In this document: positions 1-48,489 of the stretch, piece after piece
How positions within the stretch are numbered: the first letter of the stretch is position 1
How the letters are laid out: each line of letters opens with the position of its first letter
NCBI GenBank assembly: GCA_903904195.1
Contig: CAIVBM010000033.1
Coordinates: 1-48,489 of the forward strand
DNA: 48,489 nucleotides
Direction of reading: 5' to 3'
DNA from: an uncultured bacterium
GTDB lineage: Bacteria; Patescibacteriota; Minisyncoccia; Phycocordibacterales; UBA9973
Translations under genes and position numbers: made by a program
Notes under the pieces: model-generated
The model's input: the letters and a program-made list of their open reading frames with translations, nothing else
Database searches by the model: none
Told to the model about the DNA's origin: nothing

Positions 1-1
1 G

Positions 2-109
2 ACAAACCCGAGGAGCATCAATTGCGCTCTAGAAAAATATCTGCAATACTACAATCACGAACGTTTGCATCTTGGCTTAAATTTAAAAACGCCTTCCAAT
101 TTTACTTAA
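2..109 (+). mobile_element. 3' end of a DDE (integrase-core, rve-type) transposase gene, truncated by the window edge
   Basis: Frame 2 reads ...ALEKYLQYYNHERLHLGLNLKTPSNFT*. This matches the C-terminal YNxxRxHxxLxxxTP signature of IS3/IS481-type transposases. Stop at 107-109. Confidence 0.55.
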
Positions 110-246
110 AGTGATTCCAAGCTATTGGTTAGAATACGGACTTCCGGTCCATTTTCCGTAATGGCAATCGTGTGTTCAAAATGCGCGCTCGGCTTCCTAT
201 CAGCTGTGCGAAAGGTCCATCCATCGTCGTCTATTGTCACATTTTT
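106..246 (-). pseudogene. Remnant of the C-terminal ~45 codons of a second methionine aminopeptidase gene
   Basis: Minus strand reads [46 protein letters not shown]. This parallels the C-terminus of the intact map at 1898-2677 ([41 protein letters not shown]). There is no upstream MetAP body, and the fragment is GC-richer than the native map. Confidence 0.6.
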
Positions 247-428
247 TGTTTCCTTGGATCTTCCAATCCTTTACCTTCAAGAAAATCAGTTACAACGGCA
301 TCATCATCTTTGGGCTTTTTGCCTTTCTCTACCATATCTTCAAGTTTTCCACCTTCTGAAAAATCTGTCATGATAGCATCATCTTGAGGACTTTTATGTA
401 AATCTCTTGGATCAAATTGTTCTTTCAT
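237..428 (-). CDS. Hypothetical acidic 63-aa protein with an internal ~22-aa tandem repeat
   Basis: ORF track. Repeat units are [16 protein letters not shown] and [16 protein letters not shown]. It ends at an A6 run, one frame away from the MetAP remnant. Confidence 0.3.
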
Positions 429-429
429 T

Positions 430-726
430 TTATTTAGCTAACTTAACTTTCAAAGCTTCTATTTTTGCTTTATCTTCAATATTTTTCTTGGCTTTATCTA
501 TCTGATTCATAGCCTCTAAGCCTTGCTTTTGAACTGCCGCTATATCTTCTATACTCTTTGCCTCATCTGTCAAAGCCTCTTCAAAAAATGCAAAGGCTAG
601 CTTGTCTTGGACATCTTTTGGAAACTTTGTTAAATTATCAATCAAAAACTTTCGAGCACCGACTTCATCACCTTTATCTACAAAGGCAAGAAATTCTTTA
701 TATAAGTCTAAAAATGTATTGTTCAT
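430..726 (-). CDS. Hypothetical helical 98-aa protein
   Basis: ORF track. Tightly packed behind 731-1825. No recognisable motif. Confidence 0.45.
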   Translation of the reverse strand: MNNTFLDLYKEFLAFVDKGDEVGARKFLIDNLTKFPKDVQDKLAFAFFEEALTDEAKSIEDIAAVQKQGLEAMNQIDKAKKNIEDKAKIEALKVKLAK

Positions 727-730
727 ATAA

Positions 731-1825
731 TTAGTTAAATTTTCCTTTCATATCATTAATATTTTTCGCAAAAAAAGCGGAAAAAACAATATCCCATAAT
801 CCACTACTTCCTTCTTTGTATGTTTTTATCTGCTCCTTCATAAAATCATCTCTAAATTTTTCTTTTCTACCCACATCAAATGAATCATATGTCGGTTTAG
901 TTTGTTTTCTTTTTGCTTCCTCCCAAGATTCTAGAGCTTTCTTTTCACTGAAAGATCTCTTTTTTGCTTCACTAAACCCTCTTCCAGATTTTTCTGGAGC
1001 ATTTTCCCCAATTAAAGATCCAGAAAAGGCTCTCCTCATATCATCATTACTATTCAAACTAGCAAAGAGTGCAGCACCGATATTTTTTTGATGATCATTT
1101 AATTCAGCAACAGAATTATTAAGTAAGGTTTCAGAACCTTTTATCTCTTCTAGGGTGGTATCCTCTTTTACTTCCTTAATAAAACGCCCACCTTTAAATA
1201 TTGAATAAATAGCTCTTTTATAAAAAACATTTGTTCGATTAGCTAATTCCTTTAACGCTTTTTCTTTTTTATCTGGATCTTCTATTGCAAGAGCATCTTG
1301 ATATTCCTTTGGATTTATTCCCTTATCTTTCAATAATTTCTCAATTTCTTCCTCATTTTTTTTATATGAACCATTTTTAAAATCTTCTGTTATTTGTATA
1401 GTACCAAGAAGCTTTTTAAATCTGTCCTCGTCAGTAATAGCGATATTTTTTAACTGACTTTTTACCATTTCTGCTATTTTTTCAACACCTAAGACGCCTG
1501 TTGCTGCTGCAAAATCTGGATGATTATGAGCAAGACTCATTATATTTTCTTTAGTTAACCATTTTTCTATTTCTTCTGCTTTTGCCATCTTTTCTAAGAA
1601 AACTTTTCTTTGTTTATTAAGAAGGGCAAGATCAACCTCATTAAGCATTTTTCCAGCAACCCTTGTCGCAAGATCTTCTTCTCCGATGCTTATTAAAAAC
1701 TCACCAAAAAGATGAGATTTTTCATTATCCTGCATTACTTCCTCTAAAGTAGGTCCTTTAATGACGGGCTCAACTTTCTCTTTTTTTTCTTCTCTGCTCT
1801 TTTTAATAGAATCAAATATTCCCAT
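731..1825 (-). CDS. Hypothetical 364-aa Lys/Glu-rich protein
   Basis: Long ORF in native AT-rich composition. No recognisable motif. Confidence 0.6.
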   Translation of the reverse strand: MGIFDSIKKSREEKKEKVEPVIKGPTLEEVMQDNEKSHLFGEFLISIGEEDLATRVAGKMLNEVDLALLNKQRKVFLEKMAKAEEIEKWLTKENIMSLAHNHPDFAAATGVLGVEKIAEMVKSQLKNIAITDEDRFKKLLGTIQITEDFKNGSYKKNEEEIEKLLKDKGINPKEYQDALAIEDPDKKEKALKELANRTNVFYKRAIYSIFKGGRFIKEVKEDTTLEEIKGSETLLNNSVAELNDHQKNIGAALFASLNSNDDMRRAFSGSLIGENAPEKSGRGFSEAKKRSFSEKKALESWEEAKRKQTKPTYDSFDVGRKEKFRDDFMKEQIKTYKEGSSGLWDIVFSAFFAKNINDMKGKFN

Positions 1826-1897
1826 ATGTTTGCTATTATAAAACTTTTATTATTAATAAGCTATTTAAAAATGTTACCAAAGTATTATCCACCTTTT

Positions 1898-2677
1898 CTA
1901 TAATCTTGTCAATATCTCTGCTTCTCCCTCGTTAATCAAAATAGAATGTTCAAAATGAGCACTATTTTTCCTGTCAGCTGTGCGAAAAGTCCAATCATCA
2001 TCATCATCTATGGTCACATTTTTAGTACCCATATTTATCATGGGCTCTATAGCTATGACCATCCCTGGGACCAATTTATCTCCTTTGCCCTTTTTACCAA
2101 AATTGGGAACAAATGGATCTTCGTGTATTGCTTTACCTACGCCATGCCCCGCTAGGACCTCTACGATTCCGTACTTGTTGTCCTTTTGAGAACGAACAAA
2201 TTTCTCTATCGCATAGCCTATGTCGCCAGTCGTGTTTCCTCCTTGTGCTGCATCTATACCCACTCGAAGCGCCTTTTCTGTCACTTCTAAAAGTCTCTGA
2301 TTAGCTTCACTTATCTTACCTACAGGCACAGTCAGCGCCATATCAGAAAACATACCTTTGTGTATAAGTCCTAAATCTAAAGAAACGATATCACCTTCTT
2401 TTAGTATTTTATTTTTATTTGGAATTCCATGAACAACTTCATCATTTACAGAAACGCAAAGCGATGCAGGAAAAGGAGTTCTAGCTCCGACTGGACGATA
2501 ATTTAAAAAAGCTGGTTCATCCCCCATTTCTTTTATCAATTTAAAAGCATAATCATCTAAATCTTTTGTAGAAATACCTGGTGCTACTTTTTCTTTTAAT
2601 TTATAAAGCACGATGGCTAGATGTTTGCCACCCTCTCGTAATATTTCTATTTCTTTTTGAGTTTTAATTATTATCAT
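1898..2677 (-). CDS. map: Methionine aminopeptidase type I
   Basis: Pita-bread fold metal-ligand pattern (DIVSLDLG, HGVGKAIHE, VIAIEPM, FEHSI). Canonical position at the end of the spc cluster. Confidence 0.92.
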   Translation of the reverse strand: MIIIKTQKEIEILREGGKHLAIVLYKLKEKVAPGISTKDLDDYAFKLIKEMGDEPAFLNYRPVGARTPFPASLCVSVNDEVVHGIPNKNKILKEGDIVSLDLGLIHKGMFSDMALTVPVGKISEANQRLLEVTEKALRVGIDAAQGGNTTGDIGYAIEKFVRSQKDNKYGIVEVLAGHGVGKAIHEDPFVPNFGKKGKGDKLVPGMVIAIEPMINMGTKNVTIDDDDDWTFRTADRKNSAHFEHSILINEGEAEILTRL

Positions 2678-3354
2678 TTTATTTTAGTACCTATAAATTC
2701 TTCACTATTTAGACATTTCTCTAAATTAACAATATTTTTACCATTTAGTATCACAACTTCAAGATGAAGTTCTTCTGCTTCTTTTGCTGCAATCGGATCA
2801 AATGGTACATTAGAACCCGGACCCCAATCTTTTGGAAGAAGATTCCTAAAATCTATCCAAGAAATTTCTTTTATACTTTTTGCATCTTTATATTTTTTGG
2901 GGTCTTTGTTATACACATAGTCAATATTAGAAAGGTTTATCAATCTTTTTGCTTTGATATTTTTTGCAATATGCACAGCAGCTAAATCACTACTATTTCC
3001 AGGTTTCCATCCAGCACCGAGCATTATAGGCTTATCAGTTTTCGGAATCATATCTGGATTCATTATTATTTTATCAAAAGCCAAGTCGCCAAAAGAAATC
3101 CGAACCAGCTCAGAATTAAGCCGTGTTGCAGCTATACCAAGCCAATCAAGATCATCCTTGGTAGGAGTAGTTATTTTTTCTATTGCCTCATTGTAACGTC
3201 TACAAATCTTTCCACCACCGGTAATAATTGAAAATTTCTTTCCTTGCTTTACTTGAGAAAGAATTAAGGTCTTAAAATCTTTTAGAAAATCAATATCTAT
3301 TTGATCAGGAACTATGAGCGATCCACCAAGCGAAATTACGATTGTTTCTTGCAT
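2674..3354 (-). CDS. pyrH: UMP kinase, archaeal-type (amino-acid-kinase fold)
   Basis: GGSLIVPDQIDIDFLK, TGGGKICRRY and DPIAAKEAE track the short archaeal PyrH pattern (GGSVLVP..DIDF, GGGK..R.Y, DPLAAK). ATGA overlap with map. Confidence 0.7.
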   Translation of the reverse strand: MQETIVISLGGSLIVPDQIDIDFLKDFKTLILSQVKQGKKFSIITGGGKICRRYNEAIEKITTPTKDDLDWLGIAATRLNSELVRISFGDLAFDKIIMNPDMIPKTDKPIMLGAGWKPGNSSDLAAVHIAKNIKAKRLINLSNIDYVYNKDPKKYKDAKSIKEISWIDFRNLLPKDWGPGSNVPFDPIAAKEAEELHLEVVILNGKNIVNLEKCLNSEEFIGTKIK

Positions 3355-3356
3355 AT

Positions 3357-3944
3357 TTAATATCCAAGTGCCTTGATAATATCTTGGTGCACTTTTTCTA
3401 CGGATTGCTCGCCATTTACAGTATAAATTTTGTAATTTTCTTTATTTTCAAAATAATTCATCGCCGGCACAACTTTATTTACATATTCATCAAATCTTTT
3501 CTCTATGCCTTCTTTTGTGTCATCAACACGACCACGAAGTAAATTGCGTTTCATCGCTTCTTCTTTCCCTAATTTGATATAAACAATTTTTATATCTTTT
3601 TGTTTATAAAACTCGAGCATTTCTTCCAAGTTTTCTGATTGAATCAACGTACGAGGATAACCATCGAAAATCAAATGTTTTTTGTCATTTAAATCATTAA
3701 TGAGAATATTTGCAACAAGCGCATCTGTTAGAAAATCCGGCTGAAGGTGCCCACGCATCATTGAGTCTTTTAATATATGCCCTGTATAATTACCCGTCTC
3801 GGCGAGTCTTCTATATTCATTACCTGGGTAAACATAGACACATCCTAGTCCGTTTTCCTTCTTCAAAAAATCCATAAGAAGTTTGACCTGAGTTCCCTTG
3901 CCAGAACCCACTATTCCAAAAAATACAAAAGTTTGAGGTTTCAT
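3357..3944 (-). CDS. adk: Adenylate kinase (short-LID form)
   Basis: P-loop GIVGSGKGTQ and the DGYPRT motif. Lies in the usual secY-adk-map neighbourhood. Confidence 0.85.
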   Translation of the reverse strand: MKPQTFVFFGIVGSGKGTQVKLLMDFLKKENGLGCVYVYPGNEYRRLAETGNYTGHILKDSMMRGHLQPDFLTDALVANILINDLNDKKHLIFDGYPRTLIQSENLEEMLEFYKQKDIKIVYIKLGKEEAMKRNLLRGRVDDTKEGIEKRFDEYVNKVVPAMNYFENKENYKIYTVNGEQSVEKVHQDIIKALGY

Positions 3945-3967
3945 AAGTTAAGAATACAAAATTCGGC

Positions 3968-3996
3968 TTGAATAATCAAGGATTTTGTAATAGAAT
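3968..3996 (+). promoter_or_regulatory. Putative promoter TTGAAT-17-TAGAAT for the divergent kinase paralog
   Basis: TTGAAT at 3968-3973 and TAGAAT at 3991-3996. The ATG at 4006 is only 9 nt downstream. Confidence 0.4.
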
Positions 3997-4005
3997 GGTT
4001 TTATC

Positions 4006-4605
4006 ATGGAAAGACTAGGATTTAACATAGTGCTTCTCGGAATGATAACTTCCGGCAAAGATACTCAAGCAAACATCTTAAAAAAGATGTTTGCACTAAA
4101 ATTTGTAGAAACAGGGATCTACTCACGAAAATTATTAAAAGAAAAAAGTGCTAATGGTGACTGGGCAAGACGCACCACAGGAAAAGGACTTCCACTACCT
4201 ACTATTTTGTTACAAAAATTCTTAGTCTCAGAAATAAATAACCGACCAAAAAACAAAGATTTATTATTTTTAGGTGGACGACTCAAACCAGAAGCGCAAC
4301 TTTTAGTAAAAATCATGAAACAAAAAAAAGAAGGATTGCTTGCCTTCTATATTACTTTACCAGATAAAGAAGTATATAAAAGATCTCTAGTACGAAAAGA
4401 AGGAAACATGAAAGAGATATATAAAGTGCTAGATGATAAAAAAATCATCGGCAAAAGAATAAAATGGCACAAAGACCAAGTTGGTAAAACTGTAAAATAT
4501 TACCAAAAACTCAGAATTATGCACAAGATAAACGGTAAACAACCAATTCCAAAAGTCACAAAAGATATCTTAAAAGTTATTAAAAAATATAAGAAAAATA
4601 ACTAA
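4006..4605 (+). CDS. Divergent adenylate/nucleoside-monophosphate kinase paralog
   Basis: LLGMITSGKDTQ is P-loop-like and FLGGRLKPEAQ parallels DGYPRT. Size is Adk-like, and it is the only plus-strand gene in this block. Confidence 0.5.
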   Translation: MERLGFNIVLLGMITSGKDTQANILKKMFALKFVETGIYSRKLLKEKSANGDWARRTTGKGLPLPTILLQKFLVSEINNRPKNKDLLFLGGRLKPEAQLLVKIMKQKKEGLLAFYITLPDKEVYKRSLVRKEGNMKEIYKVLDDKKIIGKRIKWHKDQVGKTVKYYQKLRIMHKINGKQPIPKVTKDILKVIKKYKKNN

Positions 4606-4608
4606 GAA

Positions 4609-5883
4609 CTAATACTCACGCATAGAAACTTGCGCGTCTACTTTCTTTATTAGATCAAGAACGACAGAAACAACGATAAGGATAGAAGTTCCTCCTAGGG
4701 CAATAGCGGTGATACCTGTAAGGGATTGCATTATAAGAGGCAAAATAGCAATAAAACCAAGAAAGATGGCACCGAGTAATGTTATCCTACTCAAAACTTT
4801 AGAAATATAGTCTGATGTAGATGCACCTGGGCGAATACCTGGAATAAATGCACCATTTTTCTGTAAATTTGTAGATAAAGCCTCTGGATCAAAAGTAACA
4901 GCTGTGTAAAAGTATGTGAAAAGAAATACCAATATAAAATAAAGTACTGCATATAGTAAAGAAGTTTGAGAAAACGACATAAGTGTATGAGAAATATTAG
5001 ACAAAATCGCATTACCACTAAAACGTGACAAGAAAGTTCCGATCATTTGAGGGAAAAGGAGGATAGACAAAGCAAAGATTATTGGAATAACTCCAGCTTG
5101 GTTTACTCTAAGTGGTAGATAAGTAGAACCTCCACCATACATCTTCATACCACGCACGCGCTTTGCATATGTCACAGGAATAGGACGCTCGGATTCTGTG
5201 ACAAGCACAATACCTGCGATGACCAACACTCCGACAACAATAAACATAAGGTAAAGCGGAATTTGAGATACATCAAAAGTGAAAATCATCTGATTGATTT
5301 CTGCTGGAAGTCTAGAAACGATACCTGCAAAGATGATGAGTGACACACCGTTACCAATACCAAATTCTGAAACAAGCTCACCGATCCAAGTCAATAATAT
5401 TGAACCAGCGATAACAATAATCAAATCTGTAATTTTATCAAAAGCTGATAAATTTACTAAAATATTCTTACTCTCAAGGACAGCCAAAAGGGCAAAACCT
5501 TGGATTGCGGCTAGAGGAATAGTGAGCAATCTAGAGTATTGTGTAAATTTCTTCCTACCAGCTTCACCTTCTTCATGATAAATCCTCTTTAAAGCAGGAA
5601 CCATGATAGTGAGGAGCTGCATGATGATAGAGCTAGTGATATATGGTCCTACTCCGAGCATGATTATAGAAAGATTGGTAAGTCCTCCTCCAGAGAATAT
5701 ATTCAAAATACCAAAAAACTGATCACTGGAAAGGAATCTGTTAAGTTCAACATTATCAATGTTAGGGATAGGGATAGCTGCAAGAAGTCTAAATAAAACT
5801 AACGCTAAAAGTACAAACAAGACTCGCTTTCTAAGCGTAATGTCTGTCCAAATCAATTTTATTTTACTAAAAAACGTTTCCAT
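4609..5883 (-). CDS. secY: Preprotein translocase subunit SecY
   Basis: 10-TM protein with SecY motifs (GGGLTNLSIIMLGVGPYITSSIIMQLL, RVNQAGVIPIIFA). Follows rplO. Confidence 0.95.
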   Translation of the reverse strand: METFFSKIKLIWTDITLRKRVLFVLLALVLFRLLAAIPIPNIDNVELNRFLSSDQFFGILNIFSGGGLTNLSIIMLGVGPYITSSIIMQLLTIMVPALKRIYHEEGEAGRKKFTQYSRLLTIPLAAIQGFALLAVLESKNILVNLSAFDKITDLIIVIAGSILLTWIGELVSEFGIGNGVSLIIFAGIVSRLPAEINQMIFTFDVSQIPLYLMFIVVGVLVIAGIVLVTESERPIPVTYAKRVRGMKMYGGGSTYLPLRVNQAGVIPIIFALSILLFPQMIGTFLSRFSGNAILSNISHTLMSFSQTSLLYAVLYFILVFLFTYFYTAVTFDPEALSTNLQKNGAFIPGIRPGASTSDYISKVLSRITLLGAIFLGFIAILPLIMQSLTGITAIALGGTSILIVVSVVLDLIKKVDAQVSMREY

Positions 5884-5908
5884 AATTGTGTGGCATTAAG
5901 CCTCGTAG

Positions 5909-6211
5909 TTATTTTATCTTTAACTTCTTTCCTTTTAGTCCAAGACGCTTGCGGATTTCTGAGAATTTCTCTCCTTTGAGAGGAGCCTTGTCACCTTCTA
6001 GGATATAAACCTTCTGAATAGATTTGAATTGATATCCGCGACTCTTTGGCAACCTCTTTATGATATCGCGAAGTTCTGGACGACGCTTGTTACCTGAACG
6101 GGCTGTTTGTCCCTTGCCTCCACGGCCAGAAGTCTTACCATGTCTTCCCCCACGGCCAACGAGACGGTCACCCTTATTCTTATGAATTCTTTTTAAATTA
6201 TGTATCTGCAT
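5909..6211 (-). CDS. rplO: 50S ribosomal protein L15 (short, 100 aa)
   Basis: GRGGRHGKTSGRGGKGQTARSG motif. Lies between rpsE and secY. Confidence 0.85.
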   Translation of the reverse strand: MQIHNLKRIHKNKGDRLVGRGGRHGKTSGRGGKGQTARSGNKRRPELRDIIKRLPKSRGYQFKSIQKVYILEGDKAPLKGEKFSEIRKRLGLKGKKLKIK

Positions 6212-6219
6212 AAAATTTA

Positions 6220-6804
6220 TTATTCTTTAATAACTTCAGCCACAGAAACTTCTTTATTGTTAACAACAGTAGTTTCAGGAATTAATTTTTCATATTTTGA
6301 AGAAATAGGCATAAGAGCTTCCATGACAGCCTTTGCATTGTTCAATTTGTTCTTGCTGTTTGATACTATTTTTCCTGTGACATCTTTCATACCGGATAAT
6401 TTTATTATATCTCGGATTACAGAACCTGCTACAAGTCCACGTCCTTTGTTTGGAAGAAGTTTAACTTTTGAACTTGAGAATTTTGCAGAAAGTTCATGAG
6501 GAATAGACATGGTCTTTGTCAGCTTTAATCTGATCATGTTTTTCTTTGCATTTCTTACTGCTTTGTTGATTGCCAAAGCTGTGTCCCCTGCTTTTCCTAG
6601 GCCTAAACCAACAGAACCTTTTTTATCTCCGGCTACTAAAGCAACACTAAAAGAAAATCTGCGTCCTCCAGCGACGACTCTCGTCACTCTACGAATATTT
6701 AAAATCTTCTGATCAAATTCAGGCTTTACTCGTCCAAAAGATGAACCTCTGCGGTTATTGTTTCTCTTTTGACCTATGCTATTGTTTTCTTTTGATTTAT
6801 CCAT
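6220..6804 (-). CDS. rpsE: 30S ribosomal protein S5
   Basis: RVTRVVAGGRRFSFSVALVAGD and GLGLGKA motifs. Start moved to the ATG at 6804, because the longer ORF to 6867 overlaps rplR. Confidence 0.9.
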   Translation of the reverse strand: MDKSKENNSIGQKRNNNRRGSSFGRVKPEFDQKILNIRRVTRVVAGGRRFSFSVALVAGDKKGSVGLGLGKAGDTALAINKAVRNAKKNMIRLKLTKTMSIPHELSAKFSSSKVKLLPNKGRGLVAGSVIRDIIKLSGMKDVTGKIVSNSKNKLNNAKAVMEALMPISSKYEKLIPETTVVNNKEVSVAEVIKE

Positions 6805-6835
6805 TTTAAATTCGTAATTTTTAATTCGTAATTGT

Positions 6836-7177
6836 TTAAAACTTGAGTCCTCCTGCTCTGGCTTCATCAGCTACTAATTTTATTCTTCCGGTGTATTTGA
6901 ATCCATTACGATCAAAAACAACCTTGTCGATTTTAGCTTTCAAACAAGCCTGACCGATCATCTTGCCTACTTCTTTTGCGCGCTCTGTCTTGGTGCCTTT
7001 AGTCATCTTCATGTCATTTGCTTGAGCTAAAGTTTTCTTTGTGGTGTCATCGATAACCTGAGCGTAGATAAATTTGTTAGAACGAAAAACAGAAAGTCTT
7101 GGGCGTTCTTTGGTGCCACTTATTCTAGACTTGATTTTAGCTTTTAATCTTATTCTTTTTTCTGTTTTTGTTTGCAT
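6836..7177 (-). CDS. rplR: 50S ribosomal protein L18
   Basis: RLSVFRSNKFIYAQVIDD and FDRNGFKYTGRIKLVADEARAGGLKF. Confidence 0.9.
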   Translation of the reverse strand: MQTKTEKRIRLKAKIKSRISGTKERPRLSVFRSNKFIYAQVIDDTTKKTLAQANDMKMTKGTKTERAKEVGKMIGQACLKAKIDKVVFDRNGFKYTGRIKLVADEARAGGLKF

Positions 7178-7201
7178 GTTATTCTTATTCTCTATGTCTT
7201 A

Positions 7202-7735
7202 TTATACTGTTTTCTTACCTTGCTTACGTCTTATAACTTCATTGTCATAACGCATTCCTTTACCCTTATAAGGTTCTGGCTTCTTTAATGCTCGGATGGC
7301 AGCAGTAAAGCTCCCGACTAATTCCTTGTCAATTCCCGAAATAACGATATTGTTCTTGTCTGCTGTAGCAGTGATCGTGTCTGGAATCTTTACAATAACA
7401 GGGTGAGAAAATCCTAAAGCAAAATGAAACTCTTTTCCTTTTACTTCAGACTTGTATCCAACACCTTCTAAAATAAGCTTCTTTGAATATGGAGTTTGAA
7501 CTCCAGCAATCATGTTCTTTATGTGAGAAGCATAAGTACCCCAGAGAGATTTTGAAAATTTATCGTTTCTTTTAATATTTAAAGTTATGACCTTGTCACC
7601 GATAGTGATGGTAATGTCATCTCTGAAAATCTTGGTCAATGTGCCTTTTGGACCAACAATAGTAACAGTAGGGCCATTTTGACTGACTTTTACTCCGACT
7701 GGTATTAATATTTCTTGTTTTCCTATTCTACTCAT
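7202..7735 (-). CDS. rplF: 50S ribosomal protein L6
   Basis: MSRIGKQEILIP, LEGVGYK and PEPYKGKGMRY motifs. Confidence 0.92.
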   Translation of the reverse strand: MSRIGKQEILIPVGVKVSQNGPTVTIVGPKGTLTKIFRDDITITIGDKVITLNIKRNDKFSKSLWGTYASHIKNMIAGVQTPYSKKLILEGVGYKSEVKGKEFHFALGFSHPVIVKIPDTITATADKNNIVISGIDKELVGSFTAAIRALKKPEPYKGKGMRYDNEVIRRKQGKKTV

Positions 7736-7769
7736 ATATTTTATCTAAATTATTTTCACCCAACAAAAT

Positions 7770-8156
7770 CTACCAAATCCTAAATAATGCTTCGCCTCCG
7801 ACTTGTTCTTTGCGAGCATCTCTACCTGATAAAATTCCTTTTGGTGTTGAAAGGACAAGTAAACCAGATCCATTTCTGACTTTGTGAATATCTTTCATCC
7901 CAAAATATACACGTCGTGACTGTTTGGAAATTCTCTCTACTTCAGTAATTTTAGGCTTTTCATCTTTGTAAGAAAGACCTACCTCCAATACAGGTTGATC
8001 CTTTTTGACTTTCTTTGAAATAGTAGAAATGTATCCTTCTTTTTTCAAACATTCCGCTATCGCATTTTTAATTTTAGAATATGGAAAAGACACAGACTCT
8101 TTGCCTGCCAGACTTCCATTCTTCATAACTATTAACATGTTTGAAATTGAATCCAT
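7770..8156 (-). CDS. rpsH: 30S ribosomal protein S8
   Basis: DSISNMLIVMKNG and the C-terminal GGEALFRIW. Start set to the ATG at 8156, just after the rpsN stop. Confidence 0.9.
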   Translation of the reverse strand: MDSISNMLIVMKNGSLAGKESVSFPYSKIKNAIAECLKKEGYISTISKKVKKDQPVLEVGLSYKDEKPKITEVERISKQSRRVYFGMKDIHKVRNGSGLLVLSTPKGILSGRDARKEQVGGEALFRIW

Positions 8157-8163
8157 TTTATTT

Positions 8164-8349
8164 TTACCAGCTAGACTTACGAACGCCTGGTAGCATTCCT
8201 TCATTTGCTAATTCTCGGAAACAGATACGACAAATACCAAAGTCTCTCATGAAAGCATTGCCTCGCCCACATTTAAAACATCGATTTTTCTGTCGAGTGC
8301 TAAACTTTTGTTTCTTTGCCGCTCTGGCTTTTACTGATGTTTTTGCCAT
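8164..8349 (-). CDS. rpsN: 30S ribosomal protein S14 type Z (zinc form, 61 aa)
   Basis: CFKCGR...CRICFRE double CxxC and the C-terminal GVRKSSW. Confidence 0.9.
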   Translation of the reverse strand: MAKTSVKARAAKKQKFSTRQKNRCFKCGRGNAFMRDFGICRICFRELANEGMLPGVRKSSW

Positions 8350-8454
8350 AAATAAATATTGCCCATTTATAGGTGATATCCTATGTCTTTTCTTAAAGAT
8401 TCACTTGAAACCTTAAGGAGAAACATAGATCAAACCTAACTCCTGGACCTTTTT

Positions 8455-8483
8455 ATACTAGCAAATTAGGCAAAAATAGTCAA
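8455..8483 (-). promoter_or_regulatory. Promoter TTGACT-17-(TGc)TAGTAT restarting rpsN-rpsH...
   Basis: Reverse complement of 8478-8483 is TTGACT and of 8455-8460 is TAGTAT, preceded by ATTTGC. The same ATTTGCTA(G/A)TAT block occurs upstream of rpsS and tuf. Confidence 0.55.
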
Positions 8484-8496
8484 ACGAGGTGATTAA

Positions 8497-8994
8497 TTAA
8501 ACTGATGGGATGGTGGGACATTGAGTAGAAATACTCCACCAAACACCCAGCCAAGGACTAGCTCCTGTCAGACAATAGCCTCCATATCTCGTGTCATCAA
8601 ACATATATGAATTTTGAATTATTGTTTCAAATCTGACACGGATTGCATAAGGATGACTACTATCTCCGGCTATATAAGTATAGCCATTCCAGTTATTTCC
8701 AAGAGGATCTGAAGGAAGAGGAGAAAGATAATTAGCTAATAAATTATAAAAATTTGGATCAGTAAAACCTGTTCCTCCACCAATACCAACTTGAGGATAC
8801 TGGCCATAATCAGAATGATACATCTCTAAAGCTTTCATAACTTCTTTAATATCCAAAGTCCTTTTCGCATCCCTACCTCTTGCTCTTGCATCGTTCATAC
8901 TAGTCAACACTACACTTGCAAGTATGGCAATAATAGCTACTACAACCAAAAGCTCAATTAAGGTAAATCCTTTATTTTTATTAAAATTTTTCAT
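8497..8994 (-). CDS. Type IV pilin / pseudopilin with prepilin N-terminal cleavage-methylation signal
   Basis: MKNFNKNKG|FTLIELLVVVAIIAILA is a class III signal peptide with G-1, F+1 and E+5. Confidence 0.85.
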   Translation of the reverse strand: MKNFNKNKGFTLIELLVVVAIIAILASVVLTSMNDARARGRDAKRTLDIKEVMKALEMYHSDYGQYPQVGIGGGTGFTDPNFYNLLANYLSPLPSDPLGNNWNGYTYIAGDSSHPYAIRVRFETIIQNSYMFDDTRYGGYCLTGASPWLGVWWSISTQCPTIPSV

Positions 8995-9002
8995 GTTTAT
9001 AT

Positions 9003-9317
9003 TTAAATGGTTGGTGCTTTATATTCATTTATTTTTTGAATCATGTCAGGAGAAAGCATTTTAGGACTATTTACACCAAAAAAGAGTAAATACAACGAAA
9101 TACATATTGCAATAATTGCAAAACCCAAAAGCACGTATTCTGCTTGTTGCTGAGAAAGACCAGACCACTTCATCATAAGTCCTACAACTTTAGGAGCTTC
9201 AGAATCTTTTTCTACTTCAGCGACTTTTTGTGTCTGTTCAGCTTGATCTTTCGCTTCAAACTCTTTTAATGCCTGATCAATTTCAAAATTATCAGGTGTT
9301 TTTATTTCAGGTGGCAT
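9003..9317 (-). CDS. Hypothetical single-TM membrane protein co-oriented with the pilin
   Basis: ORF track. TM segment is YVLLGFAIIAICISLYLLFF. Start chosen at the ATG at 9317, 6 nt after TATAAT (9324-9329). The ATG at 9332 is an alternative. Confidence 0.5.
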   Translation of the reverse strand: MPPEIKTPDNFEIDQALKEFEAKDQAEQTQKVAEVEKDSEAPKVVGLMMKWSGLSQQQAEYVLLGFAIIAICISLYLLFFGVNSPKMLSPDMIQKINEYKAPTI

Positions 9318-9358
9318 ATGGATATTATACATTATTACTAAATAAAAAAACAACTAGA

Positions 9359-9385
9359 CAAAATCCCCTATTTGAGGGGATTTTG
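9359..9385 (-). terminator. Intrinsic terminator after rplE
   Basis: Minus strand CAAAATCCCCT-caaat-AGGGGATTTTG followed by a T-rich tract. Confidence 0.6.
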
Positions 9386-9394
9386 TTTTTAGAT

Positions 9395-9964
9395 TTATCT
9401 TTTTTTCTTTTCTTCTTCTTTCTTGAAAGGAATACCTAGGAGTTCAAAAAATGCTGTACCTTCTTTTTTATTCTTGGCTGTGCAAACGAGAGTAATGGAA
9501 AGACCAAAAACATCGCGTATGTCTTCATCGGCAGTTTCAGGGAAAATCGTATGCTCTTTTATACCGATAGTTAGATTTCCGATAACATCCACTGATTTAC
9601 GAGAGATGCCACGAAAGTCCTTTGTACGAGGGAGAGCGACATTGATAAGCTTTTCTAGAAAAGCATACATTCTGTTTCCACGAAGTGTAACCACTATTCC
9701 GATAGGATCGCCTTTTCTGGTTTTGAAAGACGCAATGGATTGTTTTGATCCTCTCAAAGCTCCTTTTTGTCCAGAAATTTTTGCTAGACGTAGAGCGATA
9801 GCATCATTCTTGTTCTTATCTTTTTTTACAGCAGTTCCTGTACCGACATTAAGAACAATCTTTTGCATTTTAGGCACAGCCATAACGTTCTTATAATGAA
9901 ACTCATTTTTCATTTTTTCAAAGGCTCCCTTTTCTCTTTCTTTTACTGTTGTGTATTTTGCCAT
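9395..9964 (-). CDS. rplE: 50S ribosomal protein L5
   Basis: VPKMQKIVLNVGTG and DFRGISRKSVDVIGNLTIGIKEHTIFPE motifs. Confidence 0.92.
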   Translation of the reverse strand: MAKYTTVKEREKGAFEKMKNEFHYKNVMAVPKMQKIVLNVGTGTAVKKDKNKNDAIALRLAKISGQKGALRGSKQSIASFKTRKGDPIGIVVTLRGNRMYAFLEKLINVALPRTKDFRGISRKSVDVIGNLTIGIKEHTIFPETADEDIRDVFGLSITLVCTAKNKKEGTAFFELLGIPFKKEEEKKKR

Positions 9965-9968
9965 AATT

Positions 9969-10187
9969 TTAATCTAATTTTTTAACGTTTGAAGCATCTA
10001 TCGGCATTTCTATGTCTTTCATACTGCCTTTTTCACCAGACTTTCTAGGATGCTGATGCTTTTTCATCATATTTGCACCTTCAACGATGACTTTATTTTC
10101 ACTAACCAAAACCTTAAGGACTTTACCTTTTTTACCTTTGTCTTTACCTGTGATTATTGTTATATTGTCTCCTTTTTTTATTTTCAT
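9969..10187 (-). CDS. rplX: 50S ribosomal protein L24 (short)
   Basis: MKIKKGDNITIITGKDKGKKGKVLKV KOW motif. Lies between rplN and rplE. Confidence 0.85.
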   Translation of the reverse strand: MKIKKGDNITIITGKDKGKKGKVLKVLVSENKVIVEGANMMKKHQHPRKSGEKGSMKDIEMPIDASNVKKLD

Positions 10188-10213
10188 AATTTTACGTAGC
10201 GTTAATCTCGTAG

Positions 10214-10585
10214 TTATATTACTTCTTGTGCCAAAGAAATTATCTTTTGGAATCCTTTTTCAGCAAGCTCTCTTGGAATTGGTCCGAATACACGTCCAGC
10301 TTTTGGATCCATTTTGCCTTTTTCAAGGAGAACTACGGCGTTATCATCAAAACGAATATAAGAACCATCATGTCTTCTAAAAGCGCTTCTGGTTCGTACT
10401 ATTACTGCTTGGTGCACATCCTTTTTCTTTACTCCCTTTCTTGGACTTGCGACCTTGACAGCAATAATGACTTGCTCACCCAAAGTAGCATATCTTTTCT
10501 TTGAAGATCCTAAAATCTTAAACACCTTACCCACGGTGCCTCCAGCGTTATCTGCAATTTTTACCCATGTTCCTGCTTGAATCAT
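10214..10585 (-). CDS. rplN: 50S ribosomal protein L14
   Basis: MIQAGTWVKIADNAGG and VIVRTRSAFRRHDGSYIRFDDNAVVLL. Confidence 0.95.
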   Translation of the reverse strand: MIQAGTWVKIADNAGGTVGKVFKILGSSKKRYATLGEQVIIAVKVASPRKGVKKKDVHQAVIVRTRSAFRRHDGSYIRFDDNAVVLLEKGKMDPKAGRVFGPIPRELAEKGFQKIISLAQEVI

Positions 10586-10589
10586 AAAA

Positions 10590-10859
10590 TTATTTTACTA
10601 CTTTAAAATGTTTCTCTTTTGAAATTGGTCTTGTTTCGACTATTTCTACATTGTCTCCGACTTTAAATTTATTTTCTTCATCATGCGCTTTGTATTTCTT
10701 GCTAACCTTGTAAAACTTTCCATACAAAGGATGTTGAATAAATCTGGAAACAGAAACAACGACGGTTTTATCCATCTTGTCGGAAACAACTACGCCCTTT
10801 AAGACGTTGCCTTTGTTTTCCTTAATTTCCGTATTCTTTTCTTGTATTTTCTTTGTCAT
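10590..10859 (-). CDS. rpsQ: 30S ribosomal protein S17
   Basis: [25 protein letters not shown] and [18 protein letters not shown]. Confidence 0.9.
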
Positions 10860-10888
10860 ATATTCTTTAAAACTTTATTTATAACTTT

Positions 10889-11080
10889 TTACTTTTTTCG
10901 GTTTAATTCTGTCATTATGCGGGCTATTTGTTTACGCAAAGTGGAAACTTCTTTGACGTTTTTTGATTTTGAGCCTTCAGCTTTAAATCTAATAACTCTC
11001 GCATTTTTCTGTAAAGTTGCAAGCTCTTTCTTGAGCTCGGACTCTTTCATATTTTTAAAATTTTCTTTCTTGTTTTTCAT
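10889..11080 (-). CDS. rpmC: 50S ribosomal protein L29
   Basis: Helical 63-aa protein between rplP and rpsQ (LKKELATLQKNARVIRF, RKQIARIMT). Confidence 0.85.
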   Translation of the reverse strand: MKNKKENFKNMKESELKKELATLQKNARVIRFKAEGSKSKNVKEVSTLRKQIARIMTELNRKK

Positions 11081-11088
11081 AAATATCT

Positions 11089-11517
11089 TTATTGTTTATG
11101 AGCTCTCCCGACGATTCTCACAGAAATAGGCAATTTACTGCCAGCTTTTCGTAAAGCTTCGTGAGCTATCTTTTCATCTACGCCATCCACTTCAAAAATA
11201 ATACGTCCTGGAAAAACATCAAAGCAATATCCCTGAGGATCTCCCTTTCCCTTTCCCATTCCCATCTCTGGAGGCTTTGAAGTATATGGTCTGTCTGGGA
11301 AAATACGAATCCAGTATTTACCAGCCTTGGTAAGGGTGCGGGCGATGACTTTTCGGGCAGCTTCAATCTGCACAGATCTAACTCGTGCTTGAGAAGTAGA
11401 CTTGAGACCATAGGAACCGAAAGAAAGCTTTGAACCACGAGTGTCCGGTGTCTTTGCCTTTTGATTCATTCGGCCTGTTTGCCATTTTCTAAATTTTACT
11501 TTTTTTGGTACTAACAT
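11089..11517 (-). CDS. rplP: 50S ribosomal protein L16
   Basis: MLVPKKVKFRKWQTGR, IEAARKVIAR and MGKGKGDPQGY. Confidence 0.95.
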   Translation of the reverse strand: MLVPKKVKFRKWQTGRMNQKAKTPDTRGSKLSFGSYGLKSTSQARVRSVQIEAARKVIARTLTKAGKYWIRIFPDRPYTSKPPEMGMGKGKGDPQGYCFDVFPGRIIFEVDGVDEKIAHEALRKAGSKLPISVRIVGRAHKQ

Positions 11518-11533
11518 ATATTTTAAATATTAT

Positions 11534-12247
11534 TTAATCTGTCTTTTCTTCTTTTTTATTATTTGCTCCTTCAGGAGAATGTGCAGCCTTTTTATCAGCG
11601 AAAATCTTTCCGCGATAAATCCAAACCTTTACGCCGACAACTCCATAAGACAAAGTAGCGCGTTCTCGTTTGAAATCTATGTCTGCTCGGAAAGTCTGAA
11701 GTGGAATACTTCCGCGTTTTAATTCTTCTGTGCGAGCTATTTCAGCTCCACCGAGTCTACCTGAAAGAACGACTCTCGCTCCTTCTACGCCTCGTGCTTG
11801 CATAACTTTTTCAATAATCGTTTTGATGACACGACGATAAGGCATTCTCTTTTCTAATCCTTCGGCAATCATATATGCCACGATAGCAGCATCAGCTTCT
11901 GGATTTGAAATTTCTACTATTTCAAGCTTGAAATCTTCTGGTCTTGGAAGTTTTAGCTTGTCCATTTTCTTTAAGATTTCTTCTTTTAACTTTGTTGCGC
12001 CTTCACCATTTCGGCCAATAATAAGACCTGGGCGAGAAGTTTTTATGATAAATCTGGTAGCTTTTCTGCTTCTTTCAATCTCAATAGTAGAGACATACAT
12101 ACCACGCAATTTCTTTTCTAAATACTGACGAATTAAAACATCACCTTTTAGATAAGCGACGTACTTTTTAGGATCAGCAAACCAGCGAGACTTCCAGTCT
12201 CTTAATATTATCAATCTATGCGCGTATGGATGTACTATTTTTGACAT
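11534..12247 (-). CDS. rpsC: 30S ribosomal protein S3
   Basis: KH-domain and C-terminal motifs (GLIIGRNGEG, SGRLGGAEIARTE, GVVGVKVWIY). Confidence 0.95.
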   Translation of the reverse strand: MSKIVHPYAHRLIILRDWKSRWFADPKKYVAYLKGDVLIRQYLEKKLRGMYVSTIEIERSRKATRFIIKTSRPGLIIGRNGEGATKLKEEILKKMDKLKLPRPEDFKLEIVEISNPEADAAIVAYMIAEGLEKRMPYRRVIKTIIEKVMQARGVEGARVVLSGRLGGAEIARTEELKRGSIPLQTFRADIDFKRERATLSYGVVGVKVWIYRGKIFADKKAAHSPEGANNKKEEKTD

Positions 12248-12271
12248 TTTGTTTTTATAAAATATTCTAAA

Positions 12272-12664
12272 TTACTTTTTTGCTTTTGTTTTTGCCTTTA
12301 CCTTCTTTTCAACCTTTGGTTGAGACTTTTTAACAACCACAACTTTCTCTGCTAAAAGAATACTCAAATGACTCGTGCGCTTGTTTATCCTGTGTCCTGT
12401 ACCCATGGCTGCAGGCATCATTCTTTTCATAGTTATGCCTTTGTCTACTCGTAATTCTTTTATAAATAAATTATTTTCATCAATACCCATTGATTTTGCA
12501 TTTGCAACAGCAGAAAGTAAAAGCTTTTTGATAGGAAGACTAGCTCGCTTTGGAAGAAATTCAAGCTCGGCAATAGCTTGCGCCACTGTCTTGCCTTTTA
12601 CGAGTCCTGCGACTAATCGTACCTTTCGAGGAGCCTGTCTGTAATTTTTTAAAAATGCTTTCAT
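12272..12664 (-). CDS. rplV: 50S ribosomal protein L22
   Basis: RQAPRKVRLVAGLVKGKTVAQAIAELEF and RINKRTSHLSILL. Confidence 0.9.
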   Translation of the reverse strand: MKAFLKNYRQAPRKVRLVAGLVKGKTVAQAIAELEFLPKRASLPIKKLLLSAVANAKSMGIDENNLFIKELRVDKGITMKRMMPAAMGTGHRINKRTSHLSILLAEKVVVVKKSQPKVEKKVKAKTKAKK

Positions 12665-12666
12665 GA

Positions 12667-13026
12667 TTATTTTTTAGCTGCGCCTCCTTTTGCATCAGCT
12701 GCGGCTGCAGTCGCTCCTTTTGCAGCATTAATTTCGGCTTCCGCCTTCTTTTGTTCAAGCTCTTTCTGCATCTTACCTCCGTGCTTTGTGAATTTCTTGG
12801 TTGGAGAAAATTCTCCTAGTCTGTGACCCACCATGTCTTCGGTGACTAACACATCTATATGAACTTTTCCATTATAAACACCAAAAGTAAAACCGAGCAT
12901 CTCGGGAGATATGACACAAGCCCTCTTCCATGTCTTGATGGTAGGAGTTTGCAACGGATTTTTACCAGCAATCTTTTTTAAGAGCCTTTCATCTACGAAT
13001 ATTCCTTTTTTGATTGATCTTGTCAT
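12667..13026 (-). CDS. rpsS: 30S ribosomal protein S19 with an Ala/Lys-rich C-terminal tail
   Basis: MTRSIKKGIFVD, FGVYNGK and GHRLGEFSPTKKFTKHG. Confidence 0.9.
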   Translation of the reverse strand: MTRSIKKGIFVDERLLKKIAGKNPLQTPTIKTWKRACVISPEMLGFTFGVYNGKVHIDVLVTEDMVGHRLGEFSPTKKFTKHGGKMQKELEQKKAEAEINAAKGATAAAADAKGGAAKK

Positions 13027-13054
13027 GATTTATGTCCTTTCAATAGTAAACAAA

Positions 13055-13071
13055 AAGCTCGAATCGAGCTT
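13055..13071 (-). promoter_or_regulatory. Palindromic hairpin plus U-tract in the rpsS leader (possible attenuator)
   Basis: AAGCTCGA-t-TCGAGCTT followed by TTTTGTTT. It lies between the rpsS promoter and the rpsS start. Confidence 0.35.
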
Positions 13072-13077
13072 GGTTTT

Positions 13078-13105
13078 ATATTAGCAAATAAGAGTAAAAT
13101 GTCAA
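13078..13105 (-). promoter_or_regulatory. Promoter TTGACA-16-(TGc)TAATAT restarting rpsS-rplV...
   Basis: Reverse complement of 13100-13105 is TTGACA and of 13078-13083 is TAATAT, preceded by ATTTGC. Confidence 0.55.
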
Positions 13106-13130
13106 ACCCAAACGCTTATAAAAAAGTTTG

Positions 13131-13158
13131 GGGTGGGCCGCGCGTACGCGACCCACCC
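13131..13158 (-). terminator. GC-rich hairpin terminator closing island A
   Basis: GGGTGGG-ccgcgcgtacgcga-CCCACCC, followed on the minus strand by CCAAACTTTTTTAT. Confidence 0.55.
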
Positions 13159-13350
13159 TCACTCTAAAGATACGTCTTCTCCTTGGCTTACTGCTCTTCT
13201 TGATCTCCTTGATTCAGAAGATGCTTGGCACATTCCCGTCGGCCAGCTCTCCTGTTTCTGCGAACACTCCTCCACTTCACTTTCTTCTCGTAGTCCACTG
13301 CTCTCCTTTTGTTTGAGGCATTTTATATGCCCGTAGTTTACTGCGACTCA

Positions 13351-13560
13351 CTACTTCACTGAACGTATCGTAAGACAGCTACCACTCTTGAGCCTGCTGA
13401 TTTTGGGATTGTAGTGACCCAAGAAATAGAGCAACTCTTTTAGAGTAAACGAGCCGTCACTCTGAACTACGAGCTCGTTTGTCCTACGAAATGTAGCTTT
13501 TTTTATATTGCTACATGCCATACCACTATCACCTCCCTTGGTAAAGGGTGAATGTGTCAC
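13351..13560 (-). CDS. Island A small ORF, 69 aa, unknown function
   Basis: ORF track. The GTG start overlaps the stop of the upstream 29-aa ORF (GTGA), suggesting translational coupling. GC-rich composition. Confidence 0.4.
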   Translation of the reverse strand: MTHSPFTKGGDSGMACSNIKKATFRRTNELVVQSDGSFTLKELLYFLGHYNPKISRLKSGSCLTIRSVK

Positions 13561-13646
13561 TTCTTGACGCCTTTTCTTCTCTCGGCGTCAGCAGCTTTTC
13601 GAGCATCTTCTTTCGCCCGAATTTCATGAGCTCTACGTCTTGTCAT
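13557..13646 (-). CDS. Island A small ORF, 29 aa, Arg/Lys-rich (MTRRRAHEIRAKEDARKAADAERRKGVKK)
   Basis: ATG at 13646 is preceded by AAAGGAG with a 6-nt spacer. Too short for the ORF track, so translated by hand. Confidence 0.35.
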   Translation of the reverse strand: MTRRRAHEIRAKEDARKAADAERRKGVKK

Positions 13647-13707
13647 CGAAGAACACTCCTTTCTTTGTTTCTGTGAACTACCTCATGCAGTCCACTTTTC
13701 TCCTATG

Positions 13708-13736
13708 TTTATACCACATAATAAAAAATAACACAA
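13708..13736 (-). promoter_or_regulatory. Putative island A promoter TTGTGT-17-(TGg)TATAAA
   Basis: Reverse complement of 13731-13736 is TTGTGT and of 13708-13713 is TATAAA, with TGg just upstream. Confidence 0.35.
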
Positions 13737-13765
13737 CAACAAGATAAAAGGTGTATAAACAAAAA

Positions 13766-13786
13766 TACGGAGGCAACGCCTCTGTA
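13766..13786 (-). terminator. Terminator-like hairpin directly after rplB
   Basis: Minus strand TACaGAGGC-gtt-GCCTCcGTA followed by TTTTTGTTT. Confidence 0.5.
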
Positions 13787-13797
13787 TTTTTTAATTT

Positions 13798-14637
13798 TTA
13801 TTTATTCTTTCCAGTCTTTCGGCGGGAAACGATGAATACGTTTGAGTATCTCTTTGGACCGCGGGTCTTTCTGCCTCCGGTGACTTTACCCCACATAGTC
13901 TTTGGACGCTTTGTTCCACGGCCTTGTCTGCCTTCTCCTCCTCCGTATGGATGGTCTACTGGGTTCATAGCAGTACCACGAACTGTAGGACGAATTCCCT
14001 TCCAGCGAGTTCTACCAGCCTTACCCCAATTTTCCAAATGATGTTCGTCGTTTGAAACAGTACCTACGCATGCCCAGCAATTTTCATTTATTTTGCGAAC
14101 TTCGGTTGAAGGCATCTTGAGGTTTGTGTATCCCTCTGCATTTGCCACTACTTGAGCGAAAATTCCTGCAGAACGGCCGATCTTGGCTCCACCGTTTGGT
14201 TGGATTTCAATATTGTAAACAAAAGTACCGACTGGAATTTCTTTCAAAGGAAGTCTATTGCCAGCTGTCAAAGGAGCTTTTGCAGAAACGATGAAAGTGT
14301 CTCCTGGTTTTACAGATTTAGGTAAAACGACATATCTCTTTTCTCCATCTTTGTAAATCGCCAAGCCGATAAAAGCAGAACGGTTTGGATCGTATTCCAC
14401 AGATTTTATTGTAGCTCCTATTTCTTTCTTGTTATATGCAAAATCCACATCTCGATAAAGTCTCTTGTGACCTGCACCCTTGTGGCGGACAGTAATACGT
14501 CCAGCACTATTTCTACCGACTCTTCGGTAAAAACCATGGGTCAAAGACTTGGTAGGTTCTGTGTGCGACAAAAGTTCCCTGTATGGGATGTGACTCATCT
14601 GTCTTCGTGATTTACTTGTAGGTTTGTATGTTTTCAT
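13798..14637 (-). CDS. rplB: 50S ribosomal protein L2
   Basis: GRNSAGRITVRHKGAGHKR and NPVDHPYGGGEGR motifs. Confidence 0.96.
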   Translation of the reverse strand: MKTYKPTSKSRRQMSHIPYRELLSHTEPTKSLTHGFYRRVGRNSAGRITVRHKGAGHKRLYRDVDFAYNKKEIGATIKSVEYDPNRSAFIGLAIYKDGEKRYVVLPKSVKPGDTFIVSAKAPLTAGNRLPLKEIPVGTFVYNIEIQPNGGAKIGRSAGIFAQVVANAEGYTNLKMPSTEVRKINENCWACVGTVSNDEHHLENWGKAGRTRWKGIRPTVRGTAMNPVDHPYGGGEGRQGRGTKRPKTMWGKVTGGRKTRGPKRYSNVFIVSRRKTGKNK

Positions 14638-14651
14638 ACTGTTTTTAAAAA

Positions 14652-14921
14652 TTAAACAAATTCTATTTTATCTCCCTTTTTTAAATATACTAAAGCCTTT
14701 CTACCTCCGCCCTTTACGCCAGCCTTACCTCTAGAAAAAACATTCTTTTTTGGCACTGGTAATACGTTTACTCGGATTGGTTTTACATTATAAAGAGCAA
14801 AAATGGCTTTCTTTATTTCTGTCTTATTTGCCCCTTCCAAAATATCAAAAGTGTAAACATTTTGCTCTTGCGCAAAAGATGCTTTCTCAGTAATTCTTGG
14901 ATTTTTAATCACGTCTATCAT
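14652..14921 (-). CDS. rplW: 50S ribosomal protein L23
   Basis: Lies between rplD and rplB. ITEKA, FDILEGANKTEIKKAI and KKALVYLKKGDKIE. Confidence 0.9.
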   Translation of the reverse strand: MIDVIKNPRITEKASFAQEQNVYTFDILEGANKTEIKKAIFALYNVKPIRVNVLPVPKKNVFSRGKAGVKGGGRKALVYLKKGDKIEFV

Positions 14922-14925
14922 AAAA

Positions 14926-15618
14926 TTAACCTCTAGATTCTAAGAATTTCACACTTTCGACCGGATTTTCTATCAAAAGATACTTATAATTCAAAACATC
15001 AAACGGATTTAAATTTTTCAAAAATACTATTTCCAACTGTGGAATATTTCTGAAACTTTTTTCTGTCTTTTCATCTCGTCCAAAAATAGCAGTGAGCACA
15101 CGAGGCTTTTTGCTAGCATCTACAATCTTCCAATCAGAAACTTTCTTTAAATTATTTACTACTTTCACAGCATCAGCAGTCTTGATGGAAGGCATAGCGA
15201 GTGTATCAATAAAAATGATTTCTCCATCTTTTAACTTTTTTGAAAGAACAGAAAAGAGGGCTTGTGCGCGCATTGTCTTGCTTATTTTTCTCTTGTAATT
15301 CTTGTCAGAAAGAGGACCATGAGTGACACCTCCACCCACCCAAATAGGGCTACGAGATGATCCATGACGAGCTTGTCCAGTACCCTTTTGTTTCCAAGGC
15401 TTTTTACCTCCACCACGAACTTCACCTCTGTCTTTGGTGTCGGCTGTACCTGCGCGTTTGTTACTGCGCATGCTCTGCACGACTTGGTGAACCAAATCGC
15501 TTCTCCACTTTGCGCCAAAAACTTTCTCTGGAAGATCTATCGTTCCCTTTTCCTTTCCTTTTTGATCGTATATTTTAACGCTGATTTTATTTGTTTTTTC
15601 TTGTATTTTTGCTTCCAT
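14926..15618 (-). CDS. rplD: 50S ribosomal protein L4
   Basis: GGGKKPWKQKGTGQARHGSSRSPIWVGGGVTHGP motif. Confidence 0.93.
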   Translation of the reverse strand: MEAKIQEKTNKISVKIYDQKGKEKGTIDLPEKVFGAKWRSDLVHQVVQSMRSNKRAGTADTKDRGEVRGGGKKPWKQKGTGQARHGSSRSPIWVGGGVTHGPLSDKNYKRKISKTMRAQALFSVLSKKLKDGEIIFIDTLAMPSIKTADAVKVVNNLKKVSDWKIVDASKKPRVLTAIFGRDEKTEKSFRNIPQLEIVFLKNLNPFDVLNYKYLLIENPVESVKFLESRG

Positions 15619-15632
15619 TTTATTTATCTAAA

Positions 15633-16247
15633 TTATCTACTGACTATTTCAACCAAACTACCACGCTTGCCTGCTATCGCTCCTTTTACAAGCATAATGT
15701 TGTTTTCTTTGTCTACGGAAACGACTTTTAAATTTTTCTGTGTAATACGATCGCTACCCATTCTACCTGCCATTCTCATGCCTTTAGGAACGTGAGTTCG
15801 GAGTCCTCCTCCGATACTTCCTGGCTCTCTTTCAGAATGTTTTTGACCGTGAGTACGTGGACCGCCGTGGAAACCATGGCGCTTTACAACACCTTGGAAA
15901 CCCTTACCTTTGGAAACGCTTGAAACTTGAAGCATATCACCAGGAGCAAAAGAAGAAACATCAATAACATCACCTTCTTTTGCAGTCACCTTATCAATAG
16001 GCTTTAATCTAAATTCTTTGAGAGTTTTGTAGAAAGCACCTTTCATAGCACCAGCGCTTCCCTTACTGATTCTTTCTTTTTTCTGAGTACCAAAACCTAC
16101 TTGGATAGAATTGTAACCATCTTTTTCTTTAGAAAATACTCTAGTCACTGTCACAGGTCCAGCGGAAAGAATAGTCACAGGAACAACTGCTCCGTCTTCT
16201 CCGAAGAATTCTGTCATATTTTGTTTTGTGGCTAAAATGAATTTCAT
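15633..16247 (-). CDS. rplC: 50S ribosomal protein L3
   Basis: SKGKGFQGVVKRHGFHGGPRTHGQKHSEREPGSIG motif. Confidence 0.95.
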   Translation of the reverse strand: MKFILATKQNMTEFFGEDGAVVPVTILSAGPVTVTRVFSKEKDGYNSIQVGFGTQKKERISKGSAGAMKGAFYKTLKEFRLKPIDKVTAKEGDVIDVSSFAPGDMLQVSSVSKGKGFQGVVKRHGFHGGPRTHGQKHSEREPGSIGGGLRTHVPKGMRMAGRMGSDRITQKNLKVVSVDKENNIMLVKGAIAGKRGSLVEIVSR

Positions 16248-16253
16248 AAATTT

Positions 16254-16688
16254 CTATAGCATCTTTACGTCAATATCTACACCGGAAGGCAAAGACAAAT
16301 TAGTAAGAGCCTCGATGGTCTTTGCATTTGGATTTATGATATCAATCAATCTCTTGTGGACGCGAATTTCAAATTGTTCTCGCGTATTTTTGTAAATAAA
16401 CGCAGAACGATTGACTGTGTATTTTTTGATTTCAGTAGGCAATGGCACAGGTCCGACTATTGTCGCATCGTGACGCATAGCAGTATCCATGATCTGCTTG
16501 ACTGAGCTATCTAGAATCTTACTCTCGTAAGCTCGCACACGTATACGCAATATAACCCGACCTTCCTCTTTAGAGACAGGCTTGTCTTTTTTAGCAGAGA
16601 CTTTTGTCTTCGGAACTTTAACAGCTTTAACTGTTGTTGCAGTTTTCGCCACTTTAGGCTTTTTGATTTTTGTCTCTGTTGTTGTCAT
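16254..16688 (-). CDS. rpsJ: 30S ribosomal protein S10, apparently with a ~45-aa Lys/Thr/Val-rich N-terminal extension
   Basis: The core ILRIRVRAYESKILDSS...GPVPLPT...VDIDVKML is canonical S10. There is no internal ATG before the core. A TTG at about codon 48 with an upstream GAGGAAGG is an alternative start. Confidence 0.85.
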   Translation of the reverse strand: MTTTETKIKKPKVAKTATTVKAVKVPKTKVSAKKDKPVSKEEGRVILRIRVRAYESKILDSSVKQIMDTAMRHDATIVGPVPLPTEIKKYTVNRSAFIYKNTREQFEIRVHKRLIDIINPNAKTIEALTNLSLPSGVDIDVKML

Positions 16689-16711
16689 TGAACTACTTTA
16701 AATTAAAATTT

Positions 16712-17902
16712 TTAACCAAGAATCTTTGTAACCACTCCTGCTCCGACAGTCTTGCCTCCTTCACGGATAGCGAATCTCTGTGATTCTTCTAGCGCGACTG
16801 GGGTAACCAACTTAACAGTTATTTTTACGGTGTCTCCTGGCATAACCATTTCTGTACCTTCGGCCAAAGTCACATCACCAGTAACGTCAGTAGTTCGGAT
16901 GTAGAACTGAGGCTTGTAACCCTTGAAGAATGGAGTGTGACGTCCACCTTCTTCCTTTTTCAAAACGTAAATTTCTGCAGTAAAGTTATCGTGTGGAGTA
17001 ACAGTACCTGGTTTTGCTAGGACCTGTCCTCGAGTGATATCTTCTTTCTTTAAACCTCGAAGGAGGATACCAGCATTGTCTCCTGCCTGACCTTCCTTTA
17101 GATTCTTGTTAAACATTTCAATACCTGTAACTGTTGATTTCTGTGTAGGCTTGATTCCGACGATTTCTACGTCTTCATCGAGCTTGATTACACCTCTTTC
17201 TATCTTTCCTGTTACGACAGTACCACGGCCTTCGATTGAGAATATGTCTTCCACTGGCATGAGGAATGGCTTTGCCAAATCTCGGACTGGAATAGGAATA
17301 TAAGTATCAAGAGCGTTTGCAAGCTCAAGAATTTTCTTTGCCCATTCATCATCTACAGACTTTGATTCAAGACCCTTTAAGGCTGAACCACGAATAACCG
17401 GACAGTCTTTATCAAAACCTTGTTTAGCAAGTAATTCACGAATTTCTTCTTCAACTAAATCAATCATTTCTTTATCGTCAACCATGTCGCACTTGTTTAA
17501 GAAGACGATTATCTTTGGAACACCAACTTGTTTTGCAAGAAGAACGTGTTCACGAGTTTGAGGCATAGCACCATCTGTCGCTGCAACCACGAGGATCGCA
17601 CCATCCATTTGAGCTGCACCGGTGATCATGTTTTTGATGTAGTCAGCGTGTCCTGGAGCATCAATGTGCGCATAGTGACGAGCGTCAGTAGCGTATTCAT
17701 TGTGAGAAATGTTAATGGTGATTCCACGAGCTCTTTCTTCAGGAGCATTATCAATCTGGTCAACACCTCGAAGTCGGACCTGCTTTCCGGCCATGTTCAA
17801 AACATGCAAAATCGCTGCTGTTAAAGTTGTCTTACCATGGTCAACGTGACCAATAGTTCCGACGTTTACGTGTGGCTTATCTCTTTTAAATTCCTCTGCC
17901 AT
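16712..17902 (-). CDS. tuf: Elongation factor Tu
   Basis: [18 protein letters not shown] and NKCD G-motifs over a full-length 396 aa. Confidence 0.98.
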
Positions 17903-18052
17903 ATTATTATTTGGGTTAATAATTAAGACTCAACATACAGGAACCAGTTGCTGAGGCTTAGCTACTAACTTGCCTCGCCATTGGCGTGGGCAAAATTATT
18001 AATTAATAATTGATAAATCAAAACAAAAACTGCAAAAAACGCAGTTAAATAG

Positions 18053-18080
18053 ATACTAGCAAATTTAAAAACATTGTCAA
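18053..18080 (-). promoter_or_regulatory. Promoter TTGACA-16-(TGc)TAGTAT for tuf
   Basis: Reverse complement of 18075-18080 is TTGACA and of 18053-18058 is TAGTAT, preceded by ATTTGC. A ~140-nt leader follows. Confidence 0.55.
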
Positions 18081-18122
18081 CGGCTATTTTGTGTAAAAAA
18101 TTAACACCTAAAAATAGCAAAA

Positions 18123-18146
18123 CCCAGAAGGAATTTTCCGTCTGGG
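18123..18146 (-). terminator. Hairpin CCCAGA-N12-TCTGGG plus T-run (second terminator downstream of island B)
   Basis: Minus strand CCCAGAcggaaaattcctTCTGGG followed by TTTTGCTATTTTT. Confidence 0.45.
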
Positions 18147-18190
18147 CGTACATTTTGATTTGAAAACAAAAGAACTAAATTGGGGAACAC

Positions 18191-18216
18191 GGCACGGGGA
18201 GACTTCTCCCCGTGCC
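18191..18216 (-). terminator. GC-rich hairpin terminator closing island B
   Basis: GGCACGGGGAG-actt-CTCCCCGTGCC, an 11-bp perfect stem. Confidence 0.6.
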
Positions 18217-18267
18217 GACACGAATTCATCTCTGCGATACTTCGTGTATCTCCAATGCCTTTCGGCG

Positions 18268-18552
18268 TTACAAGGTGACAGTGATAGGAACCTTGGGCTC
18301 GGCCGCTAGAGCAGCTTGGCCGAGCTTCCAGATAGCGCTCGTGATATCCGCCCACCTTGCAGGATCATCTGGCCTCATCTCTTTCGGACCAGCGTAGGGA
18401 ACAAACTTCCTGTTACCCACGTCTGCAGGCGAATATATAGAACGCCTCTTGTCGAGTTCTTTGCACAGTGTATTGAAATTGGGATTTTCTTTCCCAATAT
18501 ACATAGTGAGAAGAATCAACAAGTACACATACTCTTCATGAAACTTCGTCAT
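18268..18552 (-). CDS. Island B ORF 2, 94 aa, unknown function
   Basis: ORF track. AAAGGAA sits 3 nt upstream of the ATG, 16 nt after the ORF 1 stop. GC-rich. Confidence 0.45.
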   Translation of the reverse strand: MTKFHEEYVYLLILLTMYIGKENPNFNTLCKELDKRRSIYSPADVGNRKFVPYAGPKEMRPDDPARWADITSAIWKLGQAALAAEPKVPITVTL

Positions 18553-18568
18553 GGGTTCCTTTGGTTGA

Positions 18569-18754
18569 CTAGAGGTGCCGCCTCGCGTGAGCTGTGGTGT
18601 TCACCCCTAGGGTCATGAACTCGAAGTCGGCCGGATCAATTTTCCCCCTGGCGATGATCACCGTCATGTTGGGACCGCCCTTCTGGGCCACAATTTTTTT
18701 GATCCCCGCACGTCGCCGTTGAAACTCTTTCTCTTCATCTGGTGTAAATGCCAT
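18569..18754 (-). CDS. Island B ORF 1, 61 aa, unknown function
   Basis: ORF track. AAAAAGGAGTGTT-ATG provides a strong SD. Confidence 0.45.
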   Translation of the reverse strand: MAFTPDEEKEFQRRRAGIKKIVAQKGGPNMTVIIARGKIDPADFEFMTLGVNTTAHARRHL

Positions 18755-18883
18755 AACACTCCTTTTTCCTTATACACTGCACTAATTCTCTTTTGAAGAA
18801 AGCAACAACTTCTCAACGAACACATCCCGTATTCGTCCAGCCTTCCTCAACGAAAATCTGCACTCGTTTTAATTAGTTTACGA

Positions 18884-18923
18884 TGCAGAATTTTGGAAAC
18901 TTTTTAATTTCCAAAATTCTGCA
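18884..18923. repeat. Perfect 16-bp inverted repeat TGCAGAATTTTGGAAA / TTTCCAAAATTCTGCA with an 8-nt spacer
   Basis: Read directly. A third half-site-like copy, AAAATCTGCAC, lies at 18852-18863. Confidence 0.6.
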
Positions 18924-19017
18924 CGCAAACTATTTCAAAAATTTATTTAAAAGAACAAAAAACACTAAAAAATAGCATAACATATTTTTTAGGAAAAGTA
19001 AAGCTCCAAAGCGTCCT

Positions 19018-21165
19018 TTATTTCCTAGCTGAAATGATAGTTTCGGCTACATTGTTTGGCACCATATCGTAGCGGAAGAATTCCATTGTGAATGAAGCTC
19101 GTCCTTCGGTCATTGAGCGGAGTCCTGTCATATATCCAAACATTTCGGAAAGAGGCACGATGGCTTTGATAACTTTGTTCATTCCCCTGTCTTCCATGCC
19201 TTCGATGAGGGCTCGCTTTGAAGAAAGGTTTCCTGTGACGTCTCCCATGAATTTCTCTGGAGTGACAACTTCCACTTTCATCATCGGTTCAAGAATTACA
19301 GGATTTGCTCGGCGACATGCGTCTTGTATAGCCATAGATGCAGCGATTTTGAAAGCCATTTCATTTGAGTCAACTTCGTGGTAACTACCATCCCAAAGTT
19401 CTACAGAAACATTTACCATTTTGAATCCTGCCAAAACTCCACGATCCAAACCTTCTTTGAATCCTTTTTCACAAGGGGCAATATATTCTTGTGGAATAAC
19501 TCCTCCTTTGATTGTGTTTATGAATTCGAAACCAAGCGATCGCTTTGTATTCTTTGGTAAATCTTCCAACTCTTCTTTGGTAAGGACTTCCATTGGCTTG
19601 ACCTTGATCTTTACGTGACCATAGTTTCCGCGTCCTCCAGACTGCTTGATATATTTACCTTCTGCTTCAGAATGACCATGAATAGTCTCACGATATGCTA
19701 CTTGCGGTTTACCAACATTTGCTTCCACAGCAAATTCGCGTTTCATACGATCCACAATAATTTCCAAATGCAATTCTCCCATACCAGAAATGATGGTCTC
19801 ACCTGTTTCTTGATCAGTTGAAACTTTGAAAGTAGGATCTTCTTGAGCAAGTCTGTTTAGAGCCATACCCATTTTTTCTTGGTCTGCTTTTGTCTTTGGT
19901 TCAATTCGTAGAGAAATAACTGGTTCAGGGAAAACTATTCTATCTAAGATGATTGCATTGTCTTCATCACAAAGAGTGTCTGAAGTAATCGTGTCTTTCA
20001 ATCCGACAGCGGCGGCTATTTCTCCGGCAAAAACTTGTTTCACTTCTTCGCGGTCATTTGCGTGCATTCTCAAAATACGGCCGATGCGTTCTTTGTTTCG
20101 AGTTCGTGGATTGTAAACATAACTGCCGGCAGTAAGAGTTCCGGAATAAACACGGAAGAAAATAAGCTGTCCGACGAATGGATCAGTCGCGACTTTGAAA
20201 GCAAGCGCAGAAAAAGGTTCCGTATCCGAAGCATGTCTGACAATAGCGGCGTCGTTGTTTGGATCTATACCAGTGATTGCGGCGATGTCCGTAGGCGCCG
20301 GCAAGTAATCTATCACGGCATCGAGCACCAACTGAACGCCTTTGTTTTTCAATGCGGAACCGGCGAAAACAGGGAAAATTTCATTTGCGATGACAGCCTT
20401 GCGGAGAGTCTTCTTTAAGACGTCCATGCCGGGAATCATGCCTTCCAAATATTCTGTCATCATCGCATCATCCGTCTCAACTATTTTCTCCACCAATTCG
20501 GAATGATATTTTTCTGCGTCTGCTTTTAGATTTTCTGGAATGTCTTTTTCAATAACTTGGTTACCCATGTCGCCTTCAAAATAGTAAGCCTTCATGCGGA
20601 GCAAATCTATAACTCCTTCGTGTTTTTCTTCGAGACCGATAGGTATCTGCATACGAACTGCTTTTTTTGTAAGTCTGTCTAAAATAGTAGCGTAAGAATG
20701 TTCAAAAGATGCACCTGTTCTGTCTAATTTGTTTACGAAACAAACACGAGGAACTTTGGCTTCATCGGCATATCTCCAGTTTGTTTCAGATTGAGGTTCC
20801 ACTCCGGCCACGCCGTCAAATACGACGACTGCGCCGTCGAGCACGCGAAGAGAACGCTTTACCTCTACGGTAAAGTCGATGTGTCCTGGTGTATCAATGA
20901 TGTTAAAACGATGCTTTTTATTTTTATCTGTCGGAGCATATGTAGGCAACCAGAAACAAGTGACAGCAGCAGAAGTAATAGTGATTCCACGTTCCCTTTC
21001 CTGTTCCATCCAGTCAGTAGTGGTTTCTCCCTCATGCACTTCGCCAATTTTGTGCTTCTTTCCGGTATAAAAAAGAACACGCTCTGTTGTGGTCGTCTTT
21101 CCTGCGTCAATGTGCGCGATAATTCCAAAATTTCTAACTTTTTCTAAAGGATAATCTCGTTCCAT
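19018..21165 (-). CDS. fusA: Elongation factor G
   Basis: [20 protein letters not shown] and NKLD G-motifs. 715 aa, between rpsG and tuf. Confidence 0.98.
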
Positions 21166-21176
21166 ATATTATAAAA

Positions 21177-21647
21177 TTACCAAGCAAAATGCGCGAAAGC
21201 TTTGTTGGCTTCGGCCATCTTGTGCGTATCTTCTTTCTTTTTAATAGCTGAACCTTCGTTCTTTGAAGCAGCGATTATTTCATCTGCAAGTTTCAAATGC
21301 ATTGGTTTTCCCTTTCCACCTCGAGCAGCATCGCGAATCCATCGCATAGCTAGGGCGAGCTTTCTCTCTGGACGAACTTCAATAGGAATCTGATAGTTTG
21401 CACCTCCGATTCTCTTTGAACGGACTTCGGTGGAAGGGCCGGCGTTTCTCATTGCCAAATCAAAAATCTCCAGCGGATTCGGATTGCCTGTCTTTTCTTT
21501 AATCACGTCAAAAGTAGCATACATCACCTTGCGGGCGGTTTCCTTTTTTCCGGACCACATGATGTAGTTTATGAACTTCTCCAATTTCGTGGAATTGTAG
21601 ATGAAGTCTGGGGCTACTATATTTCTATTTTTTACTTTTCTTCGCAT
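21177..21647 (-). CDS. rpsG: 30S ribosomal protein S7
   Basis: GKKETARKVMY, VRSKRIGGANYQIPIEV and the C-terminal AFAHFAW. Confidence 0.95.
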   Translation of the reverse strand: MRRKVKNRNIVAPDFIYNSTKLEKFINYIMWSGKKETARKVMYATFDVIKEKTGNPNPLEIFDLAMRNAGPSTEVRSKRIGGANYQIPIEVRPERKLALAMRWIRDAARGGKGKPMHLKLADEIIAASKNEGSAIKKKEDTHKMAEANKAFAHFAW

Positions 21648-21670
21648 AATGTTTATTTAAAATTATTTTT

Positions 21671-22096
21671 TTATTTTGCTTTCGCTTCCTTTGGTTTCTT
21701 GTTTCCATAGAGCGAACGTCCTTGTCTCCTCTTTTCAACTCCCTGCGTATCCAAAACTCCGCGAACAACGTGATATCTGACTCCGATAAGGTCCTTCACG
21801 CGTCCTCCGCGAATCATGACCACAGAGTGTTCTTGCAAGTTGTGGCCTTCACCCGGAATATATGCGGTGACTTCCATGCCGTTTGTCAATCTGACTCTGG
21901 CTATCTTTCGGAGAGCTGAGTTTGGCTTCTTTGGAGTAGTAGTAGAAACTTTGGTGCAGACACCTCGTTTGAAAGGTGAAGAGAAAAATACTGGTCTGTT
22001 TTTAAGTACGTTGAAACCACGTGTCAAAGCAACCGTCTTGTCTTTCGGATGTGCCTTAACTCTATTTTTCTTGATTAATTGATTTATTGTTGGCAT
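21671..22096 (-). CDS. rpsL: 30S ribosomal protein S12
   Basis: [29 protein letters not shown] and [14 protein letters not shown]. Confidence 0.96.
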
Positions 22097-22162
22097 TTGT
22101 TGTCTTTTATGTAAACAAAATAGCCCGTAAGGACTATACGAAACAATATACTATTTAAATAA

Positions 22163-22795
22163 CTAAAACGCAAGGCCGGTCAGAAAGTGGAAAAGAAATG
22201 ACAATATCGGCAATAAATAGTCCGACAAGAAAACAATGAAAACGAGGAGAATGATGAGTGAATATTGTTCATAAGTGACGATAAAAGAAGCTGAAGAATC
22301 GGGCAAAAGAGAGAAAATTATTTTAGAACCATCGAGCGGAGGGATGGGAACAAGGTTAAATATGCCCAAAGCCAAATTCACCACGACTATAACAGAAGTT
22401 ATAAAATAAAAACCCGCAGGTAAGGCCAGATTGATAGTAAGACGAATAATAATGCCAAATATAATCGCCAAAGAAAAATTGGCTAAAATCCCAGCGAGAG
22501 CTACCCACATAGTCCCCCACTTTTTATTACTCAAATTATCTGGATTATATGGCACTGGTTTTGCCCAACCAAAAAGAAGTGGATGGCCAGTCGCCTTTGT
22601 AGAAATGTAAAGTACTATCGGCAAAATAATAGAACCAAAAATGTCTAAGTGGTTTAGAGGATTTAAAGTCAGACGTCCAGCAAAACGTGCAGTCTTGTCG
22701 CCAAAATATTCCGCCATGAAACCATGAGCCACTTCGTGAATAACGATGGACATCACAAGTATTATGATATAGAAAAATGCGTTGGTTGCATCCAT
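22163..22795 (-). CDS. Peptidase M50 (site-2 protease family) integral membrane metalloprotease
   Basis: HEVAHGF HExxH motif within a TM helix, several TM segments and PPLDGSK. Start set to the ATG at 22795 to avoid overlapping rpmB. Confidence 0.75.
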   Translation of the reverse strand: MDATNAFFYIIILVMSIVIHEVAHGFMAEYFGDKTARFAGRLTLNPLNHLDIFGSIILPIVLYISTKATGHPLLFGWAKPVPYNPDNLSNKKWGTMWVALAGILANFSLAIIFGIIIRLTINLALPAGFYFITSVIVVVNLALGIFNLVPIPPLDGSKIIFSLLPDSSASFIVTYEQYSLIILLVFIVFLSDYLLPILSFLFHFLTGLAF

Positions 22796-22827
22796 ATTAA
22801 TTCCATGATAGCATATGGAAACTACAT

Positions 22828-23073
22828 ATGAAAATATGCGCAATAACAAAAAAGAGTTCAATTATGGGAGGCGGGTACTCTAACAGGACTCGTGCCACAA
22901 AATTTAACCCCACAGGCAGAGTACGAAAGAACCTAAATCTTCAAAAGAAGAAGATTTTTGTGCCTGAAATCAATAAATCCATAATCATAAAAGTTTCTAC
23001 CCAAGGCATGCGCACGATGAAAAAACGCGGCGCCTACGTCACCCTCCTCAAAGCCGGACTCATCAAAGCATAA
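22828..23073 (+). CDS. rpmB: 50S ribosomal protein L28
   Basis: MKICAITKK..G...S, then NLNLQKKKIF, then VSTQGMRTMKKRG. This follows the L28 pattern. Confidence 0.8.
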   Translation: MKICAITKKSSIMGGGYSNRTRATKFNPTGRVRKNLNLQKKKIFVPEINKSIIIKVSTQGMRTMKKRGAYVTLLKAGLIKA

Positions 23074-23103
23074 AAAAACCTCACATTCAGTGAGGTTTTT
23101 TTA
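23072..23103. terminator. Bidirectional terminator AAAAAAACCTCAC-attca-GTGAGGTTTTTTT
   Basis: Hairpin flanked by an A-run and a T-run, between convergent rpmB and 23134-23493. Confidence 0.6.
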
Positions 23104-23133
23104 TTAACATGAACTGTTCTTGCTACTTAAAAT

Positions 23134-23493
23134 CTATTTCCATTTTCCCAGCTCTTCATCCAAAGTAGAACCTTTAAGAATATTTTCTAAAGTTAAATTT
23201 AATGCTGATCCGTCTGCTGTTTTCCCTCGTAAAATTTCTATACATTTTCTTGCTTCTTCTGCCTTTTCAGGTGTAGCGGAAAATCTTGGAGATTTATATG
23301 ATTCACCAAAAGATTGGATCTGAAACTTACCACCCACATTTTCTAATGTCATTTCTTTCCATTCTAAATCTTTAGGCCCCTTTGGGCCTTTTGCTCGCTC
23401 CTGTGCTAAAATATTTTCAGCCGGCTTAGACATCGGTCTATCAACTTGAGCTTTTTTCATACTTTTTTCTAAATTTTCAAGGTCTTGTTTCAT
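23134..23493 (-). CDS. Hypothetical 119-aa protein
   Basis: ORF track. No recognisable motif. Confidence 0.5.
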   Translation of the reverse strand: MKQDLENLEKSMKKAQVDRPMSKPAENILAQERAKGPKGPKDLEWKEMTLENVGGKFQIQSFGESYKSPRFSATPEKAEEARKCIEILRGKTADGSALNLTLENILKGSTLDEELGKWK

Positions 23494-23529
23494 AATTTTA
23501 AAGGTTAGATAATAATAGTACTAATACTA

Positions 23530-23540
23530 CCCCCCCCCCC
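23530..23540. repeat. Homopolymeric C11 (G11 on the minus strand) tract
   Basis: Counted directly. It lies between a TTGCTA -35-like box (23550-23555) and a TAGTAT -10 box (23524-23529) on the minus strand. Confidence 0.9.
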
Positions 23541-23582
23541 ACACCTCTTTAGCAAGTTTAGTTATGCACAACTAAAACCACA

Positions 23583-23610
23583 CCACTTTTGGACGGCCGT
23601 CTAGAATTGG
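23583..23610 (+). repeat. Palindromic repeat copy 1 (CCACTTTTGGACGGCCGTCTAGAATTGG + GTTTTATTT)
   Basis: Shares the TTTGGACGGCCGTCTA core and G/T-tract tail with the copy at 24118-24145. It abuts the stop of 23614-24123. Confidence 0.6.
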
Positions 23611-23613
23611 GTT

Positions 23614-24123
23614 TTATTTCTGCGCTTTTATACTTTCAATCTTAAATATCCTCACACACTTGCCAACACCGAGCAAATCAAGCCGAGCAATAAATTCTTT
23701 CGGCAAGGGACCTTTCCCCAGCCAAACGCTTTGCTGCAACATTTCAAAATCCCATAATTTTAAATGCAAGCGAAGCCAATTTCTGGTTTTCCTTTTCTTT
23801 TCCGGTATATCAAACAAAACCATAACTTTTGTATTCCCTATCGGCTTTACTAGTATTTTCGCAAATAGAGTTTGTCGTCTTAGAATATTTTTATTTAAGA
23901 TAACACCTTTTTCAGAATCAAAATCTAATATTCCCTTCTTTTTGAGTCTGTATAAATTTTTATTAAACAATTCATTACTAAGTATTCGTCTCTTCTGCAC
24001 TAATTCATAAAGCACTCTTCTTTGAATTCTGAGCGAATAACAAGACAGTAATTGACTGATAATAAGATCGCTAAAAGAAGCCTCATCTTTCCAATGTTTT
24101 TGCATCTGCATAGTATACCACAT
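23614..24123 (-). CDS. wHTH plus Cas2-fold (PaaX-like) domain protein
   Basis: The C-terminal half, KVMVLFDIPEKKRKTRNWLRLHLKLWDFEMLQQSVWLGKG, follows the Cas2/PaaX ferredoxin-fold pattern (beta-strand, DI, basic helix, QxSVW). The N-terminal half resembles a winged helix (YELVQK...LYRLKKKGIL). Confidence 0.5.
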   Translation of the reverse strand: MWYTMQMQKHWKDEASFSDLIISQLLSCYSLRIQRRVLYELVQKRRILSNELFNKNLYRLKKKGILDFDSEKGVILNKNILRRQTLFAKILVKPIGNTKVMVLFDIPEKKRKTRNWLRLHLKLWDFEMLQQSVWLGKGPLPKEFIARLDLLGVGKCVRIFKIESIKAQK

Positions 24124-24145
24124 TTGGACGGCCGTCTAAATGTGG
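24118..24145 (+). repeat. Palindromic repeat copy 2 (CCACATTTGGACGGCCGTCTAAATGTGG + GTTTTTTTTA)
   Basis: 28-nt near-perfect palindrome whose only two deviations are G-T wobble positions. It contains the ATG (24123) of the Cas2-fold gene in its stem. Confidence 0.6.
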
Positions 24146-24151
24146 GTTTTT

Positions 24152-24415
24152 TTATTTAGCTTTTTGTTCTGGAGAGTTTTCGCTTTTCCCTAAACGACTA
24201 ATTGCAACAGGTAGATTTTCAGGATTGATCTTCATACCTTTAATATCAAGTACTTGAAGCACCGAACCATTCTGATATTGAATAGCGTAACCAATGCGTG
24301 ACATATTTTTGACTTTTTTTGAACTCACCTCCGGCAATTTGAGCCTTGCCCTGTAATCAGAAACTAATTCTGGTTTTATATTTTCTGCCTGTGGGGGTTT
24401 ATTAAATTGAGACAT
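24152..24415 (-). CDS. Hypothetical 87-aa protein
   Basis: ORF track. No recognisable motif. Confidence 0.5.
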   Translation of the reverse strand: MSQFNKPPQAENIKPELVSDYRARLKLPEVSSKKVKNMSRIGYAIQYQNGSVLQVLDIKGMKINPENLPVAISRLGKSENSPEQKAK

Positions 24416-24430
24416 GGCTCAATTATATCA

Positions 24431-25729
24431 CTATGCCGGGACGAAAGTCAGCGCGTTGCCTTTTTTGCCCGAACGACCGGTTCGGCCGATGCGATGCACA
24501 TAAGTATCATAAGTCTGTGGCACATCATAATTTATGACGTGCGTCACATCTGGAATATCCAAACCTCTAGCAGCCACGTCAGTTGCTATCAATATGTTTA
24601 TATGTCCTTTTTTAAACGAATCAAGAATACGAATGCGCTCACGACTTCTCTTGTCGCCGTGAATCCCGCCGACTTTAAATCCAAAAGCATGCAATTCTTT
24701 CGCCAGAGAATCCACGCTGTGCTTCATTTCTCGGAAAATTAAAACTTTATCCGAACCGTCTTTCTTTAAAATTTCGTTCAGCTTTTCTAATTTTTCTTCT
24801 TTAGTTCGGAAACGGACAACATCTTGATCTATGTTTTTCGCCGTCTCGCCGGAAATGACTGAGATAAAAGCAGGCTCTTTTAGATAATGCTCTGTTAATT
24901 TCTTTATGTCTGGAGACAGTGTCGCAGAAAAGAAAAGTGTCTGACGTTCTTTTGCAATCTTACCAATTATATAAACCATTTCATCTCTAAATCCCATATC
25001 GAGCATCCGGTCAGCTTCATCTAGGACCACACTGTGGCATGTAGATAAATTTAAAACTTTTTTATCAATTAAATCTCGCAATCTTCCTGGTGTACCAATG
25101 ACAAATGAAACTCCGAGTTTTATTTCTCTGATCTGTTTCATTATTGGCAATCCTCCCACGCAAGCTACAGAAAACATTCCTAATCCAAAAGATAATATTT
25201 TAAAATCACTTTCTATCTGAAGAGCAAGTTCGCGAGTCGGAGCCATTATGAGGGCCATTTCCCTCTTGCCCATACCTTTGGTTTTATAAATCTTTTCAAT
25301 CAATGGAAGCAAAAAGGCCGCAGTTTTTCCTGTGCCTGTATTTGCCATACCAAAAACATCCCGTCCTAAGAGAACTGTCGGTATCGCTTGGTCTTGAATA
25401 GGTCTAGGGTCTATAAAACCAGCTACTTTTATATTTTTATGAAGTTGAGGATTGAATGGAAAATCAGCAAAAGTGTGCTTTGAAACATATGGCTTTTCCT
25501 CTACATGTACTCCCTTCTTGATGAAACGAGAAAAATCTATTCGCTCACCTCTAGAAGAGCCAAATCTTTTCTTCCCCACCACGCCGTGGCGTATGCCCCC
25601 GCTTCCAAAACGAGGTTTAGAATTATTGCTGAATATTTTTTTTGTTCCTCCACCAAAACGAGGTTTCGTTTTAAACGTAGAAGTATGGCCACCGAATTTC
25701 TTCGGAGCTGCCGAATATTGTTTATACAT
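24431..25729 (-). CDS. DEAD-box ATP-dependent RNA helicase with an N-terminal RFG-repeat extension
   Basis: Q-motif region, AMANTGTGKTAAF, VLDEADRMLDMGF, SAT and HRIGRTGRSG. Confidence 0.92.
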   Translation of the reverse strand: MYKQYSAAPKKFGGHTSTFKTKPRFGGGTKKIFSNNSKPRFGSGGIRHGVVGKKRFGSSRGERIDFSRFIKKGVHVEEKPYVSKHTFADFPFNPQLHKNIKVAGFIDPRPIQDQAIPTVLLGRDVFGMANTGTGKTAAFLLPLIEKIYKTKGMGKREMALIMAPTRELALQIESDFKILSFGLGMFSVACVGGLPIMKQIREIKLGVSFVIGTPGRLRDLIDKKVLNLSTCHSVVLDEADRMLDMGFRDEMVYIIGKIAKERQTLFFSATLSPDIKKLTEHYLKEPAFISVISGETAKNIDQDVVRFRTKEEKLEKLNEILKKDGSDKVLIFREMKHSVDSLAKELHAFGFKVGGIHGDKRSRERIRILDSFKKGHINILIATDVAARGLDIPDVTHVINYDVPQTYDTYVHRIGRTGRSGKKGNALTFVPA

Positions 25730-25736
25730 ATTGTTT

Positions 25737-25757
25737 ATATTGGGTCACTCCCAATAT
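25737..25757 (-). promoter_or_regulatory. 8-bp hairpin ATATTGGG-N5-CCCAATAT just upstream of the helicase start
   Basis: Read directly, 8 nt from the ATG at 25729. Confidence 0.3.
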
Positions 25758-25848
25758 TTAATAGATGAGAATGATGTTTTAAGAATAGCATTTTATAATA
25801 AATTTGTCAATACTTTTAAAATTGTCCCGAAAAGCTATAATGAATTAC

Positions 25849-26721
25849 ATGAAGGCATATCTTGATATAGTAAAAAATATTTTGGAAAATGGAGAAAAAA
25901 AAACAGACCGTACTGGAACAGGCACAATGTCTATAGCCGGAACTATTTTTCAACATGACATGAAAAATGGCTTTCCGTTGCTCACAACAAAAAAAATCCC
26001 GTTTCGTCTTGTCGCTTCCGAACTAGAATTTTTTATCAAAGGAATTACCGACAAAAAATGGCTTCAAGACAGAAATAACCATATTTGGGATGAATGGTGC
26101 ACTCCTCTTAAAATACCTTATGCTCATGACGAGGAGACAAAAAAGAAAATGCTAGAGGAGCGAGACTTGGGAACTATCTATGGCTGGGAATGGCGCCATT
26201 TTGGAGCGCAATATAAAGATTATAAAACGGATTATACTGGAGAAGGTGTGGATCAATTGAAACGTATGGTAGAAATGTTGAAAACGAAACCAGATAGTCG
26301 CCAAATGCTTGTACTCGCTTGGAACCCTATGGATATAGATAAAGCTGTTCCGCCCTACTGCCACTATGCGTTTCAAGTGACAGTCATAAATAACCGCTTA
26401 AATTTATTTTGGAATCAACGCAGTGTCGACGTAGCTCTAGGTTTACCATTTAACATTGCAAGCTACGCAACTCTTCTGCATTTGCTTGCTCTAGAAACAG
26501 GACTAGAAGAAGGAATACTCACGGGATTTCTAGCGGACACGCATATATACCTCAATCACATTGAAGGCTTGAAGGAACAATTAGCCCGTGATCCAAATAA
26601 ATATAAATTACCTCAAATTAAAACCAATAATTTCAAATCAATTTTTGATTGGCAATACACAGACTCAGAAATTATAAATTACGAAAGCTATCCTCGAATT
26701 CCATTCGAAATCGCCGTATAA
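25849..26721 (+). CDS. thyA: Thymidylate synthase ThyA
   Basis: MKAYLDIVKNILENGEKKTDRTGTGTMSIAG aligns with the ThyA N-terminus. PPCHYAFQ is the active-site Cys region, followed by DVALGLPFNIASYA. Start set to the ATG 7 nt after TATAAT (25836-25841), with the ATG at 25840 as an alternative. Confidence 0.92.
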   Translation: MKAYLDIVKNILENGEKKTDRTGTGTMSIAGTIFQHDMKNGFPLLTTKKIPFRLVASELEFFIKGITDKKWLQDRNNHIWDEWCTPLKIPYAHDEETKKKMLEERDLGTIYGWEWRHFGAQYKDYKTDYTGEGVDQLKRMVEMLKTKPDSRQMLVLAWNPMDIDKAVPPYCHYAFQVTVINNRLNLFWNQRSVDVALGLPFNIASYATLLHLLALETGLEEGILTGFLADTHIYLNHIEGLKEQLARDPNKYKLPQIKTNNFKSIFDWQYTDSEIINYESYPRIPFEIAV

Positions 26722-26725
26722 ATCC

Positions 26726-27232
26726 ATGATTTCACTTATCGCAGCAATTGGTAAAAATAATGAATTAGGTAAAGGCAACACCCTGCTGTGGCATATGCCT
26801 GCCGACATGAGTCATTTTATAAAGATGACTTCTGGGCACCCTGTCATAATGGGGCGAAAAACTTTTGAATCATTAAAAGGTCCGTTGCCAAACAGAAAAA
26901 ATATAGTTATAACCAGAGATTTGAATTATAAAAAAAATGGCATTGAAATTGCGCACTCTTTAGAAGAAGCAATAAATTCAGCAAGGACTACCCTTGCTCA
27001 ACTTGCTCAAAACAAAGAAATTTTTATAATCGGCGGAGCTGAAATCTATAAACAAACCCTACCGATAGCCGACAGGCTTTACATCACTCACATAGAAGCC
27101 GAAGATAAAAAAGCTGACAGCTTTTTCCCTGAAATTATCCCAATAGTCTGGAACGAAATCTCACACGAAGAACATAAAAAGGACGACAAAAATTCTTTTA
27201 ATTATACTTTCTCGGTATACGAGAAAATCTAA
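26726..27232 (+). CDS. folA: Dihydrofolate reductase
   Basis: MISLIAAIGKNNELG, LLWHMPADMSHF, VIMGRKTFESL and IIGGAEIY. Confidence 0.9.
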   Translation: MISLIAAIGKNNELGKGNTLLWHMPADMSHFIKMTSGHPVIMGRKTFESLKGPLPNRKNIVITRDLNYKKNGIEIAHSLEEAINSARTTLAQLAQNKEIFIIGGAEIYKQTLPIADRLYITHIEAEDKKADSFFPEIIPIVWNEISHEEHKKDDKNSFNYTFSVYEKI

Positions 27233-27558
27233 GGGTCTAGAGGAGTTTTAATGCGAATAAAAATATCTTTTCTTTCAGGAGTTTTTTCTTTTTTATATTT
27301 TCTTTTTTTATTGATTTCCATCTTACGAACTAGTTCTTTTTCTAAATCAAAACCAAGAATCTCAGACATACCGAGAATAAATATCATCACATCGGCGAAT
27401 TCTTCTGCCACACCCGGCTGATTTTTATTATGTTTGGAAAAGGCTTCGGAGAGCTCTTCATATGCTCGGCAAAATTCCGACGCAACATCAGTCGTATTGA
27501 AACCTTTTTCCAACTTATTCTTCATTACTTCTTTTTGTAATTTTTTTAAATCAATCAT
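27229..27558 (-). CDS. MazG-like nucleoside triphosphate pyrophosphohydrolase (all-alpha NTP-PPase)
   Basis: EELSEAF...EEFADVMIFILGMSEILGFDLEKEL, an EExxE/D metal-binding helix pair. 109 aa. Confidence 0.7.
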   Translation of the reverse strand: MIDLKKLQKEVMKNKLEKGFNTTDVASEFCRAYEELSEAFSKHNKNQPGVAEEFADVMIFILGMSEILGFDLEKELVRKMEINKKRKYKKEKTPERKDIFIRIKTPLDP

Positions 27559-27563
27559 GAAAT

Positions 27564-28070
27564 TTATTGATCTTTATAAGCTTCAATTTCCTTGTTGATA
27601 ATCTCTAATTTTACTCCCGCTTGTTTGAAAATATCTTTTGATTGCTTGGCCGCATGATAATCCCTAAAAGCGACTACTCGTTTAATACCCGCATTTATAA
27701 TTGTTTTTGAACAAGTATAACAAGGAACCATCTTACAATATAATGTTGATCCATCAATAGCCACACCAAAACGCGCGGCGTTAGCAATAACATTTAATTC
27801 CGCGTGAGCTGTGCGAAGACAATGGCGAGAAGTTGCCCCGCTATCTTTAGAAACAGTATGCATCTCATGTCCAACTTCATCACAATGAGGTAAGCCGATC
27901 GGTGAACCGACATATCCAGTGGCGAGAATTCTTTTATCTTTAACTAAAATTGTACCTGAACGTCCACGATCGCAAGTTCCTCGTGAACCAACCATATCTA
28001 TCATTTTTAGAAAGTATTCGTCCCATGAAGGTCTTTTATGTTTCGTAATCTTTTTGAGAACCTTTTTCAT
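27564..28070 (-). CDS. Deoxycytidylate (dCMP) deaminase
   Basis: HAELNVIANAA and PCYTCSKTIINAGIKRVV, the zinc-binding CDA-fold motifs. Confidence 0.85.
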   Translation of the reverse strand: MKKVLKKITKHKRPSWDEYFLKMIDMVGSRGTCDRGRSGTILVKDKRILATGYVGSPIGLPHCDEVGHEMHTVSKDSGATSRHCLRTAHAELNVIANAARFGVAIDGSTLYCKMVPCYTCSKTIINAGIKRVVAFRDYHAAKQSKDIFKQAGVKLEIINKEIEAYKDQ

Positions 28071-28771
28071 TTCCTTAATATACTCCCAAAAAGTGGCAGA
28101 TACAAGTCTTTGTTTGGGCTAATTTTTAATTCTTTCTTGTTTATCTTTTTTACAAAACAAACCGGCGCATCATTTATCAAAACAAGTGGTTGCTGTTCTT
28201 TCCCTTCCCCCATACAAAATACAGCGGATGTAGCTAAACTATCTGCAACATCTGTCTTTGACATTTTTAAAACTCTGCCGAAAATATCTTTTTTCCCAAT
28301 ATAATTCCTAACACCCTCGAAACCTGCATAACCCACAGCCATTCCGACAGCTCCAGCACGAAGCGGAAGAAGTCTAGAATCTGTTATTAAAATTCCTAGA
28401 TTTTTCAGCTGAAAATGTTGCATTAATTTCTTACGTAAAATCTCTGCACTTTTAAAACTATCTTTTGGTAAAAAAATAAGTTTACCTTTAGCGTTTGATT
28501 CATCAATTCCAGCATTTGCCATCACCATACCATCTTTGAAAGTAAGCCAAACGATTTTAGTTTTAAAAGTAAAATCACTCTCTTTTTTTATTAACGTAAT
28601 TTTTTGCTTTTCATTTTTGTATAAAGCAGTTCTACCTTCTGAGAGAGCAACTATTTTTGAAGTCACAACCAAAATAGAATTTTCATTTATATGCTTTACT
28701 TGCTCTAAAATAAAAGAAAATAAATCTTCCTTTTCTTTAAATATTCTGGTTTTGATTGGAGTAATTTGCAT
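28067..28771 (-). CDS. CofE-like (F420-0:gamma-glutamyl ligase family) protein
   Basis: VVTSKIVALSEGR, ANAGIDESNA, FLPKD and GRVLKMSKTDVADSLA match the CofE-family pattern. Confidence 0.6.
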   Translation of the reverse strand: MQITPIKTRIFKEKEDLFSFILEQVKHINENSILVVTSKIVALSEGRTALYKNEKQKITLIKKESDFTFKTKIVWLTFKDGMVMANAGIDESNAKGKLIFLPKDSFKSAEILRKKLMQHFQLKNLGILITDSRLLPLRAGAVGMAVGYAGFEGVRNYIGKKDIFGRVLKMSKTDVADSLATSAVFCMGEGKEQQPLVLINDAPVCFVKKINKKELKISPNKDLYLPLFGSILRK

Positions 28772-29411
28772 TTATATTTTTTCCTCTTAATAAACGAATT
28801 CCTAAATATGAAAATGGAGTATACAAAAACCCCATAAATATTTTGTAAGCCCACCATGGAATGATAATCAAGAAAATGGTTTTAACTGGCATAATGCCGA
28901 GATAAGCAATGAACATAAAAATAGCAGAATCAAAAAATTCAGACCAAATATTTGATAAATTTGATCGAAGCCAAAACTTTTTTTCTCCTATATGTTTCTT
29001 TAAAAAGAAAAAGGAAATCACGTCCTGATATTGGCCTATCGCAAAAGCAACCAGCGAAGCAATAGAAAAACGAACAGAGAGCCCAAAAATTTGATCATAT
29101 CCTACCTGTGCCCAAAGACCTTCTTTAGCCCATGGTGTAATTGTAGAAATTAAAGAATAAAATAAAAACAAAATAATACTTATAATACCCGCAAGAACAA
29201 AATTATTTGCCATCTTCTTACCATAAACTTCTCCTATGACATCTGTCATACAAAAAACTATCGGAAAGGAAAAGACAGCAACAGACAAATGAGTACCAAA
29301 TAAAAATGGCATTAATTTTATTCCCAAAGTATTCGCTGCAAAAAGTGAACCGATATAAAGTGTTAAGCAAACAAGAATTTTTTTATAATCCTTTTCATTT
29401 AATGTTTGCAT
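28737..29411 (-). CDS. yhhQ: YhhQ/VUT-family (DUF165) queuosine-precursor-type transporter, paralog 1
   Basis: Polytopic membrane protein with FPIVFCMTDVIGEVYGKKMANNFV, the family's signature region. Confidence 0.7.
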   Translation of the reverse strand: MQTLNEKDYKKILVCLTLYIGSLFAANTLGIKLMPFLFGTHLSVAVFSFPIVFCMTDVIGEVYGKKMANNFVLAGIISIILFLFYSLISTITPWAKEGLWAQVGYDQIFGLSVRFSIASLVAFAIGQYQDVISFFFLKKHIGEKKFWLRSNLSNIWSEFFDSAIFMFIAYLGIMPVKTIFLIIIPWWAYKIFMGFLYTPFSYLGIRLLRGKNINANYSNQNQNI

Positions 29412-29429
29412 AAACTTTTATTGAGAAAA

Positions 29430-29855
29430 TTAATCCTTTACTTCGATGCCCATTGAGCGAGCAGAACCAGCGATGATATTGATAGCTCCTTCATCATCTT
29501 TTGAATTTAAATCTGGTGCTTTTTTCTTAGCTATTTCAAGAGCTTGAGCACGAGTTATCTTACCGACTTTAGTCGTAGCATTCTTGCCTGAACCCTTCTC
29601 AATGCCAGCTGCTTTTAAGATAAGTCCAGAAACTGGAGGAGTTTTAACGATGAAATCATAACTGCGATCATCAAATACAGTAATCAATACTCCAACCTTG
29701 TCTCCAGCCATTTTAGCTGTTTTAGCGTTGAATTTGGTTACAAAGTCCCCAATGTTTATACCTGCCTGTCCGAGTGCTGGACCTAGTGGTGGCGCAGGAG
29801 TTGCTTTTGCGGCCTGTATTTGAAGTTTTATTTTTTTGGTGATTTTTTTTGCCAT
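29430..29855 (-). CDS. rplK: 50S ribosomal protein L11
   Basis: [19 protein letters not shown] and [20 protein letters not shown]. Confidence 0.95.
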
Positions 29856-29899
29856 ATATATATATATTTTGTGACGTTAAGTACGTAGTTTAGATTAGC

Positions 29900-30445
29900 T
29901 TAAATCTTCTTAACTTGCAAGAAGTCTAATTCAACTGGGGTTTCGCGACCAAACATAGAAACTAATACTTTTACCTTTCCACGTTCTTGATCAATTGAAT
30001 TAACCTTGCCTTCTAAATCTTTAAACGGACCATCGGTGATTAAAATACTTTCTCCAAGGGTCATGTCAATGTTGTGCTTAGCTGTGCCAGAGTCCATTTT
30101 CTTGAATAGATAATCTACTTCGTCTTTTCTAAGAGGAACTGGGTTCACTCCTGCACCGACGAAACCTGTGACTCGGGGAGTGTTTCTAACCACATACCAA
30201 GAATCATCAGTCACGATCATGTCTACTAATACATAACCAGGATAAATCTTTTCTTCTACTTCTACTCTCTTGCCTCCTTTGATTTTGATTTTCTTTTCAA
30301 TTGGAACAATAACGTTAAAAATCTTGTCATTCATTCCAAGTGAATCAATACGCTGTTTTAAATTACGCAAAACAACATTTTCATATCCCGCATAGGTATG
30401 AATAGCGTACCAGTTTCTTGCTCCTTGTTTTTCTTGTTTTGACAT
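29900..30445 (-). CDS. nusG: Transcription termination/antitermination factor NusG
   Basis: WYAIHTYAGYENVV NGN domain and the C-terminal KOW (GPFKDLEGKV...VLVSMFGRETPVEL). Confidence 0.9.
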   Translation of the reverse strand: MSKQEKQGARNWYAIHTYAGYENVVLRNLKQRIDSLGMNDKIFNVIVPIEKKIKIKGGKRVEVEEKIYPGYVLVDMIVTDDSWYVVRNTPRVTGFVGAGVNPVPLRKDEVDYLFKKMDSGTAKHNIDMTLGESILITDGPFKDLEGKVNSIDQERGKVKVLVSMFGRETPVELDFLQVKKI

Positions 30446-30453
30446 AAATATTT

Positions 30454-30639
30454 TTAGCGATTAATCAACTTCTCTAAACCTCTTGAGAAGATAAAATCAA
30501 AAATACCTAAATAATATGCGACTACGATGGATAAAATTATAACAATAAGAGTGTAGTAAAAAGTCTGATTCTTTGTGGGCCAGATAACGTGTTTTAACTC
30601 TCCTTTTGTTTCTTTTAAATACTCTGTAAATTTTGACAT
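30454..30639 (-). CDS. secE: Preprotein translocase subunit SecE
   Basis: Single-TM 61-aa protein (ELKHVIWPTKNQT...) immediately upstream of nusG. Start set to the ATG at 30639. Confidence 0.7.
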   Translation of the reverse strand: MSKFTEYLKETKGELKHVIWPTKNQTFYYTLIVIILSIVVAYYLGIFDFIFSRGLEKLINR

Positions 30640-30649
30640 ATATTTCTCC

Positions 30650-30683
30650 CGAGGCAAGACCTAACATGTTAGGTCTTGCCTCG
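30650..30683. repeat. Perfect 34-bp palindrome CGAGGCAAGACCTAACA|TGTTAGGTCTTGCCTCG
   Basis: Both halves checked base by base. It lies 10 nt upstream of the secE ATG and abuts GGGAGAAATAT-ATG. Confidence 0.9.
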
Positions 30684-30767
30684 TTTGTTATTAAACCTTT
30701 TAAAAAAGCCCCTCTCAGGGCTCTTTTAATACTACTCTTTTTGCGGTAAAAAAGCAAATTTAGGAAT

Positions 30768-30800
30768 CCTCCCCGCCTTGATAAGGAGGGGTAAGGGGTG
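30768..30800 (-). repeat. GC-rich palindromic element CCCCgCCTTGATAAGGaGGGG + TAAGGGGTGG (family copy 1)
   Basis: It abuts the stop of 30802-31641. It shares the CCTTGATAAGGAG(A/G)GGG core with 35021-35072. Confidence 0.5.
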
Positions 30801-30801
30801 G

Positions 30802-31641
30802 TTATCTTATTTCGTAAGTTATCGTCACATCCGAGCTGATGGTATTTTCTCCTTTTGGAATCACAGCTGGTGCTGGAGCAGAACCTGCACTGTCTTTCAT
30901 CATCACAGAAGAAGCATACATCATAGGATAATTACCATTTTCATTAAAGCTTGTAATTTTACCCAAACTTACGCCTAAGTCTTTTGCTAAAACCTCTGCT
31001 TTTGCTTTTGCATCATCAATAGCTAGCTTTCTTGCTTGTGCTTTCAAAGCATCTTCTTTATCAATCGCAAAGTTTGGACCACTTAAATTAGAAACACCAA
31101 TAGTGCCTAATCCTTGCATAATAGCTCCTGCATCGTCTGTATTTCTTATTTTTACTGTGATACTTTCACTAGCCGTATAACCGACGATAACTTGCTTGTC
31201 AGAAGGACAATAATAAGGAGAGGAAGGACTAACTGTAGTGCCAGCTGTTCCAGCACCCATTGGGATTGGTGGGCATATTGCTTGTCTGTATTCGTATTTG
31301 GGATTAAAAGATGCATCGGTCGTCTTTACATCCTTATCATCAACACCTTTTGTCTTTAAAAGATCTAAAGCGGATTTCTCAACTACTGCGACAGCAGCTT
31401 GAGCATCTTTGACTGTCTTCGCATCCTTGCTAATTGTAAAATACACATTGGCAATATCAGGAACAGCCGTCACTTCACCGTGACCTGAAAATGAAATGGT
31501 TGCAGGATTTTGACTCTCCCCTAACAAACTTGTCTTCTTTAAAACTGAAATTATTTTTACCGCAAAATAGACTGATAAAATAATCATTAAGATTAAAAAC
31601 ACTTTTGAAATTCTCTTCTTGTTTTCTTCTGGTATTTCCAT
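30802..31641 (-). CDS. SIMPL-domain (DUF541, BP26-like) secreted/periplasmic protein
   Basis: N-terminal TM segment, then ISFSGHGEVTAVPDIANVYFTI and a C-terminal ...ISSDVTITYEI pattern typical of SIMPL. Confidence 0.7.
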   Translation of the reverse strand: MEIPEENKKRISKVFLILMIILSVYFAVKIISVLKKTSLLGESQNPATISFSGHGEVTAVPDIANVYFTISKDAKTVKDAQAAVAVVEKSALDLLKTKGVDDKDVKTTDASFNPKYEYRQAICPPIPMGAGTAGTTVSPSSPYYCPSDKQVIVGYTASESITVKIRNTDDAGAIMQGLGTIGVSNLSGPNFAIDKEDALKAQARKLAIDDAKAKAEVLAKDLGVSLGKITSFNENGNYPMMYASSVMMKDSAGSAPAPAVIPKGENTISSDVTITYEIR

Positions 31642-31694
31642 AAAATTTATATGTTAATTAATAAAATCTTAATAATTATATTCTTTAAAATCCA

Positions 31695-32726
31695 TTAAAT
31701 CAAATTGACTTCAGGACTGAGTTTTAAGCCAAATTTATCTTTTACACTAGAAATAATTTCATTTGCTAAACTCAAAACTTCTTCTCCTGTCGCTCCTCCA
31801 TAATTTACTAAAACCAAAGCTTGTTTTTCATGCACACCAACATTGCCTTTCTTATAACCCTTCCAGCTTATACCATTTACAGGACCGCACTCTTCAATGA
31901 GCCACCCAGCAGGAATTTTCACCATTTCATCTTCATCAAAATGAGGCATTTCGGGATAAATTTTCTGTAATTTTTCAAATTCCGAAACTTTTACAAAAAC
32001 ATTTTTAAAAAAACTGCCTGCGTTATGAATAACTTTTGGATCCGGAAGCTTGCTCTTCCTTATCGCCCCTACTGCATCACTCACATCTTTAGAATTTTTA
32101 ATTTCTATCTTATTTTTTTCTAAATAATCTTGTAGAATTTTATAATTAATATTTTTATTTTCTTTTTTGCTTAATTTTAAAGTGACAGCTGTAATAAAAT
32201 ATTTTCCCTTAAATTCATTTTTAAAAACACTATCACGATAACCAAACTTACATTCTTCTTTTTGAAAAATCTTATTTTTACCCATATCAACATCAAAAGC
32301 TTCAACATTTTCTAGAACATCTTTGATTTCTACTCCATAAGCGCCTATGTTTTGCACCGGAGCAGCGCCTACGGTACCTGGAACAAGAGAGAGATTCTCA
32401 ATACCCCAAAGTCCTCGCTCCACAGAAAAATCCACGAGACTATACCACATCTCTCCACCCATGCATCTAATGAAAACATCATTTGAATTATCTTTTAAAA
32501 TTTCTATCCCTTTTAATTTATTTAAAATTACCAAACCATTAAAATCTTTTGTAAATAAAACATTACTTCCTCCACCAAGGAATAGTTTCTCATTATTTTT
32601 GAATTCTTTTATATTAAAAAGCTCTTTTAAATCAGCTTCAGTATTAATTTCAACAAAAAACTTCACCTGAACCGAAATGCCAAAGGTATTTAACTTAGAT
32701 AAATTGTAATTTTTTTGTATTTTCAT
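31695..32726 (-). CDS. murB: UDP-N-acetylenolpyruvoylglucosamine reductase MurB
   Basis: FAD-binding FLGGGSNVLF, GTVGAAPVQNIGAYG and the C-terminal GSFFKN ... AGWLIE motifs. Confidence 0.9.
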   Translation of the reverse strand: MKIQKNYNLSKLNTFGISVQVKFFVEINTEADLKELFNIKEFKNNEKLFLGGGSNVLFTKDFNGLVILNKLKGIEILKDNSNDVFIRCMGGEMWYSLVDFSVERGLWGIENLSLVPGTVGAAPVQNIGAYGVEIKDVLENVEAFDVDMGKNKIFQKEECKFGYRDSVFKNEFKGKYFITAVTLKLSKKENKNINYKILQDYLEKNKIEIKNSKDVSDAVGAIRKSKLPDPKVIHNAGSFFKNVFVKVSEFEKLQKIYPEMPHFDEDEMVKIPAGWLIEECGPVNGISWKGYKKGNVGVHEKQALVLVNYGGATGEEVLSLANEIISSVKDKFGLKLSPEVNLI

Positions 32727-32763
32727 TCGCTTATTTAGTATAGCAAAAGTTTGGCTAGAAATA

Positions 32764-32783
32764 GAGAACCGCCGGTGGTTCTC
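32764..32783 (-). terminator. GC hairpin GAGAACC-N6-GGTTCTC closing island C
   Basis: Read directly. It lies between the last island ORF and the murB -10 box. Confidence 0.45.
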
Positions 32784-32821
32784 CCACCAGGCGGTGTACT
32801 GTCAATGTTGTTAAGGGCTGT

Positions 32822-32971
32822 CTATTCTTCGCCCCCTTTCCTTTTGAAGAACTCTTTCACGCGCCGAATTCCTTCGGCAACTTCCGCCTCCAAGGGATCA
32901 AGGGGACCATTATCCCCGCCATCATATCCCAAGACTAGGCTGAGCTTTCTGGCCTCGTTGGTACTATTCAT
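32822..32971 (-). CDS. Island C ORF 2, 49 aa (MNSTNEARKLSLVLGYDGGDNGPLDPLEAEVAEGIRRVKEFFKRKGGEE)
   Basis: ATG at 32971 preceded by AAAAGGAAACCC. It is the 3' part of the 112-aa ORF in the track. Confidence 0.4.
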   Translation of the reverse strand: MNSTNEARKLSLVLGYDGGDNGPLDPLEAEVAEGIRRVKEFFKRKGGEE

Positions 32972-32993
32972 GGGTTTCCTTTTGCTGAACGGA

Positions 32994-33173
32994 CTACAAA
33001 GAGCGCACAAGATCGGGGTCAGAAGCAGGGGACTTAGATCCACCCTCATTTCCCTCTCTTGAACTCTCTGCGACTGCAGGCGACGGTTGTTGTTGACCAC
33101 CAGAACTCGCTGCTTCTTCGGCGGCAACTTCCATTGCATCTTTCCAGTCGTGATGTTCACGTACCAGATTCAT
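32994..33173 (-). CDS. Island C ORF 1, 59 aa, acidic and low complexity (MNLVREHHDWKDAMEVAAEEAASSGGQQQ...)
   Basis: Hand-translated, one residue below the ORF-track cutoff. ATG at 33173 with AAGGAG 11 nt upstream. Confidence 0.4.
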   Translation of the reverse strand: MNLVREHHDWKDAMEVAAEEAASSGGQQQPSPAVAESSREGNEGGSKSPASDPDLVRSL

Positions 33174-33214
33174 GTTTGTTTTTTCTCCTTGTTTGTGCTC
33201 GGAACTCTGTACGC

Positions 33215-33243
33215 ATTATACCCCCAGTGGTGGCTCCTGTCAA
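33215..33243 (-). promoter_or_regulatory. Perfect consensus promoter TTGACA-17-TATAAT driving island C
   Basis: Reverse complement of 33238-33243 is TTGACA, which overlaps the tsaC stop codon. Reverse complement of 33215-33220 is TATAAT. The spacer is exactly 17 nt. Confidence 0.65.
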
Positions 33244-33815
33244 TCTCTTAAAACTTCAACTGAACCGTCTTTTTTTAGCCTAATTACTTTAGAAGCTTTG
33301 CCTTTTATCTCTCCCCCATCAACATATAAATCAACAGAATCTCCAAAATACTTTTTCGCTTCAATAATATTTAGCGCCGGAGGCAAACCTTCAAGGTTTG
33401 CCGACGGCGCTACGAGCGGACCTGTTTCTTTCAATAAATCCTGTAAACCTCCTTGCGCAGGCAAACGAAAAGCTAGCGAATTTGTATCACGATGTAAATA
33501 TCTAAATTTCTCTTCATTACAATCTAAAATAATACTTACCGGTTCTGTATTTATAGACCAATATTTTTCTAATACTAATTTTTGTTCTTTTGAAATATTT
33601 ATTGAAAATTTTCCTAAATCTTTAATGTCAGAAATTAAAATAATACATGGCTTGCTCGGCGCACGCTTTCGTATTTCATAAATCCTGTTTACTGTTTTCT
33701 CATTTTCAGCTTTTCCAACAATTCCATACAAAGTATCTGTGGGCATGACAACCACACCACCCTCTTTAAGTGTTTTATGTAGATTTTTATCATTCCATAC
33801 ATCATTTTTTTTCAT
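33240..33815 (-). CDS. tsaC: L-threonylcarbamoyladenylate synthase, TsaC/YrdC family
   Basis: VVVMPTDTLYGIVGKA, RKRAPSKPCIILI, LAFRLP and PSAN motifs of the YrdC domain. Confidence 0.85.
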   Translation of the reverse strand: MKKNDVWNDKNLHKTLKEGGVVVMPTDTLYGIVGKAENEKTVNRIYEIRKRAPSKPCIILISDIKDLGKFSINISKEQKLVLEKYWSINTEPVSIILDCNEEKFRYLHRDTNSLAFRLPAQGGLQDLLKETGPLVAPSANLEGLPPALNIIEAKKYFGDSVDLYVDGGEIKGKASKVIRLKKDGSVEVLRD

Positions 33816-33855
33816 TTGAAATAATCTTACTCTTAATATACAATGTAGACAACCT

Positions 33856-34245
33856 ATGATAAAAGAATTCGAAAAAAACCTTGATAAATTAGAGGAAAAA
33901 ATAAGAGAAAGATTGAGTCGTTACCCTACCCTTTATGCCTTAATAGGAGGTATTGGAGTGGTCTTATTCTGGCGTGGCATATGGCATATGGCAGATGATA
34001 TCAGCATGACTAGCGAAGTTTCTTTCATATTGGGATTTATTATCCTTATAACAACCGGCCTTTTAGTATCAGAATTCATTGGAAAGAAACTCATCATTTC
34101 TGGACTTGTGGGTGAAAAGAAGATTGAGGAAAAAGAAGAAGGTGAAATAGAAACAGAAGAAACTCAGCTAAAAAGCTTAAAAAATATCTTAAGTAAGGTT
34201 GAACAAAAACTCGACCACATCGATAAAGAAATAGGCGAAAAATAA
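33856..34245 (+). CDS. Hypothetical 2-TM membrane protein with an acidic coiled-coil tail
   Basis: ORF track. TM segments are LYALIGGIGVVLFWRGIW and FILGFIILITTGLLV. Confidence 0.55.
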   Translation: MIKEFEKNLDKLEEKIRERLSRYPTLYALIGGIGVVLFWRGIWHMADDISMTSEVSFILGFIILITTGLLVSEFIGKKLIISGLVGEKKIEEKEEGEIETEETQLKSLKNILSKVEQKLDHIDKEIGEK

Positions 34246-34252
34246 AAAAATG

Positions 34253-34324
34253 GGAGATATGAGAGGATTGCACTCTCGCTAACAGCTCCACAAGCTGCTG
34301 TGCTACTACTACACCAATATCTCC
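34253..34324. other. 72-nt GC-enriched structured element closed by GGAGATAT/ATATCTCC
   Basis: An outer 8-bp stem encloses two 5-bp hairpins (GAGAG..CTCTC and CAGCT..AGCTG). ATG lies on both flanks. Confidence 0.3.
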
Positions 34325-34395
34325 ATGTATTGCTATTTATATCAATAAATAAGAAAAAAAGAAAGCTTTTATAAAGATAATTTTAATATTTTTTG

Positions 34396-34479
34396 TGCGC
34401 GGAGGGAGATTTGAACTCCCATGCCCTTGCGAGCGCTACCACCTCAAGGTAGTGCGTCTACCAGTTTCGCCACCCGCGC
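34396..34479 (-). tRNA. tRNA-Leu (anticodon GAG), type II with long variable arm
   Basis: Hand-folded cloverleaf. Acceptor is GCGCGGG/TCCGCGC and the D region is TGGCGAAACTGGTAGACGC. The anticodon arm is CTACC-TTGAGGT-GGTAG and the T arm is GGGAG-TTCAAAT-CTCCC. No encoded CCA. Confidence 0.9.
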
Positions 34480-34498
34480 ATATAGAAATTATAGCAGA

Positions 34499-34972
34499 TT
34501 ATTTTACAACTTCAGTTTTTTCTTCAGCTGCTACTTCTTCTGCCTCTTCTTGATTAGTTACAGAACGCATTTTACTGCGAACGTCTTTGACTGCTTTTGT
34601 ACGAATATAGTAGAGCTTTGATCTGCGAGCTTTTGACTTCTTGGTTATTTCAATTTTATCTATCATTGGAGAATATAGAGGGAAAATTCTTTCTACACCC
34701 ACACCAGAAGCTATTTTTCTGACTGTAAAAGTAGCACCCATTTCTGTGCCGTGTTTTCTAGCGAGAACGATACCTTCAAAAGCCTGCAATCTGAACTTGT
34801 TTGCCTCAGACTTTTTATCATCTTTCTTTTTCTTGTCTCCTTTTTTCTCGGTTTTTTCTTCTAAAATTTTAGACCAGACGTTTACTGTGTCTCCAGCCTT
34901 AAAATTAAGAGCCTTGCGGGCTTCCATATCTACCGGACTAAACTTTATATTGCTCACTTTATTTCCTGTCAT
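34499..34972 (-). CDS. rplS: 50S ribosomal protein L19 with a Lys-rich internal insertion
   Basis: GDTVNVWSKI, FEGIVLARKHG, TFTVRKIASGVGVERIFPLYSP and RRSKLYYIR. Confidence 0.9.
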   Translation of the reverse strand: MTGNKVSNIKFSPVDMEARKALNFKAGDTVNVWSKILEEKTEKKGDKKKKDDKKSEANKFRLQAFEGIVLARKHGTEMGATFTVRKIASGVGVERIFPLYSPMIDKIEITKKSKARRSKLYYIRTKAVKDVRSKMRSVTNQEEAEEVAAEEKTEVVK

Positions 34973-35020
34973 ATGTAGAGAAACATTACCACAATAGATT
35001 CATTTTTGCAATTTTATTCA

Positions 35021-35072
35021 CCTCACCCCTTGCTTTCCCCTCTCCTTGATAAGGAGAGGGGTTGGGGAGAGG
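35021..35072 (-). repeat. GC-rich palindromic element CCTCACCCC...CCCCTCTCCTT-gat-AAGGAGAGGGG..GGGGAGAGG (family copy 2)
   Basis: A perfect 11-bp inner stem plus an outer imperfect stem. It abuts the stop of 35073-36779. Confidence 0.5.
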
Positions 35073-36779
35073 TCAGATGAATTCCTGCTGATAGCAAGTT
35101 TCACAATAGACCGTTTCCGTTCTATCCGGAGCATATGAAGTCCTGATTGCCTTTCCACATTTCATGCAAGTTCTATCATAGAGTTTCGGCATTTGTAATT
35201 TATCAAATCGAGAATTTTCCCGACACCTTAGACATCTGGTTGGCAGAGGCATATTCATTTTTCGCAATAAATCAAACTCAATCGAAGCTATTTTATATTT
35301 TCTGTCGCAAGTAGTACAGGAAATTATTTCTTTTAAGATCGATTCATCGACTTTATTTATAGTTTCCGGTAAATCTTTTCCGGAGATGATAGCATCAGCT
35401 TGCTTTTCCACCTCATCATTCCAAGTATAACCGCCAGCCAGAGCTTCTTCTCTTGTTTTCGTAAAAAATTTACTTGCATTGGAATTATTGTAAGCAAACT
35501 TACTGAAACCGGGGAGGAAAAATTCCCCATATGGCCAAGCTCGTCCGAGTTCGTCTATGTATGGATTCTTTTTCATATCTTCTATTATTTTTTCTTTTAA
35601 TTCTTCATATTCTTTTCTAGAATACTCTTTATTTAAAATACAGTAACTTTTATGTTTCAAATTAATACAGCCAAAATCGTTTTTCGATCCAACACACCAT
35701 AAGGAATATTCAGTGTTTTCAACGCCGACAATACAATCAAGGGAAAATTTAACATTACTTACATCTTCACCAACATTCAAAGATTCATAAATAAGCTCGG
35801 CATTATTTCCCCAACCGGAATAATCCATGCAATCTTTTGCGGGTTTAAAAGTAATAAACTGACAGTATTTGCAATTTTCCGCATGCCCAGCAATATACAT
35901 TTCTTTTGAATTTTTTGATTGATAAACATATTCGCCGGTAACATTCAGATTAAAACTGTCTCCGGTATAAGAACGATACGGAAGTTTTTTCCATAATTTC
36001 TCGGCCTCTTTTTTGAACTCATCTATGCCTGAACGAGTCTCTAATTTTAATTTTTTTAATTTTTCTAAATATCCTTCGCGGGTATACTGAACATTAAAAA
36101 TTTTATAAGAAGAGTCGCGCAAATTTACGCAGCCGATACAATTCATGCACCCATAACAATTGCGAGAAAACCATACGTCACTACAGGAATCGCACTCTTC
36201 CGAATAAAAAGTTCGATAACAACCCCTTCTTAATCCGATTGATTCATAACATAATTCGGAACTGAAAATTCTTAAAGAATCAGCAGTATCTTTGGCCTGA
36301 TTGAGAATAGAAGAATGATAAACATTTTCGCAATAATCCGCCCATATTGCCAGAGTGCAATTTTTTGAATAAGAAATGGCGTTACTATAATCACAATTTT
36401 TTAAATTTAAATAAGTACTTTCGATAGCAGGATAAGGAGTTTTTTCAGATAACTCTTTCCATTGCGTCAAAAAAGGTCGGCTTGCGTCGTAGTCCATAGC
36501 ATATTCTGTACCATCCCAATCATCACCCCACCAGCAAGGCTGACAATAAACCGTAATTTTCTGATGCGATGGATACATAGAAAGAGTGCGTTTTCCGCAC
36601 TTGTCGCAATTGCGATAAAAAAGTGACCAAGCGTTATAGCAAGATAGTCGCCTTATCATCCTGCATTCCGGACACCAAGTGGGTGCTGGAACATTTATTT
36701 TTTCATAAAATTTAAAATCTTCCGGCTCTATTGTGAAATCTTTTTTACAGTTTTGACAGGATTTAGTTAGAGCTTCCAT
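35073..36779 (-). CDS. Cys-rich 568-aa protein with homologous N- and C-terminal four-CxxC (double zinc-ribbon) modules flanking a Cys-rich repeat core
   Basis: The N-terminal module has CQNC..CPEC..CDKC..CQPC and the C-terminal module has CTTC..CLRC..CMKC..CETC. Both share the motifs (P.P..C..CR, LY.R.C..CGK, VYC..C). The central part has NC/GC-rich short repeats. Confidence 0.8.
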   Translation of the reverse strand: MEALTKSCQNCKKDFTIEPEDFKFYEKINVPAPTWCPECRMIRRLSCYNAWSLFYRNCDKCGKRTLSMYPSHQKITVYCQPCWWGDDWDGTEYAMDYDASRPFLTQWKELSEKTPYPAIESTYLNLKNCDYSNAISYSKNCTLAIWADYCENVYHSSILNQAKDTADSLRIFSSELCYESIGLRRGCYRTFYSEECDSCSDVWFSRNCYGCMNCIGCVNLRDSSYKIFNVQYTREGYLEKLKKLKLETRSGIDEFKKEAEKLWKKLPYRSYTGDSFNLNVTGEYVYQSKNSKEMYIAGHAENCKYCQFITFKPAKDCMDYSGWGNNAELIYESLNVGEDVSNVKFSLDCIVGVENTEYSLWCVGSKNDFGCINLKHKSYCILNKEYSRKEYEELKEKIIEDMKKNPYIDELGRAWPYGEFFLPGFSKFAYNNSNASKFFTKTREEALAGGYTWNDEVEKQADAIISGKDLPETINKVDESILKEIISCTTCDRKYKIASIEFDLLRKMNMPLPTRCLRCRENSRFDKLQMPKLYDRTCMKCGKAIRTSYAPDRTETVYCETCYQQEFI

Positions 36780-36783
36780 AATT

Positions 36784-37566
36784 TTATTTTACTATATTTT
36801 TGAATTCTTTTGGAATTGGTGATTCTATTTTTATAGCTTTACCCTTTAAATCTCTAAATTCTATTGAGTTTGCATGCAATGCCATACGAGACAACCCTTT
36901 TGGACAAGCACCATTTGGATTATAAAGAGAATCACAAATCACAGGATGATTTAAGAATTTCATATGCACGCGGATCTGGTGAGTCCGGCCGGTTTTAGGA
37001 CTGATTTCTATAAAAGTAAATTTTCTAAGCGAAGGCTTGTGAAAATTTTTATCTCCGAGGGTCCCACCGCGTACTCGCGGAAGGGCGCAGGAGGAAAAAT
37101 TTTCACAAGCCGAAGCGTTAAATCTTTTTAAAACTTTATATTGAGTTATGGCTTCACGAATTTCCCCCCGCACACCACGACCCGCTAAATATCTGCGGAA
37201 ATCTTTTGGACTTCGTCCAATGGGTTTATTTATTACTCCCCTATCAAATTTTACCCAACCATCCACAAGGGCGACATATACCTTTTTCATTTCCCTATTT
37301 TGAAATAGGCTTTTTAAAAATTCATATGATTTTTGGTTTTTTGCCAAAAGTAATACTCCAGAAGTATCACGATCTAATCTGTGTACGATGCCAGGTCGCA
37401 GTATTTCCCCCATCGGCTCACCGACATTTTTCATCTTTGGATAATTTTTTAATATCCAATCAGTAATAGTCTTTTCTTTACTCCTTCCATCTCCATGCAC
37501 CGAAATACCTGAAGGCTTTTCTATGGCTAAGATATCTTTATCTTCATATAATATTTTTATTTTCAT
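36784..37566 (-). CDS. rluD: RluA-family 23S rRNA/tRNA pseudouridine synthase (RluD-like) carrying a 27-codon in-frame insertion
   Basis: HRLDRDTSGVLLLAKN catalytic Asp motif and KTGRTHQIRVH. Confidence 0.85.
   Translation of the reverse strand: MKIKILYEDKDILAIEKPSGISVHGDGRSKEKTITDWILKNYPKMKNVGEPMGEILRPGIVHRLDRDTSGVLLLAKNQKSYEFLKSLFQNREMKKVYVALVDGWVKFDRGVINKPIGRSPKDFRRYLAGRGVRGEIREAITQYKVLKRFNASACENFSSCALPRVRGGTLGDKNFHKPSLRKFTFIEISPKTGRTHQIRVHMKFLNHPVICDSLYNPNGACPKGLSRMALHANSIEFRDLKGKAIKIESPIPKEFKNIVK
37035..37110. mobile_element. 76-bp MITE-like element with 16-bp perfect terminal inverted repeats and a 5-bp direct duplication, inside rluD
   Basis: The TIR is GCTTGTGAAAATTTTT (37035-37050) paired with AAAAATTTTCACAAGC (37095-37110). 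CGAAG flanks both sides at 37030-37034 and 37111-37115. The core is GC-rich and contains CCGCGTACTCGCGG. Confidence 0.65.
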
Positions 37567-37568
37567 TG

Positions 37569-37640
37569 TGTCCCCGGTAGGAATCGGACCTACATTAGAA
37601 GGTTAGAAACCTTCTGTTCTATCCATTGAACTACGAGGAC
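37569..37640 (-). tRNA. tRNA-Arg (anticodon UCU)
   Basis: Hand-folded. Acceptor is GTCCTCG/CGGGGAC and the D stem is GTTC/GAAC. The anticodon arm is GAAGG-TTTCTAA-CCTTC. The T arm is GTAGG-TCCGATT-CCTAC, so its loop has C where the near-universal U55 is expected. Confidence 0.8.
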
Positions 37641-37646
37641 AACATG

Positions 37647-37719
37647 TGCGCGGTGAGGGACTCGAACCCCCGACCTTCCCGGTGTAAACGGGTTGCTCTA
37701 CCAACTGAGCTAACCGCGC
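37647..37719 (-). tRNA. tRNA-Val (anticodon UAC)
   Basis: Hand-folded. Acceptor is GCGCGGT/ACCGCGC and the D region is AGCTCAGTTGGTAGAGC. The anticodon loop is TTTACAC and the T arm is GGGGG-TTCGAGT-CCCTC. Confidence 0.9.
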
Positions 37720-37757
37720 AAAACAGCTAACCGTACAACCTATACAAATTAACATTT

Positions 37758-38072
37758 TTATAGCGATGGGTCAATGAAGGGCGCAGGAGAAATTAATATC
37801 TGATTTGATTTTTGTTTTCTAATAGAAAAATAATCAAACGCTTTTCCGATCTTGTCTTTGTTTACTGTTTCAAACTGTCCACTAGTACTATTTGATTCTA
37901 AAACAGGATCTTTGTTTATATTTACAAAAAGATAGTAACCATAAAAAATAGAAAAAATTACCACCAAAAACATAATGGGAACAGCTAATTTCCAATAAAA
38001 ATTTATGCTCATCCACAAGCTTTCCTTTTCTTTCTTAAACACTTTTTCTTTTTTAAAAAATTTTATTTCCAT
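37758..38072 (-). CDS. Hypothetical single-TM protein at the end of the pilMNO cluster
   Basis: ORF track. TM segment is WKLAVPIMFLVVIFSIFYGYYLF. Same strand as pilO and immediately downstream of it. Confidence 0.5.
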   Translation of the reverse strand: MEIKFFKKEKVFKKEKESLWMSINFYWKLAVPIMFLVVIFSIFYGYYLFVNINKDPVLESNSTSGQFETVNKDKIGKAFDYFSIRKQKSNQILISPAPFIDPSL

Positions 38073-38087
38073 TTTTTATAATTTATT

Positions 38088-38624
38088 TTATAAAACAAAA
38101 CTCAAAAGCTTTATCTTTAAAACAACATCCCACACAGAAGCTGGAGCCCCCTTGGTCCCATCTGGTACTGCTTCTTTTTGTATATCTAAGCTTATAAATT
38201 TTATCTCATAAGGAGAGTTTTCTAACATTGTTATAAATTTATAAAGACCACTAAAAGATCCCGATGCTTTCATCCCAACTAAAAGACCAGTGTTGTCGGG
38301 CGATATGTCTACAGAAGTGACTTCTGCTTTTACACCTGTTTTTGGAGCTAGCCCTTCAATAGTATTTAAAAATGGCACGGCATCAGAACTTTGAGCAAAG
38401 TGAGTTTCCATTTGAGTTTTCTCTTCTTCTATTGCCTTGAGAGAATTATTAAGAGTCTTTATTTCGTTTTGTCTATTATTTTCATTCTGCCAATCTGTTT
38501 GCTTTAACTGCAACCCTACATTATTACTTTCTATTGCATTATAGAAAAAAAAGAAAATAGAAAAGAAAATAAACAAAAATATTATTGAAAATAGAAATTG
38601 TATTTTAGGAAAATTGTTTTTCAT
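38088..38624 (-). CDS. pilO: PilO-like type IV pilus assembly protein
   Basis: N-terminal TM segment, a coiled-coil segment, then a globular domain. Lies directly after pilN. Confidence 0.5.
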   Translation of the reverse strand: MKNNFPKIQFLFSIIFLFIFFSIFFFFYNAIESNNVGLQLKQTDWQNENNRQNEIKTLNNSLKAIEEEKTQMETHFAQSSDAVPFLNTIEGLAPKTGVKAEVTSVDISPDNTGLLVGMKASGSFSGLYKFITMLENSPYEIKFISLDIQKEAVPDGTKGAPASVWDVVLKIKLLSFVL

Positions 38625-38627
38625 ATA

Positions 38628-39182
38628 TTATGCAGGAATTAAACTTAATGAAAACCCTATATTTGAACCTTTGACGAAATTAGAAATCGGAAGATCAACC
38701 TGTTTAAAAGTAACATCGGACTGAAGAGCTTGTCTAAATAAAAGCAACACTTCACGAGAAGGAGCAATACCTTTAATAATAATTTTCTTATCTTGTGCAG
38801 GACTACTTTGTGACCCTTCATCATAAGAAATATCAGTAATTTTGATTTTTAACATCTTTTTAAGAATTATGGCATTTATTACTTTTTCAGAAACAACAAA
38901 CTTACTGTTTTCAGCATTTTCCACTATGTCTATTTCCTTATTTAAATTCTTAATCGTCAAAATAACATTTTGGTCTGGTAAGGGAACAGATTCACTCTTC
39001 TGCGCCTGTAATTTTTCATCTAAAATATTATTTTTCACAGAAGAAAGAAAATACGATGGTAAAATAGCAATAGTAATAGCAAAAAAAGAAAAACTACATA
39101 TTATAAAAAATAAAATCACGAGTTTATAATAAAAACTCTTCGCCATCTCTTTCCTCTCTTGATTTGGAATCAAATTTATCAT
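38628..39182 (-). CDS. pilN: PilN-like type IV pilus assembly protein
   Basis: The N-terminal MINLIPNQERKE matches the conserved PilN INLLP motif and is followed by one TM segment. Lies directly after pilM. Confidence 0.65.
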   Translation of the reverse strand: MINLIPNQERKEMAKSFYYKLVILFFIICSFSFFAITIAILPSYFLSSVKNNILDEKLQAQKSESVPLPDQNVILTIKNLNKEIDIVENAENSKFVVSEKVINAIILKKMLKIKITDISYDEGSQSSPAQDKKIIIKGIAPSREVLLLFRQALQSDVTFKQVDLPISNFVKGSNIGFSLSLIPA

Positions 39183-39185
39183 AAA

Positions 39186-40280
39186 TTAATTGTTATCAAA
39201 ATCTCGTAAAGCGAGCCCCAAAGCAGCTGCAAATGAAAGTGCTTGTTTAAAATCTATGTCCGGAATATATTTTTCTGTATCTAATATATTCACCCAAACA
39301 TTTGCCATATCTACTTTATTCTTCATGCTGACAGAAAAATAATCAGAAAGTCCTATTAAATTTGAATCACCACCACAAAGAATTATCTTTTCTATTGGAG
39401 GATTGCTCTTACCTTCTTCATCTTTGTGTGTGTGCCAATATAAAAAGTGTTTGACTAACTCATCACGTAAAACTGATACACTATTTAAAAGAACAGAAAA
39501 TATCTCTCTATTTTCGGTATTACGCTGAAGACCATACTTTTTCTTCATCTTTTCTGCTTCTTCAACACTTATTTTGAAATTCTTTGCAATCATATCGTTT
39601 AACATCACTCCACCCACATCGAGTGTAGAGGTAAACATCACAACCCCACGAGATACAATAAAAATACCCGTATTTTTTTCTCCAAAATCAACAATCATAT
39701 AAGTCCCCATATCACCTTTTTTTATAACCGCTCTAGAAATGGCTTGCGCTTCTAGTTCAAAAGACTGAACGTTAATTCCAGCATGCTCGAAAACCGAAAG
39801 ATAACTCTCAATGACATTTTTGGGAACAGTCGCTACCTGAAGCTCTAGACTTTGAGCGTCTTCAGAGATTACTTCGTAATCAAAAATAGCATCCTCGGCT
39901 GTTATCGGAATATGTTCTTCTAAAGAAAGTTCAATGCTCTCCCTAACGCTTACTAAACCTTCTTTTTCTAATTTAAATTTAAAAAGATATACTTGTTCTT
40001 CTGGTAAAGAAACACGGACAGACTTGATTCCAAATTCTTTTCGAAGGGACATCAAAACTTCTTCCACTCGTTTTGTATCTATGATTTTCCCTGACTCAAT
40101 AATGCCAGACGGAATAGCACGTTCTCCATGTCGGCCAACTTGAAAACCATTTTTAGTATTTTTCAGCTCTAAAAATTTGAAAGATTCATCCCCTATATCC
40201 AATCCAAAAGAAGGCATTGAAAGAAATTTTGGGACAGGAAAAAACCTGAAGAAAAATCTATCAAATGAATTCATTAACAT
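39186..40280 (-). CDS. pilM: PilM type IV pilus assembly protein (actin-like ATPase fold)
   Basis: FGLDIGDESFKFLEL and the later IVDFGEKNTGIFIV and ILCGGDSNLIGL motifs. Start set to the first ATG (40280), 6 nt after TATAAT (40287-40292). Confidence 0.75.
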   Translation of the reverse strand: MLMNSFDRFFFRFFPVPKFLSMPSFGLDIGDESFKFLELKNTKNGFQVGRHGERAIPSGIIESGKIIDTKRVEEVLMSLRKEFGIKSVRVSLPEEQVYLFKFKLEKEGLVSVRESIELSLEEHIPITAEDAIFDYEVISEDAQSLELQVATVPKNVIESYLSVFEHAGINVQSFELEAQAISRAVIKKGDMGTYMIVDFGEKNTGIFIVSRGVVMFTSTLDVGGVMLNDMIAKNFKISVEEAEKMKKKYGLQRNTENREIFSVLLNSVSVLRDELVKHFLYWHTHKDEEGKSNPPIEKIILCGGDSNLIGLSDYFSVSMKNKVDMANVWVNILDTEKYIPDIDFKQALSFAAALGLALRDFDNN

Positions 40281-40315
40281 AACAACATTATACAATATTC
40301 AGTTTTATATCGCTA

Positions 40316-40678
40316 TTATTTTGCCCGAGTACCAGCAGGAATTTTGGCTTTTGACTGAAGAAGAGAGAATTTTCCATCTTCTGTAGAAACAGCCAATATC
40401 ATACCCTGACTTTCCAATCCACGAATCATCCTAGGTTCTAAATTAACAACAAAAGCGCACTTTTTACCAACTAAGACAGAACAATCTGGAAAATATAAAG
40501 AAATGCCGGAAATTATCTGCCTTATATCGTGGGTTCCTTCGCCCTCCATAGCCTTGGCGACGGAGGGACCAAAATCAACTGACAACTTTAAAAGCTTGTC
40601 AGTCTCTGGAACTTTCTGGGCGGAAAGAATCTTACCTATTGCAATCTCTACTTTTTGAAAATCTTCAAATGTAATCAT
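40316..40678 (-). CDS. tRNA-binding domain protein (CsaA/Trbp111/EMAP-like OB fold)
   Basis: FEDFQKVEIAIGKILSAQKVPETDKLLKLSVDFG ... IISGI ... GMILA, the typical pattern. Confidence 0.8.
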   Translation of the reverse strand: MITFEDFQKVEIAIGKILSAQKVPETDKLLKLSVDFGPSVAKAMEGEGTHDIRQIISGISLYFPDCSVLVGKKCAFVVNLEPRMIRGLESQGMILAVSTEDGKFSLLQSKAKIPAGTRAK

Positions 40679-40680
40679 TT

Positions 40681-41136
40681 TTATTTATTTGATCCCTCCA
40701 TTTGCTGGGATCTTTTATCTAAATACCTTTGTAATATTAATGCTGCAGCAGAAGCATCTATCCGACCACTTTTTATCTGCTTAACTTTACTATGTGCTTG
40801 TGAAGGATTTGATTGCATCTTACCATTTCCTCCCCGTCTCGCCTCAACAGAAGTCAGGAATTCTTTTTGTTTATGAATCGGTAATTTAAACTTTTCTTCT
40901 AATTCTAAAATGAACACATCTATTCGAGCAGACAACGCATTCAACTTTCCAGAAAAATCTACTGACTCACCTATCACGAATTCGGTGATATTTTCTTTTG
41001 CCACGACTTCGCCCAACCTTTTCATGGTATTTACATCATTTGGGACGATTTCTTTAGGAAATGCCAGCTTTGTATTTTCGTCTGAAATGGCGATACCGAT
41101 CCTTTTTGTACCATAATCTATGCCAAGAAATTTCAT
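40681..41136 (-). CDS. ruvX: Putative pre-16S rRNA nuclease / Holliday junction resolvase-like YqgF (RuvX)
   Basis: MKFLGIDYGTKRIGIAISD N-terminal motif and the C-terminal DASAAALILQRYLD. Confidence 0.85.
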   Translation of the reverse strand: MKFLGIDYGTKRIGIAISDENTKLAFPKEIVPNDVNTMKRLGEVVAKENITEFVIGESVDFSGKLNALSARIDVFILELEEKFKLPIHKQKEFLTSVEARRGGNGKMQSNPSQAHSKVKQIKSGRIDASAAALILQRYLDKRSQQMEGSNK

Positions 41137-41189
41137 AATTAGATACTAGCATAAAGCGCTCCCGCTGGCGAAAATCTTTTTTTTCTGAT

Positions 41190-41441
41190 ATGATTTTTCA
41201 TATGAATCAATTACCACCATTAGCCAATTTATTAATAGTATTATTAGCTATTTGGACTATTCCTTGGAAAATTTATGCTTTGTGGCTCGCCGCAAAACAT
41301 AACCACAAGAAATGGTTTGTGGCACTTGTCATATTAAATACTGTAAGCATTTTGGAAATAGTTTTCGTAAGAAAAGTTATCAAAAAAAGCTGGGCAGATG
41401 TGAAAGAAGATTTCAGAGAAGCATGGCAGTCATTTAAATAG
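41190..41441 (+). CDS. Small 2-TM membrane protein
   Basis: ORF track. Segments are LANLLIVLLAIWTIPWKIYALWLAAK and WFVALVILNTVSILEIVF. Confidence 0.5.
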   Translation: MIFHMNQLPPLANLLIVLLAIWTIPWKIYALWLAAKHNHKKWFVALVILNTVSILEIVFVRKVIKKSWADVKEDFREAWQSFK

Positions 41442-41475
41442 CTGTTTTAAAAATTAGTGGGCTTGACATTTAGAG

Positions 41476-41560
41476 GGAAGCGTGGCAGAGAGGTCTATCG
41501 CACTTGTCTTGAAAACAAGAGTGCCGCAAGGCACCGTGAGTTCGAATCTCACCGCTTCCG
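41476..41560 (+). tRNA. tRNA-Ser (anticodon UGA), type II
   Basis: GGAAGCGTGGCAGAGAGGTC... closely parallels canonical tRNA-Ser. The anticodon arm is CTTGT-CTTGAAA-ACAAG, with a long variable arm. The T arm is GTGAG-TTCGAAT-CTCAC. Confidence 0.9.
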
Positions 41561-41585
41561 CATATGAATCTGCTATAATATAATT

Positions 41586-41750
41586 ATGATAAAAGGAAAT
41601 TTTTTAGGCGCAGCAATAGTAGCAATAATTTACACGGTTTATATTTTAATAAATCCTAATGCATTGCCTTCAAAAACATCATTCGTACTAGCATTGGTAG
41701 TTCTCAATGCTTTGACTATCGTACTCATGGCTTTTGCATTTAAACAATAA
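41586..41750 (+). CDS. Possible 54-aa 2-TM membrane peptide
   Basis: Hand-translated as MIKGNFLGAAIVAIIYTVYILINPNALPSKTSFVLALVVLNALTIVLMAFAFKQ*. It fills the gap between tRNA-Ser and the yhhQ paralog. Confidence 0.35.
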   Translation: MIKGNFLGAAIVAIIYTVYILINPNALPSKTSFVLALVVLNALTIVLMAFAFKQ

Positions 41751-41758
41751 AGAGATAA

Positions 41759-42439
41759 ATGAATCTATCAGAAAGAAATTATAAATATCTCGGTACATTG
41801 AGTGTTTTCTTTGTCTCAATATTACTCATATCAAATGTCGCTTCTACAAAAATAGTAGATTTCGGGCAGTTTACTTTTGACGGAGGAACTCTACTCTTCC
41901 CCCTCAGTTACATATTTGGAGATATTCTCACTGAAGTCTATGGTTACAAAAAAACTCGCGATGTAATATGGCTCGGATTCTTTTCCGCATTAATGATGTC
42001 TATTATTTTCATCATTGTCGGTAAACTTCCTGCTGCTGCTGGTTGGAATAATCAAGCAGCATATGACGCCATCCTCGGCCTCACTCCCCGAATCGTAATA
42101 GCGAGCCTTATCGCATATGCTTGTGGAAATTTTTCAAATTCATTTGTCCTAGCAAAAATGAAACTTTGGACTGGTGGAAAATATTTATGGACACGAACTA
42201 TCGGCTCTACTGTGGTCGGGGAGCTCATTGATAGTACTCTTTTTATCTTAATTGCTTTCCTTTATATATTCCCCTCTTCCTTACTTTTCAAACTTATAAT
42301 TTCAAATTACATTTTTAAAACTCTAGTAGAAGTAGTATTCACTCCGATCACTTACAAAGTAGTTAATTTCTTAAAAAAGAACGAACTTGAAGACTATTAC
42401 GACAAAGACACAAACTTCAACCCGTTTACCACTAAATAG
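41759..42439 (+). CDS. yhhQ: YhhQ/VUT-family (DUF165) transporter, paralog 2
   Basis: LLFPLSYIFGDILTEVYGYKKTRDVIWLGF signature in a polytopic membrane protein. Confidence 0.75.
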   Translation: MNLSERNYKYLGTLSVFFVSILLISNVASTKIVDFGQFTFDGGTLLFPLSYIFGDILTEVYGYKKTRDVIWLGFFSALMMSIIFIIVGKLPAAAGWNNQAAYDAILGLTPRIVIASLIAYACGNFSNSFVLAKMKLWTGGKYLWTRTIGSTVVGELIDSTLFILIAFLYIFPSSLLFKLIISNYIFKTLVEVVFTPITYKVVNFLKKNELEDYYDKDTNFNPFTTK

Positions 42440-42460
42440 GAAAAATAGAGGTATGATATA

Positions 42461-44332
42461 ATGGATAGTATGAAACATATAATGCACAAAAAGAGTTGTT
42501 TGTTTTCTTTCGGGTCTATTATATCTATAGCGTTTATAATGTTTTTTGTAGCTAATGTGGCCCATGCAGTTACTCCCATACTTTCTATAATTCCAAACAA
42601 TGATGGAGACACAGTACAATTAAACGTAACTGGTGACTCAAACGCAAGCGTTGTGTTCTATTATTTTAAAACTGGAGCTGGCCAACAAATAAAGACAATT
42701 GGAACAACAAATTCAAATGGAAACCTTGTCGCAACCGTCAGTAACTCTGACCTAAATGTCGCTTCAAATAGTTCTGTTTATATCACAGTGGGAGGATTGA
42801 GTGGTCCAAAATCTTCAACAACATCTTGGCCACTAGTCACTTCTTATATTTCTAGTAACAACATGATTTCTTTGAGTCAAACAGGACTAGTTTTGACTAT
42901 AGGGCAATCTTCCACAATCACAGTAACAAATATTAATTCCGGAAATCTTTATTTATCCAGCAACTCCAGCCCAATGATCGCGAACGTGAATATAACCAGC
43001 AATCAAGTCACCGTCCTCGCAAATAGTTATGGTTCCACCGTCGCCACGATTTGTCTAACCAGCAACAGCTCAAACTGTGGAAGTATTTATGTCACCGTTC
43101 AAAATGGAAACGCCCAACCTCTTTCATTTAGTCAAAGCAGCATCTCATTATATTCCGGTCAAAATGTTTCAATACAAATCAGCGGTGGTTCTGGATCATA
43201 TTTAGTCTTAAATAATGCAACTCAAAATCAAGCATTAATACAAACAAATATTTCCGGATCAGTGATAAGCTTGACCACTAGCAGTACTACAGGATCATCA
43301 TCAATCACTGTTTGCTCAAAAGACATGACTTCGTGTGGAATAATCAATGTGACTATCAACAGCAATAACAATTCCACACCAGTTTCTTTCAGCCAATCAA
43401 GTCCTACAGTCATAGTCGGACAAAGCCTAAACGTCAGTATATATGGCCCGTCAAATGGTTTGTTTTATGTTTCTTCAAATTCAAATCCTGGAATAGTACA
43501 AGCCAATGTTTCTGGAAATATTTTGACCCTTCTTGGCATCACAAATGGTTCTTCTACAATGAACATATGCGCATCAGCAAACAGCTGTGGATCATTGACT
43601 GTAACTGTAAATTATAATTCCGGTAGTAGTAGCATCTACCCTATCCTAAGCCAAGACAACGTGACTTTGTCTGTAGGCCAAAATTTAAACATCACGATTT
43701 CTGGAGGACTTATGCCTTATAACATCATATCAACAGCTAATAGTATTTTCCGACCTACATTAAATACAAACACACTTAGTCTTTATGGTATTAATACTGG
43801 CTCTGGAATAATGAATGTTTGTTCTTCAGCAGGAAATTGTGCGAACCTTTCAGTAACAGTGACAGCACAAAATACCGTTTCCAGTTTACCAGCTGGGTGT
43901 TCTTCTGCATCAGGTTATAGTCAAACTACTGGTTTACCTTGTGTTTATAGCTACTCTACAACAGGCAGTGTCGTCATACCAAATGATTGTACCGGAACAG
44001 CTTATAGTATCTCCACTGGTATAGCTTGCCCTGCTGGCACAATAAAAACAGAAAATACAGTCGCAACTTCTACATCAACAACAAATACAACAACCACGAC
44101 GACGACAAAAAGCACGGTTTTTAAATTTACAAAAACATTAAAACTTGGTGACAAAGGAAGCGACGTAACTCAACTACAAAAGAAATTAAAAACTCTGGGA
44201 TATTACAATGGAAAAATCAGTGGGAGCTTTGACTCAGTGACAGAAAAGGCTGTAAAGGCTCTTCAGAAAGCTCACAAACTTTCTCAAGTCGGTAGTGTCG
44301 GTCCACTAACTCGAGCCTTGCTAAATAAGTAA
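42461..44332 (+). CDS. Secreted Ser/Thr/Asn-rich repeat protein with a C-terminal peptidoglycan-binding (PG_binding_1-like) domain
   Basis: Signal/TM segment FGSIISIAFIMFFVANVAHA. About five ~85-aa repeats (LSFSQSS..L..GQ...I.ISGG.G.Y). Two CxxxxGYSxxTGxxC-like motifs and a poly-Thr linker. The C-terminus is LKLGDKGSDVTQLQKKLKTLGYYNGKISGSFDSVTEKAVKALQ. Confidence 0.75.
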   Translation: MDSMKHIMHKKSCLFSFGSIISIAFIMFFVANVAHAVTPILSIIPNNDGDTVQLNVTGDSNASVVFYYFKTGAGQQIKTIGTTNSNGNLVATVSNSDLNVASNSSVYITVGGLSGPKSSTTSWPLVTSYISSNNMISLSQTGLVLTIGQSSTITVTNINSGNLYLSSNSSPMIANVNITSNQVTVLANSYGSTVATICLTSNSSNCGSIYVTVQNGNAQPLSFSQSSISLYSGQNVSIQISGGSGSYLVLNNATQNQALIQTNISGSVISLTTSSTTGSSSITVCSKDMTSCGIINVTINSNNNSTPVSFSQSSPTVIVGQSLNVSIYGPSNGLFYVSSNSNPGIVQANVSGNILTLLGITNGSSTMNICASANSCGSLTVTVNYNSGSSSIYPILSQDNVTLSVGQNLNITISGGLMPYNIISTANSIFRPTLNTNTLSLYGINTGSGIMNVCSSAGNCANLSVTVTAQNTVSSLPAGCSSASGYSQTTGLPCVYSYSTTGSVVIPNDCTGTAYSISTGIACPAGTIKTENTVATSTSTTNTTTTTTTKSTVFKFTKTLKLGDKGSDVTQLQKKLKTLGYYNGKISGSFDSVTEKAVKALQKAHKLSQVGSVGPLTRALLNK

Positions 44333-44351
44333 AATTTGCTAATGTAATCAT

Positions 44352-44936
44352 ATGTCAAAACTTGAATACAGTGAAATCCGCGAGAAAAAAATCATAATTT
44401 ACGATGGTGAGCCTTGTGAAGTGGTGGAATCCCATGTCGCCAGAACTCAGCAAAGAAAGCCTCAAAATCAAGTAAAGCTTAAAACTTTAATTTCTGGTAA
44501 AACCATCAATGCGACTTTTCATGTTTCTGAATCAGCCGATGAGGCAGACATCATAAAGCGTGAAATCACTTTCCTTTATAGCAACAGAGGCGAATATTGG
44601 TTTTGCGATCCTACAGACAAGAGCAAGAGATTTAAGCTGGACATAGCATTGATCGGTGAATCAGCGGCAAAGTTTTTGAAACAGAATTCAAACGTGGAAG
44701 CCGTAGTCTGGGAAACCGAAGACGATGAAGAAAAGATAATCAAAGTTGCTTTGCCTATCAAAATGAATTTCAAAGTAAAAGAAGCTCCTCCAGCCGTGCG
44801 CGGAGACACTTCAAAAGGCGGGATGAAAATCGTAACTCTGGAAAATGGAGCGACCCTAAACGCTCCGATGTTCATCGCCGAAGGCGATACTATTTCCGTG
44901 AATACGGAAAATGGAGAATACGTGGAGAGAGTCTAA
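44352..44936 (+). CDS. efp: Elongation factor P
   Basis: IIIYDGEPCEVVE, three-domain length, and the C-terminal GDTISVNTENGEYVERV. Confidence 0.85.
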   Translation: MSKLEYSEIREKKIIIYDGEPCEVVESHVARTQQRKPQNQVKLKTLISGKTINATFHVSESADEADIIKREITFLYSNRGEYWFCDPTDKSKRFKLDIALIGESAAKFLKQNSNVEAVVWETEDDEEKIIKVALPIKMNFKVKEAPPAVRGDTSKGGMKIVTLENGATLNAPMFIAEGDTISVNTENGEYVERV

Positions 44937-44940
44937 AAGT

Positions 44941-45059
44941 AAAAAATCTATAAAACACAAACTTTTTCCAGTACGGATTTTTTGAAGCTTAAAAAATCCT
45001 GAAGTTCTCGGCTCGCCAGCCTCGAAACCCCTCCAAAAGTTATATTTTATAGATTTTTT
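44941..45059. repeat. Long-range 15-bp inverted repeat AAAAAATCTATAAAA / TTTTATAGATTTTTT enclosing an inner 9-bp hairpin (44975-44999) and a GC-rich patch
   Basis: Read directly. It fills the convergent efp/rpsR intergenic region, and the inner hairpin is GGATTTTTT-N7-AAAAAATCC. Confidence 0.5.
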
Positions 45060-45259
45060 TATTTAACCACGAAAGGAAGTAAACCAAGGAATCGCGCATG
45101 TTTGATAGCAGAAGTAAGCGCACGTTGATTCTTTGCGGTCACGCCAGTTCTCTTGTGGCCAATGATTTTACCGTTAGGATTTATGAATTTCTTTAGGATT
45201 TCAATATCCTTATAGTCTATGTATTTTATATTGTTTGCTGAAAAATAATCTTGTTTCAT
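45059..45259 (-). CDS. rpsR: 30S ribosomal protein S18
   Basis: [13 protein letters not shown] and [26 protein letters not shown]. Confidence 0.9.
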
Positions 45260-45379
45260 CCCGTTAGAAGTAGGTCGTGGTCTTAATTTTTAATAAAGTT
45301 TTTACCTACTTATGATTTTTATTTAATAATAATTACTTATATTTCCCGTTATTTACTACGACCGCGACTTCTAACGGGA
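45260..45379. mobile_element. ~120-bp palindromic (MITE-like or regulatory) element between ssb and rpsR
   Basis: The ends CCCGTTAGAAGT (45260-45271) and ACTTCTAACGGG (45367-45378) pair, extended by GGTCGT/ACGACC. ATGAAA on the minus strand (TTTCAT on the plus strand) is present on both flanks. Confidence 0.45.
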
Positions 45380-45386
45380 TTTCATT

Positions 45387-45833
45387 TTAAAATGGAATGT
45401 CTTCAGGATTAATGTCTTCTTCTGGATATTCTATGCTATCTACTTCACTGGAATTTACCTTTGCCTTGGGAGATGGACTGTTCCCTGCCGCCGAAACTCC
45501 TCCTGATTTAAGACCAAACTGAACTCTATCTGCAATGATTTCTGTCCTGTATTTCTTTTCTCCTGTTGCTTTATCATCCCAGCTACGTGTTTCAATGCGA
45601 CCTTCTATCATCACTTGCTGACCTTTCTTTAAATATTGAGCGGAAGTTTCTGCTTGTTTGCCCCAGACTACAATGTTGTGATAAGTTGCGGATTCTTGTT
45701 TGGCACCACTTTTATCTTTCCAGACTCTGTTTGTGGCGACACTAAACTTACAAACTTTCTGTCCAGAAGGTATCGTTGTGATTTCTGGATCTCTAGTTAG
45801 ATTGCCTACTATTAATGCTTTGTTTAAATACAT
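45387..45833 (-). CDS. ssb: Single-stranded DNA-binding protein
   Basis: LNKALIVGNLTRDPE OB-fold start and the acidic C-terminal tip PEDIPF. Confidence 0.9.
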   Translation of the reverse strand: MYLNKALIVGNLTRDPEITTIPSGQKVCKFSVATNRVWKDKSGAKQESATYHNIVVWGKQAETSAQYLKKGQQVMIEGRIETRSWDDKATGEKKYRTEIIADRVQFGLKSGGVSAAGNSPSPKAKVNSSEVDSIEYPEEDINPEDIPF

Positions 45834-45857
45834 ATTTATTTTAAATTACGTTAACAA

Positions 45858-46367
45858 TTAAACCCCAACTAAAGCATCTATCTCTTTATCTATTTCCTTC
45901 TCATTAATAGGAAGAGCTGTTTCGTCTTTTGTAGTTTTTGTTTTTGGCTTCTTATATATCTCACTACGAACAAATCTCTTTGTTGCAATAGTATTTTCTT
46001 TTACAGTTTTCAATATCAAAAATCTGATGAGGTTATTATCTAAATCAAGAGCCTTTTTGAGCTCTAAAAGCTTTTCAGCTTCCATGGTAAATTTGGTCCA
46101 ACCAAAATATGCCTTGTCGAATTTGCTTCGTACATTAGAGATAACTTTGGACATAGAATAAGCGAGATTTGTGGCCTTTGGCATTTCATCCGTTATTATT
46201 TCTCCACCAAAAGAAGAAATAAGTTCTTTTAGATTGCCATAATTAACAGACAAGTCTTCTTCTTTGATTGTAGGCACCAAAAGATAGCCAAGTTCGTATA
46301 TCTTGGAATTTGAACCTCCTGTCTCAACCAAACTCTCATTATTTACCTTATTTTCTGCGTCTTGCAT
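45858..46367 (-). CDS. rpsF: 30S ribosomal protein S6 with N- and C-terminal extensions
   Basis: YELGYLLVP core, in the rpsF-ssb-rpsR arrangement. Confidence 0.85.
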   Translation of the reverse strand: MQDAENKVNNESLVETGGSNSKIYELGYLLVPTIKEEDLSVNYGNLKELISSFGGEIITDEMPKATNLAYSMSKVISNVRSKFDKAYFGWTKFTMEAEKLLELKKALDLDNNLIRFLILKTVKENTIATKRFVRSEIYKKPKTKTTKDETALPINEKEIDKEIDALVGV

Positions 46368-46422
46368 GTAGATTTGATACTAACAAAAACTCTTTAAAAA
46401 GTAAAGTTATTTTTTCATAAGC

Positions 46423-47286
46423 TTAGATGCCAAATACTCTTTTAGCATTTTTGATGATAGTTTCAGCAACTTCTTTTTCGGATATATTTTTTATCTCAGC
46501 AATTTTCTTTACAACTTCTTTTACATAAGAAGGCTCATTTCTTCGTCCTCTATGTGGAACAGGAGCCACATATGGAGAATCCGTCTCAGACATAATCCGA
46601 TCAAGCGGGATATTTTTTATAACTTCATCATAATCATGCGTAAAAGTTATAACTCCAGTAAAAGAAAGAGTAAAACCTAAATCAAGAAAACTCTTTGCTT
46701 CACTCCAAGTTCCAGAAAAGAAATGAACATTACCACGGACTTTTGGATATTTTCTCAAAAGATAAAGCGCATCTACATATGCATTTGGAGTCCCCTCTTT
46801 GCCTTCTATTAATTCTTTCTTTTCATTATTACGCAAATGAATCATTAAAAGTTTATCAAATTCGCAAGCAAGCTCTATTTGTTCCACAAAAGCTTTTTTT
46901 TGTTTTGATATTGATTCTTGTGTACATCTGTAATAATCAAGCCCACATTCCCCTATCCCAACGACTTTTTTATTTTCCAAAAGTTTCCTATATGATTCTT
47001 TATTAAAAATTTCTCCACGTGAAGAAAATTCTTTATTTCCTGTACCGAGTTCTTCTTCATCGTGATGTGAAGCTCCAGTATGTATAGGGTGCAATCCTAT
47101 AACTGCGTAAACACCTTCTTCATACTTATCTGCCAAATCAACTGCATCTTTTGAAGTATCTATTTGAGTGCCAACGTTTATCATCCAAGTATCATTGTCT
47201 AATGCACGACGAACAACCTCGTCCCTGTCCGCATCAAAGGCTTTAAAATTAACGTGACTATGTATATCTATGTATTTTGGTTTCAT
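46423..47286 (-). CDS. tatD: TatD-family metal-dependent hydrolase/DNase
   Basis: YIDIHSHVNF, GECGLDYY, MIHLR, HFFSG and SETDSPYV motifs. Start set to the ATG at 47286, 7 nt after TATACT (47294-47299). Confidence 0.85.
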   Translation of the reverse strand: MKPKYIDIHSHVNFKAFDADRDEVVRRALDNDTWMINVGTQIDTSKDAVDLADKYEEGVYAVIGLHPIHTGASHHDEEELGTGNKEFSSRGEIFNKESYRKLLENKKVVGIGECGLDYYRCTQESISKQKKAFVEQIELACEFDKLLMIHLRNNEKKELIEGKEGTPNAYVDALYLLRKYPKVRGNVHFFSGTWSEAKSFLDLGFTLSFTGVITFTHDYDEVIKNIPLDRIMSETDSPYVAPVPHRGRRNEPSYVKEVVKKIAEIKNISEKEVAETIIKNAKRVFGI

Positions 47287-47309
47287 AAGTATTAGTATAT
47301 AACGAAATT

Positions 47310-47339
47310 GAGGGCGTTCGCACATGCGCGAACGCCCTC
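47310..47339 (-). terminator. GC hairpin GAGGGCGTTCGC-acatgc-GCGAACGCCCTC (12-bp perfect stem)
   Basis: Read directly. It lies between the stop of 47358-48065 and the tatD -10 box. Confidence 0.6.
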
Positions 47340-47357
47340 CCCCTACGATCGACACAT

Positions 47358-48065
47358 TCAACAATCAAACCGCTCATCCCCCCACCCTGATTCCGGTTCT
47401 TCAATGGCCATTTCGTCTGACATATCTCTGGCAATCTCGAAATGCTCCTTGTCGTCACCCCAAAAGGCAAGGCTGAGCTCGATTGACTGCTTCAGAGTAT
47501 CATCATACATGGAATGCCAAGCCCTGTAATTCCTGAGTGCACACTCTAGCTCATTCACGTTCCTTGTCCTTTGAAGGCGAACGGTGTCCAGATGGTCTTC
47601 GGAGATCATGACCTTTTTAGCCAGTATAGCTAGCCCGTTACGAACCTTGTCATGGGCTTGCGAAAGATCTAGCTTATTCTGATTGCCCTTAACTAATGCC
47701 CTATAGAAGAAGCCGGACCCGAACTGCTTGGCCACAAGATCAAGAGACGCACGTATTTTCACACACTTGTCGCTCACGTAAGCAGCGATGACAAACCAAC
47801 CCCACAACACGCAAATAAATGCGATTAGTATCACGAATCTCTTGTCGCCGATGCCGGCGAAACCCGCAATGCCAAGAAAGCTGGACACCAGAAACAGAAC
47901 CATGCATACGACGAACATCACACGCATGGCTCTCTCAATCTTCCGATACAGCTTCCACTTGTCGCACTGACATTTCAAAGGACCATACTTCCCATACAAG
48001 ATAAGTAAGACTTCATCTGGAAGACAGTTCACCAACCTCATCAGGAATTCTATCGTTTCGTTCAT
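47358..48065 (-). CDS. Island D 2-TM membrane protein with a ~130-aa acidic helical C-terminal domain, unknown function
   Basis: ORF track, trimmed to the first ATG (MNETIEF...). TM segments are VMFVVCMVLFLVSSFLGIAGFAGI and FVILIAFICVLWGWFVIAAYV. GC-rich. Confidence 0.55.
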   Translation of the reverse strand: MNETIEFLMRLVNCLPDEVLLILYGKYGPLKCQCDKWKLYRKIERAMRVMFVVCMVLFLVSSFLGIAGFAGIGDKRFVILIAFICVLWGWFVIAAYVSDKCVKIRASLDLVAKQFGSGFFYRALVKGNQNKLDLSQAHDKVRNGLAILAKKVMISEDHLDTVRLQRTRNVNELECALRNYRAWHSMYDDTLKQSIELSLAFWGDDKEHFEIARDMSDEMAIEEPESGWGDERFDC

Positions 48066-48214
48066 TTTGTCAACTATCCTTTCGAGGAATGCATGGCGGT
48101 TTCTCCGCACCTCTTTGAGACTTCTACCCAAAGAGAATCTTCATGCCTCTCCGTCGCAACTATACACCCAAAAATATTTTTTGTTAAATAAAATAAATCC
48201 ACATAAAACGAAAA

Positions 48215-48244
48215 GGAGTGGTCCGCACAAGCGCGAACCACTCC
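48215..48244 (-). terminator. GC hairpin GGAGTGGTCCGC-acaagc-GCGAACCACTCC plus T-tract
   Basis: One mismatch in a 12-bp stem. The loop and lower stem are related to the hairpin at 47310-47339. Followed on the minus strand by CTTTTCGTTTTAT. Confidence 0.6.
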
Positions 48245-48278
48245 CAAAGATTCTGATCTCTTTTTTCACCATTCCCGG

Positions 48279-48398
48279 CTAGCTGGCTCTGGCAGTCAAG
48301 ACGGAATGCAAGGCTGTTTCATAAGCATCCTCCAGTTCGGCCTTGAGCTCGTAATGGTTCAATAGCTTGGAATCACCCATAGGTTTAGGATGATTCAT
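48279..48398 (-). CDS. Island D small ORF, 39 aa (MNHPKPMGDSKLLNHYELKAELEDAYETALHSVLTARAS)
   Basis: Hand-translated. Its ATG overlaps the TGA of the upstream partial ORF (ATGA). Confidence 0.3.
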   Translation of the reverse strand: MNHPKPMGDSKLLNHYELKAELEDAYETALHSVLTARAS

Positions 48399-48489
48399 AT
48401 GCCATACACAACAAACAAAAACATGCCGAGGATTAGAAGAGACGCTGCCGACCTTGCGAGTAAGGGATGGTCGACAAGAAAGGTAGCGA
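48395..48489 (-). CDS. 3' end of a hydrophobic ORF entering from beyond the window (...LLARSAASLLILGMFLFVVYGI*)
   Basis: Hand-translated. Open to the window edge, with an ATGA overlap to the next ORF. Confidence 0.3.
   Translation of the reverse strand, partial: ATFLVDHPLLARSAASLLILGMFLFVVYGI

Follow-up and report, generated by a model that had tools for sequence, protein, structure and literature searches.

A conserved slot between rplB and rpsS of Nomurabacteria that probably expresses interchangeable, very basic micro-proteins

The small proteins bS22 and bL37 (Actinobacteria, Bacteroidota and Borrelia) and bTHX (Thermus) are 20-40 aa long, extremely rich in arginine and lysine, probably disordered and readily overlooked in annotation, and each belongs to one lineage, within which it is conserved. 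Work on Flavobacterium johnsoniae has reportedly identified rpsU, the Bacteroidia gene for the small basic protein bS21, as a rare gene with a strong Shine-Dalgarno (SD) sequence, among genes that otherwise have none, that is autoregulated via the availability of the anti-SD. Replacement-type flexible genomic islands, such as the O-antigen and capsule loci, combine conserved flanks, on which recombination swaps them, with an unrelated interior of tens of kilobases of biosynthetic genes, and their cargo is distributed incongruently. In integron arrays, a single fixed promoter drives promoterless cassettes that can be exchanged, short ORFs closed by GC-rich hairpins, at a locus with an intI integrase. 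Here, we describe the gap between the ribosomal protein genes rplB and rpsS in the window (the whole stretch of DNA analysed, 48,489 nt) and at the same site in related Nomurabacteria, which shares some properties with each of these systems. The gap genuinely holds a mini-operon, complete in itself, for tiny proteins of high positive charge. Comparison of the sequences indicates that a unit of this kind occupies the same site in most of the related species of Nomurabacteria, with a conserved promoter and interchangeable contents. We found no description of a micro-gene slot between rplB and rpsS in the literature.

An earlier note on this DNA had described in the gap a GC-rich cassette of small ORFs, island A, and nearly all of the features it listed were found in the sequence, positions included. 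The distance between rplB (uL2, 279 aa; 13798-14637), the upstream boundary of the slot, and rpsS (uS19, 119 aa; 12667-13026), its downstream boundary, measures 771 nt, in agreement with the approximately 770 bp claimed; both genes are from the ORF list and lie, like every feature located below, on the minus strand. Products identical to those of the window matched the Pfam families Ribosomal_L2_N/C and Ribosomal_S19, respectively, and rplB of the window is 82-94% identical to that of 80 Nomurabacteria loci. The island is indeed richer in GC than its flanks, although the values estimated by eye, 50% against 35%, were too high: the measured figures are 45.5% and 30-31%, with 37% for the window average and 44% for rplB, and the island stands at the 97th percentile among 609-nt segments. 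Its sense strand is 61-68% purine. The string AGGAGTGTT, noticed at the ribosome binding site of the first gene of both island A and a second island in the fusA-tuf slot (island B), proved to be confined to the two islands, with two copies in A, one in B and none elsewhere in the window; the expected count is 0.45, and three copies were reached in 1 of 100 shuffles.

Four public contigs (L082, L084, L089 and L090) terminate within or beside the island, and L082 departs from the window sequence within ORF1, as might be seen if the locus were an assembly chimera or a sequencing artefact. However, five independent assemblies that differ in sample and assembler (ERR4193245, ERZ18625396, ERZ27313102, ERZ27245625 and JGI 3300009502) cover rplB, the island and rpsS in full at 99.9-100% identity, and a sixth contig likewise has a spacing of 771 nt. 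The island is therefore not a misassembly, and the chimera that the earlier note had wished to exclude is already refuted by these spanning assemblies, leaving it virtually no probability. The sole population SNP (13651 C>A, in two samples) falls in non-coding sequence between the SD of ORF1 and its ATG.

The unit carries its own transcription signals, and the earlier note had read its terminators and promoters correctly. Behind rplB, the terminator scan located a hairpin followed by a T run (13761-13791; RNAfold dG -13.0) that is palindromic and thus usable on either strand; by a strict criterion, a terminator lies no more than 95 nt from rplB in 32 of 60 long-gap genomes (59 related loci and the window). 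A promoter with an extended -10, TTGTGT-17 nt-TGgTATAAA, was read in the sequence at 13708-13736 (profile match 13698-13744), and was missed by a generic promoter scan because its -10 hexamer ends in A. An nhmmer profile built from the relatives has this promoter as its single match in the 48-kb window (E 2.6e-07) and yields 27 matches in 640 kb of related loci, every one directly after rplB. The idea that the motif is the general promoter consensus of the organism was rejected, since the profile matches are confined to the post-rplB locus. A 5' leader hairpin, GUGGACUGC-AUGAG-GUAGUUCAC (13673-13695; RNAfold dG -10.6), follows, and a similar GUGG..CCAC hairpin was seen by eye directly upstream of the SD in two relatives (L002 and L007). 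The unit is closed by an intrinsic terminator (13131-13158; terminator scan, dG -25.2) with a 12-bp stem containing 10 G-C pairs and then CAAACUUUUUU, and the same strict criterion finds a GC-rich hairpin with a T run just 5' of the rpsS promoter in 27 of the 60 long-gap genomes. The promoter from which rpsS restarts, TTGACA-16-TAATAT with a TG (13078-13105), gave 10/12 matches in the promoter scan, and the rpsS transcript has a 5' hairpin and U run, AAGCUCG-AUU-CGAGCUU UUUG (13055-13071), detected by scanning and folding. This hairpin is present in nearly all loci folded, in two forms, AGCUC/GAGCU and GGCUC/GAGCC, that differ by an A-U to G-C compensatory change.

The earlier note had the cassette splitting the operon in this genome. 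Synteny comparison contradicts this, as the split is shared lineage-wide and the promoter is orthologous. Among the 70 Nomurabacteria genomes with both rplB and rpsS (window counted), the two genes are separated by 86-2982 nt; 60 of the gaps are longer than 280 nt, mostly with a GC-rich core. The rpsS promoter and 5' hairpin are kept in 70/70, including genomes whose gaps are merely 86-150 nt, so that the split itself is ancestral. The unit promoter recurs in about 30 of the 70 (32 by profile), occurs twice in some of them, and stands as two tandem copies in several relatives. By the sequence comparison, then, the rplB/rpsS split and both promoters are ancestral and locus-specific. What did stand was the description of an autonomous unit, encoded on the operon strand, that combines a dedicated promoter, small ORFs led by SDs and a terminator, and after which rpsS restarts from a promoter of its own.

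The simple units, read by eye, consist of a short ORF and an intrinsic terminator 7-13 nt further on, directly 5' of the ribosomal protein genes. This order would suit a leader-peptide attenuator, in which translation of the Arg/Lys-rich ORF decides between a stop at the GC hairpin and read-through into rpsS-rplV-rpsC, tuning ribosomal protein synthesis to translational capacity; an ORF of this composition could sense the supply of charged tRNA, and the best Rfam match in the gap is to Trp_leader (13049-13160; 22 bits, E 0.076). That score is, however, far under the gathering cutoff of the family (41), the ORF1 stop and the terminator are about 400 nt apart in the window, and a non-systematic look for an alternative antiterminator pairing found none. 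The conserved TTGACA-16-TAATAT promoter, moreover, intervenes before rpsS in every one of the 70 genomes, so that read-through is unneeded. We consider attenuation very improbable.

The best-supported coding part of the unit is ORF1 (13557-13646; ORF list), which encodes 29 aa, MTRRRAHEIRAKEDARKAADAERRKGVKK. As the earlier note had described, it is rich in arginine and lysine, is preceded by the SD AAAGGAG (13656-13662, 9 nt upstream of the ATG) and overlaps a 69-aa ORF through GTGA. The peptide has 12 K+R and 5 D+E, a net charge of +7. GC at codon positions 1/2/3 is 0.57/0.53/0.33, which is native-like, and the gene calls of the Logan assembly include ORF1 as the only ORF called across the island. 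In 23 of the 26 units that have the promoter (window counted), a first SD-led ORF of like character takes the position of ORF1; ORF1 has no match in PDB, Pfam or NCBIfam.

ORF2 (13351-13560; ORF list) is a candidate coding sequence of 69 aa if read from the GTG that overlaps the ORF1 stop, or 56 aa from an internal ATG at 13521. This ATG has an extended SD, GGGAGGUGA (13529-13537, read in the sequence), that is partly sequestered by pairing with CACCCUU in a hairpin of dG -8.1. Because of the overlap at GTG and of the SD held in this hairpin, ORF2 may be translation-coupled to ORF1. No homologue was found in a word-indexed search of 5.8e9 proteins, in metagenome contigs or in IMG/VR viral contigs, and no Pfam family matched; tblastn against phages gave a best E of only 0.9. 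A phmmer search of 1.8e9 representatives returned five matches to beta-sandwich repeat proteins, the best at 7e-14, which we treat as not significant, since the score is inflated by repeats (a sum of 6-7 matches, each of about 30 bits or less). The AF2 single-sequence model (pLDDT 64) has a strand-strand-helix-helix-strand (beta-beta-alpha-alpha-beta) layout, for which Foldseek against PDB found nothing under E = 1.

The remainder of the unit is, as claimed, a purine-rich tail of about 190 nt with only tiny ORFs: the sense strand of 13159-13350 is 68% purine, with no ORFs other than those of 24, 36 and 38 aa. The 36-aa ORF3 (13188-13298), a candidate coding sequence of net charge +5, starts at a GTG with AAGGAG 4 nt before it; alternative ORFs of 24 aa (13277-13351) and 38 aa (13159-13275) tile the same stretch. 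Codon-position GC is 0.37/0.40/0.49 in ORF2, not native-like, and 0.59/0.38/0.51 in ORF3; both have third-position GC above that of position 1 or 2, unlike native genes, and may therefore be non-coding. Direct repeats (D1, D2 and D10) and an alignment of the leader with the tail reveal a degenerate duplicate of the unit leader, AGGAGAnnAGTGGACT ... AGGAGTGTTC ... CAGAAACA, at 13253-13307, with a TATAAA remnant ahead of it at about 13321-13326. Such a pattern shows that the tail arose by tandem duplication of the 5' region of the unit and has since decayed.

Translation of the cargo is indicated by several properties of the gaps of the related genomes. The operon strand has 79 ATG ORFs of at least 19 aa that follow an SD, whereas the reverse strand has 17 and shuffled sequence gives 10.2 +/- 2.5. 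The spacing between GGAGG and ATG has its peak at 7-9 nt; spacings of 3-10 nt number 43 where 10.7 would be expected, and the reverse strand gives a flat distribution. Of the 79 ORFs, 46 have S, A, P or T as residue 2. The check for coding-type conservation suggested in the earlier note came out positive for the relatives, in that pN/pS is 0.22-0.53 across the four pairs of cargo that can be aligned. Taken together, the spacing peak, strand asymmetry, N-terminal bias and pN/pS below 1 argue that the cargo is translated. Typical cargo consists of SD-led ORFs of 20-70 aa with a net charge of about +9, and the first SD-led ORF after the promoter, in the 23 of 26 units noted above, has a median of 40 aa, net +9 and 33% K+R. 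The basic character must be read with caution, as a purine-rich sense strand biases any frame toward K, R, E and G, and the relatives' ORFs have a positive net charge in their alternative frames as well (0.14 vs 0.17 per residue). The relatives' basic ORFs have a GC3 of 0.64 vs 0.41 for their rplB; we set this periodicity aside as proof of coding, for which it is weak, since picking basic open frames biases codon positions 1 and 2.

The SDs of the unit stand out in this lineage. The earlier observation that the neighbouring native genes (rplB, tuf and fusA) start without an SD holds across the lineage: a 5-mer SD precedes only 4 of 64 genes in the window and 18 of 715 native genes (2.5%) in the relatives, whereas the island ORFs carry AAGGAG or GGGAGGTGA. 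In the relatives' gaps, GGAGGTGA occurs nine times forward and never in reverse, and AAGGAGG 18 times forward and once in reverse, a strand bias that would imply a canonical anti-SD. The absence of rplA after rplK in the window genome counts against this, and the anti-SD motif is often undetected in Parcubacteria that lack uL1 (PMC9297842).

At the level of sequence, the peptides are isolated. Neither tblastn of the island A peptides against the related loci nor Smith-Waterman comparison with the peptides of the relatives, in which scores were no better than those of shuffled queries, disclosed any kinship, and every ORF of either island, A or B, is an orphan without relatives in the databases searched. 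An alignment made by eye of ORF1 plus ORF2 to an ORF of one relative (L016) was discarded (score 48 vs a null of 41.5 +/- 4.2). A family of small ORFs in the relatives, VVARSAxRGW, gave no match when its profile was run against the protein database; such genes are thus annotated nowhere.

The same stretch might instead specify a non-coding RNA of about 570 nt, structured or acting as a sponge and highly expressed, with ORFs incidental to its purine-rich sequence; in one version, several SD-like or GGA motifs on it titrate 30S subunits or a CsrA-like protein. In its favor, the island and the segment 13400-13699 fold much better than shuffles, with z-scores of about -6 and about -6.3, respectively, against mostly -2.4 to +2.6 in neighbouring genes (one segment at -3.2). 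The 190-nt tail holds at least five SD-like motifs and several AGGAG motifs, and ORF2 and ORF3 do not have native codon periodicity. Structured RNAs in AT-rich genomes are typically richer in GC than their flanks, as the island is, and a conserved promoter and terminator around a variable body recall the Rsm/Csr-type small RNAs. Rfam 15 at gathering thresholds, however, yields five tRNAs only in the window and nothing in 16 related loci, and the island has no Rfam family either at these thresholds or at E <0.05. A length that varies from about 200 to 2900 nt with no shared sequence makes a common RNA structure unlikely, and the four indications of translation given above, together with the native GC3 of ORF1, also speak for peptides. 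An RNA product is thus an unlikely alternative to the micro-protein reading.

Comparison of close relatives indicates how the contents of the slot change: what is transcribed between the two promoters shows no kinship even in the most closely related pair of species. Two loci (L065 and L080) with rplB DNA 93.8% identical have unrelated transcribed gap sequence; their gaps align only over the initial 102 nt, the final 120 nt and an internal promoter of 58 nt, and the alignment breaks at about the transcription start. Cargo is likewise unrelated between L023 and L024, whose ribosomal protein sequences differ by 2.5%, and conversely L028 and L075 share cargo although each is only 24th of 70 among the neighbours of the other. 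Wholesale replacement, and families common to genomes that are not nearest neighbours, show that the content turns over by exchange or replacement. Of the horizontal acquisition put forward in the earlier note, therefore, the exchange of cargo stands and a one-off insertion in this genome does not.

Is the cassette itself a mobile or selfish group of small genes, with an addiction or anti-phage function, that was acquired horizontally and now lies inside an essential operon? Cargo that differs between close species and is spread incongruently with the ribosomal protein tree is compatible with such an origin, as are the high GC3 of the relatives' basic ORFs and the orphan status of the ORFs of both islands. 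HicB/HicA-like toxin-antitoxin pairs, as read by eye, occupy the slot of two loci only (L003 and L015), from which it follows that the slot accepts foreign modules. Against it, the split and both promoters are ancestral and locus-specific, the gap has no ORF for an integrase, transposase or recombinase, and there is no terminal inverted repeat or target-site duplication, the internal partial duplication being the only one found. In a test for insertion sequences or MITEs, island A was single-copy in the window, and no match was obtained in phage, plasmid or IMG/VR collections. Codon use of ORF1 is native-like, the island is 99.9-100% identical across samples, and Pfam finds no toxin-antitoxin or defence-type domains. 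The addiction-module role that had been suggested for island A has no support on this last point, since ORF1, ORF2 and ORF3 are all free of toxin-antitoxin domains, and a mobile selfish cassette seems to us quite unlikely.

The slot resembles the O-antigen and capsule islands in its conserved flanks, unrelated interior and incongruent cargo distribution, but differs from them in measuring 0.2-3 kb rather than tens of kilobases, in holding micro-ORFs instead of biosynthetic genes, in having its breakpoints at promoter ends and in lying inside the most conserved gene cluster of the genome. With integron arrays it has in common a conserved promoter, exchangeable short ORFs that each end in a GC-rich hairpin and, sometimes, tandem units. 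Unlike those arrays, it has no intI integrase at the locus, where the neighbours are rplB and rpsS, and its tandem units have promoter copies of their own; the hairpins at the cassette ends are followed by T runs and look more like intrinsic terminators than attC sites.

These observations lead us to propose that island A is probably this species' version of a conserved Nomurabacteria expression slot for basic micro-proteins. The slot sits between the rplB terminator and the conserved rpsS promoter and, by sequence and comparison, its locus-specific, sigma-70-type promoter with extended -10 fires just after that terminator; it would give an RNA of about 570 nt that begins with a 5' hairpin. 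A strong SD would drive translation of ORF1 in a genome in which about 95% of genes lack one, and translation may extend to ORF2 (56/69 aa) and ORF3 (36 aa), which have SDs of their own. The hairpin of -25 kcal/mol closes the unit, and rpsS-rplV-rpsC start anew from a separate promoter with its 5' hairpin. Between species the promoters are kept while the cargo is swapped wholesale, presumably by recombination on the conserved flanks, with its character held constant as short SD-led ORFs for very basic peptides. The exceptional SDs would grant these ORFs privileged translation, or make their translation dependent on free anti-SD. The peptides may be abundant, disordered, RNA-binding polycations, and we suggest with low confidence that the ribosome or rRNA is their likeliest partner.

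Among the roles offered in the earlier note, that of ribosome-associated micro-proteins is the most plausible candidate. Like bS22, bL37 and bTHX, the cargo is short and Arg/Lys-rich, with ORF1 at 29 aa and net +7 and the 23 first ORFs at a median of 40 aa and +9, and its genes too lie inside a ribosomal protein cluster. Ten of the peptides, searched against Pfam and NCBIfam at E up to 10, gave no family and no likeness to bS22, bL37, bTHX or bS21, and against PDB chains there was only a compositional match, to the tail of uL13 (E about 1). In contrast to the within-lineage conservation of bS22, bL37 and bTHX, the cargo is replaced in blocks, and species with uL2 92-94% identical have cargo that does not align. 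The sequence of a ribosomal protein is normally conserved, which counts against a ribosomal role. The resemblance to rpsU lies in the gene, which encodes a small basic protein behind a strong extended SD (GGAGGUGA) in a nearly SD-free genome, and the strong SD of the island ORFs speaks to mode of action, not to membership of bS21. Neither the island ORFs nor the relatives' peptides match the Ribosomal_S21 family, the cargo, unlike bS21, is hypervariable with several ORFs per unit, and any control of it through the anti-SD is putative. The bS21 protein is often absent from Parcubacteria (PMC9297842).

Ribosomal protein operons are highly conserved and serve as phylogenetic anchors for the Candidate Phyla Radiation (CPR), and a hypervariable slot within one is unexpected. 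The gap also breaks metagenomic assemblies, several contigs ending there, and gene callers miss its genes. For CPR bacteria, which are almost without SDs, the slot offers a handle on translation initiation, and it raises the questions of why a canonical anti-SD is retained and what purpose the few SD-led messages serve. Its unannotated, highly basic micro-proteins are candidate components of the ribosome or nucleoid where several standard ribosomal proteins have been lost, and it is a compact natural system in which to follow the turnover of small genes, possibly including their birth de novo. More tentatively, and with a chance that we rate as modest at best, Nomurabacteria may maintain a strongly expressed slot of continually swapped cargo that holds a hitherto unrecognised class of SD-using, ribosome- or RNA-associated factors whose synthesis reports the state of free anti-SD in the manner of bS21, or Arg-rich binders of RNA hairpins, like the N antiterminator of phage lambda, that link the two halves of the split S10 operon. 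On either view, if it is true, this would make the slot a natural cradle in a reduced genome, where micro-genes are born and exchanged.

The window carries a minus-strand ribosomal-protein cluster of the Nomurabacteria type (Paceibacterota, Candidate Phyla Radiation), in which the end of rplB (13798) and the start of rpsS (13026) are separated by 771 nt. Past rplB lie a palindromic hairpin with T runs (13761-13791, dG -13.0) and, on the minus strand, a promoter, TTGTGT-17-TGgTATAAA (13708-13736), a 5' hairpin (13673-13695) and a 29-aa ORF (ORF1, MTRRRAHEIRAKEDARKAADAERRKGVKK, 13557-13646) with AAAGGAG 9 nt ahead. A second ORF (ORF2, 13351-13560) is 69 aa long from a GTG start that overlaps the ORF1 stop (GTGA), or 56 aa from an internal ATG at 13521 with GGGAGGTGA ahead of it. 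A tail of 68% purine with ORFs of 24, 36 and 38 aa (13159-13350) leads to a 12-bp GC hairpin (13131-13158, dG -25.2), a promoter, TTGACA-16-TAATAT (13078-13105), and a small hairpin with a U run just upstream of rpsS (13055-13071). The earlier note had listed the terminator, promoter, ORFs, hairpin and restart promoter accurately. It had also held that the small-ORF unit (island A, 13128-13736) is richer in GC than its flanks, which is so, although its by-eye values were somewhat too high: the unit measures 45.5% GC, its immediate flanks 30-31% and the window 37%, which places it at the 97th percentile among same-size windows. Since rplB itself is 44% GC, the unit stands out from its flanks and from the genome average but not from the neighbouring genes.

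Exact-product look-ups with the window's uL2 and uS19 recovered contigs of several independent assemblies, five of which (Logan ERR4193245; ENA ERZ18625396, ERZ27313102 and ERZ27245625; JGI 3300009502) run from rplB through the island into rpsS with 99.9-100% identity. A sixth contig has the identical 771-nt spacing. The sole polymorphism among the spanning assemblies is a C>A change at 13651, between the Shine-Dalgarno (SD) sequence and the ATG of ORF1. Chimeric joining at either junction, which the earlier note had wished to see checked, is excluded by these independent assemblies, and an assembly artefact is a vanishingly improbable account of the gap. Several further contigs terminate in or beside the island, and the end of a 35-kb contig from a public assembly (ENA ERZ27313067) matches the window exactly through rplB into ORF1, from inside which its last 105 nt (4024-4128) diverge completely; this end represents either a strain with other cargo or a chimeric contig end. 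These terminations and this divergence suggest that the locus is difficult for assemblers.

A scan of relatives, one genome per species, yielded 80 loci that share 82-94% identity with the window in uL2; nearly all are labelled Nomurabacteria, Paceibacterota or Patescibacteria, and some 'uncultured Candidatus Saccharibacteria'. Among the 70 genomes with both genes, the window counted, rplB and rpsS lie 86 to 2982 nt apart, and in 60 the gap is longer than 280 nt; most of these longer gaps have a best 150-nt window of 50-75% GC in loci averaging 33-49%. The only DNA shared between the window's gap and those of relatives is the last 65-90 nt, comprising the rpsS promoter and hairpin, an element that a profile search found in 70 of 70 genomes. 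A split of the S10 cluster here is therefore a clade-wide trait, found also in genomes whose gap consists of terminator and promoter alone, and the separation that the earlier note took as a departure from normal synteny is not peculiar to the window. Nearly all of the loci that were folded have the hairpin and U run at the 5' end of the rpsS transcript (13055-13071 in the window), as AGCUC/GAGCU or GGCUC/GAGCC, two forms that differ by a compensatory A-U to G-C change; this hairpin could serve as an attenuator or bind an r-protein, as the S10 leader does under L4 control, or it could stabilise the 5' end. That the upstream unit is itself a leader-peptide attenuator is contradicted by the conserved promoter between its terminator and rpsS, and is very unlikely.

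A second conserved element is located just past the rplB terminator (consensus atCCACtTTT..cTTGCgTTATTTTt..TGgTATAAAtATAAgTGAA). Its profile matches 32 gaps, some of them twice, with a single match in the window (13698-13744), and in 640 kb of related loci all matches lie directly downstream of rplB. A general promoter consensus of the organism was ruled out, as the profile matches this locus alone; the element is an orthologous promoter specific to this locus. Because the genomes with short gaps belong mostly to one subclade, the unit seems to be ancestral and to have been lost in some genomes.

Sequence lying between the two promoters is unalignable among relatives, but its organisation recurs. 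SD-led ATG ORFs of at least 19 codons number 79 on the operon strand, against 17 on the reverse strand and 10.2 +/- 2.5 in shuffled sequence. Spacing between GGAGG and the following ATG is most often 7-9 nt (the reverse strand is flat), with 43 cases at 3-10 nt where 10.7 are expected, and 46 of the 79 ORFs have Ser, Ala, Pro or Thr as residue 2. The first SD-led ORF past the conserved promoter, present in 23 of 26 cases, has a median length of 40 aa (range 20-77), a median net charge of +9 and a K+R content of 33%. These peptides are mostly unrelated to one another; four alignable pairs gave pN/pS values of 0.22-0.53. Pfam and NCBIfam held no family for any of ten representative peptides, PDB chains gave no match for the three searched, and the profile of one small sORF family found no match among 5.8e9 proteins, so that the slot genes, those of the rplB-rpsS gap, are essentially unannotated. 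The purine-rich sense strand alone biases every frame toward K, R, E and G, and alternative frames of the relatives' ORFs are likewise net-positive; given this bias, the case for coding rests mainly on SD-ATG geometry, strand asymmetry and pN/pS rather than on composition. These three features indicate translation, which makes it fairly unlikely that the unit is a non-coding or sponge RNA. Island A does fold strongly (z ~ -6 versus shuffled controls), unlike the neighbouring genes, and this folding, attributed to several GC hairpins, keeps an RNA-level function open. The GC3 of the relatives' basic ORFs (0.64, versus 0.41 for rplB) could reflect foreign origin or selection on RNA.

The slot ORFs bear extended SDs in genomes that otherwise largely lack them. 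A 5-mer SD within 20 nt upstream precedes 4 of the 64 window genes, bearing out the earlier note's view of SD-less native genes, whose starts have A/T-rich sequence ahead; in the related loci the count is 18 of 715 large ORFs (2.5%). In the relatives' gaps GGAGGTGA occurs nine times forward and never in reverse, and AAGGAGG 18 times forward and once in reverse. Complementarity reaching into UCACCUCCUU would imply a canonical 16S 3' tail in these genomes. Among Parcubacteria bS21 is often missing, an anti-SD motif was detected in just 48%, and the anti-SD-negative genomes overlap the uL1-lacking group (Tsurumaki et al. 2022, PMC9297842). In the window the gene after rplK (29430-29855) is not rplA but one for a Vut_1 vitamin-uptake transporter (28737-29411), and the organism is thus apparently one of the uL1-lacking Parcubacteria. 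The implied tail would be in tension with the report that the anti-SD motif often goes undetected in that group (PMC9297842).

Within the window, ORF1 begins 51 nt past the promoter match and fits the relatives' first-ORF class in position, SD, length and charge; its GC by codon position (0.57/0.53/0.33) is similar to that of native genes, and it was predicted by the gene caller of one assembly. ORF2 and a 36-aa ORF in the tail (ORF3, 13188-13298) each have a plausible SD, and in both GC3 exceeds GC1 and GC2. A full phmmer search found no credible homologue of ORF2, returning five matches only, each the sum of 6-7 weak matches to a beta-sandwich repeat. Residues 28-65 resemble a repeat of large beta-sandwich proteins (D-L-I-x-D-A-D-G-S-F-x-F ... 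Y-x-V-T-V) at 28-35% identity and ~30 bits or less per repeat; the resemblance is probably not significant, but such a domain could survive in ORF2 as a relic. The AF2 model of ORF2 is of moderate confidence, and no structural neighbour of the model was found. The SD of the internal ATG pairs with an upstream CACCCUU, and this hairpin, together with the stop/GTG overlap, would suit translational coupling from ORF1 to ORF2.

Part of the tail (13253-13307) repeats the unit's own leader (13651-13704) in degenerate form; it contains AGGAGTGTTC and has a TATAAA remnant ahead. Because the tail duplicates the leader, the island is best read, on this likeness, as two tandem units of which the second has decayed, in agreement with the two promoter copies carried by some relatives. 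The duplication also accounts for two of the three occurrences of AGGAGTGTT in the window. The earlier note had pointed to this string at the ribosome-binding sites of both island A and island B, a second GC-rich unit; it is present at both, but the island B copy may be chance, three occurrences being reached in 1 of 100 shuffles.

Island B (17903-19017, the fusA-tuf gap) is laid out as island A is: a hairpin past fusA, AAAAGGAGTGTT-ATG, ORFs of 61 aa (18569-18754, GC3 0.66) and 94 aa (18268-18552, GC3 0.54), a GC hairpin near 18190-18217 and, beyond it, a tuf promoter and leader that are conserved. No other 600-nt stretch of the window is as rich in GC (50%), and the folding z is ~ -5.6. The 94-aa ORF matched itself alone among 5.8e9 proteins, and in relatives the fusA-tuf gap is large and variable (166 to >660 nt). 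A 112-aa ORF between native genes (32822-33160; 52% GC, GC3 0.63), with no Pfam family and no SD, may mark a third GC-rich island. Elsewhere two direct-repeat copies of 48 nt (23582-23629 and 24117-24164; 81% identity) flank a 169-aa ORF (23614-24123) with a PaaX_M / Cas2-like domain.

In the closest species pair of the set (L065 and L080), rplB DNA is 93.8% and rpsS+rplV 90.8% identical. Alignment of their gaps is confined to the first 102 nt (the rplB terminator and promoter), the final 120 nt and, between these, 58 nt of a second promoter; divergence begins at most ~10 nt past the -10 element, and all transcribed sequence is unrelated. Another pair (L023 and L024) differs by 2.5% in uL2 and uS19 and carries unrelated cargo. 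Both sORFs of L024 are common to L044, 8.3% distant, and the second has relatives in L028 and L075, whose mutual neighbour rank is only 24th of 70. The gaps of L003 (4293-5170) and L015 (4841-5931) hold, upstream of the basic-ORF unit, a pair of genes of ~98 and ~76 aa that by eye looks like a HicB/HicA toxin-antitoxin module, and those of L009, L013 and L052 hold a conserved ~175-aa reverse-strand gene at 66-69% DNA identity. With its block-wise unrelated cargo, incongruent sharing and other modules, the slot behaves as a replacement island on a small scale, in which the likely recombination arms are the flanking genes and the conserved promoters; no donor of the cargo was found. The earlier note's proposal of a horizontally acquired, mobile or selfish cassette was right on cargo turnover, as the replacement between L065 and L080 attests, and wrong on a recent split, given the rpsS promoter in 70 of 70 genomes, and on the hallmarks of mobility; as a whole it is unlikely.

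On the best-supported account, the unit is probably a micro-operon that works autonomously, is strongly expressed and occupies a conserved slot. Such a micro-operon would make one or more polycationic micro-proteins, whose sequence would be free to vary while expression signals and charge are kept. By analogy with bS22, bL37, bTHX and the rpsU of Bacteroidia, which has a strong SD, these micro-proteins might bind RNA or the ribosome, a tentative suggestion. We found no account of the slot in full-text literature on CPR ribosome structure, Nomurabacteria small proteins, CPR ribosomal-operon small ORFs or Parcubacteria SD usage, and file it as akin to lineage-specific basic micro-protein genes or small replacement islands, in no named family. 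Its parts (promoter, small ORFs, terminator) are ordinary; the combination is one that we have not met described, in which a conserved promoter specific to the locus drives polycationic cargo replaced in blocks, with near-exclusive use of SD sequences in an otherwise SD-less genome, at a position inside the ribosomal-protein cluster in most species of the lineage.

What the first reader, a model, noticed from the sequence alone, without database searches (positions are those of the whole stretch)
18191..18797. GC-rich two-gene cassette (island B) inserted between fusA and tuf
The fusA-tuf junction of the str operon holds about 1.1 kb instead of a short spacer. The central ~600 bp is 50-60% GC, counted on two 60-nt lines. 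It encodes a 61-aa ORF with an AAAAAGGAGTGTT-ATG start. Sixteen nt after its stop comes a 94-aa ORF preceded by AAAGGAA. Both are on the operon strand. They are followed by a perfect 11-bp GC hairpin (18191-18216), a second hairpin with a T-run (18123-18146), and a TTGACA-16-TAGTAT promoter for tuf. Neither protein shows a motif I recognise. The layout is the same as islands A and C: promoter, SD-led tiny ORFs, GC hairpin, then a restart promoter. This suggests one recurring class of insert that targets intergenic sites next to highly expressed translation genes.
Basis: partly seen in the sequence, partly recalled or inferred. Interest (0 to 1): 0.78.

Follow-up and report, generated by a model that had tools for sequence, protein, structure and literature searches.

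The report
Orphan two-gene cassette between fusA and tuf
An AT-rich, ultra-small groundwater bacterium (Patescibacteria, Nomurabacteria-like) carries a real, foreign-looking pair of tiny genes of unknown function between two translation-factor genes; it is a lineage-specific passenger shared with one sister species, not a demonstrably mobile element.

Summary
fusA (19018..21165) and tuf (16712..17902) are 1115 nt apart. The spacer contains the most GC-rich 300-600 nt of the whole window. It encodes two same-strand ORFs with ribosome-binding (SD) sites, of 61 and 94 aa, followed by a perfect GC hairpin, a second terminator and a conserved tuf promoter.

The region was assembled independently in about 18 contigs from several samples. 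Neither ORF matches Pfam, NCBIfam, PHROGs, PADLOC, Rfam, phage or plasmid collections.

An exhaustive protein search found one homolog of ORF2 (47% identity). It lies at the same fusA-tuf position in a sister species, Ca. Nomurabacteria. Between the two species:
- the non-coding flanks are 80-88% identical, against about 54% at tuf synonymous sites, and the terminator stem shows three compensatory changes;
- ORF2 evolves as a fast coding gene (dN/dS about 0.3);
- ORF1 keeps its SD site, start codon and open frame but has no sequence similarity.

A nearer outgroup has an empty site, and other relatives hold unrelated genes there.

Host genes almost never have SD sites (6 of 59), but all seven ORFs of islands A, B and C do.

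Verdict: a moron-like, probably horizontally acquired orphan mini-operon sitting in a variable slot. A toxin-antitoxin-like mechanism is my best guess and is unproven. I found no evidence of mobility and no shared sequence among the islands.

The parts
19018..21165 (-). fusA (EF-G), the upstream flanking gene
   Evidence: 715-aa ORF. Pfam EF-G domains are recorded on identical contigs.
18965..18992 (-). AT-rich 10-bp hairpin followed by a T-run. It is a possible weak fusA terminator and overlaps the candidate promoter TTTACT-17-TATGCT (18974-19002).
   Evidence: Inverted repeat I8. It lies in a roughly 45-nt block that is identical in the sister species L088. Both functions are inferred only.
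18876..18930 (-). Long palindrome with a perfect 16-bp core (18884-18923, TGCAGAATTTTGGAAA/TTTCCAAAATTCTGCA). It could be an operator or a 5'-UTR hairpin.
   Evidence: Inverted repeat I1. The stems are identical in L088 while the loop differs.
18838..18864 (-). Conserved block AGTGCAGATTTTCGTTGAGGAAGGCTG carrying a third GTGCAGA half-site
18769..18798 (-). Conserved block CTTCAAAAGAGAATTAGTGCAGTG, which includes a weak promoter-like TTCAAA-17-TATAAG
   Evidence: The spacing differs by 3 nt in L088, so promoter function is doubtful.
18569..18767 (-). SD (AAAAAGGAG) plus ORF1, 61 aa, basic (pI 10.1)
   Evidence: The SD and the ATGG start are conserved in L088, but the body is unalignable. The frame is open only from the conserved ATG in both species (shuffle P = 0.08 and 0.024). 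GC at codon positions 1/2/3 is 0.56/0.42/0.65.
18268..18567 (-). Conserved junction CAACCAAAGGAACCC (an SD) plus ORF2, 94 aa
   Evidence: Homolog P0003/P0006 is 47% identical, and the indels are in-frame. dN is 0.48 and dS is 1.6. Mismatches by codon position are 0.41/0.30/0.55.
18219..18246 (-). Small conserved hairpin CACGAA...TTCGTG downstream of ORF2
18190..18217 (-). Perfect 13-nt GC inverted repeat followed by a T-rich tract: the main terminator of the cassette
   Evidence: Inverted repeat I4. Three fully compensatory pair changes relative to L088, read from the alignment.
18118..18146 (-). Second terminator-like hairpin CCCAGA..TCTGGG followed by TTTTG
   Evidence: It is conserved in L088.
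18053..18080 (-). tuf promoter TTGACA-16-TAGTAT with a TG-extended -10
   Evidence: The motif is conserved in window-clade relatives L088, L094, L009/L096, L090 and (variant -10) L089, and in the L094 empty site it follows the fusA stop after 14 nt.
17903..18052 (-). tuf 5' leader: a promoter-proximal hairpin (18024-18046), a variable GC hairpin (17970-17993) and a conserved 22-bp hairpin (17915-17969)
   Evidence: RNAalifold on 6 species gives 28 pairs, 6 of them with compensatory changes. There is no Rfam match.
16712..17902 (-). tuf (EF-Tu), the downstream flanking gene

Best explanation
**Shown**
- The island is a genuine, lineage-specific two-gene small-protein unit lodged at the boundary between the fusA transcription unit and the separately promoted tuf gene. 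The organism is a Nomurabacteria-like Patescibacterium.
- It looks foreign to the genome: GC3 is 0.54-0.65 against a host value of about 0.34, and both ORFs have canonical SD sites in a genome whose own genes lack them.
- It has been resident since before two sister species split. I found no sign that it is currently mobile.
- ORF2 is a real, fast-evolving protein-coding gene.
- ORF1 is a maintained, SD-led open frame that encodes a basic peptide with no sequence conservation between the two species.
- The flanking non-coding shell is under purifying selection. The shell comprises a palindrome with repeated GTGCAGA half-sites, the two SD/start junctions and two terminators.

**Inferred mechanism, about 0.3 likely**
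- The pair works as an autoregulated two-component conflict module of the toxin-antitoxin type.
- ORF1 would be a labile, basic neutraliser and repressor that binds the conserved palindromes.
- ORF2 would be the more conserved effector.
- The double terminator would insulate tuf, which restarts from its own promoter.

Architecturally the unit resembles a phage 'moron': a small unit ending in its own terminator, with odd base composition, inserted between conserved genes. Whether it also has its own promoter is unresolved; the candidate promoters are weak.
For: **Real sequence, not a chimera.** About 18 independently assembled contigs carry it at 99.9-100% identity.

**Compositional outlier.** It is the top-ranked 300-, 500- and 600-nt GC window of the 48.5-kb window. 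GC at codon positions 1/2/3 is 0.56/0.42/0.65 for ORF1 and 0.48/0.40/0.54 for ORF2, against host GC3 of 0.27-0.44.

**SD contrast.** Only 6 of 59 host ORFs have an SD-like motif, and fusA, tuf and most of the r-protein genes listed do not. All 7 ORFs of islands A, B and C have one (Fisher P = 2e-6).

**Sister-species copy at the same site.** L088 and related loci carry it; NCBI names the ORF2 homolog a hypothetical protein of Ca. Nomurabacteria.

**Segment identities against the sister species:**
- 5' flank 0.80
- ORF1-ORF2 junction 0.88
- 3' flank 0.83
- ORF1 0.45
- ORF2 0.58
- For comparison, tuf pS is 0.46, that is, about 54% identity at synonymous sites.

**Terminator.** The stem has three compensatory double changes.

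**ORF2 is coding.** dN/dS is about 0.3 and mismatches run position 3 > 1 > 2.

**ORF1 is kept open.** The frame is open in both species only from the conserved start codon.

**Derived insertion.** L094 (EF-Tu 93.7% identical) has fusA stop + 14 nt + the tuf promoter. L089 and L009 hold unrelated AT-rich genes without SD sites.

**Consistent with a toxin-antitoxin type module:**
- gene sizes and order, with a 16-28 nt gap between the ORFs;
- a basic upstream product (pI about 10);
- the upstream partner diverged while the downstream one is conserved;
- conserved palindromic repeats upstream;
- more distant Patescibacteria carry a Phd/YefM-like antitoxin-domain gene in the same slot.
Against: - Neither ORF resembles any toxin, antitoxin or defence family at E <= 10 in Pfam, NCBIfam, PADLOC or PHROGs.
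- hhalign finds no relation between ORF1 and the Phd/YefM-like slot proteins (probability below 1%).
- The AlphaFold models have low confidence (pLDDT 57 and 62), and the fold and PDB sequence searches return nothing significant.
- The palindrome lies about 130 nt upstream of ORF1 rather than over a clear -10/-35. No strong cassette promoter is detected, so read-through transcription from fusA cannot be excluded.
- Only two species are available, so dN/dS (with dS saturated) and covariation rest on a single pairwise comparison.
- Horizontal origin is inferred from composition and SD usage only. No donor was found.
Confidence: 0.4

Rival explanations
1. The cassette is an accessory small-protein operon whose function is not toxin-antitoxin. 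One possibility is a bacteriocin-like peptide (ORF1) with its immunity protein (ORF2). Another is a pair of host-interaction or surface-conflict proteins of an episymbiont. Either kind of locus would be expected to evolve fast.
For: - The order 'small peptide gene, then a roughly 95-aa helical protein' fits class II bacteriocin loci (my own knowledge).
- Both ORF1 versions contain an A-x-x-G-G motif at residues 23-27 (window) and 28-32 (L088) (sequences).
- The low-confidence model of ORF2 is four-helical.
- Divergence is extreme compared with the flanks.
Against: - No bacteriocin, double-glycine-leader or immunity HMM matches at E <= 10.
- The supposed leader does not fit the double-glycine consensus at positions -4, -12 and -15 (inspection).
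- No peptidase-domain ABC exporter was found among the ten large window ORFs scanned against Pfam.
- Neither ORF has a signal peptide, and the hydrophobic stretch of ORF2 is only 13 residues (inspection).
Confidence: 0.2
2. ORF2 is the only functional product. ORF1 is an upstream ORF whose translation, not its peptide, matters: ribosomes translating it open the GC-rich mRNA and deliver themselves to the ORF2 SD site (translational coupling).
For: - In ORF1, the SD site, the start codon, the open frame and the stop position just before the ORF2 SD are conserved, while the amino-acid sequence is not.
- The ORF1-ORF2 junction is 88% identical between species.
Against: - 61-81 codons is long for a coupling leader.
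- The products are basic in both species.
- The coding-like GC pattern across codon positions suggests some constraint on the peptide.
- Stop-to-start spacing differs between species, 16 versus 28 nt.
- The ORF1 region shows no excess RNA structure (z = +0.5 and +0.9).
Confidence: 0.2
3. The GC-rich segment is a structured non-coding RNA or a cis-regulatory element for tuf, and the ORFs are fortuitous.
For: - GC-rich intergenic DNA in an AT-rich genome is a classic ncRNA signature.
- The 691-nt region folds with z = -6.35 (20 shuffles).
- The ORF2 segment alone folds with z = -3.8.
Against: - No Rfam family matches, even at E <= 10.
- The excess structure is not conserved. The homologous L088 segments give z = +0.9 and -0.25, and the window ORF1 segment gives +0.5.
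- Much of the whole-region signal probably comes from the perfect terminal hairpins.
- ORF2 shows codon-position-dependent substitution, in-frame indels and dN < dS.
- Two terminators separate the region from the tuf promoter, which also works without it in L094.
Confidence: 0.05
4. This is the first reader's model: islands A, B and C are copies of one actively mobile class of insert that targets intergenic sites next to highly expressed translation genes.
For: - All three islands share the same layout.
- AAGGAGTGTT occurs only at the first ORFs of islands A and B in the window.
- Islands B and C have similar ORF-ORF junctions, CAAAGGAA(A)CCCATGA.
- Weak AT-rich direct and inverted repeats lie near the ends of the insert (D1 and I3).
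- Island A is replaced in a strain that is otherwise 99.9% identical.
Against: - No protein or DNA homology links the islands.
- No recombinase gene is evident.
- The repeats are short and AT-rich, at the level expected by chance.
- The only homolog is syntenic in the sister species.
- Nothing was found in phage, plasmid or IMG/VR collections.
- Island C lies between a Sua5/YrdC-like gene (my recognition of the sequence; not scanned) and a gene I read as murB (recognised from the sequence, not scanned), not between translation-factor genes.
Confidence: 0.05

Closest known systems
Phage 'morons' (Hendrix/Juhala concept): autonomous promoter-gene-terminator units inserted between conserved genes of lambdoid phages
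   Same: One or two small genes of unknown function sit between two conserved neighbours. The unit ends in a factor-independent terminator. Its base composition differs clearly from the neighbours. Related genomes differ in presence or absence at the same junction.
   Different: Here the host locus is the chromosomal str/S10 ribosomal gene cluster of a Patescibacterium, not a phage. There is no phage context and no phage-database match. The cassette promoter is not firmly identified.
Type II toxin-antitoxin operons (for example Phd/Doc, YefM/YoeB, RelBE)
   Same: Two small co-directional genes lie close together. The upstream product is small and basic and evolves faster than the downstream one. 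Palindromic repeats lie upstream. Composition is atypical and distribution among relatives is patchy. Other Patescibacteria have a Phd/YefM-like gene in the same slot.
   Different: No homology to any toxin or antitoxin family. There is no relation to the Phd/YefM-like slot proteins. The 16-28 nt gap differs from the overlap or few-nt gap typical of these operons (my own knowledge). Toxicity is untested.
Integron gene cassettes (a small orphan ORF followed by an attC hairpin)
   Same: Small orphan ORFs with atypical GC, each unit ending in an inverted repeat. Several units occur in one genome.
   Different: The terminal hairpin is a short, perfect 13-nt inverted repeat followed by a T-tract, which is a terminator. 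It lacks the bulged R''-L''/L'-R' organisation and the GTTRRRY core of attC (inspection). The units are dispersed rather than arrayed. No integrase gene is evident.
Taxonomically restricted (orphan) genes at operon boundaries in bacterial genomes
   Same: Short, fast-evolving and confined to two sister species. They sit where a transcription unit ends and the next begins. The ribosomal gene cluster is known to tolerate insertions between operons (PMC6735719, PMC8046335; abstracts seen).
   Different: Here the boundary lies inside what are normally the contiguous str and S10 operons (fusA|tuf and rplB|rpsS). The ORFs use SD-dependent initiation signals that the host's own genes lack.

Membership tests
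Type II toxin-antitoxin module | Two adjacent, co-directional small genes forming one operon | tested here: met
   ORF1 (61 aa) and ORF2 (94 aa) lie on the same strand 16 nt apart. The arrangement is conserved in L088 with a 28-nt gap.
Type II toxin-antitoxin module | Sequence or profile homology of at least one partner to a known toxin or antitoxin family | tested here: not met
   No families at E <= 10 in Pfam, NCBIfam, PADLOC or PHROGs. The L088 versions also give none. hhalign against the Phd/YefM-like slot proteins gives probability below 1%.
Type II toxin-antitoxin module | Antitoxin with a DNA-binding fold that autoregulates through a palindromic operator at the promoter | tested here: inconclusive
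   A conserved 16-bp perfect palindrome plus further GTGCAGA half-sites lie upstream. The promoter position is unclear. The ORF1 model has low confidence and shows only one helix.
Type II toxin-antitoxin module | The toxin inhibits growth and is neutralised by its cognate antitoxin | not testable with these tools
   This requires expressing ORF2 with and without ORF1.
Known non-coding RNA family (Rfam 15) | Covariance-model match at or near the gathering score | tested here: not met
   No match at gathering threshold. At E <= 10 there are only spurious miRNA-like hits on the AT palindrome, far below their thresholds.
Mobile element (IS, MITE or integrative element) | Additional copies at other loci or on phages or plasmids | tested here: not met
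   The only homolog is syntenic. There are no significant hits in the phage, plasmid or IMG/VR collections.
Mobile element (IS, MITE or integrative element) | Recombinase or transposase gene, and terminal repeats with a target-site duplication | tested here: not met
   The roughly 915-nt insert has no room for a recombinase gene. Only weak AT-rich repeats lie near its ends (28 nt at 79% direct; 17 nt at 76% inverted).
Integron cassette | attC site with a GTTRRRY core and a bulged imperfect stem, plus an integrase or cassette array | tested here: not met
   The hairpin 18190-18217 is a perfect 13-nt inverted repeat and is followed by GTGTTCCCC, with no purine-rich R box. The islands are dispersed. 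The integrase was not searched for by HMM across all window ORFs.
Class II (double-glycine leader) bacteriocin with immunity protein | Double-glycine leader consensus, a dedicated peptidase-ABC exporter and an immunity gene downstream | tested here: inconclusive
   GG dipeptides are present in both ORF1 versions, but no HMM matches and the leader consensus fits poorly. No exporter was found among the ten large window ORFs scanned against Pfam. The rest of the genome was not seen.
Moron-like autonomous insertion (architectural class) | Own terminator (and promoter), atypical base composition, and insertion between conserved genes with an empty site in relatives | tested here: met
   The terminators show compensatory changes. 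The island is the top GC outlier of the window. L094 has an empty site. The promoter is only weakly predicted.

The most novel reading that the evidence does not exclude
Islands A, B and C may represent an undescribed class of micro-operons in SD-independent Patescibacteria. Each would have a GC-rich, hypervariable small-protein payload that relies on canonical SD sites, unlike most of the host's own genes, which lack them. Each would be enclosed in a conserved regulatory shell of palindromes, SD junctions and a compensating terminator. They would colonise transcription-unit boundaries inside the ribosomal gene cluster. On this reading they form a translationally distinct tier of conflict or host-interaction genes, rather than three unrelated orphan insertions.
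Probability: 0.12. Interest if true: 0.7.

Novelty: new member of a known kind. Interest (0 to 1): 0.4.

Why it matters
If the reading is right, even the most conserved gene cluster of a minimal-genome symbiont has slots where foreign or newborn small genes settle and persist (fusA|tuf and rplB|rpsS).

These passengers keep SD-dependent initiation signals in a genome whose core genes have dispensed with them. That gives a concrete handle on two questions:
- How do ribosomes of SD-poor Patescibacteria treat SD-led mRNAs?
- How are orphan small proteins gained, insulated and maintained in reduced genomes?

The ORF2 family (two known members) and the conserved palindromic shell are directly testable as a new two-component module.

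The finding is nonetheless incremental. Function is unknown, the taxonomic range is two species, and nothing indicates a new mobility mechanism.

Tried and rejected
**Searches that found nothing**
- Profile searches of ORF1 and ORF2, the L088 versions and the ORFs of islands A and C against Pfam gave no families. ORF1 and ORF2 were also scanned against NCBIfam, PHROGs and PADLOC, again with no hits.
- The word-indexed protein search returned only the query itself for each ORF. A profile of ORF2 plus its homolog added nothing.
- DNA and protein searches against phages and plasmids gave only chance-level hits or none.
- An IMG/VR search with the ORF2 profile found nothing. An 18-mer from the 5' flank hit one 67%-GC viral contig, and BLAST showed this to be chance.

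**False leads**
- In the exhaustive phmmer search, the hits P0004 and P0005 are repetitive junk proteins with 8 low-complexity stretches. I rejected them.
- I thought I saw a resemblance between ORF1 and the Phd/YefM-like slot proteins of other Patescibacteria. hhalign rejected it.
- ORF1a against ORF1b gives no BLASTP alignment at E <= 100.
- I considered that ORF1 and ORF2 might be a split single gene. The N-terminal extension of P0003 simply translates the conserved SD region from an upstream TTG, so I rejected the idea.

**Uninformative results**
- The AlphaFold2 models had low confidence, and the Foldseek/PDB and PDB sequence searches told me nothing.

**The structured-RNA hypothesis**
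- The whole-region z-score of -6.35 did not hold up when the region was partitioned and compared across species. One of my own z-score scripts timed out.

**Other checks**
- Short contigs with non-matching ends (L100, L101, L103) look like assembly chimeras at hairpins or T-runs, not alternative alleles.
- The 62-aa ORF 17965..18153, called by some gene finders, overlaps the conserved tuf promoter and leader. I consider it spurious.
- Literature searches found no description of such cassettes.
Full report
**1. What is there**

All genes here are on the minus strand. fusA (19018..21165) and tuf (16712..17902) are separated by 1115 nt. The window averages 37% GC. The stretch from about 18170 to 18800 is the most GC-rich 300-, 500- and 600-nt segment of the whole 48.5 kb (0.537, 0.524, 0.508), with 150-nt peaks of 0.58-0.59.

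Reading 5' to 3' on the minus strand, the spacer contains:
- an AT-rich hairpin with a T-run (18965-18992), overlapping a weak promoter-like TTTACT-17-TATGCT;
- a long palindrome (core 18884-18923, a perfect 16 bp) and two further GTGCAG(A) motifs;
- AAAAAGGAGTGTT-ATG and ORF1 (61 aa, 18754..18569);
- 16 nt containing AAAGGAA;
- ORF2 (94 aa, 18552..18268);
- a small hairpin (18219-18246);
- a perfect 13-nt GC inverted repeat followed by a T-rich tract (18190-18217);
- a second hairpin plus TTTTG (18118-18146);
- the tuf promoter TTGACA-16-TAGTAT (18080..18053);
- a structured tuf leader.

The stem is 13 bp, not 11. The island's mean GC is 47-55%, not 50-60%.

**2. Not an artefact**

The identical fusA-island-tuf arrangement appears in about 18 contigs assembled independently from several ENA, JGI and Logan samples. 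All are 99.9-100% identical to the window.

**3. Organism and the slot**

EF-Tu places the window among Paceibacteria-type Patescibacteria. NCBI names the closest related ORF2 protein a hypothetical protein of Candidatus Nomurabacteria.

In Patescibacteria the fusA-tuf spacer is often long, 400-2700 nt. A metagenome scan with the conserved tuf promoter motif, together with the genome scan, gave a graded series of relatives:

| Relative | EF-Tu aa identity | Content of the fusA-tuf slot |
|---|---|---|
| Sister species (L088, L091, L092, L097; L095 lacks the upstream region) | 99% (dS 0.71) | the cassette |
| L094 | 93.7% | empty: fusA stop + 14 nt + tuf promoter |
| L089 | 91.9% | unrelated 320-aa AT-rich ORF |
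| L009/L096 | 89-91% | unrelated ORF of about 74 aa |

In 11 more distant genomes the slot holds a conserved protein of 80-155 aa with sub-threshold hits to the Phd/YefM antitoxin domain.

The slot between the end of fusA and the tuf promoter is therefore a variable site. The window's cassette is one lineage-specific occupant.

**4. Coding or not**

Neither ORF matches any family in Pfam, NCBIfam, PHROGs or PADLOC at E <= 10. Rfam gives nothing.

The word-indexed search of 5.8 billion proteins found only the queries themselves. An exhaustive phmmer search of 1.84 billion representatives found one true relative of ORF2, P0003. It is encoded at the same position in the sister species.

*ORF2.*
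- It is 47% identical at the protein level, and the indels are in-frame.
- Nei-Gojobori gives dN = 0.48 and dS = 1.6.
- Mismatch rates by codon position are 0.41, 0.30 and 0.55.
- This is a coding signature on the annotated strand and frame. The rate is 10-40 times the dN of the neighbouring housekeeping genes (0.01-0.05).

*ORF1.*
- The sister species has an 81-aa ORF that starts at the same conserved SD and ATGG. It ends just before the conserved ORF2 SD.
- It shows no detectable similarity to the window's 61-aa product.
- In both species only the frame that starts at the conserved ATG is free of internal stops (shuffle P = 0.08 and 0.024).
- Both products are basic (pI about 10).
- Both bodies stay GC-rich, with GC3 of 0.65 and 0.60.
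- I conclude that ORF1 is probably translated but very weakly constrained in sequence, or that it has been replaced.

**5. The conserved shell**

Against the sister species, identities are as follows:

| Segment | Identity |
|---|---|
| 5' flank | 0.80 |
| ORF1-ORF2 junction | 0.88 |
| 3' flank | 0.83 |
| tuf promoter and leader | 0.79 |
| ORF1 | 0.45 |
| ORF2 | 0.58 |

Synonymous sites of tuf are only about 54% identical (pS = 0.46). The non-coding shell is therefore under purifying selection.

The 13-bp terminator stem differs at four pairs. Three of these are fully compensatory (C-G to U-A, A-U to G-C, G-C to A-U) and one changes to G-U.

The stems of the 16-bp palindrome are identical in the two species, while its loop differs.

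**6. RNA alternative**

The whole 691-nt region folds with z = -6.35. Partitioned, the ORF1 segment gives z = +0.5 and the ORF2 segment gives -3.8. The homologous segments of the sister species give +0.9 and -0.25.

The coding bodies thus show no conserved excess structure. The signal probably comes mainly from the terminal hairpins. Combined with section 4, a structured ncRNA is unlikely.

**7. Foreignness**

Host GC3 is 0.27-0.44, whereas the island ORFs have 0.54-0.65.

Only 6 of 59 long host ORFs have GGAG, GAGG or AGGA upstream. fusA, tuf, S10, L3, L4, S7 and S12 are not among them. All seven ORFs of islands A, B and C have canonical SD sites, and these are conserved in the sister species (Fisher P = 2e-6).

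The unrelated slot genes of L009 and L089 are AT-rich and have no SD site.

This supports acquisition from an SD-using, higher-GC source followed by partial amelioration. That is an inference, since no donor was found.

**8. The 'recurring class' claim**

Island A lies between rplB and rpsS (13027-13797). Island C lies at 32727-33239, between a Sua5/YrdC-like gene (my recognition of the sequence; not scanned) and a gene I read as murB. Both have the same layout as island B.

Island A repeats the cross-species pattern. The terminator, promoter and GC hairpin are conserved, with compensatory changes, while the ORFs are diverged or deleted.

The rplB-rpsS junction is normally tight, -14 to +60 nt in most genomes sampled. 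It is split by 650-900 nt only in this clade.

Against a single class:
- the islands share no protein similarity;
- they share only SD-type motifs at the DNA level;
- nothing similar occurs in phage, plasmid or IMG/VR collections;
- no recombinase or convincing terminal repeats are present.

The shared architecture is real. A shared origin or a mobility mechanism is not shown.

**9. Mechanism**

*Shown.* The island is an insulated small-gene unit with one bona fide fast-evolving protein (ORF2). It has one maintained but unconserved basic ORF (ORF1). Conserved palindromic repeats lie upstream and a double terminator lies downstream, after which tuf restarts from its own clade-wide promoter.

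*Inferred.* My most likely mechanism, at about 0.3, is an autoregulated toxin-antitoxin-like pair. ORF1 would be the labile repressor and neutraliser and ORF2 the effector. This is suggested by:
- gene sizes and order;
- the asymmetric conservation of the two ORFs;
- the basic upstream product;
- the palindromes;
- the patchy distribution among relatives;
- the presence of antitoxin-domain genes in the same slot elsewhere.

It fails the homology criterion for membership in any known toxin-antitoxin family. Structure prediction was uninformative.

The rivals are:
- a bacteriocin/immunity-like or host-interaction pair;
- ORF1 as a coupling upstream ORF for ORF2;
- an ncRNA (unlikely);
- an active mobile class (unsupported).

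**10. Verdict**

The cassette is real and well delimited. It is a moron-like orphan mini-operon in a variable slot of the ribosomal gene cluster, shared by two sister Nomurabacteria-like species.

It is a new two-member protein family inside a known kind of feature: a lineage-specific, probably horizontally acquired accessory cassette. It is not a new mobility system.

The SD-versus-no-SD contrast and the 'conserved shell, hypervariable payload' pattern across three islands are the most interesting aspects. I rate interest as moderate (0.4).

Noticed in passing
window 17903-18052 (- strand); A5 alignment of window, L088, L094, L009, L090, L089: The tuf 5' leader is a conserved structured element. 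A promoter-proximal hairpin plus U-run (18024-18046) is followed by a 22-bp hairpin (17915-17969) ending about 12 nt before the tuf ATG. RNAalifold gives 28 pairs, 6 with compensatory changes, across 6 species. There is no Rfam match. It may be an undescribed cis-regulatory leader of tuf in this clade.
   Followed up: partly
window 13027-13797 (island A, between rplB and rpsS); L088 6753-7472; L001 14843-15520: The normally tight rplB-rpsS junction is split by a 770-nt GC-rich unit. It has its own terminator, an extended -10 promoter, three SD-led ORFs (29, 56 and 36 aa), a GC hairpin and an rpsS restart promoter. The shell is conserved in the sister species with compensatory hairpin changes, but the ORFs are not. 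In a strain otherwise 99.9% identical (L001/L099), the sequence diverges from window 13913, inside the rplB 3' end. It continues into unrelated AT-rich DNA with an ORF of at least 158 aa.
   Followed up: partly
window 32727-33239 (island C): A third GC-rich unit lies between a Sua5/YrdC-like gene (33240..33815; identified by eye, not scanned) and a gene I read as murB (31695..32726; not scanned). It has TTGACA-17-TATAAT, SD-led ORFs of 59 and 49 aa joined by AAAAGGAAACCCATGA (similar to the island B junction), a GC hairpin and a downstream promoter-like site. No Pfam hits. No comparison with a sister species was possible.
   Followed up: partly
whole window, upstream regions of 59 long ORFs: Host genes essentially lack Shine-Dalgarno motifs. 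Only 6 of 59 have one, and fusA, tuf and most of the r-protein genes listed do not; their upstream regions are AT-rich. The 16S anti-SD sequence could not be checked because no rRNA gene lies in the window.
   Followed up: partly
loci L030, L031, L032, L037, L039, L043, L045, L046, L051, L061, L065 (the fusA-tuf spacer of each): Eleven more distant Patescibacteria carry a conserved 80-155 aa protein directly upstream of tuf. It has an N-terminal Phd/YefM antitoxin-like domain (Pfam PF02604, E = 2.6e-5 to 1e-3, below the gathering score) and an acidic C-terminal region with LL..IN.DIA and YYFEP motifs. The longest ORFs I listed in these spacers include no obvious toxin partner; I did not check this systematically.
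   Followed up: partly
L089 (rc 6474), L093 242-269, L098 (rc 3349): The consensus promoter TTGACAAT..TTTTAAATTTGCTAGTAT, followed by a short hairpin and U-run, is reused upstream of rpsS in related genomes. This suggests a clade-wide strong promoter plus 5' hairpin module for translation genes.
   Followed up: no
window 15825-15945 (within rplC) compared with L102: All 27 mismatches and 2 gaps between the window and strain contig L102 cluster in about 120 nt of rplC, with none elsewhere in 2.3 kb. This looks like a short recombination tract.
   Followed up: no
L090 1215-1689: A relative with a different gene order upstream of tuf carries an adjacent 71-aa plus 85-aa gene pair. I read it as an antitoxin plus a RelE/ParE-like toxin, from sequence recognition only.
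   Followed up: no
window 30454..30639 (-): Another SD-led 61-aa ORF (GGAGA-5-ATG) lies in the 356-nt gap 30446-30801. Unlike islands A, B and C, this gap is not GC-rich.
   Followed up: no
L100/L101 1-56; L103 1-460: Short contigs carrying the identical tuf gene have non-matching ends that begin at window 18879 (next to the long palindrome) and at 18029 (in the leader hairpin/T-run). These are probably assembly chimeras at repeats or hairpins rather than alternative alleles.
   Followed up: partly

Follow-up and report, generated by a model that had tools for sequence, protein, structure and literature searches.

Phage morons are autonomous promoter-gene-terminator units that lie between conserved genes of lambdoid phages, and strain-specific genomic islets belong to the flexible genome and occupy chromosomal hotspots of integration or recombination. 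ORFans are taxonomically restricted genes of atypical composition, often ascribed to phage or to unsampled donors, the classic examples usually being A+T-richer. The tiny genomes of Saccharibacteria and other CPR bacteria are usually viewed as streamlined, with gene loss as the main force behind them. The window analysed here, the whole 48,489-nt stretch of contig CAIVBM010000033.1, contains at least four cassettes whose composition is foreign and whose acquisition is recent; each has its own expression signals and is wedged between core genes. One of these, island C, lies between tsaC and murB, and is probably a horizontally acquired, self-contained, moron-like unit that was inserted into an ancestrally contiguous tsaC-murB pair of a low-G+C Candidatus Saccharibacteria genome. 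Its features, listed in the direction from tsaC to murB, are as follows.

33238-33243, minus strand: -35 hexamer TTGACA, overlapping the tsaC stop codon TGA (33242-33240)
33215-33220, minus strand: -10 hexamer TATAAT, separated from TTGACA by a 17-nt spacer of 76% G+C
33185-33190, minus strand: Shine-Dalgarno (SD) sequence AAGGAG, 11 nt 5′ of the C1 ATG (anti-SD duplex -8.3 kcal/mol)
32994-33173, minus strand: ORF C1, 59 aa, an acidic, low-complexity, probably disordered orphan
32822-33160, minus strand: alternative 112-aa GTG frame, which includes C2 and overlaps C1 in the +1 phase
32975-32983, minus strand: SD-like sequence AAAAGGAAA, with an AAGGA core 5 nt 5′ of the C2 ATG (anti-SD duplex -5.8 kcal/mol)
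32822-32971, minus strand: ORF C2, 49 aa, an orphan predicted to form a helix-loop-helix hairpin
32757-32795, minus strand: intrinsic-terminator-like element, a GC-rich, singly bulged 11-bp stem (32795-32768) followed by the U-rich tail UCUCUAUUUCU (32767-32757)
32737-32745, minus strand: extended -10 box TGcTATACT, ending 10 nt 5′ of the murB ATG (32726)

This is the anatomy that a first-pass annotation of the same DNA had proposed, namely a promoter, two small ORFs preceded by SD-like motifs, a closing hairpin and a -10 box at murB, and each element was found at or near the place assigned to it. The 59-aa acidic, low-complexity ORF behind AAGGAG corresponds to C1 (33173-32994), the 49-aa ORF with an upstream SD-like motif to C2 (32971-32822, behind AAAAGGAAA), and the murB -10 box lies at 32745-32737, 10 nt before the start codon as described.

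The flanking genes were identified by their Pfam domains (Sua5_yciO_yrdC in tsaC; FAD_binding_4 and MurB_C in murB), and the genes around the island are tsaC, murB, rplS, nusG, rplK and similar. The tsaC-murB spacer measures 513 nt in the window, whereas in three Saccharibacteria relatives with empty sites (L009, L016 and L018) it measures -4 to +1 nt, the junction reading TAA, one nucleotide and ATG in L009 and L018 and consisting of an ATGA overlap in L016. Since tsaC and murB abut or overlap in all three relatives, the 513-nt spacer is a lineage-specific insertion, and comparative genomics of the junction places island C within an otherwise contiguous gene pair. The island C junction is carried by 16 contigs from independent assemblies. 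In the eight contigs that were fetched, drawn from ENA, MEGAHIT and Logan assemblies of separate samples, the sequence spanning the junction is 100% identical. Through these independent assemblies the junction has read support, and island C is not an assembly artefact. A strain lacking the island was sought, and the contigs encoding an identical MurB all carry island C. All copies of the island are near-identical, with a single SNP, and for this reason there is no sign of purifying selection on C1 or C2.

The tsaC-murB junction holds variable cargo across related genomes, as is typical of hotspot islets. In L015, the same junction is occupied by an unrelated, SD-led 135-aa orphan of elevated G+C; here too a TTGACA lies over the tsaC stop, followed after 17 nt by TACAAT, and a TATACT box again precedes murB. 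In L012, L010, L017 and L019, a transporter is found before murB.

Island C is bracketed by a direct repeat, the two copies of which lie in the flanking genes.

33250-33267, minus strand: left copy of the direct repeat, CGGTTCAGTTGAAGTTTT, 18 nt in the 3′ end of tsaC
32657-32674, minus strand: right copy of the direct repeat, CGGTTCAGGTGAAGTTTT, nucleotides 53-70 of murB, in a frame that differs from that of the left copy

The copies are identical at 17 of 18 nt, a match reached in 0 of 2000 Markov simulations, and MurB departs from its relatives at precisely the codons of the right copy. Its location 53 nt inside murB excludes a simple duplication of a target site or att site, and the repeat finds no explanation in a moron-like model of the island.

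That island C represents an established kind of mobile element, for instance an integron cassette or a MITE/IS-type element, or else an assembly chimera, is exceedingly improbable. The cassette-like layout with its terminal hairpin, the variation in cargo at one site between genomes and the repeat bracketing the island would all suit a mobile element. However, attC cores (RYYYAAC / GTTRRRY) were absent from both strands of 32700-33300 in a regex scan, the called neighbours include no integrase or transposase, Pfam annotation of the genes up to 10 kb away on either side shows no integrase domain, and island C has no terminal inverted repeats. A 9/11 repeat at the island boundaries is at chance level, being reached in 112 of 1000 shuffles; the position of the 17/18 repeat inside murB is not that of a simple duplication; and the unit has a promoter of its own. 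The identical junctions in independent assemblies exclude a chimera.

The promoter, TTGACA-17-TATAAT on the minus strand (33243-33215), matches the consensus at 12/12 positions and is the sole exact match in the window, for which the chance expectation is 0.02 from shuffles and 0.032 from a composition-based estimate. The claim of a perfect promoter with its -35 hexamer over the tsaC stop therefore holds, as does that of a GC-rich segment opened by it: G+C in 200-nt windows is 50-57% in island C versus about 25-35% in the flanks, and the rise starts right after TTGACA and stops at the hairpin; summary values are 50-55% for the island and about 33% for the flanks. The strong native promoters of tuf and rpsS are of the TTGACA/TAnnAT type, and the island C promoter should therefore suit the host polymerase. 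These native promoters also share the TGCTAnnAT form of the murB -10 box. From its position, transcription would be predicted to start at about 33208. The very strong constitutive expression of both tiny proteins put forward in the first-pass annotation is a prediction from consensus matches; on the best reading island C is an autonomous, probably strongly transcribed unit.

At the other end of the island, the sequence GAGAACC-N6-GGTTCTC described earlier is present, but the stable fold is another, more extended pairing, (A)CCGCC-u-GGUGG / loop GAGAA / CCACC-GGCGG(U), spanning 32795-32768. Its folding energy is -21.2 kcal/mol (z = -3.1), and an equally stable fold was obtained in 1 of 200 shuffles. 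The terminator was overlooked by a simple pattern scan because of the bulge in its stem and the interruption of its T run. Since the terminator would insulate murB, the gene is probably re-promoted from the extended -10 box, which would place murB on a nearly leaderless mRNA.

A second mark of foreign origin is the use of SD sequences. Mean anti-SD duplex energy is -8.1 kcal/mol for the island ORFs versus -0.8 kcal/mol for native genes (Mann-Whitney p = 1e-5), a comparison to be read with the caveat that 10-23% of all positions in the purine-rich island segment score comparably to the SD-like strings. Only 3 of 52 native genes reach -6 kcal/mol, and native genes are essentially SD-less. Island C looks foreign in its G+C, its strong SD sequences and its GC-rich terminator, and the segment is recently acquired foreign DNA rather than a feature of the core genome. 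That the segment is a lineage-specific insertion with such a composition had escaped the first-pass annotation.

Neither ORF has identifiable kin. A search of 5.8 billion proteins with C1 returned a single relative, a 98% identical variant that differs by one SNP. An exhaustive HMMER search of 1.84 billion representatives with C2 returned C2 itself and weak, short matches in long, mostly repetitive proteins, and a search with D235, a protein of island D, returned only itself. C1 and C2 had no match in Pfam, NCBIfam or PADLOC and only noise at E > 0.1 in PHROGs, so that no toxin-antitoxin or defence family profile in these four collections matched either of them. A PDB sequence search with both proteins gave no match, nor did Foldseek with the C2 model (best E 3.4). 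Scans of IMG/VR with C1, C2, B1, B2, D235 and the L015 ORF and a JGI metagenome scan with C2 found no relatives, and neither the GenBank phage collection nor the PLSDB plasmids gave a blastn match. Homologous copies of island C elsewhere, or an identifiable donor, were not found in any collection searched, and its horizontal origin is for that reason drawn from composition and synteny.

In an AT-rich genome, a GC-rich intergenic block behind a strong promoter is usually a structured non-coding RNA. That island C is such an RNA gene is very unlikely, even though it is a GC-rich unit of about 450 nt with a promoter and a terminator, lies in an AT-rich genome and has no protein homologues. No family of Rfam 15, which covers RNase P, tmRNA, 6S and SRP, reached its gathering threshold, and a search relaxed to E ≤ 10 gave only noise, the best hit in the island scoring 20 bits versus a gathering threshold of 60; ARAGORN found no tmRNA; and the fold energy resembles that of shuffles (minus strand z = -1.57, plus strand z = -0.46). 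The unit is filled by two ORFs, each with a start codon and an SD-like motif. Relatives lack the segment, and it is therefore not a conserved housekeeping RNA.

C1 is called as a gene on 16 public contigs, and C2 on contig L014. G+C at the three codon positions is 0.68/0.50/0.38 in C1, with a first-position G of 0.48, and 0.60/0.38/0.56 in C2, which has a codon-model score of +6.2 bits and a GC3 of 0.56 versus about 0.27 in native genes. AlphaFold2 modelled C2 with a pLDDT of 70 and predicted helices at residues 3-14 and 26-45. Type I toxins are hydrophobic, and neither C1 nor C2 is.

C2 is also the C-terminal part of the 112-aa frame (33160-32822), and a single longer protein might be made in that frame, from the GTG at 33160 or an ATG at 33139, in which case C1 would be a spurious overlapping frame. 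We consider this unlikely. The frame is open for about 115 codons, and its G+C by codon position (0.51/0.40/0.68, then 0.60/0.38/0.56) keeps one phase throughout and is like that of other island genes. In the upstream half, where the two frames compete, the 112-aa frame is favoured by a codon model trained on the other islands, which scores it at +5.2 bits versus -9.4 bits for C1, whereas the start codon (ATG), the SD sequence, first-position G, the gene callers and structure prediction all favour C1. The GTG of the longer frame has no SD (anti-SD duplex -0.9 kcal/mol), and public gene callers, which chose C1 on 16 contigs, called the 112-aa frame in none of the public assemblies. Its N-terminal 63 residues are rich in R, L, P and S, have a first-position G of just 0.16 and are predicted by AlphaFold2 to be disordered (pLDDT 44-61), and a search with its C-terminal 49 aa gave no longer homologue.

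The window contains at least three further cassettes similar to island C, islands A, B and D, which have the same layout and end in hairpins of -24 to -29 kcal/mol. No similarity was detected by blastn and tblastx among islands A-D or between them and the loci of relatives, with the exception of a 16/18 core common to two island D terminators. An AT-rich 22/28 repeat around island B is probably the common TGCTAnnnT promoter motif of the genome. The cassette sites include fusA-tuf and rplB-rpsS, inside the str/S10 ribosomal operons, and alternative sequences occur upstream of tuf in L031, L032 and L034. Exchange of cargo was seen at the rplB-rpsS junction of L038, a 99.9%-identical strain. Between 20902 and 13958, L038 and the window agree at 100%; beyond 13958 there are 9 clustered synonymous SNPs in rplB and then different cargo replacing island A, which places an abrupt breakpoint of homologous recombination within the neighbouring core gene.

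Island C might be foreign DNA that entered by natural transformation or illegitimate recombination and is functionally inert, with only its promoter and terminator mattering, through the rewiring of murB; the ORFs would then be fortuitous or decaying remnants of the donor. We judge this rather unlikely. It would accord with the lack of homologues for C1 and C2, with the near-identity of all copies and the resulting lack of a sign of selection, with the low complexity of C1 and with the conflict in frame signal between C1 and the 112-aa frame. SD-like strings arise by composition at 10-23% of positions, and native translation is SD-independent. On the other hand, every tested ORF in the four islands and in the L015 insert has an ATG or GTG with an SD-like motif at a plausible distance, and each unit is followed by a strong terminator, which is more order than is expected of random junk. 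Moreover, C2, B1, B2 and D235 have codon-position G+C profiles typical of coding sequence, and B1, B2 and D235 have positive leave-one-out codon scores.

Under the preferred reading, that of a moron-like unit, the consensus sigma-70 promoter would start a transcript of about 450 nt near 33208 that carries two small, SD-led orphan ORFs, C1 and C2, and would end at the GC-rich intrinsic terminator (32795-32757). The terminator would insulate murB, and the extended -10 box 10 nt 5′ of its ATG would re-promote it. The tsaC-murB junction is one of several core-gene junctions in the lineage that hold interchangeable accessory cargo, which would be swapped through homologous recombination within the conserved genes on either side. 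The data show that island C is an insertion, that its composition and signals are foreign, that its ORFs are orphans and that its site behaves as a hotspot. Transcription, termination and translation of the unit, and the function of both peptides, are predictions from sequence; at a low-confidence guess, the cargo may serve strain-specific accessory needs, such as conflict with phages, rival strains or the host bacterium.

A broader proposal, which we hold to be unlikely, is that islands A-D and the L015 insert belong to a class of miniature promoter-ORF-terminator cassettes not described before, which would circulate among Saccharibacteria. Such cassettes would derive from unsampled, SD-using donors of higher G+C (host bacteria, plasmids or phages), enter by transformation, lodge at junctions of essential, highly expressed genes and be swapped by homologous recombination, supplying hypervariable small proteins for episymbiont-host interaction or anti-phage defence; the 17/18 repeat would be an insertion scar. 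If expressed, the cassettes would give an obligate episymbiont a compact, hypervariable accessory set of small orphan proteins, encoded at loci of a type expected to mediate host range or phage resistance. If not expressed, they would be an ordinary scar of horizontal gene transfer, useful mainly as a caution against taking every GC-rich intergenic block of a CPR genome for an RNA gene. The presence of SD-led foreign genes beside SD-less native genes would also offer a natural test of how ribosomes handle imported genes.

Among described systems, island C resembles phage morons in lying between genes that adjoin in relatives, in having, at the level of sequence, its own sigma-70-type promoter and intrinsic terminator, and in carrying small putative accessory genes of a composition unlike that of the flanks. 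It differs from them in its location, since island C lies in the core chromosome and its sister cassettes in str/S10 operons rather than in a phage or prophage, with no phage genes near island C and no significant PHROG, viral-contig or phage DNA match. Because of this core chromosomal context without phage genes nearby, island C falls outside the strict definition of a moron. As in hotspot islets, one core-gene junction carries different cargo from genome to genome (the window; L015; L012/L010, with the transporter), and a recombination breakpoint marks the rplB-rpsS cargo swap between 99.9%-identical strains. Unlike those islets, the cassettes carry unusually little cargo (0.5-1 kb; ORFs of 29-235 aa), each cassette has a complete set of expression signals, and the hotspots include two junctions inside the most conserved operons, fusA-tuf and rplB-rpsS. 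The island ORFs are like ORFans in being short, odd in composition, confined to one lineage and without homologues among billions of proteins, but they are G+C-richer than their host and use SD sequences that host genes largely lack. Integron cassettes are likewise short, interchangeable units that end in a hairpin, and in the window and L015 the cargo stands behind a fixed TTGACA; island C, in contrast, has no attC cores or integrase, its short stem with a U-rich tail is that of a terminator, and it brings its own -10 box. From MITE and IS elements it is set apart by ends that have neither terminal inverted repeats nor a target-site duplication.

The elements described in the first-pass annotation, namely a consensus promoter, two small ORFs led by Shine-Dalgarno (SD)-like motifs, a hairpin and a murB -10 box, were all found on the minus strand between tsaC (Sua5_yciO_yrdC by Pfam) and murB (FAD_binding_4 and MurB_C), in the GC-rich segment termed island C.

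Features of island C
33243-33238, minus strand: -35 box TTGACA, overlapping the tsaC stop codon TGA (33242-33240)
33220-33215, minus strand: -10 box TATAAT, after a 17-nt spacer
33190-33185, minus strand: AAGGAG, 11 nt upstream of the C1 ATG
33173-32994, minus strand: C1, 59-aa ORF with ATG start
33160-32822, minus strand: alternative 112-aa frame with GTG start
32983-32975, minus strand: AAAAGGAAA, preceding C2
32971-32822, minus strand: C2, 49-aa ORF, the C-terminal part of the 112-aa frame
32795-32768, minus strand: terminator-like hairpin, 11-bp stem with one bulge, followed by a U-rich tail
32745-32737, minus strand: murB -10 box TGcTATACT, ending 10 nt before the murB ATG (32726)

The TTGACA-17-TATAAT promoter scored 12/12 in a promoter scan and is the sole exact consensus promoter in the window, where shuffling predicts 0.02 and base composition 0.032. 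G+C climbs directly after TTGACA, reaching 50-57% in 200-nt windows compared with ~25-35% in the flanks, and falls back with the end of the hairpin. The sequence GAGAACC-N6-GGTTCTC, previously annotated as closing the segment, is present, but the longer, bulged stem is thermodynamically preferred (-21.2 kcal/mol, z = -3.1 by folding), and this hairpin with its U-rich tail is predicted to be an intrinsic-terminator-like element. The extended -10 box is the sole promoter-like element for murB (32726-32745).

The first-pass interpretation is supported in part: this anatomy had been described correctly, the very strong expression suggested for the two ORFs is putative, and the key aspect, a foreign insertion, had been missed. 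Three independent criteria, judged by sequence, mark island C as foreign: its composition, its translation signals and the GC-rich hairpin terminator that closes it. GC3 of C2 is 0.56, compared with 0.2-0.35 typical of native genes. GGAG, GAGG or AGGA occurs within 22 nt upstream of 8 of the 52 native genes, and within that distance of none of tuf, fusA and the ribosomal-protein genes, whereas an SD-like motif precedes every ORF of island C and of islands A, B and D, similar units elsewhere in the window. Duplex energies calculated against a generic anti-SD averaged -0.8 kcal/mol for native starts, with 3 of the 52 reaching -6, and -8.1 for eight island ORFs (Mann-Whitney p = 1.1e-5 versus native), values to be read with the purine richness of island C in mind, as 10-23% of all its positions score comparably to SD motifs. 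The lineage appears from these sequences to rely on SD-independent initiation. As the murB -10 box ends 10 nt before the ATG, the murB mRNA leader would be only ~3-4 nt, which would fit such a host. SDs are essentially absent from the 52 native gene starts, where upstream regions are A/T-rich, and the related loci L015-L017 are alike in this.

With MurB as anchor, junctions were retrieved from related genomes (MurB identity 59-73%), namely Candidatus Saccharibacteria MAGs and metagenome contigs. A single nucleotide lies between the tsaC stop and the murB ATG in locus L009, the two genes are likewise separated by 1 nt in L018, and they overlap (ATGA) in L016; these empty junctions indicate that tsaC and murB were ancestrally tightly coupled, and that the 513-nt spacer of the window arose by insertion. 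On this comparison of sequences, island C is a lineage-specific insertion. A 423-aa membrane transporter lies between tsaC and murB in L012, and a similar transporter gene immediately precedes murB in L010, L017 and L019, with no upstream tsaC match in these three loci. The closest relative, L015 (MurB 73%, TsaC 69%), carries a 688-nt insert at the junction (3313-4000; G+C 0.41 versus ~0.33) that has no sequence in common with island C and encodes an orphan 135-aa ORF, unrelated to the island C ORFs and led by the SD AAAGGAGG. The contrast with native genes recurs there, the inserted ORF having the strongest SD (-11.8) and the highest GC3 of the locus. The tsaC stop of L015 also lies inside a TTGACA, followed after 17 nt by TACAAT, and a TATACT box precedes murB. 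The boundaries, a promoter at the tsaC stop and a -10 box before murB, are therefore common to the window and L015, whereas the cargo differs.

Support for the junction, a point on which the first-pass annotation had made its account depend, came from assemblies of different samples. Gene calls for C1 occur on 16 contigs, all with a tsaC-C1-murB context, from different samples and assemblers (ENA 'BUCK21' scaffolds, MEGAHIT k141 contigs and Logan assemblies), which excludes an assembly chimera. Eight contigs compared were 100% identical across island C, and one more differed by a single SNP that causes an N-to-T change at C1 residue 2; because the copies are near-identical, there is no diversity from which selection could be read. 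No island-free variant was seen among contigs encoding an identical MurB. A 17/18-nt direct repeat encloses island C and the first 52 nt of murB.

Direct repeat bracketing island C
33267-33250: left copy CGGTTCAGTTGAAGTTTT, 10 nt before the tsaC stop
32674-32657: right copy CGGTTCAGGTGAAGTTTT, murB nucleotides 53-70

A 17/18 match was reached in 0 of 2000 Markov simulations, the repeat is found neither elsewhere in the window nor in the relatives, and MurB departs from its relatives at exactly the codons of the right copy. The reading frame differs between the two copies. A simple att site or target-site duplication was rejected, as the tsaC|murB junction is re-formed in neither orientation, and the repeat may be the scar of illegitimate or short-patch recombination.

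C1 has no relatives among 5.8 billion proteins except the 1-SNP variant, and C2 has none in an exhaustive HMMER search of 1.84 billion cluster representatives, where five other matches were weak and covered ~20-30 residues of long, mostly repetitive proteins. Neither ORF matched Pfam, PHROGs, PADLOC, NCBIfam or PDB sequences; relatives were absent from IMG/VR and JGI metagenomes, and DNA-level matches from the GenBank phage collection and PLSDB plasmids. AlphaFold2 predicts C2 as a helix-loop-helix hairpin (pLDDT 70), a model for which Foldseek returned no match. A coding C2 frame is supported by its codon-position G+C (0.60/0.38/0.56), by a gene call on contig L014, and by a codon model built from the other islands, which gives it +6.2 bits. 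The upstream half is ambiguous between C1 and the overlapping 112-aa frame. C1 has an ATG, an SD, a first-position G of 0.48 and gene calls on all public contigs, yet the island-trained codon model scores it at -9.4 bits versus +5.2 for the 112-aa frame, which lacks an SD (-0.9 kcal/mol), has a first-position G of only 0.16, is predicted to be disordered over its N-terminal 63 residues and is never called as a gene in public assemblies. Two ORFs are considered the probable arrangement, a non-coding upstream half a distinctly weaker candidate, and a single long frame improbable.

In an AT-rich genome, GC-rich DNA downstream of a strong promoter usually points to a structured RNA. Rfam 15 at gathering threshold identified only five tRNAs in the whole window, a relaxed search (E <= 10) gave nothing above noise in island C, ARAGORN found no tmRNA, and folding of island C relative to shuffles was not significant on either strand (z = -1.57 minus, -0.46 plus); a recognisable RNA gene was rejected on these results.

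At least three further units with the layout of island C are present in the window.

Islands A, B and D
About 13130-13700, minus strand: island A, between rplB and rpsS in the S10 operon
13027-13797: 771-nt rplB-rpsS spacer
13557-13646, minus strand: SD-led 29-aa ORF
13351-13521, minus strand: SD-led 56-aa ORF
13188-13298, minus strand: SD-led 36-aa ORF
13131-13158, minus strand: GC-rich terminator hairpin, -29.2 kcal/mol
About 18180-18880, minus strand: island B, between fusA and tuf, ~50% G+C
17903-19017: 1.1-kb fusA-tuf spacer
18569-18754, minus strand: SD-led orphan 61-aa ORF
18268-18552, minus strand: SD-led orphan 94-aa ORF
About 18189-18216, minus strand: terminator hairpin, -28.7 kcal/mol
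About 47300 to beyond 48489, minus strand: island D, two units upstream of tatD, running off the window end
47358-48065, minus strand: D235, 235-aa ORF, GC3 0.58
47310-47339 and 48214-48245, minus strand: hairpins
48187-48159, minus strand: promoter-like site

Their SD-led ORFs span 29-235 aa and their hairpins -24 to -29 kcal/mol (z = -4.3 to -5.5), and the islands have no sequence in common save a 16/18 core present in both terminators of island D. No island protein is longer than D235, an orphan without homologues whose hydrophobic stretches are possibly membrane-spanning, and public contigs over island D all end within ~520 nt upstream of the D235 ORF. Island B is reproduced by independent assemblies, with contigs often breaking at its edges (18116, 18031, 18879). 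Strain L038, traced through contigs whose encoded EF-Tu is identical, matches the window at 100% identity between 20902 and 13958 (~6.9 kb, island B included). Nine clustered synonymous SNPs then occur at rplB codons 227-241, and island A is replaced by wholly different cargo, a terminator plus an AT-rich ORF spanning at least 158 aa (L038 13266-14668 versus window 13958-13027). This switch in rplB is a sharp homologous-recombination breakpoint with a cargo swap. Co-occurring strains have other sequence next to island B or tuf: in contigs L031 and L032 (1-56), unrelated DNA of 68% G+C extends for 56 nt upstream of island B (window 18879), and upstream of the tuf leader (window 18029) L034 (1-460) has an unrelated 460-nt block containing a minus-strand ORF. 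These core-gene junctions behave as recombination hotspots.

On the best-supported reading of these sequences, a former operon is split by island C, a unit of foreign origin that would be transcribed autonomously. The consensus promoter would start a ~450-nt transcript carrying two small ORFs, the terminator would end it and so insulate murB, and the extended -10 box would re-promote murB as a nearly leaderless mRNA. Island C can be regarded as a putative moron-like orphan cassette in a CPR core chromosome, a finding that in itself would add to a known kind; if such cassettes prove to be expressed, they would represent a hypervariable small-protein layer, and the significance would grow. Tests for an integron cassette, a MITE/IS element, a toxin-antitoxin/defence module and known RNA families all came out negative. 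In architecture, island C shares, at the level of sequence only, four of the five listed defining features of a phage 'moron', and it is not filed as one because it is not in a phage. In its population behaviour, it matches genomic islets at recombination hotspots.

Follow-up and report, generated by a model that had tools for sequence, protein, structure and literature searches.

P0001, a Cys-rich protein with zinc-ribbon ends and a twin solenoid, belongs to a Patescibacteria family that recurs beside a VirD4/TrwB-like ATPase

P0001, encoded in a 48,489-nt contig of an uncultured member of the Patescibacteria (the window analyzed here), is a cytoplasmic structural protein in which neither a signal peptide nor a transmembrane-like window was found. 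The ancestral and most conserved genomic partner of its family is a VirD4/TrwB-like ATPase, and the location of P0001 between an RluA-family gene and rplS is secondary, specific to the genus and confined to one orthogroup. Our best explanation, which we hold tentatively, is that P0001 may be a zinc-stabilized solenoid scaffold serving as an adaptor, a regulator or a client of this orphan ATPase; we infer both the ATPase link and the role.

Anatomy of P0001

The reading frame described in the earlier note was confirmed (Table 1), as was its report of four CxxC pairs at either end in homologous modules. P0001 contains 35 Cys residues (6.2%, versus a genome median of 0.65% for ORFs of at least 150 aa) and 4 His residues. 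In the N-terminal module, the first Cys of each CxxC pair is residue 8, 36, 58 or 79; in the C-terminal one, it is residue 488, 516, 538 or 559. Residues 7-83 align without gaps to residues 487-563 (35% identity; E 8e-18), and a profile-versus-profile comparison of the two ends gave a probability of 99.8 (E 4e-29). Among 51 family members, the Cys residues of site N1 are conserved at 92-98% and those of site N2 at 59-84%.

Table 1. Features of P0001 and its surroundings (positions in the window)
Feature	Positions	Strand	Length or residues	Remarks
P0001, whole ORF	35073..36779	minus	568 aa + stop	ATG start; an orthogroup within a multi-copy family of Patescibacteria
RluA-family pseudouridine synthase	36784..37566	minus	260 aa	Upstream neighbor
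rplS (ribosomal protein L19)	34499..34972	minus		Downstream neighbor
Hairpin	35037..35061	minus	10 bp	G+C-rich, without T tail; 11 nt past the P0001 stop codon; read off the sequence
N-terminal double zinc ribbon	36495..36779	minus	1-95	Sites N1 and N2
Site N1			C8/C11/C36/C39	zf_Tbcl-like
Site N2			C58/C61/C79/C82	CxxC-x17-CxxC, zf_Tbcl_2-like
Helical linker	36420..36494	minus	96-120	Conserved; D98, F103, Q106, L110, P115 (nearly) invariant
Solenoid half A and capping helices	35976..36419	minus	121-268	Coils of 12-residue period; Cys/Ser/Asn ladder
Solenoid half B and capping helix	35565..35975	minus	269-405	Homologous to half A
Connector	35340..35564	minus	406-480	Conserved; family consensus YGEFFP...SPF.YNET.A..YFP
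C-terminal double zinc ribbon	35076..35339	minus	481-568	Sites C1 and C2; basic, pI 9.0
Site C1			C488/C491/C516/C519	
Site C2			C538/C541/C559/C562	CxxC-x17-CxxC spacing

Each end of P0001 resembles a tandem of the two treble-clef/zinc-ribbon units known from the small zf_Tbcl and zf_Tbcl_2 proteins (PF13451, PF23477; TIGR04272 with CxxC-x17-CxxC), with which it has the x17 spacing in common, whereas in P0001 this module is doubled and fused to a core of 380 aa. P0001 itself scored under the gathering cut-offs of zf_Tbcl (25.8 versus 27 bits) and zf_Tbcl_2 (15.3 versus 24 bits), and the third score in the PF13451/PF23477/TIGR04272 test was also below its cut-off (20.4 versus 36 bits). Profiles of the zf_Tbcl/zf_Tbcl_2 type were matched by 31/51 and 18/51 relatives at E≤0.1. 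Among the 401 Patescibacteria genomes sampled, about 30 have a free-standing small gene that matches the terminal module alone; the product of one such gene, with 92 aa, scored 61 and 57 bits. Passages of PMC12704099 report that small CxxC-x17-CxxC proteins of M. mazei bind zinc, as determined by ICP-MS; by the motif and by this analogy, the ribbons of P0001 probably bind zinc as well.

The core, which the earlier note had called repetitive, Cys/Asn-containing and solenoid-like, proved more ordered than that, with duplicated halves and a 12-residue period. The hhalign comparison of residues ~132-244 with residues ~282-398 showed them to be homologous (probability, 99.85; E 1e-30). In the AlphaFold2 models, short strands lie exactly 12 residues apart (164/176/188/200/212/224 and 354/366/378), with a pLDDT of ~56-72 in the first coils of each solenoid (in half A, residues 121-200). 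Half A ends in C-x2-C-x2-C-x2-C at residues 208-217 and the cap motif NLR..Y.IFN.QY. In relatives, Ser, Val or Leu freely takes the place of single solenoid Cys residues. This variation speaks against an obligatory role of metal in the core, and the idea that the solenoid has obligatory metal or Fe-S sites was dropped for this reason. With a pI of 6.3, P0001 as a whole is nearly neutral; its connector and its two solenoids are acidic.

No family covering the core was found in Pfam, NCBIfam, PADLOC or the PDB, and profile and structure searches matched no catalytic family, in agreement with the earlier view that no catalytic motif is recognizable. Neither P0001 nor the zinc-ribbon protein of the split form (see below) matched a PDB sequence below E 0.07, the only matches being LIM-domain look-alikes of one ribbon. 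The Foldseek comparison that the earlier note had proposed, run against the PDB, gave no match at E≤1e-3 with either the full or the core model (best E, at least 0.018). The wide VIA structure search, run with the core model only, returned only generic solenoids with Z≤5.5, and by the tool's own note, a Z below 8 is possibly just a common arrangement. The best structural neighbor of the core was the ice-binding protein of the ryegrass Lolium perenne (3ult; Z 5.5, rmsd 2.7, 102 aligned); antifreeze proteins of spruce budworm (1m8n; Z 4.9) and Tenebrio (1ezg; Z 4.5, rmsd 8.0, 76 aligned) were also returned, and these narrow-solenoid proteins share 8-10% sequence identity with the core, at Z values within the common-arrangement range. 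The P0001 coil, 12 residues long with Cys in its core, recalls that of the Tenebrio protein, which has a repeat of the same length. However, no regular Thr-x-Thr face of the ice-binding type was seen in the P0001 coils inspected, and unlike the ice-binding proteins, P0001 has a cytoplasmic, zinc-ribbon-flanked context.

The family and its split form

The family comprises 3560 representative clusters at E≤1e-3, 1267 of them at E≤1e-30, and the source names of its members are all "hypothetical." It has so far been seen almost solely in Patescibacteria. Matches in the ESM Atlas were only unnamed Patescibacteria and Peregrinibacteria clusters, and a phage collection yielded a single weak match (Flavobacterium phage FL-1; E 1e-4). 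Searching IMG/VR with P0001 peptide patterns revealed no relative, the 7 motif matches being without a tblastn match to the family or the ATPase. PHROGs contained no match to P0001, and the core-only relative P0370 matched phrog_15341, a group of unknown function. In PADLOC, there was no family for P0001 or for one paralog. The family appears to be undescribed in the literature searched; the supplementary T4CP-context data of PMC12102498 may already list these neighbors.

The genome harboring P0001 gave nine matches, which we read as 8 genes, the seven paralogs lying elsewhere in the genome. All 18 other genomes of the genus contain between 1 and 26 matches, mostly in tandem arrays. A longer form was found once (1114 aa), and one relative, P0208, is fused to an N-terminal GNAT domain. 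Shorter forms are mostly contig fragments, plus about 8 core-only proteins of ~300 aa.

In genomes of the Microgenomates type, the protein is split into two genes. A zinc-ribbon gene (zf_Tbcl plus zf_Tbcl_2; 105-106 aa) is followed directly 3' by a core-only gene (306-307 aa), its stop codon overlapping or abutting the next start codon. The split zinc-ribbon homolog passes the zf_Tbcl cut-off (32.5 versus 24 bits), and the connector segment is missing in the split, core-only forms. The split pair is Rosetta-stone evidence for the scaffold reading given above. An ATPase gene (735-768 aa) lies beside the pair in convergent orientation and is thus not cotranscribed with it.

The VirD4/TrwB-like ATPase as a genomic neighbor

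The neighbor that recurs beside family genes is a VirD4/TrwB-like (T4CP-like) ATPase of the HerA-FtsK superfamily, mostly soluble, which matches the profiles TrwB_AAD_bind, T4SS-DNA_transf, TraG-D_C and DUF87/HerA. In genome G000, the array runs T4CP-like ATPase, family gene, family gene, rsmE, second ATPase. A zf_Tbcl_2 ribbon (E 8.5e-11) also occurs within the ATPase of this genome. Comparing coordinates within the genus, whose genomes share synteny by descent, we found a family copy less than 600 nt from an ATPase gene in 15/19 genomes, including G002 and G016 with just 1 and 2 family matches, respectively. P0001 itself, one of 8 copies, is not adjacent to an ATPase gene. In a sample from 11 other GTDB families, which contains related genomes, a copy was located at most 2 kb from an ATPase gene in 12/17 genomes, where a generous null model of random placement predicts 2.9 (P ~3e-7); in the remaining 5, no ATPase was near a copy. 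Across the phylum, a scan seeded with a core-only protein, again in a sample with related genomes, detected an ATPase within ±6 kb at 30 of 55 loci and none near a copy at 25.

The ATPase was present in all genomes searched (21/21 in the genus and 17/17 from other families). The ATPase does not need the family protein, because genome G018 encodes both ATPases and lacks any full-length family copy. A defense system was dropped as a candidate because there was no PADLOC match and the ATPase occurs in every one of these 21 and 17 genomes. A predicted complex of residues 17-430 of the G000 ATPase with the adjacent paralog scored 0.00 without controls, gave no verdict and counts neither way.

Like the substrates or adaptors of T4CPs (VirD4/TrwB), the family shows a conserved gene linkage to an ATPase that resembles a coupling protein. 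Unlike the canonical T4CPs with their membrane anchor, however, 15 of 17 neighboring ATPases have no N-terminal TM-like window, and only 2 have one. Pfam and PADLOC scans found no T4SS signal or adaptor domain in the family. In passages of PMC12102498, T4CP homologs are described as common in Patescibacteria and located mostly away from virB4, in which they differ from a T4SS-coupled protein, and their exaptation is raised by the authors.

Possible roles and their meaning for Patescibacteria

From the gene context, the earlier note had suggested an RNA-related role for P0001, placing it 5 nt after rluD. The adjacency stood, but the gap between the upstream stop codon and the P0001 ATG is 4 bases, and the upstream synthase, which passes TIGR00005 (197.7 bits versus a cut-off of 192.7), fails the RluD equivalog (124.6 versus 351 bits) and is an RluA-family protein. 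The tRNA-Val and tRNA-Arg genes upstream, and rplS and tRNA-Leu downstream, were found as described, with tRNA-His additionally downstream; P0001, the tRNA genes, rplS and the RluA-family gene are on one strand. The terminator scan did not call the hairpin at 35037..35061. In the genus, 8/9 ortholog loci contain rplS and 6/9 contain the RluA-family gene, and conservation of this orthogroup is unusually high (identities of 60-79% for the 120 matches listed). These data would fit a factor that binds or modifies tRNA or rRNA and acts with the neighboring pseudouridine synthase and L19. We nevertheless regard such a factor as very improbable, because the linkage is kept solely for the P0001 orthogroup within the genus, neither neighbor being present at any of the 55 family loci across Patescibacteria. 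At 3/9 ortholog loci, another paralog takes the place of the synthase upstream, and a quick tree puts the rplS-linked clade within the family, with an ATPase-adjacent copy as its sister. Moreover, genus genomes with 1-2 matches retain a copy in an ATPase/dnaK cluster, not at the rplS locus. The earlier note had itself named loss of the rluD/rplS neighborhood in other genomes as refuting its reading, and such loss was observed. The role read from this neighborhood was thus not borne out, the ATPase being the neighbor that recurs.

That the core is a beta-helix enzyme, such as a hexapeptide-type acyltransferase or a gamma-carbonic-anhydrase-like protein, is scarcely credible. LbH acyltransferases and gamma-carbonic anhydrases are among the structural neighbors of the core, and the GNAT domain of P0208 could point in the same direction; however, all matches are weak (see the Foldseek and VIA values above), the likeness to LbH proteins is that of generic solenoids (Z≤4.7, with no significant fold score), and the coils of LbH enzymes have 18 residues versus 12 in the P0001 model. 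Furthermore, the hexapeptide family was not among the 22 Pfam families matched by 51 members, and His residues are few in P0001.

Arrays of paralogs adjoining the gene for a coupling protein are reminiscent of effector loci, and the bep arrays of Bartonella lie beside virD4. The paralogs could accordingly be effectors that the T4CP-like ATPase passes to a Patescibacteria T4SS for translocation into host cells, with the zinc-ribbon ends as the recognition signal. The tandem arrays of divergent paralogs adjacent to the ATPase, the lack of a signal peptide or transmembrane segment in P0001, its basic C-terminal module and a VirB4-like ATPase gene in G000 (P-loop_TraG plus AAA_10) are consistent with such cargo, as is the statement, in passages of PMC12102498, that the phylum is poor in relaxases and that T4SS roles beyond conjugation are likely. 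We still consider translocation unlikely, given that most neighboring ATPases have no membrane anchor and that, by the same source, such genes are mostly distant from virB4. Conserved across classes in single copy, the split cassette has the look of a fixed partnership and not of a set of variable effectors. In addition, zinc-locked rigid folds are poorly suited to unfolding.

Treble-clef and zinc-ribbon domains frequently bind nucleic acids. The ribbons might likewise bind nucleic acid (DNA or RNA) and hand it to a translocase of the HerA/FtsK/TrwB type, with the solenoid as spacer or clamp; such a function could lie, for instance, in the uptake or processing of DNA. The ATPase matches to TrwB_AAD_bind, T4SS-DNA_transf and DUF87/HerA and the basic C-terminal module agree with this proposal, which we likewise judge to have a low probability: the whole protein is not basic, its solenoids and connector are acidic, up to 26 paralogs per genome are hard to square with a general DNA-handling factor, and profile searches with P0001 and 51 members matched no known DNA- or RNA-binding family.

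In the preferred reading, that of a scaffold working with the ATPase, the zinc ribbons and the solenoid core would form one rigid unit. This unit would physically dock on the ATPase, or be handled by it, as a specificity adaptor, regulator or client, and the solenoid surfaces, variable and diversified among the paralogs, would supply the specificity.

Patescibacteria account for a large share of bacterial diversity and have tiny genomes. In the genome studied here (~0.68 Mb), about 2% of the DNA is spent on 8 family copies, and one relative has 26 matches. The family link provides a first candidate partner for the orphan T4CP-like ATPases. A bolder proposal, which we think unlikely though conceivable, is that Patescibacteria have an unrecognized three-part machine made up of the orphan VirD4-like ATPase, the family and the family's split form. 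In this machine, the diversified paralogs would be interchangeable specificity adaptors or long-missing protein substrates, and the ATPase would feed the T4SS on which the epibiotic life of these bacteria depends. If so, the copy number of 1-26 per genome would be a sign of adaptation to host range. Since some cultivable lineages of the Saccharibacteria type may carry the simpler split cassette, the ATPase link is open to concrete experiments.

Domain architecture of P0001

The 568-aa ORF of the Cys-rich protein P0001 is intact, and, as the earlier note had claimed, the duplicated four-CxxC end modules described there proved mutually homologous. The protein contains 35 cysteines, and its CxxC pairs start at residues 8, 36, 58, and 79 (N-terminal) and 488, 516, 538, and 559 (C-terminal). 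The two modules align without gaps (35% identity; E 8e-18; profile versus profile, probability 99.8, E 4e-29). Each comprises a zf_Tbcl-like and a CxxC-x17-CxxC (zf_Tbcl_2/TIGR04272) unit in tandem, with zf_Tbcl, zf_Tbcl_2, and TIGR04272 scores all slightly under the curated cut-offs. Conservation among 51 relatives is 92-98% for zinc sites N1 and C2, 76-98% for C1, and only 59-84% for N2. According to PMC12704099, CxxC-x17-CxxC proteins of M. mazei bound zinc by ICP-MS. Because of these proteins and the motifs, we infer that P0001 would also bind zinc.

The core between the modules, proposed to be a solenoid, was indeed modeled as one by AlphaFold2 (full length, 51 sequences: pLDDT 84, pTM 0.85; residues 95-470, 145 sequences: pLDDT 83). 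The models are confident overall, but the opening coils of each repeat region reach only about 56-72. Strands are spaced 12 residues apart, and a Cys/Ser/Asn ladder aligns when the core sequence is written in 12-residue rows. The core also contains a duplication, in which half A (about 132-244) matches half B (about 282-398) at hhalign probability 99.85, E 1e-30, both halves closing with the motif FGC..L..K.Y.I.N.QY..E.Y and then a helix. Since solenoid cysteines are singly replaced by Ser, Val, or Leu among the 51 relatives, we read them as probable core packing and not as obligatory metal ligands. P0001 is near neutral overall, with acidic solenoids and a basic C-terminal module; no hydrophobic segment was found.

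In line with the earlier statement that no catalytic motif was recognizable, Pfam matched only two zinc-finger families in the 51 members (31 and 18 members), leaving the core uncovered, and NCBIfam, PADLOC, and a PDB sequence search returned no family for it. Foldseek, which had been suggested as a check, found nothing at E<=1e-3. An exhaustive VIA structural search gave at best a ryegrass ice-binding protein (Z 5.5; rmsd 2.7, 102 residues), a budworm antifreeze protein (Z 4.9), hexapeptide acyltransferases (Z about 4.7), and a Tenebrio antifreeze protein (Z 4.5; rmsd 8.0), values that by the tool's own caveat may mean only a common arrangement. The core is predicted to be a narrow beta-solenoid of no recognized family.

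Coordinates of the features discussed (window positions unless a locus is named; X, family copy)
Feature	Position	Strand	Remark
RluA-family synthase	36784-37566	-	called rluD in the earlier note
P0001 ORF	35073-36779	-
Hairpin	35037-35061	-	between P0001 and rplS; 10-bp G+C-rich stem (CCCCTCTCCT / AGGAGAGGGG), 5-nt loop
tRNA-His	34252-34323	-	after tRNA-Leu, downstream of rplS; absent from the earlier note
Cluster stretch with the two ATPase genes (window's own genome)	L036 (contig C29), 4746-16361		order of the whole cluster: grpE, X, X, X, PaaX-like, dnaK, PsbP-like, 700-aa TrwB/VirD4/DUF87-type ATPase, X, X, rsmE, second ATPase, dnaJ
P0273, 700-aa ATPase	L036, 7562-9661	+	own CxxC-x17-CxxC (zf_Tbcl_2) ribbon, residues 451-483, E 8.5e-11
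VirB4-like ATPase	L091 (contig C50, window's own genome), 6304-8145	-	P-loop_TraG + AAA_10; among large ORFs without Pfam family
Phage G gp156	L149, 90859-93336		ATPase relative
Flavobacterium phage FL-1 small hypothetical protein	L148, 26614-26985		weakly similar to one solenoid half (E 1e-4)

Local gene context and the protein family

The window is AT-rich (GC 0.31-0.44) and carries a dense minus-strand run of housekeeping genes. Around P0001, the order tRNA-Val, tRNA-Arg, synthase, P0001, rplS, tRNA-Leu was as previously described, with tRNA-His following. However, the synthase stop and the P0001 ATG are separated by four bases instead of 5, and the name rluD did not hold: the synthase passes the RluA-subfamily model only (197.7 versus a cut-off of 192.7 bits) and scores far under the RluD equivalog cut-off. 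Its S4-like N-terminal part seems to be absent, because the alignment begins at model position 73. The hairpin starts 11 nt past the P0001 stop codon; it has no T tail and was not called in the terminator scan.

Of 8000 candidates in a word-index search, 2736 scored as relatives. Those listed, 120 in number, are 60-79% identical, all hypothetical, and come from Paceibacterota, Nomurabacteria, and Minisyncoccia. The representative clusters recovered by an exhaustive search number 3560, and 1267 reach E<=1e-30. In the window's own genome, which comprises 679 kb in 54 contigs, there are nine matches; two of these are the two ends of a single gene interrupted by contig boundaries (97% identical in the overlap), so that eight genes with 36-49% mutual identity remain. 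The cut copies lie at the end of contig C26 and the start of C29 (loci L036, L037), and these contigs probably join; if so, a ribosomal-protein cluster and grpE lie immediately upstream of the array. The family is present in each of the 18 other genomes of the genus (1 to 26 matches per genome, many in tandem), and at E<=1e-10 no match came from 12 genomes representing 12 other families of the order. Across the phylum, 51/401 genomes matched, by our reading of the table 21 with long matches and 30 with just a small, stand-alone double zinc-ribbon gene. In many Patescibacteria (L020-L035), the neighbors of this small gene resemble, by eye, genes for ribosomal proteins (L28, L7/L12) and a gene of the DNA polymerase III delta-prime type.

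A maximum-likelihood tree of 48 copies, taken from a quick tree search and with SH-aLRT as its only support measure, shows old orthogroups common to several species of the genus. Copies linked to rplS group in one clade (98), and the only copy of genome G002 is its sister (99). Separately, the metagenomic member P0208 (731 aa) carries a GNAT acetyltransferase domain at its N terminus (residues 42-140), a single case that could be a gene-call fusion, and the core-only relative P0370 matches phrog_15341 (unknown function; E 3.5e-18).

Linkage to a VirD4/TrwB-like ATPase

Within the genus, coordinate comparison showed that 15/19 genomes have a family copy <600 nt away from the gene of the 700-aa ATPase. 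The exceptions are two fragmented assemblies, one genome with dnaK in between, and G018, which preserves both ATPases although it lacks a full-length copy. Genomes with only one or two matches (G002, G016, G017) retain a copy inside the ATPase/dnaK cluster. In the window's own genome, this cluster also holds other copies than P0001, and further ones adjoin purine and cell-wall genes. Two VirD4/TrwB-like ATPase genes lie inside the grpE-dnaK-dnaJ cluster of the genus (L036, L038, L048, L049), even in G018.

In 11 other GTDB families, a copy lay <=2 kb from an ATPase match in 12 of 17 family-holding genomes (2.9 expected, P about 3e-7, with each copy treated as independent, although the genomes are not all so). 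Scanning species-representative genomes with a core-only relative as the seed gave 55 loci labeled Microgenomates, Daviesbacteria, Levyibacteria, Saccharimonadales, Peribacteria, Gracilibacteria, Paceibacterota, and others, 30 of them with the ATPase inside the fetched flanks. At the loci nearest to the seed, the P0001-type protein is split into a 105-106-aa zf_Tbcl+zf_Tbcl_2 protein and then a 306-307-aa core-only protein; the ribbon stop overlaps or directly abuts the core-gene start, and a 735-768-aa ATPase gene is convergent within a few bases. This split form shows that ribbon module and core work together and that the trio predates the fused, amplified Paceibacteria form. Seven contigs labeled "uncultured Gammaproteobacteria" (L094, L095, L097, L100, L101, L103, L123) carry the split cassette typical of Patescibacteria; we suspect binning errors, or the family may reach past the phylum.

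The ATPase matches T4SS-DNA_transf, TrwB_AAD_bind, DUF87, and TraG-D_C, and of 17 examined only two have a membrane-like segment at the N terminus. In the 750-aa type, no Pfam family covers the N-terminal domain of 330 aa; large Bacillus phages encode relatives that include part of this domain. Phage G gp156 adjoins gp155, annotated VirB-like; SPO1 gp27.4 is another relative, and the PHROGs family is phrog_5156 (function unknown). The tail following the P0273 ribbon is long, seemingly rich in Pro, Ser, Lys, and Thr, and without a Pfam match. The window's own genome also encodes FtsK and a VirB4-like ATPase, whose locus may be its T4SS locus. A Patescibacteria survey (PMC12102498) counts 5,713 VirD4-type homologues in 2,918 genomes, only 148 near virB4, describes the Southlakia homologue as not essential for epibiotic growth, and raises exaptation as a possibility.

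Possible roles of P0001

An RNA-related role had been proposed from the rluD, tRNA, and rplS context. Inside the genus, rplS was present at 8/9 ortholog loci (the ninth ends just past the gene) and the synthase at 6/9, the other three having another paralogue upstream. The linkage is conserved there for this orthogroup, whereas neither gene was found in the fetched flanks of the 55 phylum-scan loci. Such a role keeps a small probability, since the orthogroup is strikingly conserved and the ORF is tightly packed against the synthase gene.

The best-supported statement, which we put forward tentatively, is that P0001 is a zinc-stabilized solenoid scaffold with a function tied to the orphan T4CP-like ATPase, for which adaptor, regulator, client, or secreted cargo are candidate roles. 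In the literature searched, neither the family nor its ATPase link was found described; other papers or supplementary data may hold a description. The conserved one-to-one split cassette favors a fixed partner, and the divergent paralogues in arrays, whose solenoid positions vary, favor diversified specificity.
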